Positions 1 to 64,000 of a stretch of DNA of 64,000 nt are shown here, piece after piece (positions within the stretch are counted from its first letter, which is position 1; each line of letters begins with the position of its first letter). The stretch is from Podarcis vaucheri (lineage: Eukaryota). The position numbers and the translations under genes are program-made. The stretch is from assembly GCA_965113315.1 (NCBI GenBank), contig OZ220365.1. One strand, given 5' to 3'. The notes under the pieces are model-generated. The model saw only the letters and a program-made list of their open reading frames with translations. It had not been told where the DNA came from and ran no database searches.

Positions 1-280
1 GTTTTATGTTATTCTTAGAGAAAATATTCAGTTACGGTAGCTGGGAGTCCATACCTATTTGCTGCTATGTCTTGTTGTTTATTTCTTGTCAGACAAGCAT
101 TCGAAACCTTTCTAGTTGCAGACATACTTAGATGTGGTAGAAATCATCAACTTTGCCACTGTTTTATCTGAGTTAGAAAAATTACTCTCATGCTAATAAT
201 AATAATGTATTAATGATGCCCTTATCCTCTGGGAAGTTCCACCTGCCAAGAAACCAAATAACAATGATCTCCTCCGAGAA

Positions 281-634
281 GGGATGCAGGTGGCGCTGTG
301 GGTTAAACCACAGAGCCTAGGACTTGCCGATCAGAAGGTCGCGGTTCAAATCCCCATGACGGGGTGAGCTCCCGTTGCTCGGTCCCTGCTCCTGCCAACC
401 TAGCAGTTTGAAAGCACATTAAAGTGCAAGTAGATAAATAGGTACCGCACCGGCGGGAAGGTAAACGGTGTTTCCGTGCGCTGCTCTGGTTCGCCAGAAG
501 CGGCTTAGTCATGCTGGCCACATGACCCGGAAGCTGTACGCCGGCTCCCTCAGCCAATAAAGCAAGATGAGCGCCGCAACCCCAGAGTTGGTCACGACTG
601 GACCTAATGGTCAGGGGTCCCTTTACCTTTACCT
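281..634 (+). mobile_element. Sauria (Squam1-type) SINE, full length
   Basis: tRNA-related head GGGATGCAGGTGGCGCTGTGGGTTAAACC, conserved body and 3' (ACCTTT)n tail. Degenerate TSD cctccgagaa / cctctgagga. Five more copies are in the window. Confidence 0.92.
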
Positions 635-1130
635 CTGAGGAGATCTCTTCTAATTAATCACGTTTTGAAAAGGGGAAGAAACAAGATCAGCAACCTTCTC
701 AGTGTGCCAACCCAAACCTCTGCTGAGCATAAATCAATCAGTTCTGCAACACGCCAAATTAACTAGCCACCAATTTAACCAGAACAAAAATCCTGAGGAT
801 TCATGAGGAAGGAAATCACACAGGTTCTGAGAATGCAAACGCACAACTGCCGCTAATTGCTTTATTAGTATTATTGATTGAATGAAATTAAAGTATTGAA
901 AACTGACTCTTCCAAATGTCAAATGGAATGCATGGTGTCTTCCTAGTGGGAGAAAGAGGCAGGAAAGGCATCCCAGTGCTGAATCAGTAATGTTGTGGTG
1001 GTCACATCTTTTTTAGCAGACTACCGGCCTCAGTGCAAAAACTGTCTGGCAAGTGCCAACAGATGAACAGCAATCACCAGCATACTTCTACAGTGAATGC
1101 TTGCAGTCAACCATTAGCCTTTGGAATTTA

Positions 1131-1207
1131 ACTGAGATTCCTACAGTGCAGGGGGGTGGACTAGATGATCCTCAGGATCCCTTCCAATTCCACAATTCTA
1201 TGATTCT
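1131..1207 (+). mobile_element. CR1-type 3' terminal fragment
   Basis: GGACTAGATGATCCTCAGGATCCCTTCCAA...ATTCTATGATTCT is the typical CR1 3' terminus. Confidence 0.7.
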
Positions 1208-2100
1208 GCAATTCAGTGGAACTCAAGCACTAGAGACAATGTTGGGTGGCAACGAACTGGAAGTTAGGGATCAGTGGTGGATCATGGGGTTTCAAATTTA
1301 TGCAGCGCAAAAATTTGGCGCCCCTCTACCTCTCATGCTCCATTCTAATTAATAGTTGTGGGGGCCCCAAGACTCTGCACCCAGTTGGTCACACCAAATT
1401 GGTCACACTCCCCTAAACCCATCTCTGTAGGGATGACTCATTAATGATGTCACAATCTACTTTGTTGGCCATGCATGAAGTGAAGTCTTGGCTTAGCTGC
1501 ATTCTCTTCCATTGATTTTTTTTTTTTTTGTCCCTCCCCTTCCTTTGTTCAAGATAATTACAGTCAGCATCATGTCGTTTTTTCTATCTATATTATGAAA
1601 ATCCATCCCTTCCTCTCCTTTCTGTTCAGCCAAGACTCTGGTTCATGTCAAGCCACCTTCCTTCCTGTGGCCTTCCTTCGTCTCACCTCAGTTCTCACTC
1701 CTCTGTTTAGAACTCTGACGCCAAAATAATACACCTCTCCCTTCCCCTCCAGCTCTTCTGGTGCTCCTGCTAAAATCCCAGTATTGGTTTCAAACTCTTC
1801 ATGGCTTCATCCCCTCCCCTTATTCTCCCCTCATATGCTAAATATCCCTAGCTGTGATCTTCACTCCTCCAGTTCTACCACCCTTAGCAACCCAAAGTTC
1901 TCTTGCTCTTTTAATTGTCAGACATCCCCCCCGGCTGTCCATTCTGTCCAGAACATCTACCTTGAATATTTTTGTGGTCGGGCTGGTCCTACCATCAGGC
2001 AAAGTGAGGCAACTACTTCAAGGTGGTTGAACAGCTGTGTATGCTACACAGCCTGTCTTGGCTCCCCTAAACCAGCTTGCTGTTTCTGGTACAATGAAAC

Positions 2101-2789
2101 AGGGCATTGTCGGCCAAAGGGTGTTAAAGAAGGACCGAACTTTCTTTATGTATGCGACAACAGCAGCAAGAATACTTATTGCAAAGCACTGGAAGACCCA
2201 AGATTTGCCCACTTTGGAAGAATGGCAGATGCAACTGATAGACTACATGGAATTGGCAGAAATGACTGGCAGAATCCGGGACCTGGGAGAAGAGACGGAG
2301 GAAGAGGACTGGAAAAAGTTTAAGGACTACTTGCAAAAGCATTGTAAACTGTATGAATGCTAAGATAATGCAGAACAGAAAATAATGTGGCACCAGAAAC
2401 TTTAGTTAAGAAGTATGAAAATAAGTGATTTATAAGAATAAGGATGAAATCTTATTGAATATTATGTCAAACAAGTATAAGTATGTGAAAATAGAAATTA
2501 AAATTGGAGGCATAATATGTGAAAACCATAAAGTAAGAGTTGAAAAAAGGTGAAGTATTGCTGACGCAATTTTATAACCGGGAACGCAGAAAAGAGAGAT
2601 GTGAGGAAGTCCCAAAAGAAGGTTATGGAAATATGTTTTCTCTGGAAATTAATTATGCTGTATTTTTATTTATTGTATGTTAATTTTTTGTTGTTTTCTT
2701 TTTTGTTTTGTTTTATGTTGGTGATGGTTTCATGTGTTTGGTGACATATTGTTTAAAATCCTTAATAAATATTTTATTAAAAAAAAAAA
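2101..2789 (+). mobile_element. 5'-truncated L1-clade LINE (ORF2 C-terminus, 3' UTR, poly-A)
   Basis: Peptide GIVGQ..FFMYATTAARILIAKHWK..PTLEEW..DWKKFKDYL ends at 2363. It is followed by an AT-rich UTR, AATAAA at 2764-2769 and an A-tail at 2779-2789. Possible TSD aatgaaa. Confidence 0.85.
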
Positions 2790-4601
2790 TGAAAGATGCT
2801 TTCTCACCACGACGGCTGAAGGGAGATTCAGCAGCCAGTTCAATCGGCTTTTTTACATGGCATGAAGAAGGAATGTTATATTGTGCTTAGCGCAAAATGT
2901 CTTGACCCAGGCCTGATTTCCCCTCTCTTCTTTAGAAATCCCTTTCATGACACCTTTGCCCTTACCCACATTAAAATGAAGTTCTTTTAGTTGCCCAATT
3001 TGGCTTTTACTGACTTTTTCTGTTGCACATTTGAATGTATTTCCCACTTCCATTTTAGGATTGCAACCAAATGCAGACTTTATAGCTTCAATATCAGCCA
3101 ATTATTCTCCTCCTCCCCCTGCGGCCTCACATTGCCCTGCTTACCACCTAGCCTGAGGAACTCAAAAACCTGCACACTGTTTTCTGATATTTTGGTTGTC
3201 CAATTAAAAGTATTACCAAAATATGGATTTAATAATAATCTAAAGCTTCAGGATGTAATACTTTAACACTTCAGAAGATTAAATGCTGGGGCTGGGGGGG
3301 GGGAATACCCCAATATAGCTGAAGCCTTTATCTTGTGCTCATAAAATATACTCATGTGCAGGAAACAGGTTCAAATATTCCCTACAAAATGTAGGCAAAG
3401 CATTTTCCTCTTTTCAGATTATTACTGCAGATACAAAAAGTATGATTCAATAAGATGTCATTTCCATTTTTTCCAAGTAATGTAATGCCACCTCTATCTT
3501 ATTGTGAACAATACTTAATACTTGCTGATTCTTTATGGGTTCTCATGTGTCTGTTTCATGTTTTGTAAATGAGGAATCTTGTTTTTCATGTTCTTAGAGA
3601 AAAGCCTTGAAGATTCTCAGTTTGTGCTCAGTAGCTGATGGATTTACAGTGTTTTCTTCTAGAGAGGCAATAAGTGATCGATAAGCATGCACTAATGTAA
3701 AGGTCATGTTTCAAAGTAGTCTTTTTATAGTCATATTTCCTTGGCTCAAAGCTCCCTTTTTGACCCCTTTCTAGATTAGTGTTCTAGATTAGTGCCAAAA
3801 GCAGAGCTTAACCCCTACCAATAAGTTGTTAATTTTGCTAATGTCTTTGAGCAAAGGAATTAAATATTGCAAGTTTATTAAAAAGTTTATCTTCAATTAA
3901 TAAATGTTGCCTTTATTCACAAGAGGCAAAAAAAACCCCACATAAGAGTATAATAGCTCTGACATAAAACAGATTATATATACAGAGCAATTACAACAAA
4001 ATATCAATATATTGTTTTGTAACCCAAAACTAAAAGTTAAAACACCTAAACTAAACATGGTCTAGAAAGGGCTAAGAATAACATGCTTGTCTCTTTAAAA
4101 AAAAAAATTCCATGTACATGACACAATGGCCTAGCCTCAACATCACACAGCAACCCCACAGCAACATTTCAAACATCCTCTATGTGCAAAGGCCAATGTT
4201 TCTTTCCAATGGTTCTGCTTACCAATAGTAGATTAAAAATCTCTCTCACTTTGATTTCAACCTTCCTGGGATGTTGGAAAGTGCCAACAGACTGTTGCCA
4301 TCTATGTACATGCTGGACATGCCATTTCCCATGTGTCAAAACTCTGTCACTAGTGGTGCTCCTAATCTCACATGGCCGTACCTGATTGGAGGATGTACCT
4401 CCCCTGTTAAGCCCCTCCTCGGATGCCAATGAACATTTGTTATCTAATGAATATCAAAGGCGAACCTTGCTCTTCACAGGTCAGTTTGAAGGTCCTGTTT
4501 AAGCTTAGCTTAAGGTTACGTACTATGTTTTATTGTTTCTTTTTAGTGGCGCCTATCTGTTTCCCTCCTCATCACTTATATCTCCATTCCCAATCTCAAT
4601 A

Positions 4602-4946
4602 CAGTGGTGCCCCGCAAGACGAATGCCTCGCAAGACGGAAAACCCGCTAGACGAAAGTGTTTTCCGTTTTTGAGCTGCTTCGCAAGACGAATTTCCCTAT
4701 GGGCTTGCTTCGCAACACGAAAACGTCTTGCGAGTGTTCCGATTTTTTTTCGCTCCCCCCCCTTTTTCTAAGCCGCTAAGCCGCTAATAGCCTTTTAGCC
4801 GCTAAGCCTTTAATAGCCGCTAGTCCGCTAAACCACTAATAGCGCTAATCCGCTAAGCTGCTAATAGGGTTGCTTCGCAAGACGAAAAAACCGCTAGACG
4901 AAGAGACTCGTGGAACAGATTATTTTCGTCTTGCAAGGCACCACTG
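4602..4946. mobile_element. Tc1/mariner (Tigger/pogo-like) MITE
   Basis: TIRs CAGTGGTGCCCCGCAAGACGAA ... TTCGTCTTGCAAGGCACCACTG, flanked by TA on both sides. Confidence 0.88.
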
Positions 4947-6360
4947 TAAAGCTTAATTTGGAACCTAACGTTTAAGCGTATTATTTTGACAATACTGTAC
5001 AAAGTTCTTTTTCCTGCATGCCAGCACACACAATATGCTTCGACCGAAGGGAGGTGAGGGGAAAACTGGTTCAGAAGCAACTTGGGAGGTGGCTGGTAGT
5101 TCCCAGGCTGAAAATTGACCTGTATTATTGGAGTTCCTCTCACTTAGGAGTAAAATGAGGGGTAGTGGCAGACATAAGTGGGGTGTTGCAGGCTGGCCTC
5201 AGCCTTGCAGCTGCAGAATAATTTCTGTATCAGCAGGCTGAGTGGTGGTGGGGATGGGAATCTGGTTGACAAAATAGTTGCAGGCATGAATAATGGAAAT
5301 AAAAGATGGTTCCATTTTATCTAGAATGCCACAAATACTGAAAGAAATGTCACTGGATATATTTGATGAATTCAAGCTGCCGTGTGGCATTAAGCTGCCC
5401 TTAACAGGAGAAATTTTGCCACCCATCAGCCTTCTTTTTTAAGCCTATTGATAAGACAATGGATTGTCTCCATATGCCCATATTTAACTGAAAGGGTTTA
5501 AAGCATGGGTCTTTTAGGTTTTTATTTGTGTTGTTGAGTTTTGTAATGTTGAATTTGTCTTTACTTTTTTTGTAAGCTGCCCTGAAAATTTCATCCGGCA
5601 CTGGAGGGTGAGGTATAAATCTTAGAAGAAAGTAAATAGCAAACCAAACCTCCCAAAAATGTGTTGTCCCCCTTAGAGAAAGTTGGTCTTTCAAGCGCTA
5701 TGGGTTGATAGCTCCTACAAATATCTTGTGGCAATTGGCACAGACTTTATAAAGTTGCATGGTGGCAGATTCGGAACAGAATTATAAGAATGCAGGGGCC
5801 CAGTTGAAATTTATGGGATTCTTTCTGACCATAAAAGAAAGCTTTCTGTCCTGACTTCACTGGCCATGACATAGTCTGAGCCTGCAGTCATAGAATTGTG
5901 AGGATTATCTTGCAATAAAGACAAGGTGATGTATGGAGCATTGCTTTGGATATAAAAAGTTTCAGCTTACATCTTCCCTAGGTAAAAGGGAAATATGATC
6001 CAAAGGATATGCCCACCTACTCTTTAATATTTCTATTCTACTCCTTAGCTTTAATATTTATTCATTCAGTTTACATAGAAAGGAAATGGAATAAAATACC
6101 AAGTACAAGTGGAATAAAGTATAAAATACAAATACAAAAATATGATAAAAACTACATCAGTAGGCAGTAAGAGTTAGAACAAGAGACAAAAAATAATAAA
6201 CATATAGTGATGTTCATGCCAGACCAGCTTCCCAGTGGAAGAAATTCCACCAGCACTACTGAAATGGTCCTCTCTTTGATCACCACCCGCTGTGGCAAGC
6301 ACACCTGAAGATGACCTCAACATAAAAGCATGCTACTAAAACTAAGTAAAGATTAACTAA

Positions 6361-6720
6361 CGAAGAATTGATGCTTTTGAATTATGGTGCTGGAGAGTCC
6401 CATGGACTGCAAGAAGATCAAACCTATCCATTCTGAAGGAAATCAGCCCTGAGTGCTCACTGGAAGGACAGATCCTGAAGCTGAGGCTCCAATACTTTGG
6501 CCACCTCATGAGAAGAGAAGACTCCCTGGAAAACACCCTGATGTTGGGAAAGATGGAGGGCACAAGGAGAAGGGGACAACAGAGGACGAGATGGTTGGAC
6601 AGTGTTCTCGAAGCTACAAACATGAGTCTGATCAAACTGCGGGAGGCAGTGGAAGACAGGAGTGCCTGGCGTGCCCTGGTCCATGGGGTCACGAGGAGTC
6701 GGACACGACTAAACAACAAC
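6361..6720 (+). mobile_element. Bov-B (RTE) LINE 3' fragment
   Basis: Encodes MRREDSLENTLMLGKMEG.RRRG.QR.RWLD, ends GGGGTCACGAGGAGTCGGACACGACTAAACAACAAC, and has a possible TSD aaaactaag. Confidence 0.93.
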
Positions 6721-7199
6721 AAAACTAAGAGCATAAGATCACAAGGAGAACCTGCTGACTCATCTACTTCAACATCCTGTTCTTACAGTGGCCAACCAGA
6801 TGCCCGTGGGAAACCTGCAAGCATAAGCTGGCATTAAGATATACTTGAATGACTATATCTGAATTAAGATCCTCAAGCTACATAGCAATAGTTGGTGGAA
6901 AGAGATGTTTCTGATGAACTCAGAAATCACCACTTCTAAGGTGTTTTGAGTGGGTCTGGAGTTGCTTCAGGTGAAGCCATAGTACACTATAAAATGCCAG
7001 GCAGAGAAAGCATAATTCTAAGTTTGCTAAAATTATTTTCCGGCATGTTTTACATGCAGCAGCACAGCTATATGAGATATTAATTATCACATTTTGTTTT
7101 GTTTTTGTTCTTTGCTTTGTTATGTATTTTGTGTTTTTATACTGTGAACTGCCCTGAGATCTTTGGATGAATGGTGATATACAAAGTTTAAAAATATTA

Positions 7200-7442
7200 C
7201 AGTGGCACCTCAGGTTAAGTACTTAATTCGTTCCGGAGGTCTGTACTTAACCTGAAAACTGTTCTTAACCTGAAGCACCACTTTAGCTAATGGGGCCTCC
7301 TGCTGCCGCCGCGCTGCCGGAGCACGATTTCTGTTCTCATCCTGAAGCAAAGTTCTTAACCTGAAGCACTATTTCTGGGTTAGCGGAGTCTGTAACCTGA
7401 AGCGTATGTAACCTGAAGCGTATGTAACCCGAGGTACCACTG
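7200..7442. mobile_element. Tc1/mariner (Tigger-like) MITE, second family
   Basis: TA-CAGTGGCACCTCAGGTTA ... TAACCCGAGGTACCACTG-TA with internal TAACCTGAAG repeats. Same family as 41962-42183. Confidence 0.88.
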
Positions 7443-9055
7443 TAATTGTTTAATTAATTATGCAGTTTGCTATTGAGTGTGACCTAAAGTTTTGAGGGGA
7501 AGGTACCTAAATCAGGACTCTGGAATGGAAGTACGGGGCTTTAACCCTTTTCCCCTGCTGTGGTCTAGACAGGGTGTGTGTGTGTTCTGCATCCTGCATT
7601 GTAAGCTCTTTCCCCCATTACAAATTGCAGGCATAAGTGGGGAAGAGCCCTGATTCATATCAGAATTGCAGTAGGGACTGAAGGGTTAAAATCTCCCTAT
7701 CTCCCATCCCAGAGTCTTGATCTAGATCAAGTACGCCACACAGGCAATTTGTGAAATAAAGAGCTTTCACTCAAAGGCTAACTAAATGATTAAAAACACA
7801 GGTAGTTTAATATTAAGTTACATGTAGAAACACCATATACTATGGATGCAAAGAACAGAGGGGGTTTTTCCACAGTGATGAAGATCCATGCTTATTCAGG
7901 TCTGTGGCATTAGATGCACCAACATTTGACAAAAGTTGGGAAATTTCTATGCTATATCTTCTAAACACATTGAATCAACACTTGTCAAATGTTAAATTAT
8001 AGAATCTGGTGGAAAACTCACCCCAGAACAGGTGTGCATGAAAAAGAGTCAGATCTCATAAGTGTTCCAATGCAGTAATTTATCAACAAATCACACTATA
8101 AAACTCTCAACTAATTACAAGAGTCGCTTCCTCTTTTTCTGCTGACTATTAGTCATGTAAACTTGATGAAAAACACTTCGTATGCCGTAAACATATCAAA
8201 ATGCTAGAAACAAGGAAGTCAAAATAACAGCTGCATAATAATTGCTGCAGTAGTCACTAAACTGAAGTTGGTTGTTTTTTTCCTCTCTTTTATTGATCTA
8301 CAAAACATCTAAGGCAATATTACTAACAGTCTTTGAAATAAAGGACTGAGGGGTAGAAGGGGGAACACGGGAGAAGGGAGGTACGTTAAAAACACCTTTC
8401 AATTTCACCTATCATTCCATAAAATGGGACTCTATGGTGCAGCCAACTGCACTAATTTCAAAAGGAAAGCTTGCATTGACTGGAAAAATTGCCCCAAAAT
8501 TAGATGATCTGGTGATGCATCACAATTGAATTCAAAGATGATGTGCCATGTTCTTTATGACACTAAGCAGAAGCACTAAATGACAGAGGTTCTAAAGGGT
8601 TCTAAACATGGAGGGAACCAACACAAGTGGAACAGGTACTCCGCTCCAGAAATAATTCCTTGGCCTCATGGAAGATGACAGTGATGTGTTAGTGATGCTA
8701 GGATGATCATCTCTACGCTCTCTCCTTCATATCATGAAGCACTTAGAACTCATGAATAGAGCTTTCACGGACTAATCTTATGAGTTTCAGCTGATTTATC
8801 AGTTAATCTACTAAATACTCAATAAATGTATATATGGGTAAAAGCAGCTCTCCGAAGCAGAAAACATACTCACTTTGTTTTAAGTTTGCACATGAATATG
8901 TAGTAGCAGCTATGATATTACAAGAGGAATCCATTCTTTTTGTGAGAGAAAGCATTGAATACTTATTTTTAAATGGTGTTTGGTATCTGCATTTTTTATA
9001 AGTACCTGTATTATTATTTTTAACTGCAATCCAATTACTCAGGCATACCTTAGAC

Positions 9056-9180
9056 CACCGATGGCCAAACTTGGCCCTCCAGGTATTTTGGGACTACAAC
9101 TCCCATCATCCCTAGCTAACAGGACCAGTGGTCAGGGATGATGTGAACTGTAATCCCAAAACAGCTGGAGGGCCAAGTTG
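9056..9180. mobile_element. Palindromic hAT-type MITE (degraded copy)
   Basis: Same sequence family as 59685-59820 (GGGACTACAACTCCCATCATCCCT ... inverted copy). Confidence 0.75.
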
Positions 9181-9730
9181 AGTGATCCAATCAATCAATC
9201 AATTAATCAATCAAAGGTTATTTATTTATTGTGGTTAATGGGAATCTGTGCATAAAAACTGGTGACCAAGCACATTCACATTAAGGTATGGAGAATAAAC
9301 TGACTGAATACATTTTCACTTCGTCAAAATGCATAGGCTCGGGTACATATTAACAACACAATTCTATACATGTTTACTCAGAAATAAGTCACACTGAATC
9401 CCATTGGACTTATTCCCAATAAAGTAGGTATAAGACTTCAGTCTAAATCAGTTGAATGTAGTCCTAATTTAAATCAATGGAGTAAATTATTAATGACTTA
9501 TCGTTTTATTTTATTTTTAATTTCCATACTGCCCTTCATCCAAGGATCACGGGGCAGTTTACAATATAGAAAATATAAAACACATAAAGTAGTAACAAAC
9601 AAAAACAATACCCGCCCCCCAATTTTAAAGGCCTCCCTAGAGAGAACATGCCCCAAGTTTCAATGGAAACTATGTTCAAGTAATACTGGTGTACATAGTT
9701 TTGTATATGTATGTACTGTATTCCCACCTT

Positions 9731-9976
9731 GAGAGCCAGTGTGGTGTAGTGGTTAAGAGCGGTAGTCTTGCAATCTGGGGAACTGGGTTCGCGTCTCCGC
9801 TCCTCCACATGCAGCTGCTGGGTGACCTTGGGCCAGTCACACTTCTTTGAAGTCTCTCAGCCCCACTCACCTCACAGAGTGTTTGTTGTGGGGGAGGAAG
9901 GGAAAGGAGATTGTTAGCCACTTTGAGACTCCTTAGGGTAGTGATAAAGCGGGATATCAAATCCAAATCCAAATCC
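9731..9976 (+). mobile_element. tRNA-derived SINE with L2-type tail (Squam3/Anolis SINE2-like)
   Basis: Box A TGGTGTAGTGG, box B-like GGTTCGCGTCT, GGGTGACCTTGGGCCAGTCAC core, and tail GTTAGCCACTTTGAGACTCC...(ATCCAA)n. Confidence 0.85.
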
Positions 9977-10551
9977 TTGGGAACCTGCATATTGCCTGAA
10001 TAATGTACACAATGGTTTTAAAGGCTAAAAATATTAATTGAGAAAAAATACAAGAGGTTGTTGCACTGGTGTTTATTCATAACAACCAGGCAATCGGCAA
10101 AATCCACTCGCCTCACCTTCCTGTCAATGAAGGGATCTCATCTTAATTCCAAGTGAACATCTGAAGCAATGTACAATTTTTTTCCTTAGTATGCATTTCA
10201 ACTCCTCTACTTCCTGAGGTGATGCTCTGTTTACAGGCCTGTTTACAAAAAAACGTGTTTGCTCTCTTTAGCCAAGGAACAGAAGAACATGAAGAAAATT
10301 CCTCCTCATACCACTTAAATTTGTCACAGCTTATTATTCCTCAGTTGTGGCCCTAAAACAAAAGGAGACAACTATCTGCTCTTCAGCATGAGCTATTCAT
10401 GTCACACGTGAGAAATTAAACAGAATATTCATTGCATATACTGTATAACCACAGCCTTTTGCCTTGAAAACAATTAGCAACATTCCAGTTATTTCTTATG
10501 TTATTTTATTATTTCCTTACTGCCATTTGTATGCTACTCTACAAAAAATTT

Positions 10552-10880
10552 CTGGGTGCTCACAAAGCCACTTCCGCCCTATGGAGGAGGTAGGGTTGCG
10601 GGCGTCACGGCCCCGACACGAGCACACCGGCTGGAACCAGCCCCTGCACGATTGGGGGGATTCCTGGCCGCGTCATCCCCTGGCCAGCCAATCGGCTGGC
10701 TCAGGGGGCGTGGCCTGCCCTATTTAAGGCAGGACGCGGCCGGGGATCTCCCTCTTTGCCGCCTGCCAATAACAGCTCATCACCTGTAACCAATAAAGTT
10801 GTGCTCTTATTTAGCCCATTAACCTTAATAATTGTGCCTGTCATTATTTCCACTGGTGGGGGCGGGAACTCGCCACGCAA
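10552..10880 (+). mobile_element. LTR-like terminal-repeat fragment (solo LTR or DIRS/Ngaro-type repeat)
   Basis: CpG-rich patch with CCAAT (10688), GC box (10704), TATTTAA (10721) and AATAAA (10792) in LTR order. Boundaries are uncertain. Confidence 0.55.
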
Positions 10881-11203
10881 TAAATTTAACTGCAAAATGA
10901 ACCATAATCTATCAATTCAAAGGCAACGCAAATTCCTCAGTGACTGATCACACCCCCACAGTTACAACTCAGACTTTAAAAATGTGGGTCTAAGATGGTA
11001 TGCATTATCTAAATGGCCTTGGTAGATAGAAAGATCTTCACCTTATGTGAAATAAGATAACAAGGTGATGTCAGACAGTAACCCTTGGAAAGCTTGTCCC
11101 ATTGCCAGGGTGTCAGCTGACAAATAGGCCCTCTCCTTGGTGGGTTTCCACCTCACTTGATTCTGCAGGGCACTCTGAGCAAGGCGTCCAAGGAGGATCT
11201 TAT

Positions 11204-11349
11204 GCTTTGGCTCAGTTGCTTAGAGCGTGGTGGTGATGACGCCAAGGTTGAAGGTTCATCCTTGTATGGGGCAGCTCCATATTCCTGCACTGCAGGGAGT
11301 TGGACTAGAGGATCCTCAGAGTCCCTTCCAACCCTACAATTCTATGATA
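11204..11349 (+). mobile_element. tRNA-derived SINE with CR1-like 3' tail
   Basis: Head TGGCTCAGTTGCTTAGAGCGTGG..AGGTTCATCC followed by GGACTAGAGGATCCTCAGAGTCCCTTCCAACCCTACAATTCTATGAT. Confidence 0.75.
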
Positions 11350-12626
11350 AGGGTAAGTACTGCTCATGCAGAAAGAGCTATGAGCCTGTGGATCCTTCAG
11401 TGGATGCTTCGTTCATTGTATATCTTGCATGTTTAAAGAATGATGCTCCTCTCTGCTGCCCAAAATCAGGGCCATTTTAATTATGTATGTTTAAATTATC
11501 TGAGGGAGAACAGAACCACTAGCATAACAGATTTTAACCTGTGGCAATGCCCACCAAGCAGCCATCTTCTAAAACCCCATTTATTTGGAGATTGACTTGG
11601 CCAGGATACGGACTTGGCACAAAGAATGCCAAAATTGGACATTTACCAGTCTATCACAGCAAACAGTAGCATTTTATTAGAACATGCTCGAAAATAATTC
11701 ATGTTATATTCGTAAAGATAAAGGATTCACAATCATGAGAGAGCTTTTGAAATGTTAGTTTCCACTGGCGAATTACAATGCAATTTTCTAGCCAACTAAT
11801 TTCACTCAAAAAGATAATGACTTGAGCAAAAAGCTAATCAACTGCCAATCAGGAATCCTTGAAGCAGAGAATGTAAAATATTGAAGCCATTTTTACAAGT
11901 CATAAAAAACACTTATGTTCCATGATATGTCATAAAATCTGTGATGGAAATCTGAAGTTGATGAAGCATTCTTATTTCTCCAGTGATTTCCCTAAACAAA
12001 CAGCTTTCAAGTTTAACCAAATCTTCCATTAATATTCAGGCCAATTTAAGGAGCATCAATGCTACACAATTAACTGTGTAAATGTCAGCAAGAGAACTAA
12101 ACAGATTAATCATCTGTCTTGTTTTGCCTACCTGTCAATGCTACTAATTTCCCTGGGGGGAGGGGTTGGCTGGGGGCAAAGGTAAAACTTCACCTTTGAA
12201 GTACAGATTTTTAATCACAGTCACAGGAAGATACAGCAAATCACCAGAAGGTGTAATTTACACTTAATTTGCACTCTCATTATTACCATAGTCTATATCA
12301 TTCAATTTGCACATTTCCTTGACAGATTCTCTATAATTTCAAAACGAGTCCATTGAAAATGCTAAGAGTCCTACACAGTAGATTAATGAAAAGGCATCAT
12401 GGTTCCACAAGGCAAAACAAACATTTACTAACGTTTTTCTTTCTTTTCTCTCTTTCACTTCAAATTTTAAATCAAATAATGATTTGTTCATATTTCTGCT
12501 TTGCAACTAATGCACCTTTCAGGGCGGGTCTGCCATACATACGCATTAAGGAAATAATGACACCCACCTGTTTGTCATTCCAAGCAATGTGCAACTTCAT
12601 TAATTAATGGCCTAGTTTGCACATAA

Positions 12627-12966
12627 GGTACAGATAAAGGTACCCCTGACCGTTAGGTCCAGTCGCAGACGACTCTGGGGTTGTGGCGCTCATCTCGCTC
12701 TATAGGCCAAGGAGCCGGCATTTGTCCGCAGGCAGCTTCCGGGTCATGTGGCGAACCAGAGCAGCGCACAGAAATACCGTTTACCTTCCTGCTGGAGCAG
12801 TACCTATTTATCTACTTGCACTTTTGACATGCTTTAGAACTGCTAGGTTGGCAGGAGCTGGGACCAAGCAACGGGAACTCACCCTGCCAAGGAGATTCGA
12901 ACCACCGACCTTCTGATCGGCAAGCACTAGGCTCAACCGTTTAGACCACAGCGCTACCCGCGTCCC
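12627..12966 (-). mobile_element. Sauria SINE
   Basis: Reverse complement of the 281-634 family with a small internal deletion. TSD cacataa. Confidence 0.9.
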
Positions 12967-13551
12967 CCACATAATGCTAAGCAATTAATGACTAAGAGCA
13001 AACATCTAAGCATGCAGACTCCAGTAGAGCAGACTGCAGCTGCTTTACTCCTTTCCTTGTTGCTCTGGCACTGTGCTGCACAAAACTAAGCCATAGTTTG
13101 GTTTAGCATATCATCTGAAGTGAGGCTTGCACTTCAGCTTTCTCAGGTGGACTCTCACAGGAGATTTGCCCAAGCAGATTCAACTGAATGAACAACATAC
13201 AGAGCTTTGCTGGTTTCACTCTTGGAATAACTTGATATGGAATGAGCTTTTGATTCCTAAAATATTCCACCTAGGCATGTCAAAGGGAGATGTGAGGTAG
13301 CAAGACCCCCTCAACTGGACTGGGTGGGAGCAACTCTCACTTCAATCATTCTCTCCCACAACTGTTACCTGAAGTGATCATTGCTCATGACCAATATGTA
13401 ACTTCATTATGTAGCAATATGAAAGTTTTGGCACTTGCATTTGCTTATTTTCTCTTCACTGTCCTTTTTGCATTGTGTCTATTAAAAATCAAGTGGACTT
13501 AAACTGCAAATCATCTTGAGTGCTTTGGCACAAAGGTGGCATACAAATGTA

Positions 13552-13596
13552 GAAGGAAGGAAGGAAGGAAGGAAGGAAGGAAGGAAGGAAGGAAGG
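13552..13596. repeat. (GGAA)n microsatellite
   Basis: Direct tandem run. Confidence 0.95.
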
Positions 13597-15207
13597 GGAA
13601 AAAATTCTATACTGAAATACTTTGAATTAAAGGAAGTCCAACTACATGAGTTTAATTTGAGATGTGTCACCAGCATGGCATACATATCGTAACGGGCAGA
13701 TCTCCCCTGATGTACTGGTGTAGAAAGACAAGCTTTTCCTTTTATCTTGAATTTTGCTTTTTTTAAAAAAAAAAAAAGTTGAACAAAAAGCAAGAGAGAG
13801 AAAAGGTAAGGATTTGGGTTATAGTTTTTAATTAGGTGGATTTTATTTCTCATCTGAACAAGTTTAATTATACCATTTAAGTGTGCTATCTGATTGCGAT
13901 CATATCTTTCAAAAGAAATAGGTTGATTGCTCTATTTTAAATTGAACTGTAAGTGCTTCATATTCCATAGGCATGGAAAATGCTCATCTTCCAGTTTTAC
14001 ATGATATGTGAATTCCCCCATTATCAGTCAAGAATAATAATTATTATTTGATTTATGCATTGCTCCCCACTAACGAAGTCCTGAAATAACTCACAGCGAC
14101 TATAGAATGAAAAACCAACAAAACAAAACAATATACCAATTAAAATACCCTTAAAAGTTCACTCATAAAAAATCAGTCACCCCCTCCCCAGAAAGAAGAA
14201 TCCTTCACCATTCAGCAACAGGATAAATACCCTGTAGTGATAAGAATTCATTCCAAAACTTCGGATAACCCCACTTAGCAGTTTTATGTAATGTTGAACA
14301 GCATGGAGGATAAAATTAAAGCTAAAATAAATGCAAAAGCCCACAATGGGGGCTTCATGGGGTCAAATAATACTACACCCAAGTATCATCTTCAGAGTTA
14401 ACTATCCAAGGACTGGAACCACTACAAGGCAGCACCGTCCACTCCCAACTCAGACAGTCGCTCCAGAATGATCCCATGATTAATGGTAACAAAAGCCATG
14501 GAGGGATCCAACCAATCCGTGTGGATGTGAGCCACTTTCTCCTGTCACTAATGATGCCTCACAACCCATGCTCAGCTGTATACTTCTCATGGGTTGGTAA
14601 TTCAGTCACTGACAGGAAAAAGAAGGGTAAGGCTTATTTAGAAATTGATTGGAATAGACCCCCAAACAGGATGAAAGACTTGGCAGAGATTTGTGAGCAT
14701 GTCCCAAGAAACAAAGAGTGATCAGTCTCCAGACATGCAGAATTAAATCTTAGATGACATGACACAGCTTGTTCATGGGGACATAACACAAAGGATAAAT
14801 AATTCAGATGGTCCCTGGGATGTACTCCTGGAAGATTCTACTAGAGACAAAAACAGTTATGAAAATCCAAACTCGAAGAGTATCATAATGCCATTAAAAA
14901 CAAACAAACCACAAAGCACTGAGTTAGCTTTCACAGAAACTTTTCCTCAGGTTCAGTGTTAAAAGTAAAGAAATGAGGGGGGAAATATTCCTAGTGTCAG
15001 GCATAGTAAGTTCTGCTATATATGTAACTGTCTTAAGATGATCAATCAGGAAATTCTTTCCAGAAAGCCTCTAGGGGTGTTTTTAGAGGGTGTTTTTTTA
15101 TTGTTTGCTTTCGTATTCATTAGGAAATTCTTGAGGTTCTAGAAGCTTCCGATAATGTCCTACCAGCCTGAAGCTGGAATGAAGGAATCTGTCTCAATTA
15201 ACTGCTA

Positions 15208-15400
15208 AAAGATGCAGTGACCGTGTCTAGTCTAGATGGTTTTAAAAGGGGATTAGACAAATGAGTGGAGGGTAGGTCTATCAATGGCCATTAGTAACTA
15301 TGGCTATATGGTACCTCCAGGTTTAAAGGCAGTATGTCACTGAATACCAGTTACTAGTAAGCCACAGCAATGGAGGGATCTTGTCTTCAAATTTGGCTTT
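15208..15400 (+). mobile_element. Old CR1 LINE 3' fragment
   Basis: GATGGTTTTAAAAGGGGATTAGACAAAT..GGAGG..AGGTCTATCAATGGC, typical of the end of squamate CR1 ORF2 and the 3' UTR. Confidence 0.65.
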
Positions 15401-18400
15401 TAGGCTTCCAAGAGAACTCAGGGTGCTAGAATGGTGAAACTTACATCTGATATCAAGCAATGCTTCTGGCAACTTCATCATGCAAAGCATCCACCTTACC
15501 TCAGAATACCCACAAAGCTGAAAAGCTTTGTAAGTAACTGGTGAAGAAAACCAGTTCAGAAGATTTAAGAGAAATAACTGTTTTTTTAAAAAAAGTTATT
15601 CGGAAAGTAAAACCAACAAAATCACATGGTAAATGAAATGTAGTATCCTCTGAAAAAAGAAAGATTATACTGCAAAAGGTGTATGTGAAGAACTTGAATT
15701 TTGAAGAGGATAAAGAATCCTAAAGAACTTTCCATAGTAAAAAAATATTTTTAAAATGGAACAAGAAATATATCAGGATAGAGCAACTTTTGCAGAAATG
15801 TACGAACGTCTGCCTTCTGCAGTACATCATTGGACAGCTTACATTTTCCATTCAGATGTGGATCAATCAGCCACAAAGGTTTTCAGTAACTCATAAACTT
15901 AATTGTGCTTTTTTAAAAAATGTTGCTTAGCTATAACTTCGAGTAAAAATTGTTTGCCCCACTCGAGCAGTTAGATCACCTCCTGATAGGGCAGAGCAGA
16001 GCAGTTAGATCACCTCCTGATTATGAGAGTTTCCTGATAGATTACCAGTTGCCCCCAAAACATTCTACAGGGATGCCCAAACATTTTGTGAAGACTGCAA
16101 AGAATTCACTGTGGGACGCAGACATTAATACTAAATAAAGAAATATCATTATTGAGATGAACCTGAAGTGTCTAGACTCAAGAGACTCAGGACAAAGATT
16201 GGTCCTGTTAAAGACAAGGCCTTCCCTTAGGGCAAGTTTGTCTTTCTCTTTTCTCCATAGGGAGAGCAAAGTTTATCGTAGGAAACCTACTGCATTTATG
16301 ATTTTTCCCTGAGCCTGAATGTTCATCAACTCAAACCGCGCTACCAAGGCTGCTTCATCAGAAGGTAATTGTTTTTCCAATGCAACCAGCCCTTCCAAGA
16401 GATGTGTCTTGAAGGGGAAAGTGGAGTTTGCTTCCCTCTGCAGCTTCACCCCACTAATCCTCTGGTAAGCCATCAATACTTCTGGGAGGTTGTTTAGATT
16501 AAACAGTATATCCTCTAGTTTGGAAATTGGCATCTACTGGAAATGTTTCAGCAGCTCCACACCTGTCCCTACCTGTAGGCTGTTTTCCAACTTCTCTGCC
16601 AAAGGAAAAGCAACAAATCAGGGACAGCAATTCACCAAGGACAAGTACCAGAAATAAAAGAACTATCTCTGGAAAATTGGAGAGTTGGAGATTATATTGG
16701 TATTTTAGTCACCGTACTTCAGTCCTCATCTGAGCTCCATCCCAGAAGTGGTAACTGTTAGTGTTAGAACTGCAGTGCAGCTGTGGGCAAGTGTTGGTGG
16801 CAGTGATGATATAAGAGCCTGATTGGTGGTAAAGTACCTAATAAAGGCCCATTGCCATAGACAGCTGTCTAGTCAACTGATTTTACCCTGAAGAGGCTGG
16901 CAATTGTACAGCAGATATTCAGCAATGCTACTACACAACAGCTTGTCAACGTTGACTTGTAATCATAGTTGCTCAACAGCTTAAGGCTCAAGTATGCCAT
17001 TTTTTCTGGTAAGTGTATATAAAGAAGGCATCAAAAATGCATCAAAATTATATACATCAAAAATGTATATAAAGAAGGCATCAAGAAGTTAAAAGTTGCC
17101 AACTGAATTGAAAATTATACATGCTTCAACTTATACAACTTCTGGAGACTAGAAACCGATCTGACAATAAAGGTGCAACTAGTCCATTAAACAGATTTAT
17201 TTGCTTCATTACATACTTATTTTATTTCAAGAGAACACAATCAATTGTTTAAAATAAATAAATAAATCCCAGCAGAAAGAGGAGCAGTCGATGAAAAAGG
17301 AAGAGGTGACAAGCAGTGTGCTTGCTTGCTTGCTTATTTATGTGCAATATTTATAGACAATCCTAAAACCAAGTTCTCAAGGTGGCTCTCACCTGTTAAA
17401 AGAGAGAGCAGTCTTTGGAAAAGAACAATACTCTTACCATGGCCAAAAGAGCAGAGAAGGGGAAAGGAGAGACGCACTGAGGGGATCAAAATAACAATCC
17501 CTGGAAAAAGAGTAGAGCAGAGACAAGTGTCGCTCTTGAAGATTACACATGGGGCTTGATGTAAACTGCTTACCAAATTTTGTTTTTAACTATATGTGAT
17601 GAAAAAGTTAAAGTCTCCTGAAACATGTGCCTAAATGTCAATTAACTTCATGCAGCCTAAGGAAAATTCAAACTAAATGAGAACAGCACAAGCACTTCCG
17701 GGACAGCTTTTGTTATGATTCTATATTCTTTCAAGCAGCATAGGATTTTACTTCATTATTTCCTCATATACTTAACATTGTTTGATGCCACTTTATACAA
17801 CAAGGGCTTTATTTTGTTTTATGTGCTTAAGAAATATCATCCAGGATCTTAAGTTTGATACCAACTTTAAAATGATGGTTTTTCTCCCAACAAAACAAAG
17901 ATGTTATGACAGAGATCCTGAAGATTCAACATCTCTACAGCAAGATGTTCCTTTCATGCAAGCCTTTCAGGCTTCACCTCTAGCAGGAAGGATAATCCAC
18001 AAAAGTGCATTGATTACACAGATGTAATAACCATCTTCCTGAAAGTGAGGAAAATGTGAATCATGTTTATAAAATCAATAAGGGATAAATTAAGGAATGG
18101 AGCATTGATTTTTTTTTCTACCTGCCTATTCTCCCTTTGCTTCAACACTGTCATCCTTAGTTCCTTTGACAACTTCATAAACTCCATTATTTTGATACTT
18201 TGCCGTATCTGTTTTTGCACATGCACACATATTCCCTTCTTCTGTATACAATTTTTTTTCATCTTATTCTTCTACTAATATTGTGTCACTTACTATATAC
18301 ACATAGACATAAATCTTTTCTCAGAGAGAGAGAGAATCGCAGGGGCTTGATATACTAATCCCTATTAAATATGATATTTCTACTAAATTATGTAAGGTCA

Positions 18401-19648
18401 AATATATACAACCTGCCCAACTACATTTATAGGAAACAATGAGATTTCACTTCATCTTGGACCAAGAGGACTATCAAACAGCAGCAGTAGCCATTCCACT
18501 ATTTCGTACTGTGCAATTATTACATGAGCAGAACTCCTTCTTCCACAGAAAAGCATCAATGCATTGCAAACAGTGAAAAGACTAGCACCACATGAAATCT
18601 TCTGCACACTTAAACCAAAGTAAGTCCCATCAAAATCAATACAACCATCTTCACAGCAAGCACACAATGAATTGTAACCTAATAAACTTATCCTCTGGGG
18701 GAGGCCACAGGCAGAACACTGCAGCCGTGCTTTACATGAGATGAATTAAAGGTACGGTTTTAACTTATAATACCTTTAAAGGCTTTGATGCCACATACTA
18801 ATAAGAACACCTCCATCTCTGTCCCGATTTCCAAAATCAAAACAGCACTACCTTCTGAAGCCTATTCACCAAGTTAGGATAGCAGAGAGGCTATTCTTAT
18901 TAGCTCTACTACCAAAGCCCAGGCATGCTTTGAAAACATTATACGGCTCAATTCACAGAACTGCTGGGCATGTAATAGCCCCTTGAAATTCCTGTACGTG
19001 TCAGCTCCAACACTCATAACCAATCAATCACATGCAACAGCAGCTACCTGCGGAAACAAGTTCTTTCCCCACATGTTGGCAAGTGCTAAAAGACAATGGC
19101 TTGGATTCTAAGTTTCTATGAGCAGAGTTCTGCTGATGGGATGCTTCTTCTGATGAAAGATGTTGCAATTTTATTTTATTTTGCCAACTCCCCCTTTCCC
19201 TGCACCCCCCTGTGCAACCTGAAAATTTGCTCGGGGGGGGGGGGTGGTGGTTGGTGGGGGCATGAGTACAAGAGGCTGCACTGGGAAGCGGAAATCAACA
19301 CAAATCACCACCCACAACTACTGCCAGCAGTAGCTTCTGCTGGATCAGAGTCCAACCCATGCATGGAAGGTACCCATCTGTTCATGGAAGGGCAACTCAA
19401 GATCTTTGCAGTGATACGAAACAACAACAGCAAGCCTGCAACACCCATAATCTTAGGCAATGGTTGTGGTGGTTGGGGCTAGTACAAGCTATAGTCTAAA
19501 ACACCTGGAGGTCACAGCAAGTTGTGGAAGGTTGATGTGCAGCTGTGCACAATCATTTAGCAATCAACAGGGGAAATTCAAATGGGTGCTAGAGGTTCAG
19601 TTATAATATAATATAATGGCAGAATCATATGAATAACCCATAAGTGTC

Positions 19649-19919
19649 TAGATTCAGGTACGTAGCCGTGTTGGTCTGATGCAGTCTAAATAAATAAATA
19701 AATAAATAAATAGTCCAGTAGCACCTTAGAGACCAACTAAGTTTGTTCTGGGTATAAGCTTTTGTGTGCATGCACACTTCTTCAGATACACTGAAACAGA
19801 AGTCACCAGACCCTTATATACAGTGGGATGGTCAGGTGGGGTTTTTCTCAGAAGGGTAGTAGGAGATGGGTGATTGACTCAATGGGTATGGTAAACGTGT
19901 TGACGACTGTTAACCACTG
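19649..19919 (-). mobile_element. Penelope-like element terminal (pLTR) fragment with mutated hammerhead motif
   Basis: GTAGCCGTGTTGGTCTG...GTAGCACCTTAGAGACCAACTAAG...CACACTTCTTCAGATACAC. An 11-bp TSD ccataagtgtc lies at 19638-19648 and 19920-19930. Confidence 0.82.
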
Positions 19920-22900
19920 CCATAAGTGTCCAATGCGCCTTGTTCCTTAGTAGGTGTTTTTAGCATTGCTGCCTAAGTCACTCGTGGTGATCAGAGTTTT
20001 GACATATATTGTGACTTGGGTCAGAAACTAACAAAACCTTCACCACTTTCCCACCAATTTCTCCCCCCCCCCAAGCACTTTATTACCTATATCCATCCCA
20101 AGTCATTCTTCTGCCAGCAGAGAGAATGGAGTGGGAAAGTTGCATTGAACAAGAATCCTTTCCCTCTCCTGAAGCCTATTTATTTAATCAGATTCATATA
20201 CTGCCTTTTAATGTGAAATTACTAGGGCAGTTTACAAATGCTAGAAAAATGAGGCAGTAATTATACAATAAGCATCAACAAAAGATTGCAAGGTAATGGC
20301 AGCGGTAAAAATCAAGACAATGATAATAGACATGAAAATTAAACAGGACTTTAGGGGCAAGTCAAGCCTCCCTGGAGAGAGCGAGCTTGACAAATGGTGC
20401 CACAACAGAAAGGCCCTCTTCCCACTCATCTCATCTTTCTCCTTCATCCAGAGCAGGTCTGTTTCTTAAGTCCTAATTCAGATCCATCTTAAAAGAAACA
20501 GAAGTACCTCCACTCATGGCGACCGCGTTGGAGTTTCTGATACGTGCAGTGCTATGCACTATGCGTCCCACATTCCATTGGAGGGAGAGGCAGTTATTGG
20601 AAGAGCTGCGAGTGAAAGCTCTCCCCGCGGACCGGGGGGGGGGCTTACAAGGATAATTACTCCCAGATTATCCTTAATTAACTGCATGGATGGCATCCGC
20701 TATCGTGGGATCTGCTGTTTGCCATGGCAGCAGTGCCAGAAGTCCCAGGCAAACTTTTCAGAGGCAGACCCATGTACAACACATTGCTCCAGGCTAATCT
20801 AAAAATGACCAAAGGGTGAATAACCATGGCCAGGAAGACTCGCAAACAGTGCCAAGGGCTCAGCTGGTGAAAGATAATCCAACCTACACCTGGACCCCAA
20901 ATGACAAGTTGAAGTACAACCCCATCTGTAACAGGTTAAGTACCACCTCAAGTAGATGACCCACTAAGAAAAAGTGTCTGTCTTGTCAGGATTAAATTCA
21001 TCCAGTCTATGGTGGATCCCAATCAAGGATATAGCACTTCCATAACCATGTGTGATGTGTGTGTGAATACAACCCTAAGCTTTTGTGGATGGAGCTGATA
21101 TATTAACACAAGCCATTGTTGGATAGAACTGCAGTCCCAAACACATACAGGCCACCAGGTTGATCGAAAGAATATACACAGGTTATGGTGACACCAACAG
21201 CACAATCCTCTATAAGTCTGCTAAAAAGTAAGCCTCAGTAACCTTGCTTAAATTGTTTCAAGGTTAATGTACGTAGGTATGCAGCTCAAGGTATACTTAG
21301 CCCCAGCAACATCAACACTTCAAAAAGTAGGAGGAGGGAGCAGGAGAGAGAAGGAGCTGACAAACTTGGCCAGGTTAAGAAATTATTTAATGATTCAGGC
21401 ATGTAACCTGAAACCATTTAATTTGTCCCTTCCCCCTTAATTACTGTTGCAATTTACATATTTTGGCGTTTAACACAATTTAGCATTATATGAAACTGCT
21501 ATCAATATCTAAATATATGGTGGAGAACAACAAAGCTTGTTTTTACGACCTACTGCTGAGAATTAAGTACTTGATAAATGAGGATTGTGTTAATTTGTGA
21601 TTAACTTGTTTCCCCTTGGTGATTAAACATCTGGCTAGATCATTTACACCTAGATGCTCTATAAACAAAGCACAATACTAAGCAAATGTAGCATGGATTT
21701 TCAAACTCACATTACTGGAAAACAAAAAGATAATAGCAGCTGGAGAGGAAAAGAGAAATATATTTGGAAACCAAGCAAAAGATCGCCACATAACTTTTTT
21801 GGGGGAGGGGATGCATTTTGAAGAGCTATGTAAGCTATCTAGAATAAATGTGAAAAGGACAAAAGATAAGACGGTGACATATCCACCTTGCTGTGAATGG
21901 AACGGAAGACAGTTTAGCTAACAGCCAACTGAACTGCATCCAGCAGAGCACTGGCTCAGCTTAAACCAATCTGCCAGAATACAGCAGGCCACCTGACTAT
22001 ATGTATTAGAACAAGAACGGATGAAAACCCACATCTAAACACTGCAATTGAAATGGAAGGGGAAGGACAGGATGGGCAAACGTCTCAAAAAGGCTTACAG
22101 AACTGTAGGCATTTACACACAGTCCCAATGAGTCAAATGGGGCATACTACTGGCTACGTTTTCCAGACTATGGATGAGAGCCAAAGTTTGTGTAAGATTG
22201 GTTGTGCAATCTCCCCCTCCCCATACTCCCCAGCCCCTTGAAAAGCCTCAGAAAGATTGGGAGGTCCCCCTGAACCATGTTGGCTGTGCTGCAGCAGGGG
22301 GCATTGAAAGGGGGGTAAGAAAAAAGAGGGAGACGTTTCTCTCTGCTCTGCTCTGCCCTCTCAACTCATTGCACCCATCAAAATTAAAACATTAAGAGAG
22401 AAACCAGGACAAATAATCAACCAATTGCCTAGTAAAACAGGCCTTTTAAAAAACAGCAGCCTAAAGCAATAACGGGGCCTGATTCACTCCCATGGGCTGT
22501 AGACCACTGTAGCCCTAGGCTGTGGTTACCACCAACCATGCTTAACAGGATTGAGGGATCTACAGCAGAACCTCACATGAGAATTGGAACATACAGGTGG
22601 AAAAGATATGGAAGAAAGCAGTCAGTAAGGTGATGCCTCGGTGATGTCCCAATACCCTACTATAATTAAACTCAAGTATAACTTAAATAACCGCATGTTC
22701 GTTTCCTGTTTACATGCTTCTCATCATTTCCCTCCTATTCTTCTTTTGAATCCTATGGGTTGAATCAAATAGTGCCCTTCTGTTTGCGGAAGGGGGGAGG
22801 CAATATTAACCAATTCCCCCCCCTCTCCCACCAATCCCCACCAATCCCAAAAATCTGCTTCTGTGAGTTGGGGGATTATCCAGAACAGTATGGAATGTGA

Positions 22901-23117
22901 CATGGAGGGCAGCAGAGGAAATCCTTGAAAATTGCCTCCTGCTCTCATTAGTGGAGACCGCAGCTCAGTCAAAGAAAAGCAAAACTGGATGCCACCCTAT
23001 CTTTACATTTTAAGCCCTTTGAGGTAGGGACCTGCTATTAGTAAAATGCCATTTATATATTTAATTTATATACTGCCCTTCATCAGAGTATCACGTGTAT
23101 ACAGTACTATGTATATA

Positions 23118-23476
23118 AAGGTAAAGGTACCCCTGCCCGAACGGGCCAGTCTTGACAGACTCTGGGGTTTGTGCGCCCATCTCACATCTATTGGCCGGGG
23201 GCCAGCGCTGTCCGGAGACACTTCCGGGTCACGTGGCCAGCGTGACAAAGCTGCATCTGGCGAGCCAGTGCAGCACACGGAACGCCGTTTACCTTCCCGC
23301 TGGTAAGCGGTACCTATTTATCTACTTGCACCCGGGGGTGCTTTCGAACTGCTAGGTTGGCAGGCGCTGGGACCGAACGACAGGAGCGCACCCCGCCGCG
23401 GGGATTCGAACTGCCGACCTTTCGATCGGCAAGCCCTAGGCGCTGAGGCTTTAACCCACAGCGCCACCCGCGTCCC
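23118..23476 (-). mobile_element. Sauria SINE (CpG-rich, young subfamily)
   Basis: Full length, with a perfect 12-bp TSD actatgtatata. Confidence 0.93.
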
Positions 23477-25163
23477 ACTATGTATATAGATGGTGCTAAA
23501 TAATAATCTGTAATGCTGCTGCTATTCTTCTAGAACTAATTCCTGAAGTTCCTCCACGTTTAAAACAGAAATGCAGGTTGCCCCCATCAATTCTGAGGAC
23601 CAAATAAATCCAGTTATGGATTTTACCTGTGCACAAACAGTTTCTTTGGGTGATAGTCCAAGAATGGAATCAAGAAACAGAATCATTCAACTTAATGATA
23701 CTTTGACATTGACTTTAATAGAAAGCAAGACTGCAATGCCATCCTATGGTATAGACCAGTATAGTCTATAGTATAGATCCTAAGCATAGTATGCAAAACC
23801 CTTGGGAGGATGTGAAGGTGTTTCAAAGGCACATGGCAGAATTTGCTCCAGTAAATAAAACAGAATTATTAAAACCATTCCCCAAATTATCTTCACCCCC
23901 AAAGGGGTACACCAGTAAAACTGAACTCTCAAAAGGGATATGCAGTTATTGAAGGCTTGGGAGACACTGCTAAAGACAAATTGAATCCCCTGAAAATTCT
24001 GACTCCCATCTGACTACAATATTCCGCAATATTTGAAGACTCAGCAAGCTTTGGCTTTAAAATTAGCAGCCAACTGTGCAACCAATACTCACCGTCATTA
24101 ACTCAGTACAGCAAACTGATGAAAGTGAAGATTAGCATTCAAAAGAGAAATGATGAAAGGGTGGCATCTTTGCCATTCCAAAATAAATAAAATTCAATAA
24201 AAGGAAGCTCCATATGACACCAGTCTACCAAACGAGATGTAGCTGTCCAGCATGAGATGTCAATAGCCAGGGGCTGGCAGAGGCAACAATCACGATGCTA
24301 CTATCACTGCCAACCAAACAGGTACAGCTGGTCAACTAAACAGGCAGAGCAGATGGGGGGGGAAACAGCAATTCTGTACATAAACCACTTCAAAAATTGC
24401 ACGTCTTCACACTTCGAAAGAAGTGACAGAAAGAAAACACCAAAAGGAAAACTTTATCCAATGAATGCAAAGGGCAAACGGTGTAACATACTGCAAATCA
24501 ATGAGATGAAATGCCTTCCTTCTGCTCCCTTCATAGGAATGATGTTATGATGCCATAAAAGCCAACCTGCCCATAGGAAAACTGTGGATCTGCTCCATGT
24601 GTACTTGGCCCTGCAAAGAGCACCAGATAGCACATTACACAGCATCCCCTTCTGGCGCTTGTTGCTATGCTGCCTATCCAAGGGCCTGTGTCTGTCAGAA
24701 TCCTGTATACATACTGTAGTTGCTCAGCAAACATGTTAACATGTTCCTGCAACACTGTCCCTACCCACCTATAGGCCAAATAATGGCAGGGAAAGGGGAG
24801 AGTGTCACCTATGTGGGTACTTTCACTCTACATTTAGCAGAACATCACAAAAGACAAGCAGTAAAAGTATCTTTAGGGTTGTATCCATGTGTGTAATGGA
24901 AATGCAAGTGATATTTCATAAAGCAAGCTTTGCACTTTGCAAACAGCTAAGCCTTAATCCTTATTGTCCATATATATGCACAATTTGTAGAAGCGCACAA
25001 TCCCGTTAATATACGATAATGTTTATACTGGCCAAGTTATGTTTGTAAGATAACAAACAGGGCATGGGGATATCTAAATTATATCAGTCTCACCACTATT
25101 CATGAAGTTATACTTCTGTAGATTGCCTGATTCCTATTTACAGCCAGCTTTAGCGTGTAGAGC

Positions 25164-25190
25164 TGTGTGTGTGTGTGTGTGTGTGTGTGT
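25164..25190. repeat. (TG)n microsatellite
   Basis: Direct tandem run. Confidence 0.95.
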
Positions 25191-26344
25191 ACCTACACAC
25201 GTGTTTATTGTTCTTGGGTTTTTCCCCTCCAAAATAAACCTCCCAAATATCAAGAAAGTAAAAACCAAAAGTGAATTTTTAAAACGGGTGGTAATATAAC
25301 TGCATGAGAATAATGCCAGTGGAACTGGATTGAAAATACTGAATGAAATAGACACAATTTTAGCATTAAAACAAGTCCTGTTTGGGTATGCTGCCTTGAG
25401 TAGATAGGGAGGCAGAAGATAAAGGTTTGGAGTGAATGAAATAAATATTTTATGGTAAACCATTAACTATGGTTTACTTAGAAGTGCAAACTGGGCCAGT
25501 TTCCTAGAGAAAAATCTTTGTTTTATCACCTGGAAGCTTCTGGCTGAAAAGCTGGAGGCACTATGCCTCCAATATTTTTTTCTGTCTTGTGGTTAAAAAG
25601 AAATGCTATTTTTCCGAAGCTGCCCACCTCTTCCTCTAAGCCTTAGTGGCCTTAACTTCTTCCTTTCCATTGCAATTCTTGCCCCCTTGCTACATCCCTG
25701 CCACTAATTTGTTAATCTGAGTTTCTTCTACTCTAACTTTAATGGAGATTGTAAGTCACCTTAGTTGACACTGCAGCCTGTTCCACCAGTATTTCCAATA
25801 AAGCAAAACCAAAATCACTTAGGTTTATATCACCTAGTTACAGCAATAATACTGAAGTTCATGGATTATAAAACAAATTTACACAAGGGAAATGTGGTAT
25901 GCATTGTTAAGGAATGCAGTTAACGGGTTAATGAGATTATTATTAATAATAATCTCAATGAGATTATTCATTCCCCACAATGCACCTACCTGGCATCTTC
26001 TGACTCTCTTATCTGGGTTACTGGGCAGATTTAGCAAGCAAGTTTGTGCATAAAAGGGCTAGGTTACAGCACATGGTGTGGCTCACAGTAGGAGATTGTA
26101 GGAATTGTTGAAGGCTATCTGTTGGAACCGTGAATTTGAGTGAAGACTTTTAAAATATTTTTTTATGAGAAAGAAGTTGGGAAATTGCCAGACTTCAGAA
26201 CTCATATAACTCTATTAGTTGCAAGATTTTGTAGCAGCCAAATTTAGGGTTTGATTGTGGACTTTAAAATAGCAAGGACTTTGGAACAATGAATCCTCTC
26301 TGGGCTCTGAGAGAGAAGACTACTTGTAACATCTGTAAATAGTG

Positions 26345-26413
26345 TGGCGTGCTCTGGTCCATGGGGTCACGAAGAGTCGGACATGACTAAACGACTAAAC
26401 AACAACAACAACA
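26345..26413 (+). mobile_element. Bov-B extreme 3' fragment
   Basis: TGGCGTGCTCTGGTCCATGGGGTCACGAAGAGTCGGACATGACTAAACGACTAAAC(AAC)n. Confidence 0.85.
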
Positions 26414-26949
26414 ATGTATAGTGGTGTTTGTTGGTGTTGGCTTATTAAAGACAACTCTGCTAAATGCTTATTTTTGTGTTGGTGAGCATAACCACTTCAC
26501 TGAGCTTTCATGGCACATCCACCTAACACCCTAATATGCATGGCCTTATTTTCTGCTAAAATAAAATAAAATAAGTTTCTATCTCTGTTTCTGTACAGAG
26601 AGAGTAGTAGAAAGAAACCTTAAGTGGAGAAGCACAGGAAAGGTATGGTACATATACACATTAAAATTGCCTTTTCCTTGTTAGTGTCGCACAAGGTTGT
26701 TACAATTTATCACCTTCTTATTCCACACCACTGCATTGTACAGAATCATTCTCTCTCTCTCATATATATATACAAATCTGAACCAATTCCTGCAATGCTC
26801 CTATTCCCAAGTGGGTAATTTTATTGTAATACCCATAGGCCTTATCGCTCTGTAATTTCTTTGGGTACCTATATCAAGTTAGCATCTCTTGAGCTGTCAG
26901 TCACATAAGATTTGTAATCTTAAGGATTTGTGTCACCATTTTGTAGCAC

Positions 26950-27120
26950 TGGAATCCTAGAGACTATAGATGAGAAAGACCTATTAGGTCATCTATCCAA
27001 TCTCCAGGCAAAATCCTCTATTGAACATTTAATAGCATTTTGTTCGCTGTAGTTCTAAATGTCACAAGCAATGGGGTTTTCCATCATTTCCTTTGGAAGA
27101 CTGTTCTATAGGGTATTAGC
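26950..27120 (-). mobile_element. Ancient CR1/L3-like 3' remnant
   Basis: GACCTATTAGGTCATCTATCCAA and CTTTGGAAGACTGTTC resemble reversed CR1 3' ends. Highly diverged. Confidence 0.4.
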
Positions 27121-28137
27121 CTTAAAGATCCAGTGCTCTGCTTCATAACATGCTTTCTTAAAGAGATCCTGACAGATATACAAATGCACATGCTTCCAAT
27201 AATGTCAAATGCTCTGCAAATAACGCACAGAATGTGCTAAATCACAATTAATTTCCAATTGAGTTTATAAAACGTTACTTCCTTTTGAAGATTCTTACAC
27301 CGTTATTAAGTTTTGCACACTGAAAGTGAGAGTTTATAAGGGAAGGGTGTAGGCTCTATGTAAACAGAATGTAGAGATCACGCCACTCTTCCCCTAGTGT
27401 GAGCAGGAACAACAAATCTCAAACCAGGGGTTGTGGTTTGGGTCACTCAAACAATCTATGATGGGTAAAACCAACCGTAAACTTTGATTTTACATTGTGG
27501 TTGGGAGCAAAACAAGCCACACTCCCCTCCGGAAAGGGCCATGACTCAGTGATAAGATATGACACATTTTTTGCAAAAGGTTCAGTCGCTGGCATGTCCA
27601 GGAATGGTTGGCAAAAACTTCCCACCTGAAAACCTAGAGAGTTGCTGTTAGTGTGCGGACAATACTGGGCTAGTTGGATCAGTGCTCTGAGTTGGTATAA
27701 GACAGCTTCCTTTGATCCCAGTTTGGCTATGATGCTAAGCAATGCAACAATTTTTGTTTTTTATTTGTTTTGCACTGGCTCATACTAGGGGAAGGGTAAA
27801 GCAGAAGACATTAACTATAGTTTACCATGATGTGAAACAGAGCCATTTCCTCATTTTTAAAAAACTGATGTGTATGGTCAGAATGGTAGGAAACAGAGAG
27901 AAGTTCAATGAACTGAAGAATTTGTGTATATAGAGGTACAGCAAAACAAGTCCCAGGGCAAAGGCACAGCCTGACAAATAGCAATGTTTTAGAATACTTC
28001 TAATTTCACATTTTTGTAGAGTGTTGGCTGTATTAAATCCTAATACAGTTTAATATTAAAAGAGGCAACAGCTAAAAACCACACGTTAAGAGCCCACCAA
28101 AACAGGAACATCTTCCATAGAAGACACCAAAACAAGA

Positions 28138-28167
28138 GTAGTAGTAGTAGTAGTAGTAGTAGTAGAA

Positions 28168-28214
<47 letters not shown>
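28138..28214. repeat. Compound (GTA)n/(AAT)n microsatellite at a LINE tail
   Basis: Direct tandem runs abutting the L2 3' end. Confidence 0.9.
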
Positions 28215-28215
<1 letters not shown>

Positions 28216-28532
28216 TTATTTACACCCCACCCAACTGGCTGGGTTTCCCCAGCCACTCTGGGCGGCTCCCAAGAGAATATTAAAAACATGATAAAAGATC
28301 AAACATTAAATCTTCCCTAAACAGGGTTGCTTTCAGATGTCATCTAAAATTCAGGTAGTTGTTTATTTCCTTGGCATCTGATGGGAGGTTCTTCCACAGG
28401 GTGGGTGCCACTACCGAGAAGTCCCTCTGCCTGGTTCCCTGTAACCTCACTTCTCGCAGGGAGGGAACTGCCAGAAGGCCCTTGGAGCTGGACCCTCTCA
28501 GTGTCCGGGTTGCACAATGGAGGTGGAGATAC
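28215..28532 (-). mobile_element. L2-clade LINE 3' fragment
   Basis: CCCAGCCACTCTGGGCGGCT 3' motif and TTCCACAGGGTGGGTGCCACTACCGAGAAG (reverse: FSVVAPTLWK), with a microsatellite tail. Confidence 0.78.
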
Positions 28533-28758
28533 TCATGTGGGATTGCAGGTTGTTCTGGAGCAGTAACACCACCATAACAGGGAATCCTTTTCTCTCATAC
28601 TCACCCAGCAGACACAAAAGGGGGGAACACGAGTAGCTCAAGCAGTTCAGGAGAAACACTGGAAGACTCAAAAGGGGAATGAGGGCCAAGCTGAGGCCCC
28701 TACATTTGGTGAAAGGAAATATTGTGTATTGTTTCAATAGAGTGGGGCAGTTACAGGA

Positions 28759-29109
28759 AAAGGTAAAGGGAACCCTGACCATTAGGTCCAGTCGTGACCG
28801 ACTCTGGGGTTGCGGCGCTCATCTCGCTTTATTGGCCAAGGGAGCCGGAGTACAGCTTCCGGGTCATATGGCCAGCATGACTAAGCCGCTTCTGGCGAAC
28901 CAGAGCAGTGCACGGAAACGCCATTTACCTTCCCGCCAGAGCTGTACCTATTTATCTACTTGCACTTTGACGTGCTTTCAAACTGCTAGGTTGGCAGGAG
29001 CAGGGACCGAGCAACGGGAGCTCACCCCGCTGCGGGGATTCGAACTGCCGACCTTCTGATTGGCAAGTCCTAGGCTCTGTGGTTTAACCCACAGCGCCAC
29101 CCGCGTCCC
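28759..29109 (-). mobile_element. Sauria SINE
   Basis: Full length. TSD core tagagtggggcagtta (16 bp; about 23 bp with 2 mismatches). Confidence 0.93.
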
Positions 29110-30622
29110 ATTAGAGTGGGGCAGTTAGAGGACATAAAAACAGGAGGAAGGAAAGCAGGAGGCAGAGAAATGAGGGGGAAGAGAGAATTAAAAAGACTAA
29201 AGCAAGTGGGGTCCACAGTACATGTCATGAGGCTGACAGTATATATGGCAGAGACAAGAGAAATTGAAAATGCAGCTTAGAAGGTGCGGAACCATACATG
29301 GAGGAAGTGAAAGAGAACCTGCCATTTGCAGGATCCTTTTGCAGTGCTTCTGTTGCATTTTTAGGGTATGAATTCTGCAGTGAGGCTCAATCCACAACTG
29401 AAGCTTTGCTTTGGCAGAGCTTGATTTAAAGTGGAGTCCAAAATAAAGACTAAAACAAAACCTTTGTAAATCTAGGATTTTTCACACTCTAACAGACAAA
29501 TCCAATTTGAAAGCAACTCATTTCTTTACGAAAGGCATTGCAATGACTGCTGCAGGCCACGGACTGAGAATATGGCTTAATTTTAGTAGCCTTTTGATAC
29601 TACACTGCTTTCTTTTGCTTGCAACCTGATACTCCAGTGAGCCAGTTGCACTGTGTTAGAAGCTTAATCCTGAAGAATGAATCCAGATCAACGTGCGAAA
29701 CTCCCATTGTTCTAGGTGCATTTTGCGACAGAGAATTTCATTAGTGCAAGCAGTTTCTGAGCTCTGGGTGCAATACTGCGCCTAAGATTTCAGATTAAAA
29801 CTGCAGAGTGGAAAGGAAGACCTTTTTCTGCCTCCCCACTTCCAACTACTCTGAAGACTGGAGAGGAAACCCTCTTAAGAATATTAGGGAGGTGGGCAGG
29901 GGAAGCAAGGCTTTGTTTTTTGCAGTCTTCAGATGAGGACTAGACCATGTGAAAAATGAATATAAGATTTTAGCTGCAGTTCATTCATTTTCAGCTTTGT
30001 ATTCTTGTTATAAAAAAGGACGCCTAGATATTCCATTGTTGTGCCAATAACCTAGGTTAAAGGAGCCATTTAGTTCCTAGCTTTCATATCTCAGTTTCTA
30101 ACACTCATCCAGATTTGACACAGCAAGTGCTCAGCCTATTGTTTAAATATTTCCAGACTAGGCTGTTTTGAACACTTTCCTACAACAATGAATGCATCAC
30201 TTTTTAAACTGACATTTAAAAGCACAGAGGGGTGCAATGAGTGAGAGCTAAAACTGTTGTGTCTCAAATATAAGTTGAAGGATGTATACCTCTTTTAGAC
30301 AAGTTTTGTGAAAAGCTCAATACATTTACCCTTGTCAGCATGCGCGTGTGTGTGTGTGTCAGAATTCTTTTATTGTAATATATAGTTGCAGTTTCTTATT
30401 TGATATTGATTATAATAGCTATGGGATTCTTTAAAAGGGCTCCTTTTATGCAGCAATTTGACTTAAAAAGAACTTGATTCCTGCTGATTATAACGAAAGT
30501 GTGATAGAAGTATTACTTCATGGCATTTACAAAAACCCTCTCCAGGTGTTCAAAGAACATGAGGGGATAAATTGTGTGCTGGCCCTGCCCAGATCTCTCT
30601 CCATGTGCCAGCCTAGACAGCT

Positions 30623-30629
<7 letters not shown>

Positions 30630-30660
<31 letters not shown>
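30630..30660. repeat. (CA)n microsatellite
   Basis: Direct tandem run. Confidence 0.95.
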
Positions 30661-30662
<2 letters not shown>

Positions 30663-30726
30663 ATGATAAATCAGATCATTAACATTACTCAGTAAAATAA
30701 AAATCTCATTTTTTTCAGAATGCCGC

Positions 30727-31179
30727 TGTCAGGGGATGATTAGCTGCTTGTGCTTAAAATTGTGCCCCCTCAGAGTTTGTGCGGCTCCACAAACCTCTGT
30801 GTGTGACAGAGCTCCTCAGACATGTCTGCTCTAGTCACTAGTAGAGTCTGACAGTGGCTGCCTGCGGAAGCGCTTCCAGCAAAGAAGTTCCTTAACGGAA
30901 ACGCGTCTCCTGGACTCACGACGTGGCAGCTTCCGGCGAAGCATGGGTCTCCCTGCAGTTGCTTCTGACACCTCCCCGCTATTTTCGCTGGAAGTGTCTC
31001 TCACCCCTTTCTCTCCCCTGCTGTTTCCTGCCTGGGCTGCTGCGTCTCTCTCAGCATTACTGAGATCCTCCTCCAGAGACCCCTCGCTCCCCCTCCTTGT
31101 CCCTGCTTTAGCTGCTGACTCTCTCCCAGTCTCTGGGAGCCCTACCACCTCCCTTTCCTCTGATGTCAGTTCCCTGACA
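30727..31179 (-). repeat. 3' LTR
   Basis: Matches 35834-36286 except G30872 vs A35979. Preceded on the minus strand by the PPT. Confidence 0.97.
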
Positions 31180-34100
31180 TCCACCTCCCCTCCAGGGCCC
31201 CCTTCTCCCCCGCCCCTACTCTCTCCTCTGGGCGGTGAGGAGCTGAAACCCCGAAAAGAATCCTCTTCATCTTCAGACGTCTCGAACATTTCCCTCCATC
31301 GGTCTTCGTTCCGACTCGCTGAATCCTCCTCCACCTCGGAATCAGAGAACCCCTCCAACTCTTCTTCTTCGTCGGTGGTGGCGAAGTATTCCCTCCGGAA
31401 CCTCGCCACTGGCTGGGGTTTTCGAGGGAATCTCTGATGAAAAGTTTCAATCAAAACCTCGTCATCTACATCCTCTGCCCTGACCCAGGTGTTTTCCGAC
31501 TCCGGCTCCCCTTCCCACATTACCAAATACTCTACTTGCTCTCCCTTCCACCTGGAATCGAGAATCTCCGCTACATGGTAGCTGTGTTCTTTTTCCTCCA
31601 TAGCTGGTCCCCTATTGACCCTCCCCTCTCTGTCCCCTATATACGGTGACAGCAACGACCTGTGGAACACTGGGTGCAACTTCATGTGGTTCGGTAACCG
31701 GAGTCTGAAAGCCACTGGGTTGACCTGTTGCGTGACTTCAAATGGGCCCAGTCTTTTGGGTCTTAACTTCTTACAACCTCCTTTAAATGGTAACCCTTGG
31801 GTGGACAGCCACACCTGGTCCCCCACCCTAATGCTTTCCCCTTCCCTTCTGGTTTTGTCTGCCTGCCTCTTATATTCCTCCTTCGCCCTGTTTAAATTAA
31901 GTTGGAGCTGGCGATGGATCGCTTCCATTTCTTCAACGAACTGTTCTGCGGCTGGAACGCTCCAGTTCTCCCCTTCCCCCCCTGGGAAGGCTCGGGGATG
32001 ACACCCGTGATTAGCCAAAAAAGGGCTCATCCCCGTGGACACGTTCTCTGCATTGTTGTAGGCAAATTCTGCCAACGCCAGCTTCTCCACCCAATCATTC
32101 TCTCTGTCATTCACATAACACCTCAAATATTGCTGGAGGACACCATTAGCTCTTTCCGCCTGCCCGTTGGTTTCTGGATGACGGGCAGTAGAGAAATTCA
32201 CCTCTACATGCAATAAGCTCATGAGCTTCCTCCAGAACCTGGAAGTAAATTGTTTCCCTCGGTCAGAAACCACCCTCAAGGGGGCGCCATGCAGCCTAAA
32301 CACATTTTCCACAAACAATTTAGCGGTTTCTTCCGCTGTGACCGCATGTGAGCAGGCTATAAAGTGGGCCATCTTGGTTAACAGGTCTACCACAACCATG
32401 ATGGCTGTTTTCCCTTTGGACCTGGGCAGATCAGTCATGAAATCTATTGCCACTGCCTCCCATGGCCTTTCCGGCGTGGGTAGTGGTTCTAATAAACCTG
32501 CCGGTGCCCGCCTCTCCCCCTTGGCTCGTTGGCATCGGTCACACCCTCTCACATATTCCCGCACATCTTCCCTGACCTTGGGCCACCAGAATTCCCTGGT
32601 AACCAGCCACATGGTTTTGTGTTGCCCAAAATGCCCTGCTGTGGGGCTATCGTGCAGTTGCTTGAGTACCTTTTCCCTCAATTCCCCTTCAGGTATGTAT
32701 AACGCTCCCTTGTAGTACAACGCCCCATCTCTCTCCTCAAAACCCCCGGGTTTGTCTCCCTCCCTCCTGAGACCCCTGAGTTTGTCCTGGGCGTATTCAT
32801 CCTGCACCGTTCCCTCTACCAGTTCCCTTTGCCCCACCAATGCCGCCCCACACACCCAGCGGTCCTCGGGAATGACATGGGTCTCTTCGGGTGCACCCTC
32901 TCCCTCCAAATATTCAGGTTTGCGTGAGAGAGCGTCCGCCCTAACGTTCTCCGGGCCTGGTACGTAACAAATCTCAAAGTTAAATTTGGAGAACTCCTGG
33001 GCCCATCTCAACTGCCGTTGGTTGAGCACTCGCGCAGTTCTCCAATACTCTAGATTCTTATGGTCCGTGCACACTTGCACCTTCTGTTGTGCACCAATTA
33101 GCAGGTGCCTCCATCTCCGGAAGGCCTCATGAATCGCAAGAAGTTCCCGGTCGTACACCGTGTAGTTCCTCTCAGATTTGTTCAGCTTTCGCGAAAAGAA
33201 GGCACACGGTCGCCACTCTGACCCCTCCTTCCCCGGCTGCAGAAGAAGCACCGCCCCTATGGCTCTGTCAGAAGCGTCTGTTTCGACCCTCAGCTTTTTT
33301 TGTAAATCCACATGTAGAAGTTGTTCATCAGAGGCGAAGGCCCTTTTCAGTTCCTCAAACACTCGCTCCGCCTCCCCCGTCCAAACAAACTTCTTTTTAC
33401 TGCTGAGACAGTCCGTGATGGGCGCCGTCAGGTGGGTGAAGTTTCGGATAAACTTACGATAAAAGTTTCCAAACCCTAGGAACCTCTGCACATCCTTCTT
33501 GGTCTTGGGTGTTTTCCATTCCAGCACCGCTTGAACTTTGCCGGGGTCCATGGCCAACCCCTTGTCTGACAAGCGGTACCCCAGGAATTCCACCTCCTTG
33601 GTATGAAACTGACACTTCTCCAGTTTCACCCACAGTCTGTTGGCTTGCAGCCTGCTCAACACTTCTCTGACGTCTCTCACATGTTGCTCCTCATTCTCCG
33701 AATACACCAACACGTCATCTAAGAAGGCCACGCAATTCTTGTAGAGCAAAGGCCCCAGTACGTGGTTCATGAAGGCTTGAAAACACGCGGAGCCTGTTTG
33801 TAATCCAAAAGGCATAACGAGGTATTCAAATGCCCCCAAAGGGGTGAACATGGTGGTCTTCCATTCATCCCCTTTCCTTATACGTATCAGGTTGTACGCC
33901 CCCCTTAGGTCCAGCTTTGTAAAAATCTTTCCTTTTCGCACCCTGGTCAAAATATCATCAATCCTGGGCATAGGAAAAGCCGCCGGCTCTGTCACTGCAT
34001 TTAGGCGCCGAAAGTCACATACCAGCCTCGGCTTGTCCGTGTTTTTTTTATCCACAAAAAACACTGGGCTACCCCCCGCTGCCTTGGACTCTCTGATGAA

Positions 34101-34835
34101 GCCTCTCTTCAGGTTCTTGTCAATGAACGCTCGCAACTCCTGCATTTCCCTGTCTGACATGGCATACAACTTGCCTACAGGAAGCTGTGCTCCAGGGAGT
34201 AAATTGATCTGGCAATCAAAGGGCCTATGCGGGGGTAGTTGGTCAGCTTCCTTCTCGCTGAACACGTCGCTGAGATCAGCATACTGTGGTGGCACCTTCC
34301 CCTTCCCCATTACTTCAGTCCCTGCTAGGGTGGCTTGGGCCCCTGCTGACCCCTTTTCCCCCCTGCAGTGTTCTAAGCAATGTGCTGAACCGAAGGAAAC
34401 CACTCTTTGATGCCAGCCCACCAGCGGATCATGTAAGGCTAGCCAGCTCATTCCCAAAATAATGGGAGCGCCTCCCAAGGTGGCCACATTAAACGCTATC
34501 AGTTCTGTGTGCCTTGCCACCCTCATTATCATTGGGACGGTCTGCAAGCTAACTCCTCCTCCCAACAGTTCCCTGCCATCGATCGTGGTCACCTGCAGGG
34601 GGTTGCTTAAAGGGATAGTCTGTATCTGATGTTCAGCAGCAAACTCCTTGCTCATAAAATTGCAGGAGCTGCCTGAGTCCAACAGCGCCTTTATTTTTAG
34701 GGGGTGTCCATTTTGCAGCTCTAGCGACACTTCAATCACTAGAGCAGGTCGAGGAGCTTCTGGCACGGGCACTTTCACTGCTCTTTGGCCTGGCTGCAGT
34801 GCCCTGACGTTGGCAACCAGGCGTTGGCTTTTACC
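30831..34835 (-). CDS. pol: Pol (protease, RT, RNase H, integrase, chromodomain, acidic/basic tail), expressed as Gag-Pol by -1 frameshift
   Basis: Motifs: LLDSGS (PR); KLDLRGAY, MPFGL and FLDD (RT); TDAS, RELLAI and TDHKNL (RH); HDSPTAGH..CDRC, AIDF, SDRG, QAER and LGPF (IN); YHVAEILD..YLVMWEG..NTW (chromo). The frame is open from about 34862 and the start given is the inferred slip site. Confidence 0.96.
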   Translation of the reverse strand, partial: GKSQRLVANVRALQPGQRAVKVPVPEAPRPALVIEVSLELQNGHPLKIKALLDSGSSCNFMSKEFAAEHQIQTIPLSNPLQVTTIDGRELLGGGVSLQTVPMIMRVARHTELIAFNVATLGGAPIILGMSWLALHDPLVGWHQRVVSFGSAHCLEHCRGEKGSAGAQATLAGTEVMGKGKVPPQYADLSDVFSEKEADQLPPHRPFDCQINLLPGAQLPVGKLYAMSDREMQELRAFIDKNLKRGFIRESKAAGGSPVFFVDKKNTDKPRLVCDFRRLNAVTEPAAFPMPRIDDILTRVRKGKIFTKLDLRGAYNLIRIRKGDEWKTTMFTPLGAFEYLVMPFGLQTGSACFQAFMNHVLGPLLYKNCVAFLDDVLVYSENEEQHVRDVREVLSRLQANRLWVKLEKCQFHTKEVEFLGYRLSDKGLAMDPGKVQAVLEWKTPKTKKDVQRFLGFGNFYRKFIRNFTHLTAPITDCLSSKKKFVWTGEAERVFEELKRAFASDEQLLHVDLQKKLRVETDASDRAIGAVLLLQPGKEGSEWRPCAFFSRKLNKSERNYTVYDRELLAIHEAFRRWRHLLIGAQQKVQVCTDHKNLEYWRTARVLNQRQLRWAQEFSKFNFEICYVPGPENVRADALSRKPEYLEGEGAPEETHVIPEDRWVCGAALVGQRELVEGTVQDEYAQDKLRGLRREGDKPGGFEERDGALYYKGALYIPEGELREKVLKQLHDSPTAGHFGQHKTMWLVTREFWWPKVREDVREYVRGCDRCQRAKGERRAPAGLLEPLPTPERPWEAVAIDFMTDLPRSKGKTAIMVVVDLLTKMAHFIACSHAVTAEETAKLFVENVFRLHGAPLRVVSDRGKQFTSRFWRKLMSLLHVEVNFSTARHPETNGQAERANGVLQQYLRCYVNDRENDWVEKLALAEFAYNNAENVSTGMSPFLANHGCHPRAFPGGEGENWSVPAAEQFVEEMEAIHRQLQLNLNRAKEEYKRQADKTRREGESIRVGDQVWLSTQGLPFKGGCKKLRPKRLGPFEVTQQVNPVAFRLRLPNHMKLHPVFHRSLLSPYIGDREGRVNRGPAMEEKEHSYHVAEILDSRWKGEQVEYLVMWEGEPESENTWVRAEDVDDEVLIETFHQRFPRKPQPVARFRREYFATTDEEEELEGFSDSEVEEDSASRNEDRWREMFETSEDEEDSFRGFSSSPPRGESRGGGEGGPGGEVDVRELTSEEREVVGLPETGRESAAKAGTRRGSEGSLEEDLSNAERDAAAQAGNSRGEKGVRDTSSENSGEVSEATAGRPMLRRKLPRRESRRRVSVKELLCWKRFRRQPLSDSTSD
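31180..31216 (-). other. Polypurine tract
   Basis: Minus strand GGGGCGGGGGAGAAGGGGGCCCTGGAGGGGAGGTGGA lies immediately before the 3' LTR TG. Confidence 0.85.
34767..34835 (-). promoter_or_regulatory. -1 ribosomal frameshift signal (slippery heptamer plus H-type pseudoknot)
   Basis: G_GUA_AAA in the gag frame, 6-nt spacer, stem 1 GCCUGGUUGC/GCAGCCAGGC, stem 2 GGGCACU/AGUGCCC. pol is in the -1 frame. Confidence 0.82.
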
Positions 34836-35788
34836 TGCTCCGTTTCTCCCTGCTCTCCCCCCTCAACTGCTCCCACCATCCCTTGCCATTCCTTCCTCTG
34901 GGGGCAGACTCTGGCAAAGTGGCCTGGCTGTTGGCAGAGATAGCATTTCCGGGCTCCCTTTCCCTCCTTCTTCGCCCCCTCACTGGGCTTTGAAACTGCG
35001 CGCGCGCGGGCTGTTCCGATTTCCATCGGCTCTGCCGGCGGGAAAGCTGGCTCAGGAATGTCTGGAATGCGTAACTCCTTCCAACGTTCCCCTCTCCCTT
35101 CCCGCCTCTCCAAGGCTCTTGCCTCCTGGCGCGCTCCAATGGTCAGCGCAGATTTGGTCAGCTGATCCATAGACACCGCCCTGGGGCTCCTGGCCAGCTC
35201 GTCTTTCACAGCTGAAGAAAGACCTTCTTCAAATAGCATCTGAATGGGTGCTGCCGATAAATCCCACCCCAATCTGTGAATCAGCATCGTAAATTCAGTC
35301 CAGTACTCACGGACAGATCTGCTTCCCTGCTTGCAAGCCATTAGCTGTCTGCGCACCACCCCTTCCTCAATATCACTGGAAAACATGATATCCATTGCAC
35401 GAAAGAATTTCATAGTGTCCTTTAGGATATCGTTGTGCGTTGCCATCAGGGGTCGAACCCAGTCCCGCGCCCCCTTCTCAAGATGCCCAATTACGAAAGC
35501 AACTCGCGATTCCTCATCAGGGAACTCATCAAACTGCACATTCAGGGCATATTGCATCTCAGTCCTAAAGGCATGGTAATCCTTGGGGTCCCCCCCAAAC
35601 TTCTGCACCAATCCTGGTACCTTTCTGGGGAACTGAGTGGTTCTCCCCTTTTTGTCAGCATCCTGAGCCCTTCTCTCCTCGAGCCTCGCCGTCTGCAGCG
35701 CAAGTTGGACCTCCAGAGCTTGATACCTTTCTTCCAAGCTTGGACCAGCTCCAACCCCTGCCTCTCCGGTTCCGGCTGGGTTGCTCAT
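34775..35788 (-). CDS. gag: Gag (capsid plus CCHC zinc knuckle), 337 aa from the first ATG
   Basis: KFGGDP..F, VAFVIGHL..GARDW and KQGSRSVREY (retrotransposon CA), EPMEIG, and CYLCQQPGHFARVC. Layout is PEG10/sushi-like. Confidence 0.95.
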   Translation of the reverse strand: MSNPAGTGEAGVGAGPSLEERYQALEVQLALQTARLEERRAQDADKKGRTTQFPRKVPGLVQKFGGDPKDYHAFRTEMQYALNVQFDEFPDEESRVAFVIGHLEKGARDWVRPLMATHNDILKDTMKFFRAMDIMFSSDIEEGVVRRQLMACKQGSRSVREYWTEFTMLIHRLGWDLSAAPIQMLFEEGLSSAVKDELARSPRAVSMDQLTKSALTIGARQEARALERREGRGERWKELRIPDIPEPAFPPAEPMEIGTARARAVSKPSEGAKKEGKGARKCYLCQQPGHFARVCPQRKEWQGMVGAVEGGEQGETEQVKANAWLPTSGHCSQAKEQ

Positions 35789-35820
35789 GATGCTTTCTCC
35801 TGCACAGGCAGCGTACAAAG

Positions 35821-35831
35821 ACTGTCAGACT
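35821..35831 (-). promoter_or_regulatory. Primer-binding site, self-priming type
   Basis: AGTCTGACAGT starts 2 nt after the 5' LTR, has no TGG, and is perfectly complementary to ACTGTCAGACT within the LTR (35952-35962). Confidence 0.8.
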
Positions 35832-35833
35832 GC

Positions 35834-36286
35834 TGTCAGGGGATGATTAGCTGCTTGTGCTTAAAATTGTGCCCCCTCAGAGTTTGTGCGGCTCCACAAA
35901 CCTCTGTGTGTGACAGAGCTCCTCAGACATGTCTGCTCTAGTCACTAGTAGAGTCTGACAGTGGCTGCCTGCGGAAGCACTTCCAGCAAAGAAGTTCCTT
36001 AACGGAAACGCGTCTCCTGGACTCACGACGTGGCAGCTTCCGGCGAAGCATGGGTCTCCCTGCAGTTGCTTCTGACACCTCCCCGCTATTTTCGCTGGAA
36101 GTGTCTCTCACCCCTTTCTCTCCCCTGCTGTTTCCTGCCTGGGCTGCTGCGTCTCTCTCAGCATTACTGAGATCCTCCTCCAGAGACCCCTCGCTCCCCC
36201 TCCTTGTCCCTGCTTTAGCTGCTGACTCTCTCCCAGTCTCTGGGAGCCCTACCACCTCCCTTTCCTCTGATGTCAGTTCCCTGACA
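35834..36286 (-). repeat. 5' LTR
   Basis: 453 bp, TG...CA, upstream of gag. Confidence 0.97.
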
Positions 36287-36581
36287 GCCTCTGTTGAGCA
36301 GGATGAGCACACAGAAACCTTCCCCAGACCTCTCACTTGCACTGTGTTTTGGAAAAAGTAATAAAAAGAAAATATCAGGCTGCTTGGAAGATACTCCCAC
36401 TGTTTCTTACATTCTCCAAACTACAGAACAAATGGTAAGAGATCCCTGTTTCCAAAGCTCTCCCATGCAAAGCGATTCATAGGAGAGGGCAGCATTTGCA
36501 GAATCCTGCCTACTGTATAGTATACCTAACATAATAGTTTATCCAGCCCTGTAGGGAAAAATACGATTACCATATATCATG

Positions 36582-36713
36582 TGTAGTGAACATTTGGCCC
36601 TCTAGATGTTGCTACTACAACTCATAGCATTCCGGGCCATTGGCTGTACTTACTGGGGCTGATGGGATTCATTGTTCAGCAACATCAAGAGGACCACAGG
36701 TTCCTCACATCTG
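36582..36713. mobile_element. Old hAT-type palindromic MITE
   Basis: GGCCCTCTAGATGTTG..CTACAACTC ... GCAACATCAAGAGGACCAC, a degenerate relative of 59685-59820. Confidence 0.55.
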
Positions 36714-37337
36714 CCATATATAAACAGACATTTCAAAGGCATTAAGAGGGCTTATTCCTGAAAACTGAGCAATTTCTAACACTGCTAGAGCTATTTCTGT
36801 GCACACTTTTCAAGGAACAACATCACCATTTTGCAAGGAAAATTAGCTGTTGTCGAGCCACAGAGAGTTGTACTGAGCCATTCAGACCTGGGTTGTATTA
36901 GCAGCATCAAATTTATGTCTGACACACAGTCCAACAATAAATAAAAAAAACCAAGCACATCACAGATGTCTTTTTCATTTCAAGCAGGTTTCCAACTTTA
37001 TCCTGCTTTTCACAACTTTTTCTAGCACTTCGTTTGTTTTGGCACCATATATATCTGTTAATTAAACCAAGTACACCCCAGAACCACATATTCTATTATA
37101 GACATTCCATATCCTTCCCTCCTTTCTTTACACATAATTCACACTGCATATAAACAACTTCTAATTAATGAACATTTAGCAGTGACAGAGAGAAATTGCT
37201 TAAAAGCAAAAGCAAATGCAAGGATCGTACAGAGTTAAAACTTTTTTTGCAGTTATTCTACAAGAGTTAAATTCTCCCATTTGGTTTCCACTAGGCACAT
37301 CACTGTATCCTGTTCAGACGTTACAACATCACTTATA

Positions 37338-37441
37338 CAGTCATACCTTGTGTTGCATTAGGTTCATGTTGCATCTTTTCAGCTTGTGTATACTTCCAGG
37401 TACCCTGGAACAGATTGTGTCCGCAACTAGAGGTACCACTG
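37338..37441. mobile_element. Short Tigger-like MITE
   Basis: TA-CAGTCATACCTTGTGTTGC ... GCAACTAGAGGTACCACTG-TA, imperfect TIRs. Confidence 0.6.
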
Positions 37442-39319
37442 TATCTTGAACTGGAGGGTGTTCAAATTATGCCCCTACTAAAGTAACCCAGAATAAGTCT
37501 CACCACTCCAGCTTTCTCCTGCTAACCTGGTCCCAGTGGGAGGGGAAGGGTTTTCAACCAGGATTCAAGAACCATGGGTAATGTTTTTCTCATGGCTCCT
37601 GCCAGCAAGGAATCTTCGAGGACCTTTCAAAGCCTGTTGTAAAACCACCCTACCAGAAAATCCAATATAGCAGCTTCTGCAAGAGTTCATCCTGGATCCA
37701 TTTAGATTTGGGTTCTAGGTGAGAAAACACATCCTGTATCACTCTTCAAGCAGATGCACCAGCTCCTGGGTCCAAATCCCACATTTTTTGGCTTCACACT
37801 TTAAGTAACACCCTTAAAGATTGATAGTCACTAATCAACTCTTACTTCTGTAAACAAAACCATTAAATCTCAAATGCAACTGAGGAAGAAATTAGGAAGA
37901 AGCTGCATGTTTTTCATGTAACTGAAACAGACATTTACAAAATATACGCATCAGCCCAAACTTAACAAACTTGCAAATTTTACTGCCCCTGTACCCTCAA
38001 ATACTGAGTGCTTTGTTGCCTTACCTGTCTGCTTAGCTGGCTGAAGTTTCTAGAATCAAATCAGAATTCCCAAACTCAGTTAATAGCATGGGCATAGCTA
38101 AAAATTTTGTGGGGGGGGGGCAAGCCTTTTGTTAAGGGGGCAAAACCTCTGTTTGCTATGTATTTTATTGATTTTTATTGATTTAGGGGGGCAGCTGCAA
38201 TGTCCATGGTTAATAGTATTAGGTAGCCACCAGTGAAGTAGTTTAAAAATTCTACTTGTAAGAATGCTACTTTAATATGTTGGTTTTCAGAAATCCTAAT
38301 ACAACAAAATTTGATTTTTAATTCTCTTGTGTGTGGGGGGGGGGGATACATTAAAATTGTACTTTGTTTCTTCCTGAGTTGGTTCTCTCTCTCTCTCTCT
38401 CTCTTTTAACTACAAGATATCTGCTATTCATATCTCTATTCCCATGTGACAAGTGGCTTACTTCAGAAGCTTAAAGCACTATGAACATTTAATTTAAACT
38501 CACTGCCATCAACTTATGAGACACTGCTATCATACAATGCAAATGCATACATTTTTATCTATTAGAAGAAGATAATGTTTTTCAATCACTGAGGATGTAT
38601 AGCAAGTTAATATAATTCAGCTGTATTTTTCACTTAACCAGCTGATTTCTAGTGCTTCATGTTCCATTCTCTAAATACTTAAAAGTAATAAAGTGACAAT
38701 TGGTGCCAAGAATAATACAACTTAAAGAATGGACTGTAAATGTAACAGTAATTAAGCCATACAGCCTCTATTATACATATACCATATCTCAAATGATGTC
38801 TAGTAATTAGATTTCCTAAAATCTGAGTTAAAACTAATTACTGTAGTCACTAATTCAAAACAGGCCATGCTTAATCTACTCTTTATTAAAATATGCTTTT
38901 AAAAATTCAATTTGTTGACATTTTGTTTTTCTCATTATAAGGATAATTTTATCCAAGCAGTCACTGATGCTGTCTTAGAATGGAAATGCAGACGCCATCA
39001 ATGTTTTCAACCTGAAATTATAAGCTATTACATTTGGAAAGTGTCCTCATTAATTCTTTGAAATAAACATTCTGCTAAGAAAACAACTAAGTCTGCTGCT
39101 TGCTTTTCAGCAGAGCTGCCAGTTTGGACAAGGGTTTGTGACCTATACAAACTGTGTGTTTAAGTAAATTAAATTTGTATGTTGTTGTTTTTTGTTTTCA
39201 ATAACTTTGATGCAGTTCTTACTATTTCGCATAAATAGTTGCAGGAGAACTAGTTATAGAGGCAAGAACTGGGCAAGACACTGAAGCTCCACCTCTGGGC
39301 CAACCAAGGTTTCTGACAT

Positions 39320-39459
39320 TCATGAGTGCTACGTCATGATCTAAAGCCGCTTCTCTGTGTGTGCGAATCGCGGCAAACCTGGTATTTAGTTCTGGGTTTG
39401 CCGCGGTTGCGACTTGCATCAGGCCCAAGTAGAGGCGGTCGTAGGTAGAGGTTCTACTG
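39320..39459. mobile_element. Tigger-like MITE end fragment with internal hairpin
   Basis: Ends GTAGGTAGAGGTTCTACTG-TA and contains the internal IR CGCGGCAAACC...GGTTTGCCGCG. Confidence 0.55.
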
Positions 39460-41961
39460 TAGTAGAATTGTCACTGACACGAGGTAGATTCCATTTGATG
39501 GTGACACCATGTGGATACAATTTAGCAGTGGCAGACTTTGGGCTTTAAAATTTCAGTGGTGCCATGTGCAACGTCCCTCTCAAGTCAGCACCCAGTGCAG
39601 GTGAACCAGTTGCACTCCTCTAAATCTGCCTCTGAATATAGGCTGAATCCGCATGATGATTCCCTTCCATGTCTTACAGCAGCTATGCAGAGTCCCTACA
39701 GTCTGCAAGTGATCTTCAGCTGCAGCCAGACCACTCTTTTAATACTTACTAAGTAGTCCATGTATAAAACAAGGATAATTCTACAACAATATTCACTCAT
39801 GTCCTGCTACTAGACCAGGAGAAACAATGACAAGGTAACAGTGAGAAACCGTAATATCTGTTGGCATAGATAGCAATCCTCAGAGGGGTGTAAAAATGTT
39901 AGCAGAAGAGACAGAATTAACCTCTGACAGTTACTACCAGTCTGGAGACACCCAAATGTAAGCATGGAAGAAATCCCTACATTGTTGTGATGGAAATGAG
40001 CCTGAATGACACATGGGTTCATGTATTCTTCCCCATTGACTGCAGTCCAAACCCACAGCTGTAGTTAATCTTAAAGTATGATTCATTGAAACAAGACAAC
40101 TTCATAAAACAAGGTTGGAATTTGGATTATTTATTTTAAGCAATGTTAAGACCAATCACAATCGTTTGGGTTCAGACACATCATTAATTGTGGTTAGTCA
40201 AAAACAAGCAAAAGCTTCTGATCTGTTTTCAGCCACATTGGAAAACAGAAGGCTAGGTGTCACATGGGTTCATTCTTGTAACAATAAATCATAGCTTACT
40301 GTTTTGTCTGGACACAGTCACTATCTCTAGACTTTCATAAAACTTGGTGTGGGTGGAGGTAAGGAGGAGCAACTTCCACCCCCAAGATAGCACACGTTCT
40401 CCTACCAGGTAGCTTCCCACATACACTGAACTTTATAGCAATAATCTCATTACAGAGAGGCCTTCCAAACTGCAGTTTCTACTCACATGTAGAAAGCGAC
40501 AATAATATATTTATAAAAGTGGAAATATGGAAGTGCAGCATTAACACTGTGGCAATCATCACATTAATGTGCTAAATGAAAGACTTGTTCCATGGAATAT
40601 GAAACAATTTTTTTGACAATGTGATAATATAACAGATTCTTCCCTTCTATGTAAGACAAAACATGTTGTATGCATGCCTGACATCTTTGTTTTCCACTGT
40701 CAAAATATTATGTTATTCTATAAAGTTACAAAGGAGATGTTACTAAGCAGAATAGCACTAAGTTGTCAACATATTTCCATAAATGCAAAGGATATGCATA
40801 TCACTGTAATTTATCCTAAAATATAACAATTTATATTTAGAAGTAAGTTCCATTTAGTTCAAGGGGATATCCTTCCATGTAGATGTACATAAGATTTCAG
40901 TCAACTCTCCTTACTGAAAAGTGATGTTATATTTTGGAGAAAATCTCATTTAAGACAAAAGCAGAGGGTCTTTGAGTGCTTTTTTTTGGATTATAAAAAG
41001 AGATGCAGCATTGTATTGCTACAGTTGCATTCACTTGAGAAAGATTTGTGTGGGGTGTTTTTAAAAGCTTCTCAATATAAACAGAGACAAATTTAAAAAG
41101 TGGGTGAGACAAGTAATTAAGATAAATTAGAAATACTTTCATGCGCTTTTGACATCACAAATACCTCATGAATGGCTTCCAGTGACCCCAAAAAATGATC
41201 GAACTATGATAAAGGCCAGTGTCACAGAGACTAAAGACAGAGAGATGCAAGCTTTGTCTGAGTTCATCCAGAGAACGTCAGCAAATTGCCATGTCACACA
41301 ATTTTATACCTCCCCTGTGGTAAATGTGGCCCTTTGCCCTTTCACCCTGACAGATTACTGCAAACATCAGTGAGCAGAATCTTAACTACAAAACAACATC
41401 TCCCAAAAATCATCACTGCTCTCATTTTAAATAAATAAAATGGCTATTTATTTATTTACATTTCCAACCCCCAATCTTTTGTTCCAAAAGATTTGCAAAT
41501 GACAAAAACAATATAAAAACATATTAAAATTAAAACAGCGTATCAAGTGCAATACATTCTTTAAAATTTGATTTATAATTGTAGATTTTATTGTTCTATA
41601 CACCAGGCCCCCAGGCCCATAACCCTTTGGTGAAAAGCAGGTAAGGAATATAAACAAACAGCTTCTCATTAGTTTTGATGGCGGGGGGAGTTTGTTGCTG
41701 CCAATCATAATTTTGCTAACAGATCTGGCCACCATTTATTTCCCCCACTGTCCTAGATCTACCACTATTCCCATGCACTGAGGTGGAAATGGTGACCACT
41801 GCAAAGAAGAAAATTGTGGAGAATACTCTGCAAAATTCTTTAAAAGTACTTTCTTTCTCCAGGAAGATGAGAGAAAGAAAAATCTCACCAAGTTTCTCAA
41901 AAAAAATATAATGTATTCTGATACATTTTGCCTCTACTCTAATTAAAACAGGACTCTGGTA

Positions 41962-42183
41962 CAGTGGTACCTCGGGTTAAGTACTTAATTCGTTCCGGAG
42001 GTGCGTTCTTAACCTGAAACTGTTCTTAACCTGAAGCACCACTTTAGCTAATGGGGCCTCCTACTGCCACTGCGCAGGAGCACGATTTCTGTTCTCATCC
42101 TGTAGCAAAGTTCTTAACCTGAAGCACTATTTCTGGGTTAGGGGAGTCTGTAACCTGAAGCGTATGTACCTGAGGTACCACTG
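41962..42183. mobile_element. Tc1/mariner (Tigger-like) MITE, second family
   Basis: Near-identical to 7200-7442, with TA flanks. Confidence 0.88.
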
Positions 42184-43119
42184 TACTCCAAACCTCTCTT
42201 ATATTCCATGCACAAACTGGGGGCAGCGGGATGTGGGGGGGGGGTCATTGCACAGCTCTTTGGATCCTGGCATATAGCAATTTATCTTCATATTTGAAGG
42301 TACCGCTGCTATCCAGGTGCCCCTGCCATCTGAGGAAAGGGATGAAGGCATTCCGACCTGCAGTTCCCCATTTATGGACTTCTCTCTCATTTATGCAATT
42401 CTTATTTCACATACTGCTTCACAACTTTTTTATGGGAATCACCCTAGAAATACTTGTTGAAGGGCAAAATACAAACGACAACACACCCCAATCAGAAACC
42501 CTTTCATCTGAACTTCCAGTATACAACTAATACAACTATTAGCTGACTTCCAGTATACAACTATTTACTCAAATGATTTGAGTATTACTTAAGAGATGCC
42601 AATCATTTCGTACTTGTTCCAAAAATGGAATCTAGCTAGGAACACTATGCACAAACAGGCTTCCCCACATGGATTCCTAGCTGGATGGAGAAAGGCATAC
42701 ACAAAGTGACTCCCACATGGACGGTCCAAGTATTAGCATTCAAAAATGCTAAAATTATACCAATGAGCTCTTCGGGAGAGGGCTGGAGTTACTCAATTCT
42801 GCCACTTGCCCTTCCCTGTCAAAAAGCTGATCAATGCAATTTTTAGTGGGTTCTCTTTGTGTAAACCTGGCTACTCCACACTTGTTTTTCAGGACATGTT
42901 CCTGTTCCAGACAGATGCCTCATTACCTCTGCGTGTGACACTCCAGACGGAAGTCATTTATTTGTCACATTTCATCATCAATTAGCCGGCACTGAGCTAC
43001 AGAAAAGGAATGCCAAGCAATGATCCTGGAGAGGGCTTTATGAAGTTAAGACTACTTTTTTGCATTGTGTTACTAGGCCTAGTCACTATGATCTTCCCCT
43101 GAGCAACATAGTACTGTTT

Positions 43120-43315
43120 CACGCGGGGTGTCCCTGGTTGATCGCATGATCCTGATCGATCACCAGGCAGAACAAAAAAAAACCTCAACTTTGGTGAATA
43201 ATCCCCCCCAAAAAAGCTCAACAACTTTGGTCAATCCAATGGGTAGATCATTGCCAGTTGTTGTTTTTTATATAGTGGGAGTAGATCGCAGGCTCTTGGG
43301 AGTTGGACATGCCTG
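43120..43315. mobile_element. hAT-type MITE fragment
   Basis: Repeated GATC/GTAGATC motifs and the terminus GAGTTGGACATGCCTG. Confidence 0.5.
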
Positions 43316-46029
43316 CTGTAGGAGATAAGCACCTGATAGAAGTTCAGCATGACACAAAAGGAAGTGGAGAAACAATTATCTGCTACACTTGTAAAAAAAT
43401 AGGGGCCCCTGTCTTCTTTAACCTCTTCCCCATAAGCAGAGCTTTTCATAGTTCGCTGGCCTACTGAACTCAGTAGGGCTTAGTTCTGAATAAAACTGCT
43501 GTGGACTGAACCATAGTGTTAAATTCACCCACAGTCTAGAGCACAGCATACCTCTGTTCTAGGAAGCTAGAATAGGTCAGCACTTTTTCTTTTTGTTTTT
43601 ACGTCTTCCTCTTAAAACAGCAGACCTCTATGACATATCACAAATTGTGTTAGAAATTCCTCCATGACTGAGTAATAGATTTTTAAAAATATTACAACTT
43701 CAGCAACATCATCGTCACCATCTAACTGATGGAGGTATTAAAAATGTTTTTCTCAGATAACTTGGTATATCCAAATTTAAAATTATAAATGCCTCAATCC
43801 TGCTCTCCCCCACCCCGCACGCCAAAACACTAAGACAAGGGTTAAGGATTAATTGTTTATGTAAATTAAAACTTTGGTATGACAACAAGGCAAGGCAAAA
43901 TCCCTCAGATGCATAATTAGCATGGCTCGATAGTATAATGAAAAGAAGTTTTAAGTGACTGATAAATACTGAGAAATAATTTGAAAACAGACTAGAAGTA
44001 TCACAGTTCATAGTGAAAAACATCACACATTCGTATGCAAAGCCATGAAGGCAAGTATTTTTTTAAATGTGCAAACTCCATTCAATTAAAAATAAAATAA
44101 AATTGGTGCACACTTACAAGATATATTGTCAGAATTCATTTTCATCCATTTAATTACCAAATAAACAAGACTTCATATAACAACGTCTCTAAGGAGTGAA
44201 GAAATGGAGGATAGCTTTGTTTTTATTTCTTTATTTAGAGCTCTCCTTTGCATTTTCTGACATAGATAAATTGACCGCCAAGTTAACTATACTAACATTA
44301 ACATACTATAAAAACTTTGGAAATTATCAGATGCTACCCAATTGTAAGGCTATTACTAGATTGTAATTAAGGGGGCACTGAATAATGAAGGGCTAAATCT
44401 TAGCTCTTACATTCGACTGAAGCAGGTGATTGGATTGTGCATTTGGAAAGGAAACCAGTAGTTAATTTATAAACTGATGTGTTGGAAGATATCAAACTTT
44501 GCTCCAATCGAATGTGTTAAGATAAATAGTGAAGAAAATGCAATCTGCATATGCACAGAAGTATTCTTTTCCAAAAACAGGTATCTAGCATTTAGAAGTG
44601 GAATCTAGAATTTATGGGGCTAAATTCTCTGAACCCATCACTCAGATTTAATCCTGAGTGTAATGATATGTTCCAGGCTGTTATAGCTCAGCTGGAAAAG
44701 CTAGAAGAGAGAAAATAAACATACATACATTTTAAAAATAAATTAAGGTTTTCAATATCAGATAGGATATTCATAAGTCATGGGTTGCTTTCTTTGCCTT
44801 CAGTACCTTCAATCCATCTCCCACCATCTTAACAACATTCTCACCTTTCTGATCTAAATGATCAACTTTTCTACTAAAAGTTCCTTCATAAGCTTTAGAA
44901 AAAATAATGAGGAAAAGTGTCAACAACCAGATTTTTATTAAAGTGTACTTACTCCCTAGGCAATGCAGTAAAGAAGGCTGACATCAGTATTTTTCTATAA
45001 TGTCCATGGGAGTTTGTTCATTGATTGTCTTTCCTGTCTATATGATTAGTCAACAGTCTGATAAGTTAATCACAACTATCTCAGTATCAAAGACTATCAA
45101 TATATATTGCTATGGCATTGGCACATGCTTGTAAATTGAAATTTGTATGAACTCCAGTTTTTTCAATGTTACCCAAGCACATAGCATTTTTCCCTTACTG
45201 AAAGGTAAACTTAATTTCTCAGTTTCTCAAAACACCACCCAACCAAGTCAACATGATCCCATGCAAAAGTTTCCTCACCTTTGGAGTTTCCTATCTTCCT
45301 TTCACATTAGGTTCTAAAGCAGCCAACTGTTGACACTGTATCCTAGGCCTAGACAACCTCAAACATTCCTTTCTTGTCAAATGTTCAAGGATACTTGGTT
45401 GATAATCCAAGAAACGTTCCAACCCAAATACATCTGTAACGCAGGGATATCAAGAGCGACATTTTCATGTTTAATGTGGTGAAGGAAATAGTTATTAAAA
45501 ATGATTCTCATTTTCACCTCCATTCACAATTGAGCAGGTTCACCAAATCCAAATACCGTATGTTAGAAAAAACAGTACAGTGGTTTTATAAACAAAAATG
45601 CAATACGTTATATGATGGGTTATAGCTCATTTAATACAATTAAAAGAATAGAGTTGTCAATGAAACTAATTTCACAATGAAAATTACATACATTTCTGTG
45701 GTCAGGCACACCATAATGAAAAACATATTACTGTCTTTAGATGGAAACTACTGGTTTTGTTTTGGAAACTGCCATCATTATTTCCCCGCACCTAGCATTA
45801 AGCCTTAAATTAAACTAAATTATAGTAACTATGAAAAGGGTTATTACCTTGCCTCCTATTGTTAGGCAATTAATTGACTAATGTAAGGAGCACAAATTGC
45901 CTCTAAGAGCATTCTGATACATTCAGACACTATTTTGGGGGACAGGTAGTAGTTTAAGGCTAATAAAGTATTTCTTAAAGCACACAGTGATTCTGATTTT
46001 TTGGGGCGGAAAAATAGACCATTAAGCCT

Positions 46030-46172
46030 CTAGCCAAACAATTGAAATCTGAATTCACTGTAGAAAATTCATAGTTCCTGTGTTAACAAATATGGATGAT
46101 CTAGCCAAACAATTGAAATCTGAATTCATTGTAGAAAAATCATAGTTAACAAATATGTGTTAACAAATATGG
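46030..46172. repeat. Local tandem duplication (about 71-bp unit x2)
   Basis: CTAGCCAAACAATTGAAATCTGAATTCA(C/T)TGTAGAAAA... occurs at 46030 and 46101. Confidence 0.9.
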
Positions 46173-46725
46173 CTGGATTGTTTTATTAACACGCACTTAC
46201 AAGAATCAGCCAGTTCAGTCACCATGCCTGTCCAAATTGATATCACTTTCTCTTGTCTTGATCACAGTTGTGAGCTCATCTTGAAGCAGAGAATAAGAAC
46301 TGAAATGTATTGTTATGAGTTTGGGGTGTTAAAAGGGGTGCCAGACTCCTCTAAGCCCTGAATCCAGCAAGTGTTGAAAACTGATCAAAGCTTCTAATTT
46401 TTTGAATAGCCAGGCTAGCCTCCTTGTGAGGTGTAAGAAGAACAAAGGAAGCAGCACTGTGGGAGACGGTAAATGAGGGAGGCCCCTCCTTCAACTCACA
46501 GATATTGAGAAGGACAAAAGCCAGAGTTGGGAGTTCAGAGGAGTGATGTGGCCTGGGAAGGAAGGCAGCAAGCTGGAGGGAAAACAGCAAGGTTAGAGAA
46601 CAATTTTTTAAATCAAGGATGCTGCTATAGGAGAAACATGACCCTTTGAAGTTGTTAATGTTGTGATCCCCTCCATCACAGGCTCAGGTTGTGTATATAT
46701 ACATATATACATATACATATACATA

Positions 46726-47074
46726 GGGTAAAGAGACCCCTGACCATTAGGTCCAGTCATGGCCGACTCTGGGGTTGCGGTGCTCATCTCGCTTTATTGG
46801 CCAAGGGAGCCGGCATACAGCTTCCGGGTCATGTGGCCAGCATGACTAAGCCGCTTCTGGTGAACCAGAGCAGCGCATGGAAACGCCGTTTACCTTCCCG
46901 CCAGAGTGGTACCTATTTATCTACTTGCACTTTGACGTGCTTTTGAACTGCTAGGTTGGCAGGAGCAGGGACCGAGCAACGGGAGCTCACCCCGTCGCGG
47001 GGATTCGAACCGCCGACCTTCTGATCGGCAAGCCCTAGGCTCTGTGGTTTAACCCACAGTGCCACCCGCGTCCC
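46726..47074 (-). mobile_element. Sauria SINE
   Basis: Full length, inserted in a TA/CA-rich tract. TSD tacata. Confidence 0.93.
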
Positions 47075-47469
47075 TACATATCTATATCTATATCTATATC
47101 TATATTTAGATAGATATAGCTCCTAAGGACATCACAGTTTCCACTGTACCTTATTCGAAAAAAGAAACACAAACCCTGGGTAAGTGCCTGGAAGCCCTGG
47201 AATATTGCACTGCTTGGAGATTGGGGTGACATACAACAGAGTAATAAAAAAACTTTAATCTCACATTTTAAAAGAACAGTTGCATTCCTATATAGGTGTA
47301 GATATACTATGAGGGCAGTTATTCCCTTGGTCATATGTGGATTTTTTTCCACCATAGTATTTCAGTATACATCTTCCTTTCTTTACAGGCAGAGGGCCTT
47401 TTGGGTAGTCACGCCCACCCTGTGGAACACCCTCTGAGCAGATGTCAAACAGATAAACCGCTATGTAAT

Positions 47470-47615
47470 TTTTAAAACACATCTGAAGGCAGACCTATTT
47501 GGGGAAGTTTTTAGTGTTTGATGTTGCAGTGTGTTTTTACTATTTTATGTTGGGAGCTGCCAAGAATGGCTGGGGCAATCCAGTCAGATTGGTAATATAT
47601 AAATATTATTATTAC
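47470..47615 (+). mobile_element. L2-clade 3' fragment
   Basis: TTGGGAGCTGCCAAGAATGGCTGGGGCAATCCAG..TATAAATATTATT, the same family as 28215-28532. Confidence 0.65.
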
Positions 47616-47619
47616 TATT

Positions 47620-47992
47620 AAAGGTAAAGATAAATGGTAAAGGACCCCGGACGGTTAGGTCTAGTCAAAGGTGACCATGGGGTTGTGTCGCTCATCTCAC
47701 TTACAGGCCAAGAGAGCCGGCATTTGTCCACAGACAGCTTTCCGGGTCATGTGGCCAGCATGACTATACCGCTTCTGGTGCAACGGAACACCGTGATGGA
47801 GACCAGGGAGCACAGAAACGCTGTTTACCTTCCCACCAAAGTGGTGCCTATTTATCTACTTGCACTGGTGTGCTTTTGAACTGCTAGGTTGGCAGAAGCT
47901 AGGACAGAGCAACGGGAGCTCACCCTGTTGCACAGATTTGAACCACCAACCAAGAGGCTCAGTGGTTTAGACCACAGTGCCACCCTCGTCCC
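47620..47992 (-). mobile_element. Sauria SINE (older, divergent subfamily) inserted in an L2 tail
   Basis: Same architecture with an extra GGAACACCGTGATGGA segment. It sits in the (TAT/TAC)n tail of the preceding L2. Confidence 0.85.
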
Positions 47993-48052
47993 ATACTACT
48001 ACTACAGATGCCACTCAACCCTTTACCAAGTATTGCCAACCCCTTCTTTCCT

Positions 48053-48198
48053 GTTACAGATGGGTAGCCGTGTTGGTCTGCCATAGTCAAAATAAAAAAA
48101 TTCCTTCCTGTAGCACCTTAAAGACCAACTAAGTTAGTTCTTGGTATAAGCTTTCGTGTGCATGCACACTTCTTCAGATACACCCTTCTTCAGATACA
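48053..48198 (-). mobile_element. Penelope-like element terminal fragment with intact hammerhead motif
   Basis: Same family as 55610-55830. TSD cccttctttcct at 48041-48052 and 48199-48210. Confidence 0.85.
48144..48181 (-). ncRNA. Minimal type-I hammerhead ribozyme motif (Penelope-type)
   Basis: GUAU-CUGAAGA-A-GUGUGC-AU-GCACAC-GAAA-GCU-U-AUAC, showing the core boxes, stem II, a palindromic AGCU stem III and a 4-bp stem I. Confidence 0.72.
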
Positions 48199-51100
48199 CC
48201 CTTCTTTCCTGATATACTACAACAGATATTCACTGCTAATGTGGTGGCTACAAGAGCAGGGTCCCTTTCCCTGGTGGTGCCCAGATGTGGAATACTTCCC
48301 TATGACACCAACTATTATCTTTTCCATGCCAAGTAAAATAAAATTCATTTTCCAAGTTGCTTAACAATTTTAGTATCTGTTGAATTTGGCTTTATGCTGA
48401 CTTTGTATGCAAATTATCATAGTTCTGATACTGATAGACAAATTACAACCAGTAAAAGCACATGTGTTGTAAAGCTACCATGGAAAAACATTTTTGAATG
48501 GCAGGATCCAAATTATTTAATAAATTAACCGCAGAAACATAATTTCAGGTCTCCTCAATTATGAATTCTTACAGTTAATATGGAATATACAAACATGTCT
48601 ACACTCCTCAAACATATACTATTTTTTAATAAGCATGCTATTAATAGCTGCAGTGAGAGAAATGCCCTCTCAGCATCACAGTGTGAAGAGGGCTTTGTAC
48701 TAGATAAAAATAATATATTTTCAAATACAAGTTCCAAGTTGAAACCCCCTCTTTAAAATGTATCTAAGTCAACTACATAATCATTACTCTTCCAGACTGT
48801 CTCATCCAAAATTAGTCTTGTAATCTTAATGGAAAAGAACAAAGTTAAAATATTGGTATAAGTATGACTCAAAGGGGTCAATTTTCAATGTGATATTTGG
48901 GAGAGACATACACAAATCCTTTCACTAAATAATGGGATTAGTCAACATCACCTAGATACTGCTTTGAAAATTTACCACACAGAGCTCTGTCAATTTGAGA
49001 TGCGGGAACTACAGCAGCTGAAAGAATCTGGTCTTAAAAAGAAGATTACAGGTTCCCTAGAGATATCATTTTGCATCTATAAATGACAACATGCAAAGGA
49101 GGGGTGGTCTGAACAAAAGAATCAAAAGAGGTGGTCTGAACAAGAGAATCAAATTATTATTTTTTACTTTCTTTTCAGATACAATACCAATGTAGGAAGA
49201 GACTTCTCCAGGTTTTGTTTTTACAAAAAATGTTTGGGAGAATGGGGAGAGAGATTGAGTAATGATTTAAAGTGCATTCTCAAACAAAACAAAACAAAAA
49301 ATAAAATCCAGTAACAAGGACCCTCTTATTCTTGAAGTATATATTTACAAGGAAACATAAAGAAAAGATTGCGGACTTCTTGAAGGTTTTTCAGTTAGTA
49401 AGAAAAGTAGTTTATTTTAAAGGTAGTTTCTTTTAAATCCGTCTATGTTAATTGTACTTATAAACCTACATATACCTTAAGAAAAATTTCAAATAAAGAA
49501 AATTCCAATACAAATCTTTTTCAAATTGCAATAATTATTCACAAGGGTAATTTTCTATGGGCAAACAAGGCAACTGCTGTTATAACTATGCTGAGCGCCT
49601 TCTACACATCTGCTGGAACCCTGCATAATAAAACCATCTATCTTCCTATCTAATCTAAGCATGTAATTACTTGACAATTCAATCAGCACTCATTTCATTC
49701 TACCACAAAATGAAACAAATTTATTCCAGGGTCCCTAAGCACCTGTAGAAACCCAAGTCAGCTTGCCCATAATTCCGTCTTCTTTTAGGATTGCTCAGCT
49801 TGCCTTGCCCTTTTGTTGGCAAAATGAGGGTAGTCATGGGAGAAGAGCAAGTGCGTCAATTCAAGAAATCCCCCGTAGAGTTCCCACTGCTAGTGCTGCT
49901 TCGACACTTTATTTTATGACTAAGGCCCCCACCCTGCTTCAGAGTTGGTTGGGAAGTTTTACATTCTGATAGTCGTGAGCCCAGAAAGCTTTGCTGCCTT
50001 GTTTCCTGAGACCTCTTGCCTCAAGCAACACTAAGACAACATGAGCGATCACATGGCGCCTCTCTGTAAGGAAAAGGTCTGTTTCATTTGCACAGCAGGA
50101 ACAGCATTCTTCTTGCCCTGCACTGTCTGGCGGTTACGCTAAAATAAAAGATTTGCCTCATTCATGAGCTAAGTCAGGCTAGAGAGTCCACTAGCAGTCC
50201 ACTCGTAGAGAAAGCACAAGACCGGGCTGTGGAGGCAGAATCATCACATTTTATTTATAATATTGATCAAGAGGACAACAGTTCTGACCTGGTTACACCT
50301 TCACTTAAAAGGCTATTAAATCAAATGGTATGCATCTGAATGCTTGCATGGGAAACGCTGCATTGCATATTTTCCCAAGAAGCAACTAAAAGACTAGATG
50401 GACCCCAGGACGGATCCAATAGAGCACTTTTTATTTCTCTCCAACTTCAACTTTCATTTTACAAGTTCAGTTATATAGAGAGTTCTGTATTAGTGTTGCC
50501 TATATGGACTGCTCTCACTAAACAGTTCGAAGATACTGTTGCAACTCCAGCTTTGTTTATCTTTTTCCCAGAGAAGACTGTATATTTTGTTTTGGTTCTT
50601 ACTCCAGTTTCTTACTCCAGTTACTCCTAGTATGATTTGGGGATCGTTCGCTCCTGCTTAAGACACATTTTGAGCTTACAGAAACACTGCAAACTTGAGA
50701 GGAAAGGAAGGTCATGGCAGATCCTCTAGAGACAGTGAATGCTTCATCCTGGAAGATTTAGCAGAACTCTACAGCTGTCAGTCTACATGCTTTGCAATAA
50801 AAGCATCAAGTTTTGTGATATCTTGCCTCCACTCACAGAGCCAGGACATCTCTTGCTGCATCTCCCATTTAAATAAAGAGCCTTAGGATCAGGAGATGTG
50901 ATCACGGATCTTCAGCATCTTGACCCATATACACTGAGGCTACAATCCTATATACACTTACCAAGTAGTTAGTCTCATTGATATTAACACGACATTCTTC
51001 TAAGTAGACATATAAAGGACTGAACTGTTAAAGAGGGCAATCTATGAATAAATGCTTTCCCTTCTTAAGTTTTCACCAGTTTTCCAGTGCTGACCATATA

Positions 51101-54100
51101 TTATTATCTATATTATTAAATGCAGGATCATTAGTTCTTAACCCAATATCTTGTTTTATTTTTTCTGTTGTCTTTTGTTTAGCGAAATCTATAGATTTCA
51201 ATAAATACTGAAAATGATTGATTTTCTTAAAGACAAGTTAGTTTTAAAAAGAAAGAAAAAAGAAAGTGACCAGGAGAAAATAGATCAGGAGCTACTGAGT
51301 TACTAAATGTTCATCTACAAATTAGCACCAATTTGCATCCTCTGTCTGTGGATGAAAATATACAATGTGATATTCACATGTGAGCATTCTCAGCCTAATA
51401 GGGAAGCAGTTTAATTCTTACAGTGTAATGGAGAGGAAAATTTAATTAAAAATAAATTTAGGATGGAATCCAATGTAGCGCTGCATCCCTTATTCTGTCA
51501 GCGCAAGGATTTCACATTGGCAACAGAATGTTCTCCCCCTAAATCTGTTTTAGGGATTCCCCCAATCCTCTGGAGCAGACTTAGGGCATGTGCAGGAGGA
51601 ATAGAGCAGGGGAAGTCCTGACATAGTGACATCAGCTGGACAGCCCCCAAAGGGGTGGATCTTGTCCCTATCACTGCAATAAAGGAATTGTTAACCCATG
51701 GGAGTTGGAGTTCATGTTAGCCATAGGTTCCCCAATGCTGTTCTACAGGACCAAGTATGATGTTCTTAATCTTCACAGGAAATACACAGCTTGGCAAAAC
51801 TTAGAACTTTTGACAGATTGATAGGCATGGTTGCATTTTCTCTTGAACCAATATTATCTACATACCTTAATATCATACCCAGTGCTATTTTTCCAGAAAA
51901 AGAGGTGCCAAAGCTCAGCATGAACTTCTTCCTTGTTCTCTTAGAATGGCAATGGCACCCACCTGAGAGGTACCAGAGCTAAGCTCTGGTGAGTGCCGGC
52001 TGGGGAAAAAGCCCTGATTACACCTTAATATCATTCATAGGTACATACCTTTAGTTTTGATTCATTCATTCAGCATTGTACTTGGGGAGCAACTGCTGAA
52101 AAGAAAACTAACTATTTAGGCTTGTTTTTAAAATGGCTAAGTATACTGCTTCCCTAATAGCAAGTGTCATTGAAATAAAAGCAAACAAACAAACTAAAGC
52201 ACCTTGGCTTATATTAATTCAGCCTGGTCACTGTTAGCTAGTACGAATGAACCTTGAGAGTTATGAAAATTTTATCTGAAGTTTCCATTAATTATGTAGC
52301 AATCCAGGTGGTGTGCTAGTGGGGACTAAGGCATAAACGAAATGAATGGCATAATGAGGAATTTTCAATGACACAGTAGTCGGCTGTCAAGCAGGTCACT
52401 GACCATGACAAAATTGATTTCCCATTGAAGATGAAAGGGAGTGTAAGGCTGAAATCACACATGCGTTTTAAAGCACTTTAATTATCACTTGGGAACCTTA
52501 CCCTGCTTCAGTTAATACACATTACCACTATTCAAAAGTTTTGCTTTCCCCCTCTTTAAATGTCACCGCACACACCTCCAACTAGAGTTTGAGAAGACAA
52601 CACTCCCACTTCCTTATCGTATATGTTGGCCAACGAACGCTTCCCTGTGCCCAGAGTCAGATGCAATTCTATAGTACTCCACAGGTATTCTCCTACATCC
52701 AGTAATGAGATTCACTTGAAATTGTTTGCAATGCATATGGGGGCTTTCATCTGGCGGTAGGAATGCTTCCCATTAAGAATTCTCCTATCCAATTTTTATC
52801 GTTTCCATTAAGGTTCATTTAGCAATGTACAGTTTAATTACAATCAAGACTAAAAGTGCAATCTAACAGAGATCGCAATCTAATAGAGATGGTAACTCCA
52901 CCTCTAGCAGAGGGAACGATTCCCTCTCTATTTTCCATACTACATTACACTATACTGGATACTGTCAGCACTTACACACAGAAAAATAATAAAACAGGGA
53001 TCCGATGACATAAAATTACTCCTTGCAAAGTTCAAAGCAGGCTGCTGTAACTGCTGATCAGATGCATTTTCAGCGCTGATCAGAAGATTGGTGCTGGGAT
53101 TGAGTTTTCAAAGAGGCTCACTGTAACCACCAATCTAGAAAATGGAGTATTTTCACCTCTGTGAAGAAAGCATTTAAATAAGCCCCTTTTTCTTTCAGCA
53201 GAAAGCAGTTTGTGCTCAAAGTGCTGGAGGAAGCCCTTTATCTGCATATCAGCCAAATTCAGCTGGTTATTGGGGATTCAGCTGTGCAGGGCTCTCCTCA
53301 AACCCTAACACCAGCTGGTTGTCAGTGCCTACAGAAAGCCCTGCGCTCTGCTTTAAAGTCTTGATACTCAGCTGTCCCACACCAGGCGTCATATACAGTA
53401 CATCAGGTACAGAGCAAGTAGGTTTGATCTCATCACATTGGCCTGGTGGGTCTAATTGGGCCCACAAGCTAAGGGTTACACACCCATATATTAAAACTTG
53501 ATAATATCTGATGTTTTCAAAGCTTACTGTGTTTCACCATATCTGTTTCTGTTCCCGAAGTGCCCTTTTGATGAAATAGTGTCTAAGCATATGATGCTGT
53601 AATCAATTGATGTATATTTCATTTGCGGTATTCAAGTTGTTCAGTGGGAACACACGGCTTTGATGCAACACATAATCAGGTTAGTTAAAAGCACACCTTT
53701 AAAAGTGGAAGCCTCTGAACACATTTGTGAAATGGCATCCAAAAGGGTGGAGTTTGAAACTGGAACTTGCAAGTGGAAGAAAAAGGCCAAACATGAAATA
53801 CTGAATCTTAAAACAAGGGGGGATGTGCTCTAAAATACTTTAAAGTATCTATTCAAAGCAAGTAGTAGATTCAGATTCCTTGGCTCTTTGAATTCAAGAA
53901 AAAGGCAACAGATGGGGAAAGTCTAATACTACAAAAAAAAGTGTCAGACCTTGGTCATGAAGACATAAGCTACAGGTGACTTACTGTACATGTGACTTTT
54001 AAACATATATCTGTACAGTAAGATGTCATCCCCAGCAATAACGTGTTCTAACATGACCTAATGAATGGAGGGCATGTATGGATTTAGCACTGTATATATA

Positions 54101-55609
54101 AAATGTACTATTTTATTGCATGAGTTCAAATCAGAGTCATTCCGTTTGCAATTGACAATGATAGGTCCATAAATATAGAGATGGCTTAATTAGTTATGAA
54201 GTACTTTAGAGTATAGAAGACATAATCTTGGCTGCACTGTGAAACCACCCTTTGCCATTTAGTTCCTATGATCACTGTATTTAAATTTAGGCATATTTTT
54301 CCACATATCAGACAAGTTGAATATCCTGGTTTTTTACCTTGTTTGAGAGAGGCTGGGCAAGAAATCATTGGAATATCTACCATCTTCTATCTTATTTGGT
54401 GAGGAACTAATTCACCTGTCAGATTCAAATAATATTGCCAAAACAAATATAAAAATGGATGTATGAGCAATCTTGTCCCTGAGAAATGTGCATTAAACCT
54501 AAATATGGGTATTTTATTATGCAAGTCATATAATCTGGAAGACTATTCCAAAGCATAGGCTCACTGCATGACTTTACAGAAATATTTGTTAGGGAAATTT
54601 GAGTAAAGTTTGCCCTTTGCCAATACTTCAAGATAAATTTGTTCTTTCTTTTAAAAGTGTTGTGTTATCAGTCCAACACAATATAATGTTAAACAAGAAC
54701 ACCCAGGCAAAATGTTCTTGAATAAGCTCCATATGCTTACCATTCACTACAAATTAACAATTCTACACACTGGAACTGATTACTACATCTGGGGGCTTCT
54801 TAATGCCAGCTAAGCAATTAGACTATTTAGTGCTGGCTCTTGACATTCTGTGGAACTAAGTGCCTTCCACAGAAAAGAGAAAAATAAATGGTACATAACA
54901 TCATGGAACAGAGTCAACCACTGAGATAGTCCATAGTTACCCTATGTGAAAGTATAGAATGGTCTCTTAGTTCATGCTGCAGAGAATATCTGGTGTATCA
55001 CTATCAACCACATTAAAAGTGAACATTAAGAACATAAACTACATTTGAAGAACATGTTCATGACAGTTTTGAGTAAGAGAATTTGTATGAGTTCATTGTA
55101 TTAAGTTGTGCGCCTGAGTCAATGGTGCCAGTTGCTAAGATTTAATTTTCAACATTAATTACATGTACATCCAACAGACCCTTTTTGGATGGATAAGGGT
55201 AGGGTCCAGAAATTCAGAAAATTTTGTCTTACCTGACTGGCTTTCCAGGTTAACAGACAGCCCTTCCAATGTACATCTAACCCTACTGGAGTGACGGAAG
55301 CAATTGATGAAGAGTAAGAGAAAAAGGATACTTGCAAATAATTTTTAAAAGGTGAGGAGAGATGTAGGTATGCAGTAGGAAGTAGGAAGAAGAGATCTAA
55401 TATGTGGTAGAAGCTCCTTCTCTTGCCTTTCAGGTGTCAAGTGAATTGGACAGTGACTGTTGAACCACAATGTCATTCCTCATTCACTCTTACTATTTCC
55501 ACTCCACATCCCATGCACATCTTTTAAAGGTGTACAAGTTTTATTGCAGGACAAAGACCAAGAGGGGAGAATGGTTATCCGTTGATATTACCTCATCCTG
55601 TCCATGTTA

Positions 55610-55830
55610 AAATAAAAAAAAATTCCTTCCTGTAGCACCTTAAAGACCAACTAAGTTAGTTCTTGGTATAAGCTTTCGTGTGCATGCACACTTCTTCAGT
55701 GTATCTGAAGAAGTGTGCATGCACACGAAAGCTTATACCAAGAACTAACTTAGTTGGTCTTTAAGGTGCTACAGGAAGGATTATTTTTTTTTTTGACTAT
55801 GGCAGACCAACACGGCTACCCATCTGTAAC
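55610..55830 (+). mobile_element. Penelope-like insertion with inverted terminal duplication
   Basis: Perfect 76-bp IR (55624-55699 / 55705-55780). TSD tgtccatgtta at 55599-55609 and 55831-55841. Confidence 0.88.
55701..55738 (+). ncRNA. Minimal type-I hammerhead ribozyme motif
   Basis: GTATCTGAAGAAGTGTGCATGCACACGAAAGCTTATAC, identical to the 48144-48181 motif. Confidence 0.7.
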
Positions 55831-56042
55831 TGTCCATGTTAGTTTAGCTGCAAAAAGTGTGAATTGGCTGTAAGAGGGCATCTGCACCTGTGCTTTCCAT
55901 TTTTATTAAAGCAGGAGTGGCTAACCTTTTCAGCCTAATGGACACATTCACCCTTGCCCAGCCCTTCAACTGGTCACATACCACTGGTGGAGATGGCCAT
56001 ACACATACACCCCATTTACTCACTCACTATCTTACAAAGACA

Positions 56043-56062
56043 GGGCAGGGGTACCTTTACCT
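56043..56062 (+). mobile_element. 20-nt Sauria SINE 3' tail insertion
   Basis: GGGCAGGGGTACCTTTACCT lies between perfect 15-bp direct repeats tatcttacaaagaca. Confidence 0.8.
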
Positions 56063-59000
56063 TATCTTACAAAGACACACATACAACTTGTGGAAGGCAT
56101 ATAGAAGGCCACCTATAGCCATTGAGGTTCCCTACCACAATTTACGGTTCTAAACCGTATAACAACCCTCCATAAGTACAGCAGACTGGAGGATAAGACA
56201 AACGGCAGATTAGCCAGTCAGATAAAGTAATGGAAAAGAGCCAAATGAAAAGATCAGGCAAGAGCATATATTTAAGTTGTTCATTAGCCTGACAAACATA
56301 GAACAAATTGTCCACCATTTTAGGACACATTTGGACTCTTAAGCAAGTGCCATGGGCACAAAACCCTCTGGTCACATCTCTTCATTTCTTCCAAGCAAGT
56401 GCACATACACACGCACACGCGCGCACACACACACACCTCTTTTATGAGGGTTCTGCATAAAAGTTGGATCCAGTAGAATTATTCTGAGCCTCCAAAAGGA
56501 AGTGTGAAAAGGTGGAGCTTTGTGGGTATCAGGGAAGACCTGAAGGGTGCTACTGTGTCCATGGGAATCACTGTGACCTCTGGCATGTTATTATACATAC
56601 TGAATCAAGAAAGTGTTGTTCTTCTGATAGGCAGTAAACTGCTGTGTGGTCTTTTCATAGCCATAATCTTTACTTGCCAGCATATTGCTGTTTCTGCTGC
56701 TGTATTTATCTGTATTTTCCACTTTGTCTTTCGAATCAGGGAAGGAATCTATGCATTTCTGCATTTTTATTATTACCAATTGTTAGATAGTGCTTACTAA
56801 TCCTATTACAGTTAATACCAAAATAGCAGCATCCTCTTTCCTGAGCAGTCTGCTCAACTGAACAGCAGAATTTTTAACTGCTGTAAAGCTAATCTCCTTC
56901 GGTGATTTCAATCATCTTAAAAATAAGACCTCATGATGTTTATTTAGACTACGGTGAAGTATTTCTAACTGTGCTTTAAACACTATGGAACAACACCGAA
57001 TAGATAAATGTGGAAGATCTAGGGCAATTGCGTCCCATCCTCAATCTTCTCCCAAAGAAAATAATAAAACGACAAATTATCTTATGGATACGACAAAAGT
57101 TAATGGATCCCTTTCATAATGGAAGGAAGTGAACAGCAGGGATCTGTACAGGAATGGGAGCTATTTAACTTGATCTGAAGTTAGCGGGCAATGGACAGAA
57201 TAGTCAATAAAAAGGAAAATGCTGGGAAAGTCTCTCATTTAGATTCAAGCTGTGAGGAAAGACTAGAGGTTGCAACATTTTTTTGCCTGGCAATAACCTT
57301 TTAATTTTATTTAGCATATCTTTCATTCCTATATTAACTATAAATCAGGAAATTTCCTTAAGTAAATATGAAATTTAACAACAATAAAGACACACACCCT
57401 AAGGTCTATTGAAACCAACAGAACAAGTACATAGTTAGGGAACAGTAATTTGTCTGAATTGCAGCCACTTAAAGTGGTGAAAGGTATCCCAATGAAATTA
57501 TGATATGGATGAAATGCAGGCACAGCCAAAAAAACTTAAGAACTTTGTTATCTGTTTAAACAAGAATATGAGTCTACACATGAATAAATAGATGTGATTT
57601 TTATGTATGCTGACTTGATATTCTTGCTAACCTTTTTCAGTGTCTGCACAACAGTTAGCGAGACTGAAAAAGTATATGTCACACTCTTCATATGAGCATC
57701 TGCAATGTCACTGTTTCAGAGATCATTGCTATAGTATATAACTAGAGCAATGCTATAGTATATAACTAGAGCGATGCACTCAAAAGTGATTGGCTATATT
57801 ATCACCTATCAATTTACATGCAATAAACATGTGTGGAGAGGTATACAGACAACAGAAAATATATAATATGTAAACAAAATAAACATGTTACCTCTGAACA
57901 GCTAAATTAAATACCTTTTATTCAATGGTACTTTTTGGATTGAAATTATGAATTCAGTTCTTAAAGATCAGCTCTCAAGGGCAAAAGTAGCTGACATTAA
58001 TATGAAATTTGAACTCTAATTAATTGCTCATTGCCTATATGTAATTTGCTGATATGTAATTTGAACAATTATACTATGTTTGCAGTTTTCTAATAATAAT
58101 GTATGAGGACTGTCACAATAAAAGTTTTATCAGCAAACCTCTTCCAATTTGTGTATCCAAATTTGTGTATCTATCAGCTGTTCTAAGAAAGGATTTTATT
58201 TATATAAAAAAAAATCCAGAATACTTACATTTTATTAGGGTGCATTTTCTCAGTCTTTAGATGTATGATTAGCTATGATACTATGTACATGATCATCATC
58301 ATATCATTAATATATTACAATGCAATCTTATTTTTGTTTCACTTTAGTATTATGCTCTCCTTCACTACAAGCAAAGCAACGGTAGCTGAACTACACAGCT
58401 TGCTACAAAAAAAGCACAATCAGGACAAAATGCAGTATTAATCTGAAAAGTAGTTACTTGCATCTTCTTCTAGTACCGCACCACAATTCAAAAGTATTTT
58501 TCATTAACCAGTTACTAATACAGAAGTATATTAAGTATAATTTTATTACTTAATGCCCTGAAGCAAATCTACCAAATTCTTCTTGACAAATGATGCAACC
58601 CCTGAAATATGGCTATCGACAAACATGTCACACATAAATGCAATCTGTTAGTTTTCTTTTTTTAACATTACTGTTTCCAAACTTTTACACTGCAATAGCA
58701 TACTGTGTTCCCATCTTTCCTGATACAGATGGGGAGTAATTTGTTTAAAGTCGCAGCAACACTCATTGTTTGGCGTTGCAGCAACACTCATGACCTAGGT
58801 GACTGAAGAATGAAAAGCACACCTTGAAACATGTACCAGAACAATCAGTAAAGAGATTTCACTTCCAGAAAGTGATGAGAGGAAAGCAAGCATGCAGGAG
58901 ACTCCATTAGGTACAGCTGCAAAATATCCAGAGATGCCAACAGAAGACAAATTCATGAGTTATCTGAAAGAAATACATTGTTTCCTGCCTACAACACATC

Positions 59001-59684
59001 AAAGGGAAATTTCATAGCTCTCTTTGTTAGTGATTTCATTATAGGAAGCAACATGTCCAAGAGTCCTACCATGTAATCAGCAAGAAGACAAAACTCTCAT
59101 AGTCCAAGAGCCCATGTCAAATATGTACATTGTAAGGTACAAAAAGGTTGGATAGTTAGACATCTTACAAAAGTTGTGGCATTTTCAAAAGTGCCAGTTT
59201 TACAACTGCTGGAGTATTTATGGGGTGACTGTCCCCCAAAATCCATCCATTTCCAATAATGTTCAAAGGTACATGGATAAAAAGTATCTGTTGGGGAACA
59301 GTATGTAGGTCTGACTGACTTTGATGGGAGCTTGGGGGTTGAAGCAGGAGAGAGGAATAGAGATTTTCTGTTTGGATTTTCTAGGGGTTTTATGTTATTT
59401 TTAAAGATGTTTTCATAACTGATAAAAATATATTAAAATTCCTAAAGTAAAAAATACTTGTTTACTTTGACATTGCTAAGGTGATACATAACTTCTGAAC
59501 TGATGTTCATAGTTCCAATTTAATGCAAAGGAGATTGTTATGGTTTGGGCCAAATTAAATGGTCTGATTTGGGATTGGTTTTATCTGAAAGAGTCAGGTT
59601 GGATATTTTAAGAAGCAGGAAGGTGATCTGCATAAGTGAGACCAGTTTCAACCATATGCTGGAGTGATCAGAAAAGGTATAAAT

Positions 59685-59820
59685 CAGGCACCCCCATTCT
59701 CGGACCTCCAGATGTTTTGGGACTACAACTCCCATCATCCCTAGCTAACAGGACCAGTGGTCAGGGATGATGGGAGTTGTAGTCCCAAAACATCTGAAGG
59801 GCCAAGTTTGGGGATACCTG
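59685..59820. mobile_element. hAT MITE, 136 bp, largely palindromic
   Basis: CAGG...CCTG ends, a perfect 8-bp TSD gtataaat, and a long internal IR. Confidence 0.9.
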
Positions 59821-59863
59821 GTATAAATCTAAACAAAGTCAAGTCAGCCTGGAGTGTCTGGAA

Positions 59864-59999
59864 TAGGGTTGCCATATTTCAAAAAGTAAAAACCAGGACT
59901 GCCGCCCCCCAAATTGTTGAGCTTTTTATTTTGCTTTTTTTTTTTTTTTAGGAAACCCCCTGACATCAGTTGGGAAAATCCGGGTGGATGGCAGCCCAA
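59864..59999. mobile_element. hAT-type MITE (TAGGGTTGCCA termini)
   Basis: TAGGGTTGCCAT ... ATGGCAGCCC, imperfect TIRs. Confidence 0.6.
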
Positions 60000-61054
60000 A
60001 TGTACAATTCACTATCAGATACCACCTGTTTCATGCCACATTTGCAAGATTTGGCTCATGCCCAGAAGGAACATATCTGGAAGGGAAGACATAGGGAAGA
60101 ATGTTGTATGACTGCCCTAAACAACTTATTCCATGAGAGTGATGTATAAAATAAATGAATTAATCTAATCTCAGATTATTATTAAATAGGTTTATTAAAC
60201 CAGAATGTTATCACACAAAAGAGGTTCTCACTTCCCCAGAATTTTGGGTAGAACTGTCTATGTAAATGCAAGGAAGAAGTTTCTCTTAGAACCAATTTAG
60301 GTAGTCTATCTGCAAGGCACAGGCTCAGTTGCACAAACAACTGCTCAAGTGAAATGCCTGATTGTGAGTGCAGTGCAATCTCACAAATGAGCTAATGGAC
60401 AGACTGTCTCAATTACGGTAGATTTCCAGATATTTTCATTGTATTGTGTTCTTATGAGACTATATGAAAGGCCTAAGGGACCTCCTCAAAACCTAGGGAA
60501 AGAACAGTCTACAATTCCACTCTGTCGGATATGTATTCCTGGGATTTCTGACAAAAAATGTAAGTGTAATTTGCTGCACGGTTCATAAGGTTTACCCTTA
60601 GGGGAAATTTCAGTTATCTGCTTTGTCCTCAGGCAGGTAATAAAGCTTATCAAAGGACCCCTGGCAGATGTCTGATTTCTTCTGTGCCACACTGACAAAC
60701 TTTAGCAGCCATGTCAAGTCACAGGAGGAGAAAAAATGCCCCCAGGTCAAATATTTTATGCAGTCAATTCATTTTTAGCAACAGTCTGTGTCTAGGCAAT
60801 ACACTCGTACCTACCAGCAAAAAGAAAGCAAGAAAGAAACATCGAGACACTTAATTGATGGATATAATGAAATTAATTAAGATCTGAAAAGTGAAATACA
60901 AAGAATACTAATCAATTCTTTTAAAAAATTGTTTCCCAAACTTCTCCTTAATAAAGCATTCAAATTATAAATTACCAAAATAATGGCTTTCAGAACACAG
61001 CTGGTATTATGACTCTATTCTGGAGATTGCTAAAATATAGAACTGGACTGGGAC

Positions 61055-61710
61055 ACCTCTCACAAGAGGTAGTGGTGGCCACCAACTTGAATGGTGTGGC
61101 GTTCGTATGGAGCCCCTGGTCGTCTCACGGACTATTGACCTGTACACCACTAATCCGCTGCCACCAAGCAGGTCCTCCCCGGTAAATCACTTAGTCTCAG
61201 TCAGGTTCTTAAGTTAACAAACAAGAGTGTAGTTTATTGCAGACACAAATAGATTTTAACTGCATTCAAAACGTTGTTACTCTTTACCTTCTTCGTCTTA
61301 TTTTATCCTGTCTCTAACTCTTCTACCTCCCCTCACACAAGAACCAACTGTACTAACCGTCTCTCTGTTTCCAACTGTCTGCCAACTGCTTTTCCAATTG
61401 CCTTTCCCAACCAACCAACCCATTAAAACCAGCCAACTACCCACACCCCAAACCTGGGCTAAGCCCTTTTATAAACAGGTAGGCTCCACCTCTGGCTTTT
61501 CAATTGGTCTACCTGTTAACCCTTTCTCTCCCCCTGTACAGACATTTTAAAACGAACGGGCAAACGCCATAGATGGCTATAAAAAGGATTAGACAAATTC
61601 ATTGAGGATAAGATTATCAGTGGCTCTCACCTATTATGGCTATATTTTACCTCCACTGTCAGAGGAAATGTGGGAATCACTATTAGAGAGAGTAGTGTTA
61701 CGCTCATGCC
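61055..61710 (+). mobile_element. CR1 3' fragment interrupted by the solo LTR
   Basis: GTAGTGGTGGCCACCAACTTG(A/G)ATGG | CTATAAAAAGGATTAGACAAATTCATTGAGGATAAG. Confidence 0.72.
61095..61571 (-). mobile_element. Solo LTR (477 bp) nested in a CR1 fragment
   Basis: Termini TGTGGCGTT...AACGCCATA, 5-bp flanks aatgg/gatgg, minus-strand TATAAAA (about 61467) and AATAAA (about 61233). CR1 sequence is continuous across the insertion. Confidence 0.8.
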
Positions 61711-63642
61711 CTGGTCTCATTGTCTTAACAAGCTTATTAAGTATCCAAATAATGATAGGAGTCAAGGTAAATATGTAGACATATGGATCATGACCTAGTC
61801 AAAACTTATGTCCCACTGATCTCAATCAGAGGATTAAGCATGTTCTTAAATCTCTGGTATTGAAATCAATAGGACTTCAAACTGATTAGCTTTGGTATAT
61901 TGTTGTGTCCATATTGTTTAATTCTTTGGATATGAAAAGGTTTGGGGTGGGGAGTAAGCATAGCTAGGAGAAAGGTATTCTGCCTCTGCTTTTAACTGGC
62001 AGGAAATGGTTACAATACCTCTAGAAAAAACAACTGCTGTTAAACCAGGAAAATGTGACAAAAAGCCTTCCTGTCAATCTGAAGTAAAAATGATCAGCAT
62101 TTGTGGGTAATGACTGAAGTGCTCTTTAGCAAGATGAAAGTACCAAGTACCTATGCAAATCCAATCCAAGCTCTCTGAGGAATAAAATTCATCTCATCTC
62201 ACTTATTGTAAGAATGAGGAGCATCACACAATTGCCCCAAAGGTAGGAATAAATGTTTAAAAATATTAGATATAAATAAATACTGTGTAGCCTACCAGAA
62301 TAAATCTGAGCTTTCTGGTCTTTTGAGTCAAATTTGTTATTATACTTTCTTTACCCCTCATTAGTTCTCACGTACTTTCAAATTGCAACACAATGAAAAC
62401 CAAAAGGACCACATGGCAGATATAGGCTGGCAAATATCTGACATAACATAGCATTTGATAATGCTGTGAGATATATGGCACATTTAAGACAGAGACTTTC
62501 CCAACATCACGTTTCTGCTACATCCTGAACTGTGAAAACTCAGAGCATATCAAAAGCTGCTTCCAGAGGCAGCTTCAGGGCTGCAGGGACCGAAAGCATT
62601 GCATTTGGCACGCTCTCCCTGGTCCCATAATAAAGGTAATAGTCACCTCATCCACAAATAAGGTTAGGTTTGTACCTAAAATATTATTTCCATCTCAATG
62701 ATGCAACAAATGCATTTGAGAACCAAACCAGCACATATTGATCTCAAAATGGTCAATCTTCAATGCTTTCAACCATACAAGTACAATGCTTAGAATGATT
62801 CCAACACTAAAAGCATCAAAGGGCCTTCAGCTTTTAAAATGGTTTCCCCCTTTCCATCTGCAGAAGATCATCAGACCCTTATAACTATAGCCAAGACAGA
62901 AGCTTAGAAAATGTGACTACTGCTTTAGTATTTATAACATATCTATCAGAGACTTTCTGTTTCCTCCATATCCCACCCCCCACGTTCCACACCCATAGGA
63001 GCATAATTTCCCCTCCACACCTCAAAAAAACTGTTATATACACTTTGCAAAGCTTTTAATACAAAAAGCAAGATAAGGGAAAGGAAGTGGAGAGGTATAT
63101 GTTAGAATTTCTCTAAGCAATAAGAGAAATGGCATTATCATGTGTCAAGTTATTTTGCCTCTCACCAGTTCAGAGCAAGTAAAGCACAAAAAACCCTTAA
63201 GTATCAGTTGAGATTCTTCTTGAAATAATTTACAATACATCTAAAACAGAAACAACCACTGATGGCAAATTATTCACAAGCCCAACACTCCTACCTACTG
63301 CCCCTTCAACTTCTTCTTCCCCAAACTGAATTCTTCCAATATGAAATGAACCTTCAACAAAGTAGGCATTTTGCATTTATGTTGGGGATTAGTCAGATTA
63401 TAGTGATACCAACCTATGAGTTATTTTACATAATTACCATACTCAAAAACAACTCCTAGCCTCTGCAAGACAGGATGCATAGTGATTATCTGTATTGTAA
63501 AAATTGAAGATGTTTAAATTTATAGCATGTGGTCAAATTCTTGCCTGTTTATTCAGTCTAGATGTTCTGTTGATTGAGTTTTATTTCAAAAAAAATACTT
63601 TTTGTTTCTTGCAACACTTAGGAGAAAAGAGGCCAAACTTAC

Positions 63643-63672
63643 CACCGCCACCTCCGAGAAGACTTGAATTAG
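63643..63672 (-). CDS. MACROD2: 30-nt internal coding exon of a MacroD-type ADP-ribosylhydrolase (MACROD2 favoured, MACROD1 not excluded)
   Basis: ttctcttgttcttccacag|CTAATTCAAGTCTTCTCGGAGGTGGCGGTG|gtaagt. Phase 1-1, translating as (A)NSSLLGGGG(V) of the NAAN..LLGGGGVDG motif. No next exon was seen in more than 63 kb, which fits the giant MACROD2 introns. Confidence 0.8.
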
Positions 63673-64000
63673 CTGTGGAAGAACAAGAGAACCAAGAATT
63701 ACATCAGAGCAAGATTTGCGTGTTGTTTTTTTAAATATTCTCTAACAATACAAAAACAAAAATAAAGCCAGTCCACCTTCTCTGTTAACACAAGGACTTT
63801 AGGCAAAGTTTAAATTAAACATTACATACAAAACAATATGCAGCTTCTATTTCTATGTGGACGAAAATGAAATAACAGTACAGTCACAGATTTAGTTGTC
63901 AAGGCAAGGCCCATGAACCTGTGTGGGGAAGAATGCGTAGAGTGCCATTTCTTGCATAAGTAAAGACCTATCCAGATCTTTCTCACTGTTGCTAGAATCC

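Follow-up and report, generated by a model that had tools for sequence, protein, structure and literature searches.

In a Ty3/Gypsy chromovirus found in the window (the whole stretch of 64,000 nucleotides that was analysed), the Pol polyprotein carries two tandem peptide units directly behind its chromodomain. These peptides match the published TIM/IBM architecture, which suggests that they bind PSIP1 or HDGFL2. Judging by the sequence tree, the motifs arose once, in one clade of chromoviruses. We consider that they are docking peptides which tether the integrase to LEDGF/HRP2; this is the best, though unproven, mechanism for the tail, and we put its probability at roughly 0.55.

The element is apparently a young, near-intact chromovirus in the genome of a Podarcis-type lizard. 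The two direct repeats, at 30725-31179 and 35832-36286, are 455 bp each and differ by a single mismatch at position 30872. Translation of the minus strand of 30831-34778 yielded the Pol sequence, whose final ~116 codons fall within the 3' LTR. Pfam matches on Pol comprise PR, RT, RNase H, the IN zinc finger, the IN core, the SH3 domain and the chromodomain, and the order PR-RT-RH-IN, the chromodomain at the integrase C-terminus and the flanking LTRs are those of a chromovirus. A Pfam search with the ten longest open frames flanking the element, made to check the intron location given in the preliminary description, gave no match, and no RNA run on record contains the stretch of the element. 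The features are as follows.

30725..36286, minus strand: Ty3/Gypsy chromovirus LTR retrotransposon, 5562 bp, LTR-gag-pol-LTR, gag and pol ORFs open
35832..36286, minus strand: 5' LTR, from direct-repeat comparison
34778..35818, minus strand: Gag ORF, Retrotrans_gag / Ty3 capsid-like, with CCHC zinc knuckle
30834..34778, minus strand: Pol ORF, 1315 aa, PR-RT-RNaseH-IN(H2C2, core, SH3)-chromodomain-tail
31641..32684, minus strand: integrase, with zinc-binding domain aa 699-753 (PF17921), catalytic core aa 771-868 (PF00665) and Tf2-type SH3 aa 986-1046 (PF24626)
31431..31580, minus strand: chromodomain, aa 1067-1116 (Pfam PF00385, E = 1.5e-11)
31383..31409, minus strand: predicted helical part of motif 1, VARFRREYF, aa 1124-1132 (AF2 helix, residues 78-85 of the modelled piece)
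31359..31382, minus strand: acidic linker of motif 1, ATTDEEEE, aa 1133-1140
31347..31358, minus strand: LEGF of motif 1, aa 1141-1144 (FVGF, FEGF, FKGF, FIGF or MEGF in relatives)
31299..31346, minus strand: acidic spacer between motifs 1 and 2, aa 1145-1160, variable in length and poorly conserved among relatives
31284..31298, minus strand: predicted helical part of motif 2, WREMF, aa 1161-1165, with conserved W and F (i, i+4) (AF2 short helix, residues 116-118 of the modelled piece)
31257..31283, minus strand: acidic linker of motif 2, ETSEDEEDS, aa 1166-1174
31245..31256, minus strand: FRGF of motif 2, aa 1175-1178
31180..31244, minus strand: Ser/Pro-rich, then Gly-rich stretch, its 3' part a purine-rich run (polypurine tract) abutting the 3' LTR
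30725..31179, minus strand: 3' LTR, from direct-repeat comparison, which also codes for the final part of Pol, a basic C-terminus containing LLCWKRF

The translation puts both units exactly where the preliminary description had located them. Motif 1, FRREYF-ATTDEEEE-LEGF, occupies 31347-31400 (aa 1127-1144) and starts 10 residues past the Pfam end of the chromodomain; motif 2, WREMF-ETSEDEEDS-FRGF, occupies 31245-31298 (aa 1161-1178) and starts 44 residues past it. No Pfam domain was found C-terminal of aa 1116. AF2 was run on a 153-aa piece comprising chromodomain and tail with a 13-sequence alignment of relatives. The chromodomain was modelled with pLDDT >90 and the tail with pLDDT of about 50, and the tail is predicted to be disordered. 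Within it the program placed a predicted helix on aa 1124-1131 of motif 1 and a predicted helical turn of three residues on aa 1162-1164 of motif 2.

In a TIM an obligate helix is followed by a linker of 8-16 residues, which is acidic, rich in D/E/S/T and phosphorylated by CK2, and by an optional FxGF; the latter is found in all known partners of the LEDGF/HRP2 TND and is essential for binding them (PMC9987994). The consensus for binding to the IBD is D/ExExFxGF (PMC8022399), and in Drosophila JIL-1 a conserved DFxGFDE is located within the region bound by JASPer through its LEDGF domain (bioRxiv 10.1101/624023). As had been proposed, the Pol units agree with the definitions in PMC9987994 and PMC8022399 in their helix, their acidic linker of 8-9 residues and their [F/L]xGF. 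The disorder that characterizes TIM/IBM peptides is predicted for the Pol tail by AF2. Regarding the predicted helix, which is short and amphipathic, the terminal F is invariant (12/12 lineages carrying motif 1), and W/F at i-4 as well as V/M/Y/Q/I at i-1 are conserved as classes. The linkers comprise 8 and 9 residues here and 8-9 residues in 21 of 21 instances in relatives. Each linker contains two S/T-x-x-D/E sites of CK2 type, at least one such site being present in 20 of the 21 instances in relatives, and the Pol linkers may be phosphorylated by CK2.

The acidic FxGF is present in both motifs, each time with one deviation from the consensus. In motif 2 (EEDSFRGF) a D replaces the E at the third position, and in motif 1 of this copy (EEEELEGF) an L stands in place of F at consensus position 5, the first position of FxGF. 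P0003 has an M at this position. These replacements (L or M for the first F in motif 1, D for the consensus E in motif 2) count against a LEDGF/HRP2 reading. Exact matches to D/ExExFxGF occur in P0121 (EEEDFVGF), P0189 (EEEEFIGF), P0126 (DGEEFEGF) and P0122.

The unit of helix F, acidic Ser/Thr linker of 8-9 residues and [F/L/M]xGF recurs in no fewer than 12 further Pol tails with identities down to about 40%, namely P0001-3 and P0285 (Podarcis lilfordi), P0121, P0122, P0126, P0140, P0189, P0286, P0287 and P0289; the hosts named for motif-bearing lineages are all Podarcis. Motif 1 constantly starts 5 residues past the KPxP at the end of the chromodomain, with a linker of 8-9 residues. Motif 2 has a constant linker of 9 residues and starts 38-51 residues past the KPxP, so the spacer between the motifs varies in length. 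Among lineages with about 40-90% identity the anchor residues and the linker length are kept and the spacer is not, which is the pattern of a linear motif conserved against a variable background. The reading given in the preliminary description, which had called for this comparison, withstood it. A homologue search with the 153-aa piece returned a single match, P0285, and a search of the ESM Atlas with the tail gave no usable match.

A sister subclade carries EYFDDWLF-TPTLSAST-F[QR]GF at the equivalent place; here the linker is Ser/Thr-rich, not acidic. In the tree every FxGF-bearing row falls into one clade (SH-aLRT 100, stem 0.86). The sisters of this clade are Anolis and Podarcis chromoviruses without the motif, and none of the outgroup chromovirus tails has it. 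We did not score the '...TDEEENLGF' of the Anolis relatives as a motif, since N occupies the first F position and its linker is shorter.

We also compared contigs of four other organisms. The anchor codons F1132 and F1178 are changed there from TTC to TTT, which is synonymous, and the change is near-fixed in three of the organisms. The motifs contain only two replacements, M1164L and R1176Q, neither of them at an anchor residue; in the spacer and the tail behind the motifs we counted 12 replacements versus 6 synonymous changes. Taken alone, the contrast in synonymous changes to replacements between the motifs (5:2) and the remainder of the tail (6:12) does not reach significance (Fisher p = 0.18). 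Our verdict from these sequence comparisons is that the motif is real and selected, with purifying selection acting on the protein.

We considered several alternatives as to why such a motif could be conserved. First, the units could be real and selected docking peptides for a different partner, either another TND protein such as IWS1, TFIIS, Elongin A, PPP1R10 or MED26, or else a protein unrelated to these that reads acidic-aromatic peptides. The tail might then assist transcription or elongation of the element, help it enter the nucleus or shield it from silencing, and not direct target choice through LEDGF/HRP2. Conservation tells that there is a function but not who the partner is, and acidic-aromatic peptides are able to bind other partners, a point that counts against the LEDGF/HRP2 reading. 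For the TIM class in general, the helix and the acidic linker alone suffice to bind several TNDs (PMC9987994). Moreover, motif 1 of the youngest subfamily has L or M for the first F, and the linker of the FQGF subclade is rich in Ser/Thr instead of acidic residues. On the other hand, FxGF, described as the LEDGF/HRP2-specific part of TIMs (PMC9987994), is kept in every lineage. Inspection by eye also revealed no fit to the other peptide motif classes that we considered: as a FFAT motif, EYFATTD has no acidic residue at position 4 and shows no conservation as such, the [WFY]xx[LIV] of a LIR is not present, and the sequences do not fit a SIM, a BET-ET-binding motif or APIM/PIP. Altogether we regard a different partner as rather unlikely.

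The chromodomain itself is unusual in this clade. Upon alignment to the HP1 chromodomain (1KNA) the cage positions Y24, W45 and Y48 of HP1 correspond to Y, W and E in our element, and the Y-W-Y cage of group I chromodomains, the readers of H3K9me, is not present. Other members of the two-motif clade show N/H/S-W-E/A. Overall, the third cage aromatic is lost in all 12 scored members of this clade and the first in 10 of them. Of the 7 members of the FQGF subclade, 6 have lost all three; in P0005 the third position is occupied by F. By comparison, the three cage aromatics are intact in 16 of 16 outgroup chromoviruses. The loss of the cage in the motif-bearing clade speaks for the proposed tethering by the tail, but its correlation with gain of the motif counts as one event, because both lie on a single branch.

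The second alternative is an intramolecular role of the tail, which could be a DNA-mimicking or autoinhibitory segment folding back on the basic C-terminal region of the integrase or on the cage-defective chromodomain and thereby regulating intasome assembly. The tail is indeed strongly acidic and has basic segments next to it (RFRR ahead of motif 1, and the LTR-encoded C-terminus), and since the methyl-lysine cage is lost the groove of the chromodomain could take another ligand. However, the AF2 model shows no confident contact between the tail and the chromodomain, the tail having a pLDDT of only about 50, and a mechanism based on charge would need neither the invariant G and F of xGF nor a fixed linker of 8-9 residues. 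We consider such a role improbable.

Third, the units could be functionless chance features of an acidic low-complexity tail. We shuffled the 83-aa tail behind the chromodomain 200,000 times and searched for an F followed by 8-9 residues with at least 6 D/E/S/T and then [FLM]xGF. Acidic tails occur often, and by itself [FLM]xGF was present at least once in 7.9% of the shuffled tails, but the full architecture was present once or more in 0.13% and twice in 0 of 200,000. Across 397 proteins, an acidic linker with [FLM]xGF outside the tails of the clade is nearly confined to the structured portions of Pol in RT and RNase H, for instance the RT strand 'EFLGF'. The conservation among lineages of about 40-90% identity with a variable spacer effectively refutes chance, and the synonymous changes at the anchor codons and the outgroup tails without the motif likewise speak against it, which leaves this explanation highly improbable.

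Finally, the least credible explanation is that a cis-acting element of the nucleic acid close to the polypurine tract, and not a peptide, accounts for the conservation: the motif region does lie 65-220 nt upstream of the 3' LTR, and the GGEGGPG.EVDV stretch adjoining the motifs owes its conservation among relatives to an overlap with the polypurine tract and the end of the LTR, which are cis-acting DNA, but the anchor codons vary at third positions, relatives keep the residue class (acidic, Ser/Thr, aromatic) and not the exact sequence, and the RNA fold z-score of -1.12 is not significant.

Returning to LEDGF/HRP2, the interpretation of the preliminary description is partly supported, by the architecture, the conservation in the family and the synonymous changes at the anchor codons, whereas we infer the binding itself together with the identity of the partner, the phosphorylation of the linkers and the effect on integration-site choice. 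In the proposed mechanism the Phe of the motif helix would insert into the first hydrophobic pocket of the host TND and FxGF into its second pocket, and the acidic and possibly phosphorylated linker would sit on the basic patch of the TND. As the PWWP domain of the partner reads H3K36me2/3, the intasome would be held at transcribed gene bodies, and avidity would be gained from having two motifs on each integrase within a multimeric intasome. We tentatively suggest a wider scenario, in which a clade of lizard chromoviruses gave up the route to heterochromatin via the chromodomain and H3K9me and, by a single gain of TIM/IBM mimics, may have come to hijack LEDGF/HRP2 for integration into H3K36me3-marked transcribed gene bodies, in a manner convergent with lentiviruses and regulated by CK2.

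The cellular IBM/TIM peptides of JPO2/CDCA7L, IWS1, POGZ, KMT2A/MLL1, MED1 and CDC7-ASK, and of JIL-1 with JASPer, share with the Pol tail the predicted disorder, the helix Phe, the acidic Ser/Thr linker with CK2-type sites and FxGF after acidic residues. Cellular carriers also have several copies, two in JPO2 and three in IWS1 (PMC9987994, PMC8022399, bioRxiv 10.1101/624023), compared with two in Pol. The Pol motifs differ in being located on a retrotransposon integrase right after the chromodomain, in being putative ligands of a TND and in having L for the first F in one unit. Homology to the cellular carriers was not detected: a phmmer search of all PDB chains (E up to 10) with the sequence of the 83-aa tail gave 0 matches, and thus recovered none of the IBM-containing peptides of solved LEDGF complexes.

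Lentiviral integrase would share with the proposed mechanism the partner domain in LEDGF/p75 and the outcome, anchoring at H3K36me3-marked transcribed genes. In contrast to the unstructured IBM of cellular partners, it binds LEDGF through a structurally prearranged site of the folded catalytic core (PMC10854676). In HIV-1, the IN catalytic-core dimer in complex with the IBD thus represents a folded surface, whereas the chromovirus has a disordered, host-like peptide, so that the similarity would be convergent.

The BET-binding peptide of MLV sits in the C-terminal tail of the integrase. As is proposed for the tail described here, this peptide with the BET ET domain, the Ty5 hexapeptide with Sir4 and the Ty1 TD1 with AC40 are short disordered C-terminal integrase peptides that tether the intasome to a chromatin or transcription factor; retroelements are known to use peptides of this kind, which speaks for the proposal. 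The interaction of MLV integrase with BET and the tethering peptides of Ty5 and Ty1 have been described, the Ty5 interaction being phosphorylation-dependent (PMC7459421). The motif and the presumed partner are different in our case, and tethering is experimentally proven for those systems while it is proposed from sequence here. Targeting by chromoviral chromodomains (group I with YWY and H3K9me, plant group II, CR motifs) concerns the same element family and the same C-terminal position of the integrase. Group II chromodomains, previously found in plants only, have likewise lost the first and third cage aromatics (PMC3605345). Here, by contrast with plant group II, a vertebrate clade combines that loss with an FxGF tail, which is missing in the 16 cage-intact outgroups.

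The choice of the integration site sets the harm or the persistence of a retroelement. To our knowledge few tethering mechanisms have been described: LEDGF for lentiviruses, BET for gammaretroviruses, Sir4, AC40, TFIIIB and Sap1 in yeasts, and H3K9me for chromoviruses. Our literature search found no paper describing LEDGF-type motifs in such a Gypsy integrase tail, and if the proposal is true this would be, as far as we know, the first proposed retrotransposon integrase with a cellular LEDGF/HRP2 docking motif. Peptides, together with genome and population data that already exist, would allow a direct test of the claim. If it holds, it would represent convergence with HIV through molecular mimicry and extend the TND-TIM module to mobile elements. 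It would also be a natural example of a peptide motif replacing the chromodomain as the route, for which the genome itself supplies an internal comparison in the form of its cage-intact sister families, and FxGF elements would be predicted to accumulate in active genes of lacertid lizards.

The tandem motifs are carried by a Ty3/Gypsy chromovirus with the following features.

30725-36286, minus strand: LTR retrotransposon, 5562 bp
30725-31179 and 35832-36286, minus strand: LTRs, 455 bp each
34778-35818, minus strand: Gag, with matches to Retrotrans_gag / Ty3-capsid and CCHC
30834-34778, minus strand: Pol, 1315 aa, with protease, RT, RNase H, integrase zinc finger, integrase core, Tf2-type SH3 and chromodomain
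31431-31580, minus strand: chromodomain, aa 1067-1116
31347-31400, minus strand: motif 1, FRREYF-ATTDEEEE-LEGF, aa 1127-1144
31245-31298, minus strand: motif 2, WREMF-ETSEDEEDS-FRGF, aa 1161-1178

A single base mismatch, at 30872, separates the two LTRs, and the copy is therefore young. The Pol frame stays open across the polypurine tract and then through about 116 codons of the 3' LTR (30834-31179, minus strand). The LTR difference (30872 / 35979, G vs A) falls within this Pol-read part, and the open frames encoded in the two LTRs differ in one residue (tblastn 99.1%). The Pol C-terminus, a basic segment with LLCWKRF, is alike in P0001, P0002, P0121 and P0140 (P-numbers denote relatives' proteins retrieved from databases), a likeness confounded by DNA-level constraint on the LTR. 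The 5-bp flanks of the TG...CA LTR ends, GCCGC (30722-30726) and GCCTC (36287-36291), agree as a target-site duplication at four of five positions, although the LTRs are nearly identical. The closest database proteins are 'Gypsy retrotransposon integrase-like' proteins of Podarcis muralis (identity 92, 73 and 69%). Integrase and SH3 sequence with 80% identity to the element also occurs in P0004, named 'vomeronasal type-2 receptor 26-like' by NCBI (Podarcis muralis); this host gene model is either a chimeric prediction or reflects an insertion in or beside a gene. Pfam matched none of the ten longest open frames beside the element.

The preliminary description had claimed two tandem units of TIM/IBM architecture after the chromodomain, and both are present in the translated Pol exactly where it placed them. 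TIMs are defined by an obligate α-helix in which F/V/L/I is conserved, a flexible, acidic linker that is 8-16 residues long, rich in D/E/S/T and phosphorylated by CK2, and an optional FxGF; in several proteins two or three such motifs are present (PMC9987994). Motif 2 (EEDS-FRGF) agrees with the IBD consensus D/ExExFxGF (PMC8022399) with D for E, and in motif 1 (EEEE-LEGF) L replaces the first F of FxGF. Apart from these two substitutions, the claimed helix, acidic S/T linker and [F/L]xGF agree with both published definitions. Each linker contains two S/T-x-x-D/E sites. AlphaFold2, run with a 13-sequence alignment, predicted a helix at aa 1124-1131 directly preceding F1132 and, in motif 2, a helical turn of three residues (aa 1162-1164); the chromodomain reached a pLDDT >90 and the tail about 50, that is, predicted disorder. 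In Drosophila, JIL-1 binds the LEDGF domain of JASPer through a minimal region that includes a conserved DFxGFDE (bioRxiv 10.1101/624023).

Homologues were searched in a collection of 5.8 billion proteins and in 1.84 billion representatives. The unit recurs in the tails of the same subfamily (P0001-3, P0285 (Podarcis lilfordi)), and the more distant P0121, P0122, P0286 and P0287 read RFWEEQF-[AG]TTD..-F[VE]GF plus.W…F-…-FRGF, P0287 being a decayed copy whose motif 1 reads FEEF. Further tails contain FKGF plus FLGF (P0289), FEGF with the second unit cut off (P0126), a distal FLGF with a degenerate proximal unit (P0140) and FIGF (P0189). A sister subclade (P0005/6/7/9/227/293/295) carries EYFDDWLF-TPTLSAST-F[QR]GF in the corresponding position; its linker is Ser/Thr-rich, not acidic. 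Over chromodomain plus tail, the more distant relatives outside this subclade share 37-57% identity with the query. The helix F, the G and the terminal F are conserved, and the linker measures 8-9 residues in 21/21 motif instances. In every case motif 1 begins 5 residues past the chromodomain-end KPxP, and motif 2 at 38-51 residues; the spacer between them thus varies in length, and its sequence is poorly conserved. The conservation of the anchor residues against a variable background, which the preliminary description had proposed to test, was thereby borne out. Six tails of the sister subclade (P0005/P0006/P0007/P0009/P0227/P0293) additionally have a Trp-rich segment past F[QR]GF (..WWDD.PE..W.R.W..) and an acidic '..GED.GFE..' stretch, neither of which fits FxGF.

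A tree of the integrase-to-chromodomain region, ended just before motif 1 (quick search, midpoint rooted), placed all FxGF-bearing rows in one clade (SH-aLRT 100, stem 0.86), whose sisters are chromoviruses of Anolis and another from Podarcis, all without the motif. The motif was absent from every outgroup tail in the set of 397 retrieved proteins. Aligned to HP1 (1KNA), the query chromodomain has Y, W and E opposite Y24, W45 and Y48, in the HP1 numbering of the established literature. All three cage aromatics are present in 16/16 outgroups. Of the two-motif clade, 12 members were scored: the third is absent from all (E or A) and the first from 10 (N, H or S). In the sister (FQGF) subclade none of the three remains, save for F at the third position in P0005. 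Motif gain and cage loss share a single branch and therefore count as one event, not as a statistical correlation. This cage state in a vertebrate clade resembles that of the group II chromodomains, which lack the first and third aromatics and were at that time known from plants only (PMC3605345). In the cage-intact sister lineage, P0296 and P0299 (Anolis carolinensis) have an acidic tail '...VVTDEEENLGFPPF...' with an LGF end; it was not counted, having N at the first F position and a shorter linker, but could represent a related motif or one in an incipient state.

On the best-supported reading, the motifs are host-mimicking peptides docking onto the TND/IBD of, putatively, PSIP1 (LEDGF/p75) and/or HDGFL2 (HRP2); FxGF occurs in all known partners of these two TNDs and is essential (PMC9987994). 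The most likely rival is that they dock another partner, either other TNDs or acidic-aromatic readers. Next comes an intramolecular, regulatory role of the tail; AlphaFold2 gave no confident docking of tail and chromodomain. Chance ranks third: of 200,000 shuffled versions of the 83-aa tail, 0.13% contained one full unit (F, a stretch of 8-9 residues of which at least 6 are D/E/S/T, then [FLM]xGF) and 0/200,000 contained two.

Least likely is conservation through a cis-acting element, against which both the pattern of synonymous and replacement changes and the unremarkable RNA fold of the region (z = -1.12) argue. In a sequencing-run look-up the stretch or parts of it were found in runs of seven organisms, and in none of the runs recorded as RNA. 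Contigs from four of the seven were aligned on 31150-31650 (likeness at least 80%), and 40 of 48 variant sites were listed. Among these 40, the 36 motif codons show five synonymous changes, with TTC to TTT at F1132 and F1178 near-fixed in three organisms, and two replacements at non-anchor positions (M1164L, R1176Q), whereas spacer and post-motif tail show 12 replacements and 6 synonymous changes. This contrast has the expected direction but alone is not significant (Fisher p = 0.18).

The MLV-BET contact lies in the integrase tail. Ty5-Sir4 and Ty1-AC40 rely on short peptides of the integrase C-terminal region, as the tethering proposed here would, and Ty5-Sir4 is phosphorylation-dependent; MLV-BET is named as an interaction likewise (PMC7459421). 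Lentiviruses instead use a prearranged folded surface (PMC10854676), in contrast to the proposed docking by peptide motifs. In full-text literature searches on LEDGF, TND or FxGF with retrotransposon, chromovirus or integrase, no such motifs were found described in a retrotransposon; already known in kind are integrase tails that tether by a peptide motif and the use of LEDGF by a retroelement. For this element, docking of the motifs onto the TND/IBD of PSIP1 and/or HDGFL2 would anchor the intasome on transcribed, H3K36me-marked chromatin; CK2 phosphorylation of the linkers may switch the affinity, and the pairing of the motifs may add avidity.

Follow-up and report, generated by a model that had tools for sequence, protein, structure and literature searches.

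Likely self-priming of reverse transcription in a young Tf1/sushi-group LTR retrotransposon of the lizard Podarcis vaucheri

The window, meaning the whole 64,000-nt stretch of Podarcis vaucheri DNA analyzed here (contig OZ220365.1 of assembly GCA_965113315.1), carries an LTR retrotransposon on its minus strand (Table 1). The Ty3/gypsy order of protease, reverse transcriptase (RT), RNase H and integrase, a C-terminal chromodomain, two LTRs and a target-site duplication (TSD) are all present. A perfect 5-bp TSD was found in 17 of the 22 elements with both LTRs that were compared, and a 99% identical copy elsewhere in the genome shows a perfect 5-bp duplication at the same LTR edges. The pol frame lies at -1 relative to gag. 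At the position of the window's GGTAAAA heptamer, 16 of 20 elements from other subfamilies carry GGGAAAC, the form in most relatives, or GGGAAAT, the other four giving no match. A -1 frameshift between gag and pol is described in the literature as usual for Tf1/sushi chromoviruses outside the fission yeasts. With regard to host genes, a Pfam scan of 30 of the window's 82 ORFs of at least 85 aa returned nothing over the cut-off. A repeat of 300-350 nt, which we take to be Sauria SINE-like, occurs in five dispersed copies (12630-12966, 23117-23476, 28759-29109, 46724-47074 and 47632-47992). In addition, an NCBI gene model of Podarcis lilfordi named 'C2 calcium-dependent domain 4C-like' (P0005) contains a piece 80% identical to the window gag and is probably an annotation chimera.

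Table 1. Features of the window element and its predicted priming region (positions in the window).
Feature	Position	Strand	Remarks
LTR retrotransposon	36286-30727	minus	5,560 nt; the priming region lies at its 5' end
5' LTR	35834..36286	-	453 nt, TG...CA, ends CTGACA; other copies align from the same edge
3' LTR	30727..31179	-	453 nt; one mismatch between 5' and 3' LTRs
Target-site duplication	5' side 36287..36291, 3' side 30722..30726	-	4/5 bases match
gag ORF	34775..35788	-	capsid and CCHC knuckle matches
pol ORF	30831..34862	-	protease, RT, RNase H, integrase, SH3, chromodomain (Pfam domains), then tail into 3' LTR
Polypurine tract	31180..31193	-	
Predicted -1 frameshift heptamer	34829..34835	-	GGTAAAA; stem-loop next
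Spacer, LTR end to PBS	35832..35833	-	GC, 2 nt
PBS, not tRNA-type	35821..35831	-	11 nt; exact Watson-Crick complement of LTR 35962-35952
Predicted 11-nt self-primer	35952..35962	-	predicted RNA 5' end at 35962; covaries with PBS
Primer sequence copy in 3' LTR	30845..30855	-	within pol reading frame
Initiator-like BBCA+1BW context	35960..35965	-	+1 is the primer's first base; one of 8 such sites in the window LTR
Upstream 8-mer of the initial annotation	35964..35971	-	pairs with 35812-35805; not a conserved helix arm
U5 arm of predicted U5-leader duplex	35850..35860	-	
Leader arm of predicted U5-leader duplex	35802..35812	-	includes GCTGCCTG of the initial annotation
Integrase-tail motif 1, helix-acidic linker-LxGF	31347..31400	-	resembles LEDGF-binding motif
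Integrase-tail motif 2, helix-acidic linker-FxGF	31245..31298	-	resembles LEDGF-binding motif

The position of the element among chromoviruses was assessed with an RT tree of 41 rows rooted at the midpoint, from which the named sushi, Amn and Tf1 sequences were absent. The element falls in a clade of 34 of the 41 rows (support 100/99), which holds fungal, fish, amphibian and reptile chromoviruses and leaves the plant ones outside. This clade corresponds to the Tf1/sushi (Fungi/Vertebrates) cluster as described in published accounts of these elements (10.1101/2022.12.06.519325; PMC2774666), and the placement agrees with the initial annotation, made from the letters alone, of a Tf1/sushi-type element. 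The nearest named proteins come from Podarcis muralis and are 96% identical in the RT. A genome search returned 2694 candidates, of which 40 were scored, a figure that is not a copy number; all of the scored copies are at least 99% identical, which indicates that the window family is young. A large share of all Tf1/sushi hits falls on one 41-Mb contig (C41), many of them in near-identical duplicated blocks at about 20-25 Mb, and this contig may be a repeat-rich sex chromosome.

In LTR retrotransposons, the primer-binding site (PBS) just after the 5' LTR is normally bound by a tRNA. The 5' LTR of the window element is not followed by TGG, and after a two-base spacer come 11 nt that are the exact complement of a segment inside the LTR; the initial annotation had reported both features, and both were confirmed in the sequence. 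The pairing is exactly 11 nt long, being bounded by a C.C mismatch at each neighbouring position. When the LTR was shuffled with dinucleotide composition preserved, 12 of 5000 shuffles contained a complement of at least 11 nt to a segment whose start lay 0-4 nt beyond the LTR.

Relatives of the element were collected by searching the same genome at both the family and the protein level. Forty stretches were fetched and 21 of them used, giving 22 elements with the window copy; the 19 dropped comprised 11 without an LTR pair or a pol match, five whose repeat pair belonged to a nested or unrelated element, one with an interrupted LTR, one pairing two different elements and one that was partly unreadable. 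The RT identity of the 22 elements to that of the window ranges from 54 to 100%, and the PBS starts after a 2-nt spacer in every one of them. Pairing with the element's own 5' LTR is complete over 11 nt in 14 elements and over 10 nt in the two of family B (RT 54-55% identical), and the remaining six carry one lesion each (five pair at 10 of 11 positions, with one mismatch or G.U, and one has a PBS deletion). Eleven distinct PBS sequences were found, each matching its own LTR, one of these from a locus known from its 5' end alone (L041). In a cross matrix, non-cognate LTRs reached 11 paired bases only where the same primer was present, the best other value being 10. The distance from the PBS to its LTR match is 126-135 nt in families A, A2, C and E and 146-150 nt in D, F and G.

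Covariation of the PBS with the LTR across the family had been named in the initial annotation as a check on self-priming, and the complementarity was indeed found to be kept with different letters in relatives. For 24 alignable sequences from four subfamilies, 98.1% of primer/PBS cells pair and four of the 11 pairs change on both sides. The covariation score was 0.324 against 0.101 in shuffles, and none of 500 shuffles, a procedure that ignores relatedness, scored as high; the number of pairs changing on both sides did not by itself exceed shuffled values (359 of 500). Among the four covarying pairs is one with a CpG on each side, where either side could decay without the other. In slid-partner controls, pairing fell to 19-35%. 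Stronger evidence than this alignment comes from families D, F, G and B, which cannot be aligned and in which wholly different letters are found in the same geometry. Within subfamilies, pairing is perfect in 24 of 30 copies of A2, the six imperfect ones having one substitution each, and in 28 of 30 of B; the corresponding count for the window family, 27 of 28 readable copies, is uninformative because these copies are nearly identical. Furthermore, two loci show a change that is not shared by both LTRs and the PBS. In L190, both LTRs share a primer change while the PBS keeps the older form, although the change lies at a CpG site and two independent decays are possible. In L176, the 5' LTR and the PBS share a variant, the 3' LTR keeps the family form and the TSD is intact. 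Both loci would be consistent with an inherited change from one primer/PBS form to the next.

Transcription is predicted to start at or next to 35962, and the sequence around the first primer base bears on this indirectly. This base is the A of CA+1BW in 20 of the 22 elements, and the full BBCA+1BW, the human initiator consensus in a published account (PMC5287114), is present in 17. The motif is short, occurs 2-11 times per LTR as BBCA+1BW-type sites, and overlaps a proline codon in the window lineage. The two exceptions belong to family B, of which 26 of 30 loci have ATAAA at -30 and three have it at -29. Against such a start, the window LTR lacks both a TATA box near -30 and an AATAAA downstream of the primer; nor does any canonical poly(A) hexamer follow the primer in the window (35951-35834) or in relatives A2, C and E. 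Families D, F and G carry AATAAA 68-75 nt after the primer.

Other accounts of the match between PBS and LTR were considered against these data. The match might be a by-product of a repeated LTR terminal motif with no role in priming, since the heptamer at the LTR end, CTGACAG, comes back in the window PBS and TGTCA is a recurrent word of the window LTR. However, the PBSs of sister families are unlike their own LTR ends and yet match their own LTRs at a fixed distance; the cross matrix, the 22-element comparison and the covariation alignment refute this reading, and its probability is practically negligible. A host tRNA fragment could alternatively act as the primer, with the LTR match being secondary; one candidate would be tRNA-Lys(UUU) cut within its anticodon loop to leave the 5' half. 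Half-tRNA priming is reported for some copia lineages (PMC6317226). The tRNA set used for comparison, drawn from 83 predicted genes, comprised 57 distinct sequences with 24 anticodons, covering 17 of 20 amino acids and lacking Arg, Trp and Tyr, a gap that leaves some room for such a primer. The best match to the window PBS is indeed with tRNA-Lys(UUU), where the first seven PBS bases are complementary to the contiguous stretch just before the anticodon (8 of 11 overall); but 487 of 5000 random 11-mers reach seven, and the nine other PBS types tested match 4-6 contiguous nt of unrelated tRNAs. Neither tRNA 3' ends nor halves from the 57 sequences, which lack Arg, Trp and Tyr, fitted the PBS above chance, in keeping with the tRNA independence put forward in the initial annotation. 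Moreover, a host primer would keep the PBS constant, whereas the PBS changes between families together with the LTR, which makes any host primer hard to invoke; priming by a tRNA fragment is thus judged extremely unlikely. In the same survey, two loci (L126 and L174) were seen to hold a nested young non-sushi LTR family of about 4.9-5.0 kb, with 99% LTR identity and TGG a few bases after the LTR. Only 5-nt self-complements were found in these two, and a quick 3'-end tRNA test did not detect either as tRNA-primed, so they are not validated negative controls.

A further alternative places the RNA start upstream of 35962, at about 35975, where a longer two-helix fold would leave the primer with the same 3' cut and a longer 5' tail. 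It builds on an 8-nt second complementarity that the initial annotation had offered as an extension of the duplex. This complementarity is present (35971-35964 with 35812-35805, one base beyond the feature start of 35806 given there), is strong in the window's subfamily (z of -3.0 and -3.7), and folds together with the primer helix if the RNA begins at 35971-35975. Outside that subfamily it is not conserved: the other 20 elements lack it (z of -0.7 to +1.5), and on the alignment 54% of cells pair, with 500 of 500 shuffles as good, so the proposed extension did not hold up. The upstream 8-mer lies 5' of the proposed start and would therefore be absent from an RNA beginning at 35962. On these two counts, its place 5' of the start and its loss in relatives, the upstream helix was rejected. 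In addition, the complementarity ends sharply at the first primer base in all families, and the flanking duplexes of Tf1, as described, use LTR sequence downstream of the primer. An upstream start is accordingly regarded as very unlikely.

The downstream arm of that complementarity is instead predicted, with moderate covariation, to pair with U5 (35860-35850), like one flanking duplex of the Tf1 'pretzel'. On the alignment, pairing in this U5-leader duplex reaches 92.5%, both partners change at three of its ten pairs, and none of 500 shuffles matched its covariation. It beats shuffles at the 5% level in 13 of 22 elements, the duplex having been chosen after these sequences had been viewed. The window copy itself (54 of 500 shuffles) and families B, D and G do not reach significance. 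In family F, the corresponding place holds a 13-14 bp helix whose sequence is unrelated (1 and 2 of 500 shuffles). For the second Tf1 flanking duplex, which involves the bases just 5' of the PBS, two of 22 elements passed at 10% against shuffles under a single folding model.

Self-priming therefore stands as the preferred reading: the region is very probably the PBS of a young Tf1/sushi-group LTR retrotransposon that primes reverse transcription with its own RNA, a reading drawn from comparative sequence evidence. Under this model, the RNA would begin at or beside 35962 and its first 11 nt would pair with the PBS, as the covariation suggests. By analogy with Tf1, the RNase H of the element, a domain present in the window pol, would cut after nucleotide 11 and expose a 3' OH at a distance of two bases from the edge of the LTR. 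Extension from this end would cross the 2-nt spacer into U5, with the predicted duplex of U5 35860-35850 and leader 35812-35802 bracketing the PBS. Plus-strand synthesis would then copy the retained primer into a new PBS, and no tRNA would be needed. Such copying would explain why the PBS tracks the LTR in each family with strict Watson-Crick pairing and sharp bounds. In published accounts of Tf1, the RNA's initial 11 bases form a duplex with the PBS and cleavage by RNase H falls between bases 11 and 12 (PMC7175516), and about half of the cDNA is reported to keep a complete copy of the PBS at the 3' end (PMC11042837).

The primer sequence in the 3' LTR has a second reading. Staying open through the polypurine tract, the pol frame continues for 116 codons inside the 3' LTR (31179-30831, minus strand) and stops 12 nt beyond the primer copy. 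In A2, C and E, the pol of intact copies stops at that position too, and in D, F, G and B the frame likewise extends into the LTR. Pol thus reads across the LTR copy of the primer, so that the proposed promoter and primer are also protein-coding. A basic motif with a conserved LLCW (30908-30876, minus strand) stands just before the primer copy in the pol tail. Between the chromodomain and the LTR-encoded codons, the integrase tail carries two tandem motifs, both kept in A, A2, C, E and D and the first also in F, and absent in B and G. Loci with tail motifs besides the window are L123, L186, L121, L133, P0053 and P0055, and an Anolis family has one such helix-acidic-(F/L)xGF motif. In family B and an Anolis family, the LTR-encoded tail ends in RRSARL or RRSARI (C-termini of L134, L137, P0047, P0059 and P0062), an ending presumably similar to the nucleosome-binding motif of HMGN proteins.

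In sequence, the tandem tail motifs closely resemble the LEDGF/HRP2-binding motifs of JPO2, PogZ and MLL1, both as seen in fusion constructs and as set out in a published account (PMC9987994). A complex prediction of tail motif 2 with a lacertid LEDGF domain scored 0.09 against a mark of 0.34, in a run without controls and with a tool unbenchmarked for peptides. A PDB sequence search with the integrase tail gave no match, and no paper on FxGF motifs in retrotransposon integrases appeared in the literature listings searched. A tentative and rather doubtful proposal is that the self-primer evolves as integrase codons, with the PBS being rewritten from it, and that the tail tethers the element to LEDGF/HRP2, or to another protein with a TFIIS-N domain, through a copied host motif. 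If true, the element would reach a factor used by HIV by a different route; should the tail motifs bind LEDGF-type domains, this would be a novel means of insertion-site selection by a retrotransposon.

Among known systems, Tf1 and Tf2 of Schizosaccharomyces pombe are the closest in design. As described, they share with the window element an 11-nt LTR primer whose complement, the PBS, closely follows the 5' LTR, an integrase with a chromodomain, and a flanking duplex between the post-PBS leader and the LTR downstream of the primer. The window element differs from Tf1 in having a CCHC knuckle and two ORFs that a predicted -1 shift would join, where published descriptions give Tf1 one ORF and no CCHC; moreover, one of the two flanking duplexes is supported and pol enters the 3' LTR over the primer. 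Self-priming of Tf1 is experimental, whereas that of the window element is predicted from the DNA, its start site included.

Butler et al. in 2001 are said to have inferred self-priming and the 'pretzel' for the vertebrate Tf1/sushi group. The vertebrate V-clade (sushi-ichi of Takifugu, Amn-san of Xenopus and Amn-ni of Danio) would fall in the same RT clade of fish, amphibian, reptile and fungal chromoviruses, the named members being absent from the tree, and it has been reported in amniotes (PMC2774666). Published accounts describe self-priming for the Tf1/sushi group (10.1101/2022.12.06.519325; PMC7175516), where it is presented as common, vertebrates included; in the sources consulted, it is experimentally shown in fission yeast only and inferred for vertebrate elements. 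For Tj1 of S. japonicus and the plant Tcn1 clade, it is described as predicted from the same PBS/LTR complementarity. The literature searches returned no paper joining self-priming, an LTR retrotransposon and a lizard, and none on a Podarcis PBS.

The kind of element described here was already proposed for vertebrates in 2001, and the lizard case is an added member with good comparative support that leaves the textbook picture unchanged. Because its copies are young, tissue samples could show directly where the RNA starts and which primer natural cDNA carries. Compared with the V-clade as described, the lizard lineage has at least eleven primer sequences in one genome, and the constant geometry, the two-sided changes and the youth of the copies make it a clean comparative case.
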